Counted from the first letter of the stretch, positions 1-21,698 are shown. The stretch is 21,698 bases of DNA from Pyrinomonadaceae bacterium (GCA_050996405.1 JBPCRW010000096.1:1-21698), one strand, 5' to 3'. The notes: generated from the letters alone by a model not told the origin. Numbers and translations: made by a program.

Positions 1-46
1 TAAATTCAAGGCGAGGGATAAGCGGGGAAGAAATTTTACCGTCAAG

Positions 47-412
47 TTAAAGAACGAATTCTTTTTCCAAAAGAAGTTCTGACCGCCGGAGTTCGTAGCG
101 ACCGCGTCCGAAATTACCTTCGGGCGATAAAATCATTGCGATAAAATAATCTTCGCCGATAAAGCGCAAGATAAAAATACCGCTTTCGCCTGATAGCGTG
201 ACTTCGTGAAGTTTGCCGAGTCCCATTTCGCGGTTGGCGCGTCTCGTGTTTCTGATTAGCGAAATATATTCCGCGACCGCCACGTCGAGATTGGCTTCCT
301 TCATCTCCGGCTGCCAGACGCTTTCGACAACGATTCCGTCCGTTCCCATTATCAGCACGCCGAAGCAGCCTTCGACGTGATTTAATGCTGTTTGCAGAAC
401 TTCTTTAAACAT
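47..412 (-). CDS. Roadblock/LC7 (MglB-like) domain protein
   Basis: 121-aa ORF whose ATG lies 15 nt after the pilQ stop, with GGAG about 10 nt upstream. The sequence pattern (GCFGVLIMGTDGIVVES ... HEVTLSGESGIFILRFIGEDYFIAMIL) is typical of the Roadblock/LC7 fold. Recognised by eye, not by search. Confidence 0.75.
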   Translation of the reverse strand: MFKEVLQTALNHVEGCFGVLIMGTDGIVVESVWQPEMKEANLDVAVAEYISLIRNTRRANREMGLGKLHEVTLSGESGIFILRFIGEDYFIAMILSPEGNFGRGRYELRRSELLLEKEFVL

Positions 413-427
413 TGGTGCTTTACTCCG

Positions 428-2152
428 TTACGGTTTAACCGGAATTGCCGGTGTCGTCGTAGTCGTTGTGACCTGCTGCTGCGGCTGTCCGTTCGGCACA
501 AGCGACGTTGCCGGAGATTGCGGAACAACTTCCGGTGTCGGCGCGGAATTCGACGACGGATTTCCCATCGGAACGGGCTGAAGTATCGTCGTCGTGCGCG
601 TTCCCGTGCTGACGGTCGAACTGGTCGGGTTGCCCTGATAATCGGGGCGGTAAATGCGCGGCGTGATGAAAAACAGAATTTCATTCGATGTGCGCGAAAC
701 CGCTTTGCGTCTGAACAAGTTCTTTAAAACCGGAATTTTAGAGAGTCCCGGCGTGCTGAACTGGTCGTCGCCTTCGACATCCAGCAAAGCTCCGCCGACA
801 ACCGTCGTTCCGCCGTCGGGAACCATTACTTCGGTCTGCATTCTCTGCGAGTTGATAGCAGGCGTTCCGCCTGCCGCCACCGTTGAACTGACCGAGTTAT
901 TTTCCGTCACGACGTTTAAAACGACCGTGTTGGCATCGGTAATCTGCGGTGTGACGGCGAGCCGCAACGGAACTGAAACATACTGCGTCGTAAAGACTAC
1001 GCCGCCGCCGTTAGTTCCCGTCTGCGTCGTCACAATCGGAATTTGCTGACCGCTTTCAATCGTCGCCGAGCGATTATTCAAAGTCGTGATGCGCGGCGTG
1101 GCAATCGTTTTCGCCTGTCCTTTCTGTTCGCCCGCCGTAATCAGCGCGCTGATTTGCGCTGTTCCGAAAATGCCGGTCGTCAAACCGATAACCGTATTCG
1201 GAATTTGCGAAGCCAGCGTGTTAATCGGATTTACTCCGACTCCGGTTGGAATTCCGCCCGGATTTAGATTTGCGCTGCCATTTGTGCCGGGCGCGCCGCC
1301 GGGAAGATTGCCAGCCGAATAAGCCTGACCATTTCTGCCGAGCGCGACGGCGGCAAGCTGCACGCCGATGTCGCGGCTGAAATTTCGTGAAGCGATAACG
1401 ATGCGGGCTTCGATTTCAACCTGCGGTTCGGGCTGGTCGAGAAGTCCGACGAGTTGGCGCACGGCATCTATATTTTCCCGCACGTCGGTAACAATCAAAG
1501 TGTTGCTGCGCCCGTCAACTTCGACCGAGCCGCGCCGCGAAAGTCGTTTGGAGATAATTCCCAAAATTCCCTTGTCGCCGCCAGCGGAAGTTGTGCCGCC
1601 GCCCGCGCTTTCGCCGGAAGGCGCGCCGCCTTGAAACTGACCGGCGTTGCCGCCTGCCGCGCTTGTCAGACTGCCCGAAGCGCGGGCGTAATTCAAGCGG
1701 ATAAATTCCGTGTAGAGCGGCGATGTGTCAAGCTGGTTATCGCGGATTTGTCTGGCGACTGTCGCTTCGTTGGCAAGCACCGTGCGCTGGGCGATTCGCA
1801 AAATCGAGCCGTTTGTTTGAACGCCTAAATCCTGCGATTGCAGAATCGAATCGAGCGCGACATTCCACGGCACGTCCGAGACGTTGACCGTAATCGGAAC
1901 GTTGCTGACCGATTTATCAATCACGAAATTTACGCCGTATTGCTCGGTAATATAATTGAGAATGTCGCGGATGTCCGTATTGACGACATTCAAATTTATC
2001 GGCTCGCCGCGAAATCCCGGGTCGCCGTAATGTTTGCCTTCTTGCTGCGGCGCGACTTTCTGCGCGAAAGCAGTCAAAGCGAGACAACTGATGATTGCTA
2101 AAGCGAATAGAGCTTTTTTGCCGAACCCGCTTAAACATTGAAGAAAAGTCAT
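428..2152 (-). CDS. pilQ: Type IV pilus secretin PilQ
   Basis: The ORF is open to 2173, but I prefer the ATG at 2152. It has GGGAGG 5 nt upstream and gives the signal peptide MTFLQCLSGFGKKALFALAIISCLALTAFAQ. The N-terminus has secretin-N/STN-like modules. The C-terminal secretin core shows ATPRITTLNNRSATIESGQQIPIV, GLSKIPVLKNLFRRK and ILFFITPRI. It ends in a P/T/S/Q-rich tail. Confidence 0.9.
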   Translation of the reverse strand: MTFLQCLSGFGKKALFALAIISCLALTAFAQKVAPQQEGKHYGDPGFRGEPINLNVVNTDIRDILNYITEQYGVNFVIDKSVSNVPITVNVSDVPWNVALDSILQSQDLGVQTNGSILRIAQRTVLANEATVARQIRDNQLDTSPLYTEFIRLNYARASGSLTSAAGGNAGQFQGGAPSGESAGGGTTSAGGDKGILGIISKRLSRRGSVEVDGRSNTLIVTDVRENIDAVRQLVGLLDQPEPQVEIEARIVIASRNFSRDIGVQLAAVALGRNGQAYSAGNLPGGAPGTNGSANLNPGGIPTGVGVNPINTLASQIPNTVIGLTTGIFGTAQISALITAGEQKGQAKTIATPRITTLNNRSATIESGQQIPIVTTQTGTNGGGVVFTTQYVSVPLRLAVTPQITDANTVVLNVVTENNSVSSTVAAGGTPAINSQRMQTEVMVPDGGTTVVGGALLDVEGDDQFSTPGLSKIPVLKNLFRRKAVSRTSNEILFFITPRIYRPDYQGNPTSSTVSTGTRTTTILQPVPMGNPSSNSAPTPEVVPQSPATSLVPNGQPQQQVTTTTTTPAIPVKP

Positions 2153-2226
2153 AATTTCCTCCCTGGAAACCATCTCCGCCGATTTTTGGGGCGAAAGATT
2201 ACAAAGTAAATTTTAGTTGGAATGAC

Positions 2227-2251
2227 GGCGCGAGTTTTTAAAGTTCGCGCC
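2227..2251 (-). promoter_or_regulatory. Intercistronic stem-loop between pilP and pilQ
   Basis: Perfect 7-bp GC-rich stem, ggcgcga (2227-2233) with tcgcgcc (2245-2251), and an 11-nt loop, inside the 111-nt pilP-pilQ gap. No T-run follows it on the minus strand, so it is not a classic terminator. Function unknown. Confidence 0.3.
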
Positions 2252-2263
2252 TCGAAAATTGGA

Positions 2264-3106
2264 TTACTGGTCGGTGTTAGTGGCGACTTTAACCGATTTT
2301 TTCTCGGTTTTTCGCGCGGAAGAAGATGCTTTGGCAGTAGATTTTTTAACGCTGCTTGCCCGAACTTTTTTGTCGGATTTGGCGGAATCTTTCGGTTCAG
2401 CCGCCTGCTTGTTCATTTCTTCGAGCGGCGAAGAAATTATGGCGGAATTCGCGGGCTTGGTTTTATCATCCGACGGATTCGCGGGCGCGGCGTTGGCGGC
2501 ACTTTCCGTTTTGCCCGAAGGTTCAACCGGCGCGGTTCCCTGAACTTCCTGGTCAACCGTATATTCGCGCAAAGTTTTATTTTCTTCGGCGGCGATAAAT
2601 TTTCCGTTGGTCATTTTCGTCACTTTACGAAAAACGAGTTTGTTTTCCTCAATCGCCACAAGCTGCCCGTCAAAAAATTTCTCGCCCGGATAAATCGTAT
2701 AGGAAAGTTTAATCGGCTTGGCTTCGACCATTGCGGCGTAACCGCGCGGCGTGTGAAAAATTCCCGTGACGCTCATTTCGTCGAGCGTCAGAACGCTGGT
2801 CACTTTCGGAAGCGGCTGATTGTTCAACGCCGCCGCTTCACGCAAGCGTTTGTAATACGCGATGCGGTCCTGAATCGGCGGAGCGGTGACGACACTCGGT
2901 CCGGCGGGTTTCGGTTTCGCGGCGGGCGACGACGCGGATGCCGGAGCGGAAGTTCGCGGCGCGGAAGTTCGCGGCGCGGCGGCGGCGGGCTTGGAAAACG
3001 GGTCGCGCTGGGCGAAAACTCGCGCCGATTCTCCGCTCGCCAGCAGCAATCCGATAACGGCAAGCGGCAAACTCAAAAATTTTAATTTTCTCGACTTGTT
3101 TATCAT
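2264..3106 (-). CDS. pilP: PilP-like pilus assembly protein with long low-complexity N- and C-terminal extensions
   Basis: It sits between pilO and pilQ in the same orientation. The ATG at 3106 gives the signal peptide MINKSRKLKFLSLPLAVIGLLLASGESARVFAQ (the ORF is also open to a TTG at 3121). The central beta-rich block LTLDEMSVTGIFHTPRGYAAMVEAKPIKLSYTIYPGEKFFDGQLVAIEENKLVFRKV matches the PilP pattern. Flanking regions are A/P/S- and K/S/A-rich. Confidence 0.6.
   Translation of the reverse strand: MINKSRKLKFLSLPLAVIGLLLASGESARVFAQRDPFSKPAAAAPRTSAPRTSAPASASSPAAKPKPAGPSVVTAPPIQDRIAYYKRLREAAALNNQPLPKVTSVLTLDEMSVTGIFHTPRGYAAMVEAKPIKLSYTIYPGEKFFDGQLVAIEENKLVFRKVTKMTNGKFIAAEENKTLREYTVDQEVQGTAPVEPSGKTESAANAAPANPSDDKTKPANSAIISSPLEEMNKQAAEPKDSAKSDKKVRASSVKKSTAKASSSARKTEKKSVKVATNTDQ
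2946..2975. repeat. Perfect in-frame 15-nt tandem duplication inside pilP
   Basis: The unit gcggaagttcgcggc occurs at 2946-2960 and again at 2961-2975. On the coding strand it encodes PRTSA-PRTSA in the low-complexity N-terminal region. Confidence 0.85.
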
Positions 3107-3153
3107 ATCTTTCTCTCTCAAATAAAATCTTTATCTCAACTTGTCGCGCCGGA

Positions 3154-3804
3154 TTATTTCGCTGCTGCCGGAGCGGTCGCCGGTTGGTTCGGCGCGGGTT
3201 GCGTTCCGGTCGGCGCGGGCGCGCCCGGAGTTGTCGGCGGCGCGAGATTTTCCGGCGAAGCGTAATAAGCCGTCAGCGTAAATGTCGAATGCAGCGTCCG
3301 GTCAGCCGTCTGTTTGTCCAGTTGTTTTAAAGTGAAATCCTTAATCGAAACGATTCTGGGCAGTTTCGCCATCCGGTCGAAAAAGTCGCGCAGGTTATTG
3401 AAATTGCTGTCAACTTCAATCTCGACGGGCTTTTCCATAATCGAATTTTGCTGTGTATCTTCTTTCGGGAAAAAGCGGCTGATAATCAAGCGGCTGTCTC
3501 GCGCCGTGTCCTGCAAACCCTGCAAAACATTGGTGATTTCGCGCTGTTCCGGCAGCAAAACTTTCAATTCGTCGTATTCCTGCTGTTTGGCGGCATACAG
3601 GGCGCGTGTTTCGCTAAGGCGTTCAGTCTTGCGTTTAGCATCGTCATTTTTAGTTCGCAGTTGAGCCGTCTGGTCGTTCAATATTTCGGTCTCGGCGCGA
3701 ACGTCATTGGTGACAAAATACCGAACGCCATAAACCAACACGGCGGCGATACCGGCTAAAATGGCAAGCTGCCAATACCAATCTAATGATTTTATCTTTT
3801 CCAT
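3154..3804 (-). CDS. pilO: Type IV pilus biogenesis protein PilO
   Basis: 216 aa with one N-terminal TM helix (WYWQLAILAGIAAVLVYGV), a coiled-coil segment and then a PilO-type C-terminal domain. AAGGA lies upstream of the ATG. Its position between pilN and pilP supports the call. Confidence 0.8.
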   Translation of the reverse strand: MEKIKSLDWYWQLAILAGIAAVLVYGVRYFVTNDVRAETEILNDQTAQLRTKNDDAKRKTERLSETRALYAAKQQEYDELKVLLPEQREITNVLQGLQDTARDSRLIISRFFPKEDTQQNSIMEKPVEIEVDSNFNNLRDFFDRMAKLPRIVSIKDFTLKQLDKQTADRTLHSTFTLTAYYASPENLAPPTTPGAPAPTGTQPAPNQPATAPAAAK

Positions 3805-3884
3805 CGTTTTAGTTTCCTTTTCAGGTTGACCGTAAAAAATTTTCTGAAGGTGATTTTCTAAAATCCATTTTCGCTTATTTCGAG

Positions 3885-4652
3885 TTATTCTTTTCTCGCA
3901 ACCTGCGGCGGATTCGCGTTGCCGGAATTTGGCGCGGCGGGCTGCACGCTACTTGCCGTCGGCGCGTTTGAAACCGGCGGCGCGCCCGCCGGAGCGTTTG
4001 CCGGAGTCGCGCCGTTCATATTGTTTGCGCCGCTTGCTTTGGAAGGCGTGTAGGCGCAGTGGATTGTAAAATTAACGATTTCCGGTCGCGGCGCGTTCGG
4101 GTCGGACGAAGCCTGCACATACGGATTATCTTTGCGCTGCGTTTCGATATTCAAATTTGAAAACAGCCCGTCGGAAAATTCTAAATCGCGCCCGAATTTG
4201 GTGACGACCGATTCGTCCGGCGAATTTCCGTTAATGGTTAGCTGCTCGCCTTTTTGCTCGACGCTGTCGAGATAAAGTCCCGGATTCGCCAGAATTCTTT
4301 CTTTTAACGCTTCGAGAACCGCGCTCGGACCGGCTTGCGTCGAACGAAGCTGTTTAATGGCGGTAACGCGAGTATCGATATTTTTGATTTTTGCGTCGAG
4401 GTCGTTCAATTCTTTCAGCATCGCGTCATATTGAACCGCAATTTGTTTTTGTTCTTCGAGAGCTTTGGTCGCTTCGTCTTTCTGCATCGAGGTGTTGATA
4501 ATGTCAAAAGCAATAACCGCTATTGCCAATGCCAAAACCGCCAGCGACATCAGCAGCAGCCGCGTCATCGGACTCGCGGCGCGTCTTTCGACCGCGACGA
4601 CCGCGCCGCCCTGTCTATCCGTAACCGATTCTAAAAGGTTTATTTTAATCAT
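3885..4652 (-). CDS. pilN: Type IV pilus assembly protein PilN
   Basis: Starts with the canonical MIKINLL motif, followed by a TM helix (LLLMSLAVLALAIAVIAF) and a coiled coil. The start overlaps the pilM stop by 4 nt (ATGA). The C-terminus is an A/P/N-rich tail. Confidence 0.85.
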   Translation of the reverse strand: MIKINLLESVTDRQGGAVVAVERRAASPMTRLLLMSLAVLALAIAVIAFDIINTSMQKDEATKALEEQKQIAVQYDAMLKELNDLDAKIKNIDTRVTAIKQLRSTQAGPSAVLEALKERILANPGLYLDSVEQKGEQLTINGNSPDESVVTKFGRDLEFSDGLFSNLNIETQRKDNPYVQASSDPNAPRPEIVNFTIHCAYTPSKASGANNMNGATPANAPAGAPPVSNAPTASSVQPAAPNSGNANPPQVARKE

Positions 4653-5710
4653 CTTAATTCCACTCCCCTCAATGCCAGTCCGACGGCAACCGCCATCTCC
4701 GGCATAATTTCACTCAAATAATCGGGGTCAAATTTTCGCGCGTCAACTTTGATTTGGCGAAACGGGTCTAAAGTTTCGACCGGCAGTTCGAGACGCTTTG
4801 CCAAGCCTTCGCGCAAGCCTTCGAGTTTTGAGCCGCCGCCTGACACCAAAATTTTCTGCGCCGCCACGCCGCCGTCTTCGGCTGTCGCGCGGTAAAAGTC
4901 GAATGTTTTTTGAATTTCCAGCGCGACCATATCCATCACGTTATCCATCAAAGGCTCAATCGCTTTTTCTTCGACCGTTTCCGAATCGCTCGCCACGCCG
5001 CGCTTGACGGCTTCCGCCTGCTGAAAACTGATTCCCAAATTTCTTTGCAGAATATCCGTGAATTGACTGCCGCCGACGGTGATGTCGCGCGTAAAAAGTG
5101 AACGAGTTCCCTGCACGATATTGATATTCATTGTTGACGCGCCAATGTTGAGCAAGGTGACGACCTGCGATTCATCCGGCTGGTAATTGACTTCGTAGCA
5201 GTTTTGCAAAGCGAAAGTGTCAACGTCTATCACGATCGGCTGTTTGCCCGAAAGCTGAATCGCCTGTTTTAAGTTATCAATCCGCTCGCGCTTGCAGGCG
5301 GCGATTAAAACGTGCGTCGCCTGCGCGTTTTCGCCCGTTACCTGATAATCGAGCGTCACGTCCGACAAATCGTATGGAATATGTTCTTCGGCGTGCCAGT
5401 CGATTGATTCTTCGAGTTCGTCGCGGCTCATCGGCGGCAGCACGATATTTTTGATAATTACCGAATGACCGCTCACGCCTGTCACGACCTGTCCGGCTTT
5501 TATCTGGTGGTCTTTGCAAATGTTGTTAATCGCTTCGCTGACGGCGTTCAATTCCATAATCTGCCCGTCAACAACCGTGTCGCCCGGCAGATTTTCAAAT
5601 CCTAAACCCGCTAGATTCAGGCTGTTCATTTTGCCGTCAAGCTCAACGACTTTTATCGAACTCGAACCGATGTCCAAACCGGCAACGCTTTTCTTTTTAC
5701 CGAACTTCAT
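4649..5710 (-). CDS. pilM: Type IV pilus assembly protein PilM (actin-like ATPase fold)
   Basis: 353 aa with the GLDIGSSSIKVVEL phosphate-1 motif, LLNIGASTMNINIV and ILVSGGGSKLEGL, all typical of the PilM/FtsA-like fold. AAGGAG lies 12 nt upstream of the ATG. It is the first gene of the pil operon. Confidence 0.93.
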   Translation of the reverse strand: MKFGKKKSVAGLDIGSSSIKVVELDGKMNSLNLAGLGFENLPGDTVVDGQIMELNAVSEAINNICKDHQIKAGQVVTGVSGHSVIIKNIVLPPMSRDELEESIDWHAEEHIPYDLSDVTLDYQVTGENAQATHVLIAACKRERIDNLKQAIQLSGKQPIVIDVDTFALQNCYEVNYQPDESQVVTLLNIGASTMNINIVQGTRSLFTRDITVGGSQFTDILQRNLGISFQQAEAVKRGVASDSETVEEKAIEPLMDNVMDMVALEIQKTFDFYRATAEDGGVAAQKILVSGGGSKLEGLREGLAKRLELPVETLDPFRQIKVDARKFDPDYLSEIMPEMAVAVGLALRGVELR

Positions 5711-6148
5711 TATTTTTTTAGCTCCTTGCGGCTTTCTTAATCTGTCTCTATTACTTGCTGTCTTACCAAACGAGAAGATTTTTTCGACTTTTTAAGATAC
5801 GTTTATCACCCTTTTGATTTGTCTTTAAACACAAGACTTTTGGAGTGGCTTACGCCGACTGACGAAAATCCGATTGTTTCTATTTTTTAGTCTTTATGGA
5901 GTGCGACATTAACAATGTTTTTAATTTCGGCTGCGCTTTCGGAAAATCTTTTCGTGCTTTAAGGTGACGAATGTTGACGACTTTTGCGGTCATCGACAGA
6001 ATTTAAGTTACAACACTTATCAATCTGTGTCAACAGTTATTTACATTGTTTAACATCAAATTGAAAAAAACTTTCCAAATCGCTCAAAAAGCGGTCAAAA
6101 TGCGTGAATTATTTTTAGAATTTACTTTGAAATTTCAGCTTTAAAGAA

Positions 6149-6649
6149 CTATTTCTCGGAAAATTTATTCAGCATCTCCCAGAAACCGACATCAATCCAT
6201 CTGCCGAGTTTGTAGCCGACTTCTCTAAAATGCGCGACTTTTTCAAAGCCGATTTTTTCGTGAAAACGGACGCTGGCATCGTTCGGCAATGAAATTCCCG
6301 CCATTATCGCGTGAGTATCGGTTTCGGCAAGTTCGGCGAGAAATTTTTCGTAGAGTTTTGAACCAACTCCTTTTTGTTTTGCCTGATGTCTGACGTAAAT
6401 CGAAGCCTCGACCGAATGCTCATACGCCTGCCGCATTTTAAACTGCGCGGCATAGACGTAGCCCTGAATCTCGCCGTCTTCTTCCGCCACCAGATACGGA
6501 AAATTCGCGCTGAATTCATTGATGCGCTCCCGCATTTCTTCCGCGCTCAACGCTTCGGTTTCAAAAGTATGATGCGTGTTCAAAATATAATAATTATAGA
6601 TGTCGGCAATCTGCGCGGCATCCGCTAATTCAACTTGTCGAATGTTCAT
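6149..6649 (-). CDS. GNAT family N-acetyltransferase (phosphinothricin/methionine-sulfoximine acetyltransferase-like)
   Basis: 166 aa. The N-terminus IRQVELADAAQIADIYNYYILNTHHTFETEALSAEEM and the acetyl-CoA loop RHQAKQKGVGSKLYEKFL are typical of the PAT-type GNAT subfamily. Confidence 0.85.
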   Translation of the reverse strand: MNIRQVELADAAQIADIYNYYILNTHHTFETEALSAEEMRERINEFSANFPYLVAEEDGEIQGYVYAAQFKMRQAYEHSVEASIYVRHQAKQKGVGSKLYEKFLAELAETDTHAIMAGISLPNDASVRFHEKIGFEKVAHFREVGYKLGRWIDVGFWEMLNKFSEK

Positions 6650-6702
6650 TTTCCCTACTTTAACTCTATTTTCACAATTGTTTCAACATAAATAGGACTT
6701 TC

Positions 6703-6785
6703 TCATTTTTGCAGAAGTCCGCACGGAGTAAGGGCGCAATAGCAAATAAAAACACACTCGACTATTGTGCGTGTTTCCGCATTTT
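6703..6785. repeat. Copy A of a dispersed ~85-nt intergenic repeat (see 20755-20875)
   Basis: tcatttttgcagaagtccgcacggagtaagggcg ... ctcgactattgtgcgtgtttccgcatttt aligns with 20755-20839. The two conserved flanks each carry a few mismatches and surround a non-conserved ~20-nt centre. It lies about 55 nt upstream of the minus-strand GNAT start. Confidence 0.75.
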
Positions 6786-7211
6786 GAGAAACTTCCGTCC
6801 GACTGCGCCCGTGAACCGCAAGATTCGCGCAAAAAACGCCGTCTATCGGGTAAAAAGTGCCGTCGTCTGTGTTTTTTACTCCAACGGTCTGGTTAAAAAC
6901 TTCATCATTCGAGATTTAAGCGCGGCGCGTCGGATGCGGAACGTCGTCGCTCAAATTCGGAACTCGGTAGCAGTTCAAAACTGGAGACGAGACAGAGACC
7001 TGACCGTGAGGGAGGGTGGAAGTTTCTCCGCCCTTGCCCAACGCATCTTCTGCCTCTCCCGCCATTGACACGCTACCCTATTTCTAAAGAAATAATCCTG
7101 CCCTTCTACAAAAACAAATTTACAAGTCCGATTTCTGAAATCGTTTGTTTGACAGCGCGATTCAAATTATCACAAGATTGCTAGATAGATTAGGTGCGGA
7201 GAACACTAAAG

Positions 7212-8909
7212 ATGACTATCAATTCGCTTTCATATAAATTGCCGGAAGAACTAGAAAAAGCCGTGCGGGAAATGTTTAACGACTGGCAGAAAAACGACAA
7301 AATTTTTCGCGTTTGGTCAAAGGACGCGAGCGTTTGGACAAATACGGACGAAGCGAAATGGCTCGGCTGGCTCGATTCGGTCGAAACCGCTTTAAACAAT
7401 ATTCAGGAATACAAAAACTTCGCCGAAGACGTTCAAAGCGCGGGTTTCACAGACGTTTTGCTGATGGGAATGGGCGGCTCGTCTCTGTGTCCAGAAGTTT
7501 TGTCGCTCACCTTCGGCAAAACAAATTTTCACGTTTTAGATTCGACCGTTCCGGCGCAAATCAAAGCCGTCGAAGAAAAAATCAATTTGGAAAAAACGCT
7601 TTTTATTGTCGCGTCGAAATCGGGTTCGACATTAGAGCCGAATTGTTTCAAGCAATACTTTTTTGAAAAACTCTCGAAAAAAGTCGGACGCGAAAACGCC
7701 GGAAAACAATTTGTCGCCGTCACCGACCCGAATTCCAAAATGCAGAAGGTTGCCGAACAGGATAATTTCCGCAAAATCTTTTTCGGCGACCCGCAAATTG
7801 GCGGCAGATTTTCCGCGCTTTCGCCGTTTGGATTGGCGGCGGGCGCGGCGATGAATTTGGACGTTGAAGAATTTTTAAAACGTGCCATGGAAATGGTTCG
7901 CGCCTGCAAATCGCACATTCCGGCAGAAAATCCGGGCGCGATTCTCGGAACAATTTTGGGCGTTTGCCAGACGCTTGGAAAAGATAAATTAACAATTTTC
8001 ACATCGCCCGACATTTTTGATTTGGGTGCGTGGCTCGAACAATTAACCGCCGAATCGACGGGCAAAAACGGCAAGGCGATTATTCCGGTTGACCGCGAAG
8101 CCGTCCAGTCGCCGGACGAATACGGCGGCGACCGCGTGTTTGTTTATTTAAGTTTGAAAAATCGCGTTGACGAAAAAGAAGAACGTGCCGTCGCCGAACT
8201 AGAAAAAGCCGGTCAACCCGTTATTCGTATTGTTTTACCTGACGAAATAAATCTCGGACAGGAATTTTTCCGCTGGGAATTCGCCATCGCCGTCGCGGGC
8301 GCGATTATGCAAATTAATCCGTTTAACCAGCCCGATGTCGAAGCGGCGAAGATTGAAGCCCGAAAACTCACCGACGAATACGAACGGACGGGAAAACTGC
8401 CTGACGAAACTCCGTTTTTTGAATCGGACGGAATTAAATTATTTTCCGGCGAAAAAAACGTCTCGGAATTAAATAAAATTGTCGGCGAAGAAAAATCGCT
8501 CGCCAATTATCTGAAGGCGCACATTTCGCGCATTAAAAAGGGCGATTATTTCGCGCTTCTGGCGTTTATCGAAATGAGCGCGGAAAATGAAAATCTGCTT
8601 CAGGCGATTCGTCATAAAGTTCTGCGCGAAAAAAAATGCGCGACTTGTCTCGGTTTTGGTCCGCGCTTTCTGCATTCGACCGGACAAGCCTACAAAGGCG
8701 GCGGAAACGAAGGTGTGTTTCTGCAAATCACATCGGACGACGCGATTGATTTCGATGTGCCGGAACAAAAATATACTTTCGGCGTTGTCAAAGCGGCGCA
8801 GGCGCGTGGCGATTTTCAAGTGTTGTTGGATAGAAACCGACGCGCTTTGCGCGCGCATTTGGACAAAGACGTAAAAGCCGGACTCGAACTTTTGAAAAAT
8901 TTGATTTAG
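7212..8909 (+). CDS. pgi: Glucose-6-phosphate isomerase (PGI, SIS-domain type resembling the PGI half of Tal-PGI fusions)
   Basis: The ATG at 7212 has GGAG 10 nt upstream (the ORF is also open from a GTG at 7194). Motifs seen: LLMGMGGSSLCPEV, FIVASKSGSTLEP, GGRFSALS, NPFNQPDVEAAK and LGFGPRFLHSTGQ. Confidence 0.85.
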   Translation: MTINSLSYKLPEELEKAVREMFNDWQKNDKIFRVWSKDASVWTNTDEAKWLGWLDSVETALNNIQEYKNFAEDVQSAGFTDVLLMGMGGSSLCPEVLSLTFGKTNFHVLDSTVPAQIKAVEEKINLEKTLFIVASKSGSTLEPNCFKQYFFEKLSKKVGRENAGKQFVAVTDPNSKMQKVAEQDNFRKIFFGDPQIGGRFSALSPFGLAAGAAMNLDVEEFLKRAMEMVRACKSHIPAENPGAILGTILGVCQTLGKDKLTIFTSPDIFDLGAWLEQLTAESTGKNGKAIIPVDREAVQSPDEYGGDRVFVYLSLKNRVDEKEERAVAELEKAGQPVIRIVLPDEINLGQEFFRWEFAIAVAGAIMQINPFNQPDVEAAKIEARKLTDEYERTGKLPDETPFFESDGIKLFSGEKNVSELNKIVGEEKSLANYLKAHISRIKKGDYFALLAFIEMSAENENLLQAIRHKVLREKKCATCLGFGPRFLHSTGQAYKGGGNEGVFLQITSDDAIDFDVPEQKYTFGVVKAAQARGDFQVLLDRNRRALRAHLDKDVKAGLELLKNLI

Positions 8910-8974
8910 ATATTCCGTCATAATTGATTAAACTTATTGTTTGCCGAAATGCTTTCGGCGAAAGCGGTTTTACT

Positions 8975-10069
8975 ATGAGCGTTGAGAATTTGACGGAAAA
9001 CGAATCTCTGCCAATCGAAAATTCCGTCGCCGAAAATAAATCGAAATTCGCAAATCCGATGCTGTGGATACAGTTGATAACTTTTATCTTAGGTTTCGCG
9101 CTGCTGGTTTTCGTTATTTACAGAATCGGGCTTCACACGCTGTTCGACGCTTTTGCGAGAATCGGCTGGGGATTTCTGGCGATTGTCGCGCTTAACGGCG
9201 CGCGCCATTTTATCCGCGCGCTCTGCATGTATATCGCAGTTCCCGTCCGTCATCGCTCGTTTAAATATCGCTATGCGGTATCGGCGCGGCTTGCCGGTGA
9301 AGCCGTCAGTTTTTTGACCTTTACCGGACCGCTTTTGGGCGAAGCGACAAAAGCCGCTCTGCTGAAAAAACGCATTCCGCTCTCGCACGGCGTAACGGCG
9401 GTCGTCGTCGATAATATTCTGTATGATATTTCGGTCGCGCTGCTGATTTTAGGCGGAGTCGGCGTGATGTTTTACGTCTACGGCGGTGGCGATAGTCCTG
9501 CGATGCGTGATGTTTTATACGGCGTGGCAACGGTCGCCGCGCTAACCATCGTCGCTATTATCGTCGCGGCAAAATCGCGCTTTAAACCTCTAAGCTGGAC
9601 GCTCAAAAAACTTTCCGCGCGAGGCTGGCTGCCGCGTTTTATGGAAACCAAACAGCGGGGAGTTTATGAACTGGAAGACAACATTCACGAGCTTTACGCG
9701 AATCGCAAAACGACTTTTTTTTCAATGTTCGGACTGATTATTTTGTCGCACGTTTTAAGCGTGGTCGAAGTTTATGCCGCGCTGCATATGCTCGGCGAGA
9801 CTACGGTTCAGGCAAGCACCGCTTACATCATCGAATCGCTGACCAAAGTAATAAATTTCGCGTTCGGTTTTGTTCCCGGCACGGTCGGCGTTTACGAGGG
9901 CGGCAACGGAATAATTCTGCATTCGCTCGGCTATCCAACGGCAACCGGCGTAACGCTCGCGCTTGTGCGGCGCGGGGCGATTCTTTTCTGGACGATTATC
10001 GGACTTGTAATTCTGCTGTGGCGCGGAGTCGCGCGCGGCACGCAGCATTTGACCCGACGCGAATCTTAA
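8975..10069 (+). CDS. Lysylphosphatidylglycerol-synthase-TM-like (UPF0104, flippase-like) integral membrane protein
   Basis: I prefer the ATG at 8975 (the ORF is open from 8924). It is a polytopic membrane protein with about 8 hydrophobic segments and a basic loop followed by GPLLGEATKAALLKK, as seen in the LPG_synthase_TM family. Assigned by pattern only. Confidence 0.65.
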   Translation: MSVENLTENESLPIENSVAENKSKFANPMLWIQLITFILGFALLVFVIYRIGLHTLFDAFARIGWGFLAIVALNGARHFIRALCMYIAVPVRHRSFKYRYAVSARLAGEAVSFLTFTGPLLGEATKAALLKKRIPLSHGVTAVVVDNILYDISVALLILGGVGVMFYVYGGGDSPAMRDVLYGVATVAALTIVAIIVAAKSRFKPLSWTLKKLSARGWLPRFMETKQRGVYELEDNIHELYANRKTTFFSMFGLIILSHVLSVVEVYAALHMLGETTVQASTAYIIESLTKVINFAFGFVPGTVGVYEGGNGIILHSLGYPTATGVTLALVRRGAILFWTIIGLVILLWRGVARGTQHLTRRES

Positions 10070-10100
10070 ACCTCCGGCACGCGCCGTGAATCGGAAAATT

Positions 10101-10256
10101 CTAAACCTTAACCCGCCGCCGGTAAATGCAAACCAATTCGACAACCGCAACGCCGATTCCGCTCAACAGCAAAAGATGGATAAATCCGTCCTTGCCGATT
10201 AACACCAGCAAAAGCCAAATTCCCAGCAAAATTCCGGCGACAATTCTTAGCAGCAA
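10101..10256 (-). CDS. Small two-helix membrane protein, lmo0937-like family
   Basis: Lies inside ORF 10101..10343. I propose the TTG at 10256, which has GGAGAA 6 nt upstream. That gives a 51-aa product, LLLRIVAGILLGIWLLLVLIGKDGFIHLLLLSGIGVAVVELVCIYRRRVKV. The W-LL...GFIH-LLL...RRR pattern matches that small-protein family. Confidence 0.5.
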   Translation of the reverse strand: MLLRIVAGILLGIWLLLVLIGKDGFIHLLLLSGIGVAVVELVCIYRRRVKV

Positions 10257-10379
10257 ATCTTTTTCTCCAAATCTGAAAAGCCAAATCGAGATTTTAACAC
10301 AGCACCGCGAACGAGTCGCGCCTTTTGACAGGCATCGAGGCAATTCGCTAATCTTTCGTCAAAGCCGTCGAGCGCGGAA

Positions 10380-10453
10380 GTCAGAACCGATTGCGTGAGC
10401 GGGCGGGTTTTCGTTGGCGAGTTGACCCGCCCGCTCACGCAGTCGGTTCTGAC
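10380..10453. repeat. Near-perfect 29-bp-arm inverted repeat (74-nt hairpin)
   Basis: Left arm gtcagaaccgattgcgtgagcgggcgggt (10380-10408), 16-nt loop, right arm acccgcccgctcacgcagtcggttctgac (10425-10453). 28 of 29 positions are complementary. It is intergenic, between the lmo0937-like gene and the GT39 gene. Confidence 0.9.
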
Positions 10454-10486
10454 CCATATATTTTCTGCCGGAGTAATTAAATTATT

Positions 10487-12178
10487 TTGTCCGCCCAAAT
10501 TCTGCCTGCCACAACCGCCGGAATCAATCCCGAAAAATTTTCAGACGATGTTTTTTTCAGCCGAAACCGCAACGCGCTAATCACGTTTCTGGTTGTTTTG
10601 ATGATTATCGGTTTTGGCTTGCGCGTCTCAAATTTGAGCGCGGAAAGTTTGAGCGAAGACGAATTAAACAAACTGCAAACCGTCGCCGATTACCGCGCCA
10701 ACGGCTTGAGCGGTCGCAACGGCGAGCATCCTTTTTTGATGAAAGGCTTGCAGACAATAAGTTTTATCGTCGCGGACAAGTGGAACGCTTCCGCCTCCGC
10801 CGACCGGCAAATCTCCGACGAATACGCGCTGCGTTTTCCGACCGCGCTGTTCGGAACATTCACAATTCTTCTGTTGTTTCTACTCGTCAAAGAATTATTC
10901 GGTTCAACTATCGGGTTAATTTCCGCCGCGCTCTGGGCAGTTGAACCGACCGCAATTGGATTTGACCGCATCGCCAAAGAAGATTCTTTTGTGCTTTTCT
11001 TTTTTCTGCTGACAAATATTTTCTGGCTGCGCGGGCAAACGGCGGCGGAGCGCGGAAACGCGAAATGGTTTAAATACGTGCTGCTCGCGGGAGTCGCTTT
11101 TGCCGCGCTGACGGCATCGAAATATCTGCCGCATCTGCTTGCTATTAGTGCCGCCTACTACATAATTTTTCAGGCGATTCCGGCAACTGAATGGCGTATC
11201 GGAAGACCGCGCTGGCTGCTGTTTTGCGTTGTCATGGGCTTGAGTTTTCTGGTTTTCAATCCGACGATTTTCTATCCAGATACGTGGCGCGAGATGCTGA
11301 AATTTTCCGGCGAAAACCGCATCGGTCACGACTCTTACGAATTTATGGGCGCGCTCTACCGCAATCAAATGACGGCGTGGCTCTCCGGCGTTCCATGGAC
11401 TTTTTATTATGTTTTCATTCTCGTCAAAACTTCGCTTGTGACGCTGTTTTTTTTCCTGCTCGGACTGCCGATGCTGTTTAAACGCAAACTCGGTGACGGG
11501 CGTTATTTTTTGTTTTTCTGGGCGTTTATGTGGTTTATGCCATTCACGATTTTGGGCGGGAAATTCACGCGCTATTTCACGGCTGCCGAACCTTTAATTT
11601 TAATTTCAGCCGCCGCCGGATTTTATTTTACGATGCAGTGGCTCGCGCATAATTTTTTTCGTAAAGCGTCGGTAATCGCAATTTTTCAAACGATTTTATT
11701 CATTGCTTTTCTCGCGCCTCCAATTTTCAATTCGCTTTCCGCCGCGCCGCATTTCAGGCTTTTTACAAACACGCTCGGCGGAGGAATGAATCGGGCGGGC
11801 TACTATTTTCCGCACGACGAATTTTACGACACCGGCACGCGCGAAATCGTCGCGGAAATTGCTTCGCGCGCGCGACCGAACGCGGTTGTCGCCAATGAAA
11901 CTCCGACTTTGTTTGAGTATTACGCTGAAAAAATCGGTCGTAAAGATTTAAAATTCGTGTCGCTTTCCGACGATGCGGAAGCGGGAAATTTGACAGCGGG
12001 CGATTTCATTGTCGCCGCGCGCGGTCGCCGCTATTTCAGCAACAGCCAATATCTTGAATATCTCGAAAATAATATTTCGCCCGTCGCCGAAACCAAAGCG
12101 GGAGATGTCATTTCAGCCCGCGTTTATCAGCTTGACGAAACATCTGCGGCACGAATTCGGGAACTTTCAAAACAATGA
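10487..12178 (+). CDS. GT39 / ArnT-PMT-like phospholipid-carrier-dependent glycosyltransferase
   Basis: 563-aa polytopic membrane protein with a first periplasmic loop carrying acidic residues (SEDELNKL). The block RFPTALFGTFTILLLFLLVKELFGSTIGLISAALWAVEPTAIGFDRIAKEDSF is typical of the GT-C/PMT_2 family, and there is a soluble C-terminal domain. The start (TTG at 10487) is uncertain. Confidence 0.8.
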   Translation: MSAQILPATTAGINPEKFSDDVFFSRNRNALITFLVVLMIIGFGLRVSNLSAESLSEDELNKLQTVADYRANGLSGRNGEHPFLMKGLQTISFIVADKWNASASADRQISDEYALRFPTALFGTFTILLLFLLVKELFGSTIGLISAALWAVEPTAIGFDRIAKEDSFVLFFFLLTNIFWLRGQTAAERGNAKWFKYVLLAGVAFAALTASKYLPHLLAISAAYYIIFQAIPATEWRIGRPRWLLFCVVMGLSFLVFNPTIFYPDTWREMLKFSGENRIGHDSYEFMGALYRNQMTAWLSGVPWTFYYVFILVKTSLVTLFFFLLGLPMLFKRKLGDGRYFLFFWAFMWFMPFTILGGKFTRYFTAAEPLILISAAAGFYFTMQWLAHNFFRKASVIAIFQTILFIAFLAPPIFNSLSAAPHFRLFTNTLGGGMNRAGYYFPHDEFYDTGTREIVAEIASRARPNAVVANETPTLFEYYAEKIGRKDLKFVSLSDDAEAGNLTAGDFIVAARGRRYFSNSQYLEYLENNISPVAETKAGDVISARVYQLDETSAARIRELSKQ

Positions 12179-12181
12179 AAA

Positions 12182-13285
12182 TTACTCGTAGCTGAGTGCT
12201 TCGACGGCATCCAATTTTGACGCGCGGAGTGCCGGATACAACGCGCCGACGATTCCGCTGAAAGCCCCGATAATCGCTACTATTAGCACAATACGCGGCT
12301 CGATTTGCACGGTCAGCGTCGTCCATTTTGTCAAAATTATTTTTAAAATCACGGTCAGCAAAACTCCCAAAACCGTTCCGCAAAAACTAATCAGCATTGC
12401 TTCCTGCACAATCGTCCACGCAATCTGCGCGTTCGACATTCCCAAAGATTTCAAGATGCCGATTTGTCTGGTGCGTTCGGTGACGGTCGTGAACATCGTC
12501 AGCAGAATTATCAGCGCGCTAATGCCGCCCGCCACGCCGATGACGACGTTGAGAAAAACATTTAGCGCGGGGATGCTCTGCATATAAATTTCTTCGAGTT
12601 CCCTGGTCATAATTATCTGGTTGTCGGGAAATTTTGCTTGCAGATTTTGCGCCACCTGGTCTGCCGTAAAACCGTCTTTGACTTTAACTAAAATCGTCGA
12701 GGCTTTGCCTTCCGCGCCGAGTTGCCGTTGCATCGTCGAAAGCGGAATTTTAACACGCGCGCCCGCGCTCGGCTCGTATGTTCCGACAATGAGAAAATCG
12801 CGCTCGTAAATTTTCAGCGCGTCGCCGATTTTCAATTTCTTCTGCGGCAGCCACGCCGTATCGGTCATTACTTCGTCTGCGCCGTCCGTAAATTTGCGTC
12901 CCTCGATAACCTGCAAGCCGGAAATCTGTGCGTATGCGTCGAAATCTATACCGTCAAGCAGGCGCGTTCCGAAACTATTATCCTTTGCCGAATCGGTATC
13001 TTGTCCAATCGGAACAGCCATTTTAACGCCTTCGACCCGCTCAATCTCATTTTTCAGCGAAACCGGCAAACGGAACGAGCCTGAGCCGCTCAAACCGTGC
13101 GTCCCCGAAGCGTTAAACATAATTTCCGCCCCGACATTCGCTTCGCGCCGCGCCTTGTCGCGCAATGAACCGTTTGCCAGCCCGACCGTAAAAATAATCA
13201 GCAAAACGCCGATGCCGATGCCGATAATGCTGACTGCCGTCCGCGCCGGACGATGTGTCATATTTGAAAAAACGAGATTGTCCAT
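12182..13285 (-). CDS. ABC transporter permease, MacB/FtsX type (no cognate ATPase nearby)
   Basis: I prefer the ATG at 13285 (MDNLVFSNMTHRPARTAVSIIGIGIGVLLII); the ORF is open to 13375. Architecture is an N-terminal TM helix, a MacB-like periplasmic domain and a C-terminal FtsX 3-TM bundle (RTRQIGILKSLGMSN...ALYPALRASKLDAVEALSYE). Confidence 0.85.
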   Translation of the reverse strand: MDNLVFSNMTHRPARTAVSIIGIGIGVLLIIFTVGLANGSLRDKARREANVGAEIMFNASGTHGLSGSGSFRLPVSLKNEIERVEGVKMAVPIGQDTDSAKDNSFGTRLLDGIDFDAYAQISGLQVIEGRKFTDGADEVMTDTAWLPQKKLKIGDALKIYERDFLIVGTYEPSAGARVKIPLSTMQRQLGAEGKASTILVKVKDGFTADQVAQNLQAKFPDNQIIMTRELEEIYMQSIPALNVFLNVVIGVAGGISALIILLTMFTTVTERTRQIGILKSLGMSNAQIAWTIVQEAMLISFCGTVLGVLLTVILKIILTKWTTLTVQIEPRIVLIVAIIGAFSGIVGALYPALRASKLDAVEALSYE

Positions 13286-13389
13286 AAACCACAAATAAAA
13301 GACCTTATCGAAAATAAAGATTGTAGCGACTTTTTTGTCAGTTGACGATGCGCCGCAATTATTATAAATCCGCAAAGCCCGCTAACTAA

Positions 13390-13416
13390 AAAGCGATACT
13401 CTGAAAGTATCGCTTT
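13390..13416 (-). terminator. Rho-independent terminator downstream of the M48 peptidase gene
   Basis: Stem aaagcgatact (13390-13400) pairs with agtatcgcttt (13406-13416) around a 5-nt loop. On the minus strand the hairpin runs into TTTTT. It lies 52 nt after the M48 stop. Confidence 0.55.
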
Positions 13417-13467
13417 CGATAAATACGTTCCAAAAATTATTTCGTTTGTCTTTCTGAAACAGCTTTT

Positions 13468-15000
13468 TCAAGACTGCTTTTCGGAATTAACCGGCGTTTG
13501 TCCGTCAATTTTGACCTTGATTTTCTTTTTCTTCGCCGCCGCGTCTTTCGTCAGAGCGATAATTTTTTCATATTCGTTTTCATCGCCTTTTTTCAATTGG
13601 CTGAAATCGAGTTCCGAATAATTGTTGCGAATTTCGACCATCAAAAAGCTGCGCCGCGCCGCGTTGTTGTCGTGATTCGACCAGAAAAAATTAGTCGGCG
13701 CGTCACCGTGTTTTTTCGACATCACTTTCCAGACTCGCGGGGCTTCGCGCGGGTCGTAGCCAGCCGCCGTCATATATTCCAGACCGATGCGGTCGGCTTG
13801 ATTTTCGAGGCTGCGCTGATAACCGTTGACCATCGCGGCGAGCGTCAACTGCAAAATATCCGTCACGCCGTAAAGCCCGAAAGCCGCTGCCGCGATGCCG
13901 CCGATTTGGATTGCCGTGCGCTTGCCCTTATCCTTATTCATTTGCCGCCAGGTGTGTTCCTGCGTCGCGTGCGAAATCTCGTGCGACATCACGGCGGCAA
14001 GCTGCGCTTCATTTTCCAGCATCGTAATCATTCCTGAATGGACGACCACGATTCCGTTTGCTAGAGCGAAAGCGTTCGGGCTTTTTTCGCTGACGACGTA
14101 AAACTTAAAAGGTATTTTTTGCGGGTCGCCGTCGGGCAAATTTTTTTGATACGCCGGAATCAAACTTTGCCCGACGCGCCGGACGTATTCCTGCACTTCT
14201 TTGTTCGGAAGCAGCTTGAATTTTCCGACCTGATTGATTTTCAATTCGCCCGGATTGCCTTCCGTAAAGTTAGGAGCTTTTTCTTTAATTTTAAGCGACT
14301 TCCACAGATTTCCTTCACCCTTTTCGAGTTCGTCTTTCGTAAAAACGATTCTCGAAGCCAGAATCGTGCCGTCCGCCTGCTCAACGCCTTCATAGACGGC
14401 GAACATTCCCGCTTTCACGTCCGACACCGATTTCAAAGGCTCACCGTCGCTAAATTCGTCGCCGTCCGTTTTCGGCTCGACTTTTTCTTTGTTTTTAGCT
14501 TCGTTTCGCGCCGCTTTTTTTTCAGATTTGTTTGGCTCGAATAAAACCTGCGTGGTCGGCTCGATGCGGATGCGCCTGCCGTCCGCCCAGAAAACTCCGT
14601 GCCAGCCGTTTTCCGTTTTTTCAATTCCTTCGGGAGCGCGAGTCAAAATAGTCGTGTTTTTTAATTTGCGAAACTGTTCAAGGTCAATCTTCAGTTTCTT
14701 GGCTTTCAACTCGTTGGTTTCTTCGTCGAGTTCGCCTTGAACTTCTATTTCCGTGCCGACGCGAATGTCTTCGGGTTTGAATTGAAAAGTTCCATCCTGG
14801 TTCTCAAAATCCAAAACGACCGAATCGTCGTCTGTAATTTTATAATCGTCAATCTCGAAAGATTTTGGAGAAATGACGTTGGTGATGTAACCATGAATTT
14901 TTACTTGTTTGCCTTTATTACCGTCGGCTTTAACAGGCAGCGAAGTCGAAAAAAAGACGCAAAGAATTAAACCGGCAAGAAATTGTGTTTTGTTTAACAT
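13468..15000 (-). CDS. Secreted M48-family zinc metallopeptidase with an N-terminal beta-rich (DUF5666-like) domain
   Basis: The ATG at 15000 has AAGGAA 9 nt upstream and gives the signal peptide MLNKTQFLAGLILCVFFSTSLPVKA (the ORF is open to 15042). The HEISH zinc motif appears in AAVMSHEISHATQEH, with a downstream ENQADRIGLEYM glutamate ligand region typical of M48. Confidence 0.85.
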   Translation of the reverse strand: MLNKTQFLAGLILCVFFSTSLPVKADGNKGKQVKIHGYITNVISPKSFEIDDYKITDDDSVVLDFENQDGTFQFKPEDIRVGTEIEVQGELDEETNELKAKKLKIDLEQFRKLKNTTILTRAPEGIEKTENGWHGVFWADGRRIRIEPTTQVLFEPNKSEKKAARNEAKNKEKVEPKTDGDEFSDGEPLKSVSDVKAGMFAVYEGVEQADGTILASRIVFTKDELEKGEGNLWKSLKIKEKAPNFTEGNPGELKINQVGKFKLLPNKEVQEYVRRVGQSLIPAYQKNLPDGDPQKIPFKFYVVSEKSPNAFALANGIVVVHSGMITMLENEAQLAAVMSHEISHATQEHTWRQMNKDKGKRTAIQIGGIAAAAFGLYGVTDILQLTLAAMVNGYQRSLENQADRIGLEYMTAAGYDPREAPRVWKVMSKKHGDAPTNFFWSNHDNNAARRSFLMVEIRNNYSELDFSQLKKGDENEYEKIIALTKDAAAKKKKIKVKIDGQTPVNSEKQS

Positions 15001-15153
15001 ATCTGAAATTCCTTTGTTGTTTATGGTTTTGAGCCGTAACAATATACATCGAAAATCTCGATTTGCAAAGAAGAAAAGTGTGTTTTCGGCGCGCCTTGAG
15101 ACGAAGACTAAAAGCGGGAAATAATTTTTGAAGACTTAATTATTTTGAAAAGA

Positions 15154-15180
15154 AAACGCAGGCTGATTTGACCTGCGTTT
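15154..15180 (-). terminator. Rho-independent (bidirectional-looking) terminator closing the radical SAM operon
   Basis: Perfect 9-bp stem, aaacgcagg (15154-15162) with cctgcgttt (15172-15180), and a 9-nt loop. T-rich tracts follow it on both strands. It lies 9 nt after the stop of the 67-aa ORF. Confidence 0.65.
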
Positions 15181-15188
15181 TTCGAGAT

Positions 15189-15392
15189 TTACACTGCGTC
15201 ATTTTCATCTTTCTCTTTCGGATGAAGCGGTTTGCCGCTTTCGTCAATCGCGTTTTTATCTTCTTGTTCCTGCGGCGTTTTTTTGCCCGGCTGCGGCGCG
15301 TGTTCCGGGTGGTCGCCGACAATTTCAAGTTTTTCGCCTTCGTGTTCGTCCAGCACTTTTTTGTCGTGCGCTATATCTCTTTCGTCCGGCAT
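15189..15392 (-). CDS. Hypothetical small acidic protein (67 aa), last gene of the radical SAM operon
   Basis: AAGGAG lies about 10 nt upstream of the ATG, which is 30 nt after the upstream radical SAM stop. A terminator follows directly. The composition is D/E/K/H/P-rich, with no Cys and no hydrophobic core, and I recognise no family. Confidence 0.5.
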   Translation of the reverse strand: MPDERDIAHDKKVLDEHEGEKLEIVGDHPEHAPQPGKKTPQEQEDKNAIDESGKPLHPKEKDENDAV

Positions 15393-15422
15393 ATTTTATT
15401 TTCTCCTTTTATCCGACTAAAT

Positions 15423-16334
15423 TTAATTTCTTCCGACGGCTTTTTTCAGAGCCTCTTTCGCAACTAATTTCGGGCTGTTCATCGTCGCCATATAAAACGG
15501 CACGACGCAGCCGCATTTGTCGCAATCGGCGTTGTCGCCCATCATACATTTTCCTTTGGGTTTTCCGTCCGCGCCGAGCGTGAACGCCTTTTCTCTGAAC
15601 AAACAATTGTCGGTAACTTTTTTCGCATTTTTCGATTTCATCAAATCGAGCGTTGAATCGAGCATATTGATTTTGCCCGGATATTTCTTTTTAAGCCGGA
15701 GAAGTTTATCAATTATTGCATCGCGTTCCGTCCAATCAATCCACAAAGATTCGTCTAATTTATTAACCGGCGTAAAGAAATCGAAAATAATTCCGCCGCG
15801 CGCTAAATCTCCCCATTCGACAATTAAATCTTCGATGCAGTCTTTTGTCAAACTCGTCAAAACACAGGAAATCTGAATCTTCAAATTTTGATGGCGGCGC
15901 ACGTTTTCCTTGATTTTCTGATAAATTCCGGGCGCGCGCATTTTCGCAAACGCTTCTTCCGTGCCGTCAATCGAAATCACCCAGGTGCAGTCCGTCCAAT
16001 CGGGCAATTCCATTGTGCCGTTGGTGACGACTGTGTTGTGCTTGAAATATTTGCGTCCGGCTTCGATAAGCGGTTTTCTAACTAACGGCTCGCCGCCGAC
16101 CCAGGTGCAGAGCAGCATTGGGTCGCCCGCCGCTTTCATTTGTTCGAGTTTTTCAATCCATTCTTCGACGGTCAGTTCAACTTCCTTGTGTTCTTCGGCG
16201 AAAAAATAACAATGCTCGCAGCGCAGATTGCAGCGTTTGGTTGCGTCAATCGAGCCGACGGCGTTATCCGGCATTCCGAACATCATCAACTTGGCAAGAC
16301 TGCTGATGTTTTTGATGGTTTTGACGATTTTCAT
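15423..16334 (-). CDS. Radical SAM enzyme (303 aa) with a C-terminal auxiliary Cys cluster; function unassigned
   Basis: CX3CX2C motif in TKRCNLRCEHCYF. WVGGEPL is the GGE SAM-binding motif. The C-terminus has NC-x19-C-x7-CDKCGC, reminiscent of HpnH/SPASM-twitch type auxiliary cluster sites. The start codon is 5 nt after the upstream gene's stop. Confidence 0.88.
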   Translation of the reverse strand: MKIVKTIKNISSLAKLMMFGMPDNAVGSIDATKRCNLRCEHCYFFAEEHKEVELTVEEWIEKLEQMKAAGDPMLLCTWVGGEPLVRKPLIEAGRKYFKHNTVVTNGTMELPDWTDCTWVISIDGTEEAFAKMRAPGIYQKIKENVRRHQNLKIQISCVLTSLTKDCIEDLIVEWGDLARGGIIFDFFTPVNKLDESLWIDWTERDAIIDKLLRLKKKYPGKINMLDSTLDLMKSKNAKKVTDNCLFREKAFTLGADGKPKGKCMMGDNADCDKCGCVVPFYMATMNSPKLVAKEALKKAVGRN

Positions 16335-16339
16335 TTCCC

Positions 16340-18304
16340 TTAAACCGCAACCGACTCGGTTTCTTCTTCCTCAACCAAATACGGCGAAACGCTTGGCGCG
16401 TCGTTGTCTTCGGCAACGATTTTAGCAATCACGGGCAGACTCAGACTGCGTGTTTTGCCGATGCCCGCAACTTCCTTGCCTTTGGCATAGACGGCGTGCC
16501 GCCCGTGTTCTTTATACCATTCGCTCAAACTCGCGGTTTTATTCATTTCTTCAACGATTTGCCGCCAGCCGACTCCGGTGTTATAGGCGCAAAATGAAAT
16601 CTCGCCTTCCTGCGTGCCGTATGGAATGACGCACATTTCGGTTCGGCGGAAATCGTAATTGAACAAATCCTGAAACCACATTCCTTCGACGCACAGGACG
16701 CGCCACATATCTTCGGTTTCATTTTTGGGTTCGGTTTTCATTCTATCGTTTCTATCCGAATTTGAATCAGCCGACGACGGTTTAAAAAGATTCAAAATTT
16801 GCGAAACGGGAAAACCGTCGGGCGCGTTCGATGCGTCGTAATTTCGCATAATCGCCATTCCCAATTGCGCCATCGTCAGCTTTTTGCCGCGTGCCGTATC
16901 GGTGATTGTGGCGACATCCTTCATAAATTGTTCGTAGTTAAAAAAGTCGAACAGCGATGTCATCGCGCTCGTCTTTTTATTGACGACAATCAATGTAAAA
17001 ATCCCGCAGTTCGGATGACAGTTGCAAGACGACCAGCCCCACGGTGCGTCCGCGCCTTGCAACATATCCATCACGGAAGTAAAAGCTGAATATGAAGAAA
17101 GCGGAAACCAATCGCGCAGCGGCTGAAGCGTTCCGCCGAGTTGGTCTTTCAAATCGTGCGTCATTCCCGCCAAAGTGTAGCGTTGCTGAATGCGGTCTTT
17201 GTCGGAAACGTCTTCGTCGCGTCCTGTAAAGCTGACAGGTTGGAAAGCAATCGTCTGAACTTTATCAATATTCTGCGCCGCGAATTTCACGATGTCGCCG
17301 ATTGCATCATTGTTGATTGTGTTGACGATTGTCGTAACGAGCGTAACTTTTATTCCAACCGACGCGAGATTTTCAATCGCTTTTAATTTTACATCGAACA
17401 AATTGCCAACGCCGCGATGCTTGTTTTTCTCTTCGCTCGTTCCGTCGAATTGCAGATAAACGCCGTGTTGTCCGGCTTCTTTGGCGGCTTTGCAAAACTC
17501 GATGTCTTCGGCGTAGCGAATACCGTTTGTCGCGGCTAAGATTCGGTAAAATCCAATCTTCTTCGCATACGCGACCGATTCCAAAAAGTGCGGTGCAATC
17601 GTCGGTTCGCCGCCCGAAAATAAAATGATGATTTGTCGTCGCGGCTTGAAGGAAATCGCGTTGTCCAAAATCTGTTTCGTGTCTTCAAACGTCGGCTCGT
17701 GAACGTAGCCGACTTGGTTCGCGTCCATAAAACACGGGTTGCACATCATATTGCAGCGATTGGTTAAATCAACGGTTAAAACCGCGCCGCGCCCGAATTT
17801 TATATCGGAAGTTCCGTGATGATGAACGTGCTTGTCTTCCGCCGCTTTAAAATCACGCCCGTAAAACAGCGATTCAATGCGTTCTAAAAATTTGGCATCA
17901 GTCGCCATCACATCAACAAATTCGCCGTGCGTCGGGCAGGTTTTCTTCATCAAGACTTGCCCGTTTTCTTCGACAATCTGCGCCTTGATTTCGCCCGGAT
18001 GCGCGTTCATTAAAATCTCAAGCGGAATTGTTTTATTGATAACGCCTTCGCGCACGTTTTTCACGCACGTCGGACAAAGCGAATCGGTTTCGCGTGGAAA
18101 ACCCAACGGTGGCGCGGTGCGCTCGTAAGATTTCAAAAGCGGTTCAGCCGCCCAATTCGGCGTAATTGATTCGCCTTCGGGCAAAGTTTTATTAACGGCT
18201 TGAAACGCCTTCCAACCAATATCGGCAAGTTTCGACGCGGCTTTCGAGCCGGTCTTTCCCTTGCCTTTCCCACCTTCGCCGCGTCTGAAATTATCACTGA
18301 ACAT
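16340..18304 (-). CDS. Large radical SAM enzyme (654 aa), Tes / GDGT-MAS (MJ0619, class D radical SAM)-like
   Basis: An N-terminal zinc-ribbon-like knuckle (SLCPTC ... KKTCPTHGEF) is followed by the radical SAM motif TVDLTNRCNMMCNPCF and SGGEPT. Further Cys sets are SSCNCHPNCG and LCVEGMWFQDLFNYDFRRTEMCVIPYGTQEGEISFCAYN. The radical SAM call is about 0.9. The Tes-family assignment is about 0.55 and rests on remembered architecture. Confidence 0.85.
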   Translation of the reverse strand: MFSDNFRRGEGGKGKGKTGSKAASKLADIGWKAFQAVNKTLPEGESITPNWAAEPLLKSYERTAPPLGFPRETDSLCPTCVKNVREGVINKTIPLEILMNAHPGEIKAQIVEENGQVLMKKTCPTHGEFVDVMATDAKFLERIESLFYGRDFKAAEDKHVHHHGTSDIKFGRGAVLTVDLTNRCNMMCNPCFMDANQVGYVHEPTFEDTKQILDNAISFKPRRQIIILFSGGEPTIAPHFLESVAYAKKIGFYRILAATNGIRYAEDIEFCKAAKEAGQHGVYLQFDGTSEEKNKHRGVGNLFDVKLKAIENLASVGIKVTLVTTIVNTINNDAIGDIVKFAAQNIDKVQTIAFQPVSFTGRDEDVSDKDRIQQRYTLAGMTHDLKDQLGGTLQPLRDWFPLSSYSAFTSVMDMLQGADAPWGWSSCNCHPNCGIFTLIVVNKKTSAMTSLFDFFNYEQFMKDVATITDTARGKKLTMAQLGMAIMRNYDASNAPDGFPVSQILNLFKPSSADSNSDRNDRMKTEPKNETEDMWRVLCVEGMWFQDLFNYDFRRTEMCVIPYGTQEGEISFCAYNTGVGWRQIVEEMNKTASLSEWYKEHGRHAVYAKGKEVAGIGKTRSLSLPVIAKIVAEDNDAPSVSPYLVEEEETESVAV

Positions 18305-18471
18305 AATGTTTTGATATAAAAAGCCGAGTAGAAATTTTTGATGTTTGATGCCGCAAATACAAGCTAAAGGCTAACAAATTTCGTATTCGTTGACAAATTA
18401 TTCGGATAAAGAACAATTTATAGAGAGAGCGAAGCGGTTTGTATATGTAAAGATTTATCGTCTTTTAAACC

Positions 18472-19269
18472 TTAATCAATCGTTCTCAAATAGTTCAAAT
18501 CATCTCTTAAATCATCATCTTCTGGACATAGAGTAATTACTTTTTGCAAAGTCTTCTTGGCTTCGGCTATTTGATCCAAGTTAGCAAATGTGACGGCAAG
18601 TTGTCGGTAGGCAGAAGCTTTCTGAAGATCGGTGTTCCAAAATCTGGAATTAGGCACTCGCTTTAGAACCTCAAGAGCTTCCCTTTCTAGCCCCATACGT
18701 CCAAGTAAAATTCCTTTCTCGGTTAAGAGTTTCGGATGATCAGGTTCGAGCAGCAAACCCTTGTTTAGATGAATTTTTCCCGATTGATAATTCCCTTGAT
18801 CGATATACAAATAAGCTAACAGATAGTGAGCTTTGGAATAGGACGGAAACAACCAGCGCGTGTTTTTTGGCTCCCCTTTTCGTATAAAATTAATATATGA
18901 ATCAAACTCGTTGCGATTCCAAAAATATACATAATCTTCTTGAGGAGCTACTACTTTCGGCTTCCAATAATTCGGTCTTTCAGGAGTAAAGCGCTCCAAA
19001 AATTCAATAGCTTCATCAAAAAGCCCGTCGTCCATTAGTGTTTCGGCGATTGCCACAAAGTCGTACTGAACAGGTGCAGGATCAACAATCGCAATCATAT
19101 CTCCATATTCTTTTGATATTCCCGATTTTAGCGCATTGATAAGTTCACGCAATTTATCCCGTTCAGCCGGACCGCTTTCAAATATCATTCTTTCCATCCC
19201 GCCAACTACTCTGTGAATACCATCAGCGGTATAAAATACTCCATATTCAGCAGCGATTTTATCTGTCAT
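18472..19269 (-). CDS. TPR-repeat protein with an unassigned ~100-aa N-terminal domain
   Basis: 265-aa ORF. The C-terminal half has TPR-like helical repeats (AHYLLAYLYIDQGNYQSGKIHLNKGLLLEPDHP, LTEKGILLGRMGLEREALEVLKR, ASAYRQLAVTFANLDQIAEAKKTLQKVITLCPED). It is markedly AT-rich and I see no Shine-Dalgarno sequence. Confidence 0.7.
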   Translation of the reverse strand: MTDKIAAEYGVFYTADGIHRVVGGMERMIFESGPAERDKLRELINALKSGISKEYGDMIAIVDPAPVQYDFVAIAETLMDDGLFDEAIEFLERFTPERPNYWKPKVVAPQEDYVYFWNRNEFDSYINFIRKGEPKNTRWLFPSYSKAHYLLAYLYIDQGNYQSGKIHLNKGLLLEPDHPKLLTEKGILLGRMGLEREALEVLKRVPNSRFWNTDLQKASAYRQLAVTFANLDQIAEAKKTLQKVITLCPEDDDLRDDLNYLRTID

Positions 19270-19270
19270 A

Positions 19271-19308
19271 TTATTCGAAGTTAATAATCTTATTCGAAGT
19301 TAATAATC
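19271..19308. repeat. Perfect 19-nt tandem duplication abutting the TPR gene start codon
   Basis: ttattcgaagttaataatc occurs at 19271-19289 and again at 19290-19308. The first copy begins 2 nt from the start codon (19267-19269). Confidence 0.9.
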
Positions 19309-19447
19309 CTATATCGGATTAAAAGGGTTTTGAGTTTAAGTTTTGATACTGCCTACGACAAGCAAAGTTTAATGTAATTTTATTAAGGAAACAATGCCGA
19401 AAGCCAACAGCGCAACCGCCAAATAAAATGTGTAACGACGCATAATT

Positions 19448-19890
19448 CTATTTCTCCAAAAGTCTAACAAATCCTGCCTGCTCGAAATGCTTGTCGGAAG
19501 TGAAAGCTAAATTTATTTCGCGCTCACGCATAACAACAAAACTCGCGCAATCAGTTAGACTCCATTCTTTATCCGGTCTTTCGCGGTAAAACGACCAAGC
19601 CTTTTCAAAAAATTCGCCGATTGCCCAAATGATTTCCACGTTTGGAAGTGTGCGTAATTCGTCAATCGAAATTATAACTTCGGCTCGAAATTCAGACGCG
19701 GAAAGCGCGTTGGCAAGTTCAAACAAAACCATTTCCGTAGTAAATAGTTTTGTGTCTTTCTCGCCCAGTTCAGCCGTATCTTATTCGCCGATTGATGAAA
19801 CTCGTCGCGGCGAACAAGCAGCGCGACGAAAGCCGCCGTATCAGCGAAAACATTTTCGCGCGGCTTAATCTTCACGCTTCGGCGTGCCAT
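19448..19890 (-). pseudogene. vapC: PIN-domain toxin VapC, disrupted by a 1-nt frameshift
   Basis: The N-terminal part (ORF 19672..19890: ...NVFADTAAFVALLVRRDEFHQSANKI) and the C-terminal part (frame of ORF 19448..19732, open from 19780: DTAELGEKDTKLFTTEMVLFELANAL...SLTDCASFVV...FTSDKHF) together carry the four PIN acidic residues but sit in different frames. The switch maps to about 19772-19785. Confidence 0.75.
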
Positions 19891-20104
19891 ACAAATAACG
19901 GTCGTGGTTGTAAGCTAAATCGGTAATGTCCGCGTCAATCTGATTTTCTTTGATAACCTCAAGCAATCTTTTCCAACCCGCTTGATTTTCCGTATCCGGC
20001 TCGTCGGGCAAAGTAATGATTACTTCCTTTCCTTCGTAAGCATCGCTAATCGGTTCAAGTGCCAAAACTTTACCGTTTTCGACTTTTCCCTTGACTGTCA
20101 ACAT
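19865..20104 (-). CDS. Antitoxin (DUF104/AF2212-like N-terminus) paired with VapC
   Basis: 79 aa. MLTVKGKVENGKVLALEPISDAYEGKEVIITLPDE is the small beta-barrel antitoxin pattern, and the C-terminus DLAYNHDRYLYGTPK is common in such antitoxins. Its 3' end overlaps the vapC start. Confidence 0.7.
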   Translation of the reverse strand: MLTVKGKVENGKVLALEPISDAYEGKEVIITLPDEPDTENQAGWKRLLEVIKENQIDADITDLAYNHDRYLYGTPKRED

Positions 20105-20270
20105 AATTTAATCTCCAACAGTATTTTACAATACAATTAGCAACTATGCCGGAAAATACTCGCGCCGTCGATAATCAAAAGCCAGCCGAGCGAAGATTTT
20201 CCGGCGTTGGCAGATTAGCTTGAAAGATTTGAGAAATCAATAATTTTCTCTGCAAACCGGAACGGAAAAA

Positions 20271-20313
20271 GGCTGGATGATTTTGGAGAATAATCCGAAT
20301 TTATCATTCAGCC
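20271..20313 (-). terminator. Probable rho-independent terminator after the small anchored-protein gene
   Basis: ggctggatgat (20271-20281) pairs with atcattcagcc (20303-20313) at 10 of 11 positions. The 21-nt loop can pair further internally. On the minus strand a TTTTT run follows. It lies 23 nt after the stop at 20336. Confidence 0.45.
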
Positions 20314-20335
20314 CTTCATCTTTTGGATGTTGATT

Positions 20336-20722
20336 TTATTTACCTCTTGCGTAAATCGTAAATAAGATTACGGCAGCTAAAATGCCAACTGCAATAGCAA
20401 CTTTTGCGCCATTGGACAAATTGTTACATTTCACCTGTTTGGCATTCGGATACGGAACTTCAGTCGCGCTTCCGGTTTTCTCGTCAACGACGACAAAACT
20501 GTTTTCGTTGATTTGGCTGACGTAGCCTTTCAGCTTCGTTCCGTCTTTCAGCTTGACGGCGATTTTTGCATCTTTGCCTGTGCCGAGTTTGGCGATATTC
20601 GCTTTGACCTTTTCCGCAAACTTCGCCGTCTTTTCCGCCTTCGTTTCGGCGAACGCCGTTGCGCCGAAAGATAAATTGATGACTAAAATTGCTATAATTA
20701 AAGTCAGATATTTTTTCAACAT
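20336..20722 (-). CDS. Hypothetical secreted protein with a small beta domain and a C-terminal TM anchor
   Basis: The ATG at 20722 has AAGGAG 7 nt upstream (the ORF is open to 20758). Signal peptide MLKKYLTLIIAILVINLSFGATAFA; SH3-like block KLKDGTKLKGYVSQINENSFVVVDEKTGSATEVPY; C-terminal TM helix VAIAVGILAAVILFTIY. Confidence 0.65.
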   Translation of the reverse strand: MLKKYLTLIIAILVINLSFGATAFAETKAEKTAKFAEKVKANIAKLGTGKDAKIAVKLKDGTKLKGYVSQINENSFVVVDEKTGSATEVPYPNAKQVKCNNLSNGAKVAIAVGILAAVILFTIYARGK

Positions 20723-20754
20723 AATTTTCTCCTTTGCTATTTGTTTTATAGAAC

Positions 20755-20875
20755 TCATTTATGCAGAAGCCCACACGAAGTAAGGGCGTATTCTCTAATC
20801 ATTTTCCCACTCGATTATCGCGCGTGTTTCTGCATTTTAAAGTCACACTTACTTCGCGCGTGTTTCTGCATTTTA
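20755..20875. repeat. Copy B of the dispersed repeat, with an internal 21-nt direct duplication and an extended inverted repeat
   Basis: 20755-20839 aligns with 6703-6785. cgcgcgtgtttctgcatttta occurs at 20819-20839 and identically at 20855-20875. gcagaagcccacacgaagtaag (20763-20784) is complementary at 18 of 22 positions to cttacttcgcgcgtgtttctgc (20848-20869). Confidence 0.85.
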
Positions 20876-21541
20876 ATTGCTGTCTTTTTTGTCCGTGTCG
20901 GATTTCTTCTCGCTTGCCGCGCGAACGAGGGCGAGTTTTTCAATCACGCGCTTTGCCATATCGGGCGAGCCGAGATTGCCGTCGAAAATAATCACGTCGC
21001 CCGTCGCAATTATCGAGCCGAGCCGCTGGCTGTAAATTTTGAATGTGAATTTGTATGTGAAAACGAGATGGTCAATTTCCAAAATCAAATCCGCGACATC
21101 TCTGTCTTCGACAAACGACAATCCCCAATCGTCAATTTCCTTTCGTTTGTTAAGTTCATTAACAAGTTGTTCGGGCTTAAAGAAAACCGTGTCGCTCGTC
21201 ACGTAAATCGTCTTTGAAGCGGCGAGAATTTCCTTCGGCGATGTAGGTTTAATAACGACCGAACCGGGACCGCGCGGAGATAATGGCGTGACACCGCGCT
21301 GCGGCATCTGCACGGAATTTTGCGGAATTGGATATGGCGTGTTTTGAGGCGAGGGTGAGGACGGAATGTAGATTGAAGAATTGATGGACGGATTGCTGTA
21401 AGATGCCGAGCGGATTAAGCCTAAAATGCTTGAAAGCGGAACGGCGATACTTTGATTTTTAATTTCGGGATTTGTCGTCACGATTCCGAGCGGGTGACCG
21501 TTTTCGTCCAGCAAGAGCGCGCCCGCCGCGTTTTCCGCCAC
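20873..21541 (-). pseudogene. 5'-truncated, catalytically dead trypsin-like (S1/HtrA-type) remnant, P/S-rich linker and unassigned C-terminal domain
   Basis: The ORF opens at a GTG (21539-21541) directly preceded in frame by TGA. Its first residues, AENAAGALLLDENGHPLGIVTT...SIAVPLSSILGLI, match the final strands of the trypsin fold (consensus GNSGG-LLD--G--IGI), with Ser replaced by Ala. The His/Asp-bearing N-terminal part of the fold is absent. It might still be expressed as a shorter protein. Confidence 0.5.
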
Positions 21542-21557
21542 TCAAGGAACTATCATT

Positions 21558-21698
21558 TTGGGCGAAAATCGTTATCACGGACAAAAACAAACGATTAAAC
21601 TTTCGGACGCGCAGCGTGTCAAGCATTTATGGCTGACCGGTTCGTCGGGAAGCGGCAAAACCTCGCTGGTAAATTTTTTAGTCGCGCAGGACATTGAA
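21558..21698 (+). CDS. P-loop NTPase, N-terminal fragment (HerA/DUF853/TraD-like), continues beyond the window
   Basis: The frame is open from 21498 and the only plausible start is the TTG at 21558, with AAGGA 9 nt upstream. The Walker A motif is in KHLWLTGSSGSGKTSLVNFL. An N-proximal pattern of short leader, basic residue, H, hydrophobic stretch and G-x-x-GSGKT resembles HerA-like/DUF853 and coupling-protein ATPases. Confidence 0.5.
   Translation, partial: MGENRYHGQKQTIKLSDAQRVKHLWLTGSSGSGKTSLVNFLVAQDIE

Follow-up and report, generated by a model that had tools for sequence, protein, structure and literature searches.

Three adjacent minus-strand genes in a stretch of 21,698 nt from a soil Pyrinomonadaceae bacterium (the whole stretch that was analysed, hereafter the window) raise the question of whether a bacterial relative of the archaeal tetraether lipid synthase (Tes/GDGT-MAS) is encoded here, what it would make, and whether its neighbours belong to the same pathway. 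Subdivision 4 acidobacteria are rich in iso-diabolic acid and in the glycerol ether of this acid, and no homologs of mss have been found in Acidobacteria (PMC13159169, PMC13274423). Bacterial Tes homologs have been proposed to act in the synthesis of branched GDGTs or membrane-spanning lipids (PMC8941075, PMC10087280), such homologs having been published since 2022, and the idea that they make membrane-spanning lipids is not new (PMC8941075, PMC10087280, PMC11214058, PMC13023045). According to Chen et al. 2025, as relayed in PMC13023045, Tes is reportedly tied to iso-diabolic tetraesters in Ca. Koribacter. GDGT-MAS has also been found to bind E. coli phospholipids with ester linkages (PMC9433317). 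In a survey by Sahonero-Canavesi et al., just 3 of 14 acidobacteria that produce iso-diabolic acid had a Tes homolog, and the authors suggested that another route may be used (PMC13159169).

The 654-aa gene of this locus is a divergent bacterial member of the Tes/GDGT-MAS fold family, and its subclade is conserved among Pyrinomonadaceae/Blastocatellia (Acidobacteriota subdivision 4). The three genes are not a conserved cassette. The locus is composed of the following features:

16340..18304, minus strand: 654-aa gene, bacterial Tes/GDGT-MAS-like radical SAM enzyme of a Blastocatellia subclade (NCBIfam, Pfam, PDB and AF2 fold)
15423..16334, minus strand: 303-aa gene, 'rSAM303', small twitch/SPASM-like radical SAM enzyme (Pfam Radical_SAM, family alignment A1)
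15189..15392, minus strand: 67-aa gene, 'sp67', acidic small protein (22 homologs, Shine-Dalgarno sequence, codon-position variability)
15147..15180, minus strand: hairpin plus U-run, intrinsic-terminator-like, closing the three-gene unit (RNA fold energy against shuffles)
18305..18471, minus strand: AT-rich spacer of 167 nt located 5' of the 654-aa gene, presumed promoter region (inferred)

Each of the three ORFs is a genuine gene, and the 654-aa and 303-aa ones have hundreds to thousands of homologs. The 654-aa and 303-aa genes are separated by 5 nt (16335-16339; TAA-GGGAA-ATG) and the 303-aa and 67-aa genes by 30 nt, with an AAGGAG Shine-Dalgarno sequence preceding the 67-aa ORF. The first-pass annotation had described three minus-strand ORFs with gaps of 5 and 30 nt and a hairpin plus T-run at 15154-15180; the ORFs were recovered at these exact coordinates and the hairpin stands out clearly from shuffled sequences (dG -15.1 kcal/mol, z = -5.8, 0 of 200 shuffles folding equally well). 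In the minimum-energy RNA fold, it has an 11-pair stem, a 7-nt loop and a U-rich tail, and read by eye from the sequence it has 9 pairs and a 9-nt loop. A consensus terminator scan did not list this hairpin, probably as a result of the scan's stem/loop and T-run criteria, and no sigma-70-like promoter was found on the minus strand of the 167-nt spacer upstream of the 654-aa gene. The genes had also been called one transcription unit; from the spacing and the terminator we infer that the three genes are probably co-transcribed in this window. The flanking genes (TPR protein, M48 protease, FtsX) are not conserved among related loci, and no fatty-acid, glycerolipid or ether-lipid genes were found in the neighbourhood of the 654-aa gene.

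The best NCBIfam match of the 654-aa protein is NF045702 (Tes; 323.6 bits, E 1.9e-96, model positions 2-482 of 486), which lies below the equivalog cut-off of 450 bits, followed by TrsS with 208.7 bits; Pfam returned Radical_SAM and Zn_ribbon_HMPTM. The best PDB sequence match is 7TOL (E 3.7e-69), with the next one at 1e-7. The AF2 model (pLDDT 71, pTM 0.76) was matched by Foldseek to 7TOM with E 7.4e-40, a target-normalised TM of 0.84 and an rmsd of 4.5 Å across 544 columns, the next-best PDB fold (MoaA) being ~33 orders of magnitude weaker. Judged by sequence and predicted structure, the protein is thus a full-length homolog and a fold match of GDGT-MAS. This agrees with the earlier assignment to the MJ0619/Tes/GDGT-MAS family rather than to the peptide maturases, for which a profile search and a superposition on GDGT-MAS had been proposed as checks: Tes ranks first in NCBIfam, PDB sequence and fold, in each by tens of orders of magnitude, and superposes on the model at the TM given above. 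Identity to 20 archaeal Tes is 30-35%. Homologs were recovered in 570 candidate GTDB genome stretches, of which 80 were examined; all 80 of these loci, as well as the 120 best homologs, belong to Pyrinomonadaceae/Blastocatellia/Acidobacteriota. Close homologs are labeled 'radical SAM protein' by PGAP/NCBI and the archaeal ones 'tetraether lipid synthase Tes', while JGI labels several homologs as pterin dimethyltransferase, a legacy annotation.

The metal sites were compared in alignment A2, composed of 28 sequences (20 archaeal Tes and 8 Blastocatellia homologs), and in 77 locus-derived Blastocatellia homologs. The 654-aa gene contains the following segments:

18101..18304, minus strand: N-terminal extension, residues 1-68, specific to the bacterial clade, with a Gly/Lys-rich start (absent in archaea, A2)
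17927..18076, minus strand: rubredoxin-like site, C77-x2-C80 ... C123-x2-H126 (invariant in A2)
17813..17830, minus strand: His-rich segment H159-V-H-H-H-G164, Cys-free, at the archaeal [4Fe-4S]N position (A2)
17732..17755, minus strand: radical SAM motif, C184-NMM-C188-NP-C191 (invariant in A2)
16589..17026, minus strand: C-terminal auxiliary-cluster domain (conserved ligands, A2)
16343..16507, minus strand: C-terminal extension, ~residues 600-654, ending in an acidic tail (largely absent in archaeal Tes)

The rubredoxin-like residues C77, C80, C123 and H126, equivalent to C9x2C12x20C33x2H36 of MJ0619 (numbering of PMC9433317), are invariant in all 28 aligned sequences and in 77/77 Blastocatellia homologs; the site carries a 22-residue insertion compared to archaeal Tes, and PF23545 scores 56 bits on the protein. 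Equally invariant in both sets are the radical SAM cluster cysteines C184/C188/C191, located within the PF04055 match (residues 180-342). In the C-terminal domain, H430, C433, M542, C558 and C572 correspond to MJ0619 H335, C338, M439, C455 and C470 and are invariant across archaea and bacteria. The catalytic [4Fe-4S]C, bound by three Cys and a labile Met (MJ0619 Met439), is matched by C433, C558, C572 and M542 in 28/28 sequences; its Cys ligands are not listed in the text of PMC9433317 and were deduced from conservation, MJ0619 C438 and C456 being discarded because they vary among archaeal Tes. Three extra cysteines (C427, C429 and C538) are invariant within the clade (77/77 homologs). Three sites are conserved in the 654-aa protein: the rubredoxin-like one, the cluster that cleaves SAM, and the C-terminal [4Fe-4S] site with its three Cys and Met.

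The fourth site has been lost. The ligands of [4Fe-4S]N (MJ0619 C73/C77/C80, CX3CX2C plus His) have no counterpart, with no Cys at all between C123 and C184. The archaeal GCPxDCGLCxxH is kept in 20/20 Tes, whereas the Blastocatellia homologs have (E)DKHVHHHGTSDIK in its place, both in the alignment (8/8) and among those derived from loci (77/77); in all 77 the segment is Cys-free and H161, H163 and G164 are invariant. AF2 gives a pLDDT < 50 at residues 150-172. With one of the four Tes metallocofactor sites gone, electron delivery, and possibly chemistry, may differ in this enzyme. The expectation in the first-pass annotation that all cluster-ligating cysteines align is therefore false for [4Fe-4S]N, although the motifs it had read are all present (C77PTC80...C123PTH126G, C184NMMC188NPC191, C427NC429HPNC433 and C538...C558...FC572AYN), as are GEGGKGKGKTGSK close to the N-terminal end and the C-terminal VEEEETESVAV. 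It had also regarded the N-terminal extension and the acidic C-terminal tail as foreign to the archaeal enzymes, and both are missing in 20/20 archaeal Tes. The N-terminal extension has mostly low pLDDT with a predicted helix at residues 21-40, and the C-terminal extension has a pLDDT < 50.

The 303-aa protein displays a C35NLRC39EHC42 motif and a C-terminal Cys set (C244, C263, C271, C274 and C276; alignment A1). Five C-terminal cysteines are invariant in the family (A1), and the motif VTDNC...KGKCMMG..ADCDxCGCVVP is specific to it. Pfam returned Radical_SAM only, without a SPASM or other Pfam match on the C-terminal 135 aa, a Cys-rich region that is a probable auxiliary-cluster domain. The best NCBIfam match, ScmE, reaches 50 bits, far under every cut-off. 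The fold neighbours of the AF2 model (pLDDT 86.9) are SkfB, SuiB, BlsE, anSME and MoaA (Foldseek E 3.5e-12 to 1e-8, TM 0.58-0.67). A truncated Tes paralog was rejected as an explanation, as hhalign covers only residues 25-147 against Tes 174-315 (26% identity) with no C-terminal match.

From the side of the 303-aa gene, the association with tes is real: 48 of 59 informative metagenome loci (~81%) have tes upstream on the same strand, and 22 of the 303-aa genes lie within ~300 nt downstream of tes. When only loci with 3 kb or more of upstream sequence are counted, tes is present in 20/27 and the 303-aa gene stands alone in varied neighbourhoods in 7/27. The divergence of the 303-aa gene tracks that of tes (Spearman 0.53, p 4e-4), and at one locus (L030) a family member with only 44-50% identity fills the same slot by tes. 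Elsewhere, homologs at 47-50% identity head rSAM-OEP-MlaC operons, and distant homologs adjoin MlaC, OEP, MMPL, CDP-alcohol phosphatidyltransferase and LPG_synthase_TM genes. We read the 303-aa protein as an accessory lipid-modifying radical SAM enzyme of an uncharacterised family.

From the side of tes, the picture is different. The 303-aa gene occurs in ~11 of the 80 related GTDB tes loci and is absent from ~86%, so that the two dedicated partner genes claimed earlier were an overstatement as seen from tes, although the 303-aa gene is truly tes-linked when viewed from its own side. The sp67 gene is found in ~18/80 related tes loci (~3/4 lack it), usually directly after tes and mostly without the 303-aa gene; it lies near the 303-aa gene in 5/80 metagenome loci and 2 of ~11 GTDB loci. 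Conservation of the trio across genomes, suggested earlier as a check, was not observed: most tes loci lack the 303-aa gene, and apart from the window the 654-303-67 order was seen in no more than a few close relatives (L084, L085). The sp67 gene is a real, if optional, neighbour of tes. Its 22 homologs in the fetched loci each have an upstream Shine-Dalgarno sequence, and its codon-position variability (39/26/60) is higher at the third position than at the first and second. The protein has no family match in Pfam or NCBIfam, contains the motifs MPDE+D, G.HPEHAPQPG+KTPQ, AIDESGN and DENDA, and has zero Cys and almost no aromatic residues.

Since the host group (Acidobacteriota subdivision 4) makes iso-diabolic-acid lipids, and given the 30-35% identity homology to Tes, iso-diabolic-acid-type tail coupling would be the likeliest job of the 654-aa enzyme. 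As in Tes, a 5'-deoxyadenosyl radical would strip a hydrogen off the methyl group at the end of one lipid tail, a sulfide of the C-terminal cluster would hold the resulting tail radical, and a second hydrogen abstraction, on another tail, would lead to a C(sp3)-C(sp3) bond. In the Pyrinomonadaceae host, the tails would be iso-C15 acyl or alkyl chains of glycerolipids, which would give membrane-spanning lipids of the iso-diabolic-acid type. The 303-aa gene, starting 5 nt downstream, is probably translationally coupled, and its product would most likely modify the same tails, e.g. by adding a bridge, a ring or a methyl group. The reading as a whole (Tes-like coupling to iso-diabolic-acid-type lipids, a 303-aa accessory enzyme, an optional sp67 and a cassette that is not conserved) is one that we consider reasonably probable.

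The enzyme could also act on another hydrophobic substrate or perform other tail chemistry, and not be an iso-diabolic acid synthase; it might, for example, close a macrocycle within one molecule, couple ether lipids alone, or use a different isoprenoid or polyketide-like lipid. We consider this rather unlikely; it is suggested by the modest identity to characterised Tes (30-35%), the score under the equivalog cut-off, the lost [4Fe-4S]N, the three new invariant cysteines near the catalytic cluster, and the scarcity of Tes homologs (3/14) in a survey of iso-diabolic-acid producers that suggested an alternative pathway (PMC13159169). That survey used stringent thresholds, however, by which a 32%-identical homolog could be missed; the catalytic C-terminal ligands including the labile Met are invariant, and the 570 GTDB stretches (80 examined, Pyrinomonadaceae/Blastocatellia/Acidobacteriota) match a lineage-wide lipid trait. 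It is unlikely that the 303-aa gene and sp67 reside beside tes as synteny without shared function, with an unrelated substrate for the 303-aa enzyme. The ~81% of informative occurrences directly downstream of tes, 22 of them within ~300 nt, the co-divergence, the distant family member in the same slot and the independent lipid-transport contexts in another lineage argue against it, whereas the absence from ~69/80 tes loci, the 7/27 well-covered loci with the gene alone in varied neighbourhoods and the lack of a specific family or function match for the protein are what it would explain.

We give very little credence to a RiPP-like system in which sp67 is a precursor peptide modified by the 303-aa or the Tes-like enzyme. 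A small conserved ORF does adjoin radical SAM genes, and peptide maturases (SkfB, SuiB, ScmE and PapB) are what the 303-aa protein comes closest to in fold and in NCBIfam, but these matches are weak (≤ 50 bits against cut-offs of 340-625), sp67 and the 303-aa gene co-occur in just 5/80 metagenome and 2 of ~11 GTDB loci, sp67 lacks Cys and has hardly any aromatic residues, and the 654-aa protein matches a lipid enzyme over its full length. The legacy annotation as a class D radical SAM methylase (7,8-dihydro-6-hydroxymethylpterin dimethyltransferase) is barely credible. It survives in the JGI names of several homologs and in the Pfam name Zn_ribbon_HMPTM, which derives from it. Acidobacteria are not known to need methanopterin. 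For the family archetype MJ0619, this reading is effectively refuted: Lloyd et al. failed to reproduce the activity, and MJ0619 was shown to be a lipid synthase (PMC9433317).

Compared with archaeal Tes/GDGT-MAS (MJ0619; 7TOL/7TOM; NF045702), the 654-aa protein has a zinc-ribbon/rubredoxin-like domain, a radical SAM core and a C-terminal cluster domain in the same order, with invariant CX2C...CX2H, CX3CX2C and C-terminal Cys/Met/Cys/Cys ligands and 30% identity over ~545 aligned columns (TM 0.84). It differs in the HxHHHG segment that takes the place of the [4Fe-4S]N motif, in its extensions (68 aa N-terminal, ~55 aa C-terminal) and insertions (22 aa in the ribbon, and another of ~14 aa), in the three extra invariant cysteines (C427, C429, C538) and in its bacterial host, with fatty-acid rather than isoprenoid lipids. 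It shares the phylum and the proposed membrane-spanning/branched-GDGT lipid role with the Tes homologs of Zeng et al. 2022 from Ca. Koribacter versatilis, Ca. Solibacter usitatus and Edaphobacter aggregans (PMC8941075), and falls within the search thresholds published there (E < 1e-50, identity > 20%). By published figures only, its clade (~30-35% to archaeal Tes) is nearer to the E. aggregans type (32%) than to Koribacter/Solibacter (40-42%).

Mss of Thermotoga/Thermoanaerobacter (Sahonero-Canavesi et al. 2022) is likewise a radical SAM enzyme that couples tail to tail, and its diabolic/iso-diabolic acids are the outcome proposed for the 654-aa enzyme. By description, it belongs to a different radical SAM family, undetected by BLAST with Tes, and it is reportedly active only under anaerobic conditions (PMC13159169). 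As a radical SAM gene beside tes, the 303-aa gene resembles that of the GMGT synthase Gms (AhbD-like SPASM; Garcia et al. 2024, Li et al. 2024), homologs of which reportedly lie in clusters with tes in both Acidobacteria and Planctomycetes and are thought to modify the Tes product (PMC11214058). Gms proteins have at least 400 aa, a 100-aa N-terminal extension and AhbD similarity of E ~1e-79 (PMC11214058); the 303-aa protein was rejected as a Gms given its 303 aa and its 32 bits against the cut-off of 500 of the AhbD model TIGR04545, and in contrast to Gms it has a single short Cys-rich C-terminal domain without a Pfam match. Like twitch/SPASM enzymes (SkfB, SuiB, anSME, BlsE and MoaA), it has a radical SAM core and a Cys-rich C-terminal region, which may be an auxiliary-cluster domain, but the identity is 14-18%, a SPASM Pfam match is lacking, and its genomic context is lipid-related, not peptide-related. 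Bacterial Tes relatives of this sort had been described before; the present version is missing one iron-sulfur cluster, and the partner radical SAM enzyme of 303 aa at this Tes-like locus is new.

The 654-aa protein encoded by tes is almost certainly a member of the Tes fold family. Pfam detects a Radical_SAM domain and a zinc-ribbon domain named after MJ0619, the archaeal archetype. The top NCBIfam model is Tes (NF045702), which was matched end to end with 323.6 bits (E 1.9e-96), a score below the 450-bit equivalog cut-off of that model. Among solved structures, GDGT-MAS (7TOL) gave the strongest sequence match (E 3.7e-69), and the next one stood at 1e-7. An AF2 model based on a 28-sequence alignment (pLDDT 71, pTM 0.76) was closest to 7TOM (E 7.4e-40, TM 0.84), with MoaA as runner-up at 2e-7. 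Sequence and fold thus concur with the Tes/GDGT-MAS assignment of the first-pass annotation, every motif it quoted for this protein was found in the sequence, and neither peptide maturases nor PqqE gave a stronger match. Against plasmids, tblastn only returned half-length matches to other radical SAM proteins (26-31% identity), and a look-up of the window protein by exact sequence returned no record.

Three co-directional open reading frames lie in the window, which has a GC content of ~42-56% (1-kb windows):

16340-18304, minus strand: 654-aa ORF (tes)
15423-16334, minus strand: 303-aa ORF
15189-15392, minus strand: 67-aa ORF (sp67)

The junction of the first two ORFs reads TAA-GGGAA-ATG, a gap of 5 nt, and 30 nt separate the 303-aa ORF from sp67, with AAGGAG located 9 nt 5' of the sp67 ATG. 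A hairpin at 15154-15180, 3' of sp67, folds into an 11-pair stem (minimum-energy fold, -15.1 kcal/mol) followed by a U-run; its z-score is -5.8 and equally good folds occurred in 0 of 200 shuffles. A simple terminator scan did not list this hairpin, probably owing to its stem/loop and T-run criteria. The earlier description of three ORFs followed by a hairpin with T-run is therefore borne out by coordinates, junction sequences and RNA fold, and we infer that tes, the 303-aa gene and sp67 are co-transcribed.

The TPR and M48 neighbours were considered as members of the unit and rejected, because they are conserved in none of the 80 GTDB loci examined. The M48 metalloprotease gene (13468-15042, minus strand), which encodes an N-terminal DUF5666, lies directly past the terminator and is next to tes in 0/80 loci. 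Elsewhere, the window encodes a type IV pilus assembly operon (428-5710, minus strand) and, 4-7 kb from tes, genes for a membrane protein and a glycosyltransferase:

4649-5710, minus strand: PilM
3885-4652, minus strand: PilN
3154-3804, minus strand: PilO
within 428-5710, minus strand: ORF without assignment in the PilP position
428-2173, minus strand: secretin PilQ
8924-10069, plus strand: LPG_synthase_TM-family membrane protein
10487-12178, plus strand: PMT_2/ArnT-like glycosyltransferase

An LPG_synthase_TM gene also belongs to the cluster in locus L083 that contains a distant homolog of the 303-aa protein.

The three genes had also been regarded as a cassette, but tblastn against the 80 GTDB loci showed that it is not conserved. 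The 303-aa gene is a neighbour of tes in ~11/80 loci, one of which has a paralog of just 44% identity, and sp67 is so in ~18/80, mostly straight after tes. The order found in the window recurs in two metagenome contigs (L084 and L085), a third locus (L029) has the order tes, sp67, 303-aa gene, and sp67 precedes the 303-aa gene in L086, which does not include the tes region. Otherwise, the content downstream of tes varies, with genes for a PEGA-domain protein, HDOD proteins, a Uma2 endonuclease, FtsX or a PGI-like product. In two loci (L004 and L005), tes and sp67 are separated by a gene for a Uma2-family endonuclease (210-227 aa). In another (L030, 9907-10980), a distant member of the 303-aa family (44-50% identity) lies between sp67 and a tes gene 89% identical to that of the window, which suggests within-family replacement of the 303-aa gene at a fixed position.

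Judged by its sequence, sp67 is a real gene. The fetched loci contain 22 homologs with shared conserved motifs, each preceded by a Shine-Dalgarno sequence, and the three codon positions differ in variability (39/26/60). That sp67 might be a non-coding or antisense artefact was rejected based on the codon-position test and the upstream Shine-Dalgarno sequence. A 99-aa ORF (15168-15467, plus strand) runs antisense to sp67 and is open in many relatives. The same two lines of evidence show that the coding frame is sp67, the longer antisense ORF being a consequence of the purine richness of the coding strand.

The 303-aa protein carries a canonical CNLRCEHC motif and matched no specific family: its top NCBIfam model reached 50 bits, and its C-terminal 135 aa gave no match in Pfam. 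Its own family comprises 88 clusters (50% identity) at E < 1e-30 and 304 at E < 1e-10, with CTWVGGEP, VTNG, VTDxC and KxKCMMGxxADCxxCGCVVP as invariants of the family alignment. A confident AF2 model (pLDDT 86.9) was searched against the PDB; the closest solved folds are the twitch/SPASM enzymes SkfB, SuiB, BlsE and anSME, with GDGT-MAS in 28th place. Three other identities were rejected. A truncated Tes paralog was discarded since the 303-aa profile matches the Tes alignment in the radical SAM core alone. A Gms protein has 400 aa or more and strong similarity to AhbD (PMC11214058), whereas the 303-aa protein is shorter and reaches 32 bits with the AhbD model. Kinship with the archaeal lipid methylases or desaturases was dismissed because those are B12-binding radical SAM enzymes.

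Viewed from the 303-aa gene, its linkage to tes is strong. A metagenome scan with the 303-aa protein returned 80 loci (69-91% identity), and a tes homolog (≥ 50% identity) lies upstream on the same strand in 48 of the 59 informative ones, and in 20/27 loci with 3 kb or more of sequence on that side. The gap between both genes is ~300 nt or less in 22 loci and ~700-950 nt, with room for one small gene, in ~19. This second class is explained by a gene for a secreted PEGA-domain protein (190-310 aa), found directly downstream of tes, ahead of the 303-aa gene, in L064-L079 and many metagenome loci, namely those of a tes subclade of 77-81% identity.

An independent pointer to lipids comes from another lineage, in which homologs with 47-50% identity head operons of the type rSAM-OEP-MlaC-unknown-GH42M-like. 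In L083 (8001-13908) and in the contexts of the homologs P0379 and P0381, the family gene heads such a co-directional set, in which OEP is not always included. In L083 it is preceded by genes for MMPL, LPG_synthase_TM, a CDP-alcohol phosphatidyltransferase and a GFO/IDH/MocA oxidoreductase. In a Candidatus Schekmanbacteria MAG (L081, 1895-4289), a homolog (53% identity) and a B12-binding radical SAM gene (450 aa) are in convergent orientation. The 303-aa protein thus probably acts on membrane lipids as an accessory enzyme that is tied to Tes in Blastocatellia. Such a patchy accessory radical SAM gene could account for differences in lipid tailoring between strains.

The best 120 homologs of the 654-aa protein (85-94% identity) all belong to Pyrinomonadaceae, Blastocatellia or Acidobacteriota, as do all 80 GTDB loci, from a scan that returned relatives of at least 80% identity, all within the Blastocatellia range. 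This lineage is Acidobacteriota subdivision 4, cultured members of which contain abundant iso-diabolic acid and a glycerol ether thereof (PMC13274423). Zeng et al. (2022, PMC8941075) reported 456 bacterial Tes homologs, Acidobacteria included, and suggested that they take part in branched GDGT synthesis, a proposal on which Halamka et al. (PMC10087280) erected a pathway. Mss, a separate radical SAM enzyme, occurs in Thermotoga and Thermoanaerobacter; no mss was found in Acidobacteria, and stringent criteria recovered Tes homologs in just 3/14 iso-diabolic-acid producers (Sahonero-Canavesi et al., PMC13159169). The function of bacterial Tes was still termed unconfirmed in 2025 (PMC11868695), and a 2026 paper (PMC13023045) cites Chen et al. 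(2025) for a link between Tes and the iso-diabolic tetraesters of Ca. Koribacter. Branched GDGTs and iso-diabolic-acid lipids are the basis of palaeotemperature and pH proxies in wide use, and the enzymes making them in aerobic Acidobacteria still lack demonstration. The tes gene of the window is truly Tes-like and belongs to a lineage in which that matters. Since subdivision 4 comprises abundant soil makers of these lipids and no mss homolog was found in Acidobacteria, a lineage-wide Tes-like gene is a directly testable candidate.

By homology, the 654-aa enzyme would cleave SAM twice per C-C bond: a sulfide in the C-terminal cluster would hold the radical of the first tail, to which the second tail would then be coupled. 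Joining would most plausibly involve the ω-methyls of iso-C15 chains and lead to iso-diabolic-acid-type lipids. By analogy with the archaeal enzyme, we consider it reasonably probable that tail coupling to such lipids is its function in this host. Another lipid substrate or another chemistry is rather unlikely. The legacy annotation of the 654-aa protein as a pterin methylase can practically be set aside.

Slightly less likely than another substrate or chemistry is that the 303-aa gene and sp67 are functionally unrelated to tes; divergence in tes tracks divergence in the 303-aa gene (Spearman 0.53, p 4e-4). A peptide-modification system, to which the closest solved folds of the 303-aa protein might point, is very improbable for this locus, as sp67 seldom accompanies the 303-aa gene; this poor co-occurrence likewise disfavours sp67 as a RiPP precursor.

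GDGT-MAS has four metal sites (Lloyd et al., PMC9433317), namely a rubredoxin-like site (C9x2C12x20C33x2H36), an N-terminal auxiliary cluster ([4Fe-4S]N, on C73/C77/C80 and a His), the radical SAM cluster and a C-terminal auxiliary cluster ([4Fe-4S]C, on three Cys and Met439). Twenty archaeal Tes, among them full-length MJ0619, were aligned with the 654-aa protein and seven of its near relatives (n = 28). The expected alignment of all cluster cysteines held for three sites: C77, C80, C123 and H126 (rubredoxin-like), C184, C188 and C191 (radical SAM), and H430, C433, M542, C558 and C572 ([4Fe-4S]C; H335, C338, M439, C455 and C470 in MJ0619) are invariant in 28/28 sequences. MJ0619 C438 and C456 vary among archaea and are therefore not ligands. 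The expected alignment failed for [4Fe-4S]N: GCPxDCGLCxxH is invariant in 20/20 archaeal Tes, whereas the bacterial clade has DKHVHHHGTSDIK in its place, and neither the window protein nor any of 77 locus-translated homologs has a Cys between residues 123 and 184. The AF2 pLDDT is below 50 at residues 150-172. The sequence thus predicts a Tes-fold enzyme with an intact catalytic cluster and one auxiliary cluster missing, a natural experiment on the role of that cluster.

Compared with archaeal Tes, proteins of the Blastocatellia clade are also extended at the N-terminus (68 aa) and, with the acidic tail included, at the C-terminus (~55 aa), and they have insertions of 22 aa in the ribbon and ~14 aa at another internal position. 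C427 and C538 are clade-invariant, and C429 is shared with ~40% of archaeal Tes. It is conceivable, though doubtful in full, that aerobic Acidobacteria have their long-sought iso-diabolic acid synthase in the Blastocatellia Tes-like protein, which would work without the N-terminal auxiliary cluster and perhaps with a relocated Fe-S site on C427/C429/C538, and that the 303-aa protein founds a new family of small radical SAM enzymes modifying lipid tails, which would tailor membrane-spanning lipids by an extra bridge, ring or methyl group in Blastocatellia and be coupled to Mla/OEP lipid export in other phyla. The literature searched made no mention of the cofactor difference or of a tes-linked partner gene. 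The family-level idea that bacterial Tes homologs make membrane-spanning lipids has been in print since 2022 and is already known, so the increment lies in details: what is new is that the N-terminal cluster has been lost, that the clade has Cys and extensions of its own, and that a small radical SAM family is linked to tes.
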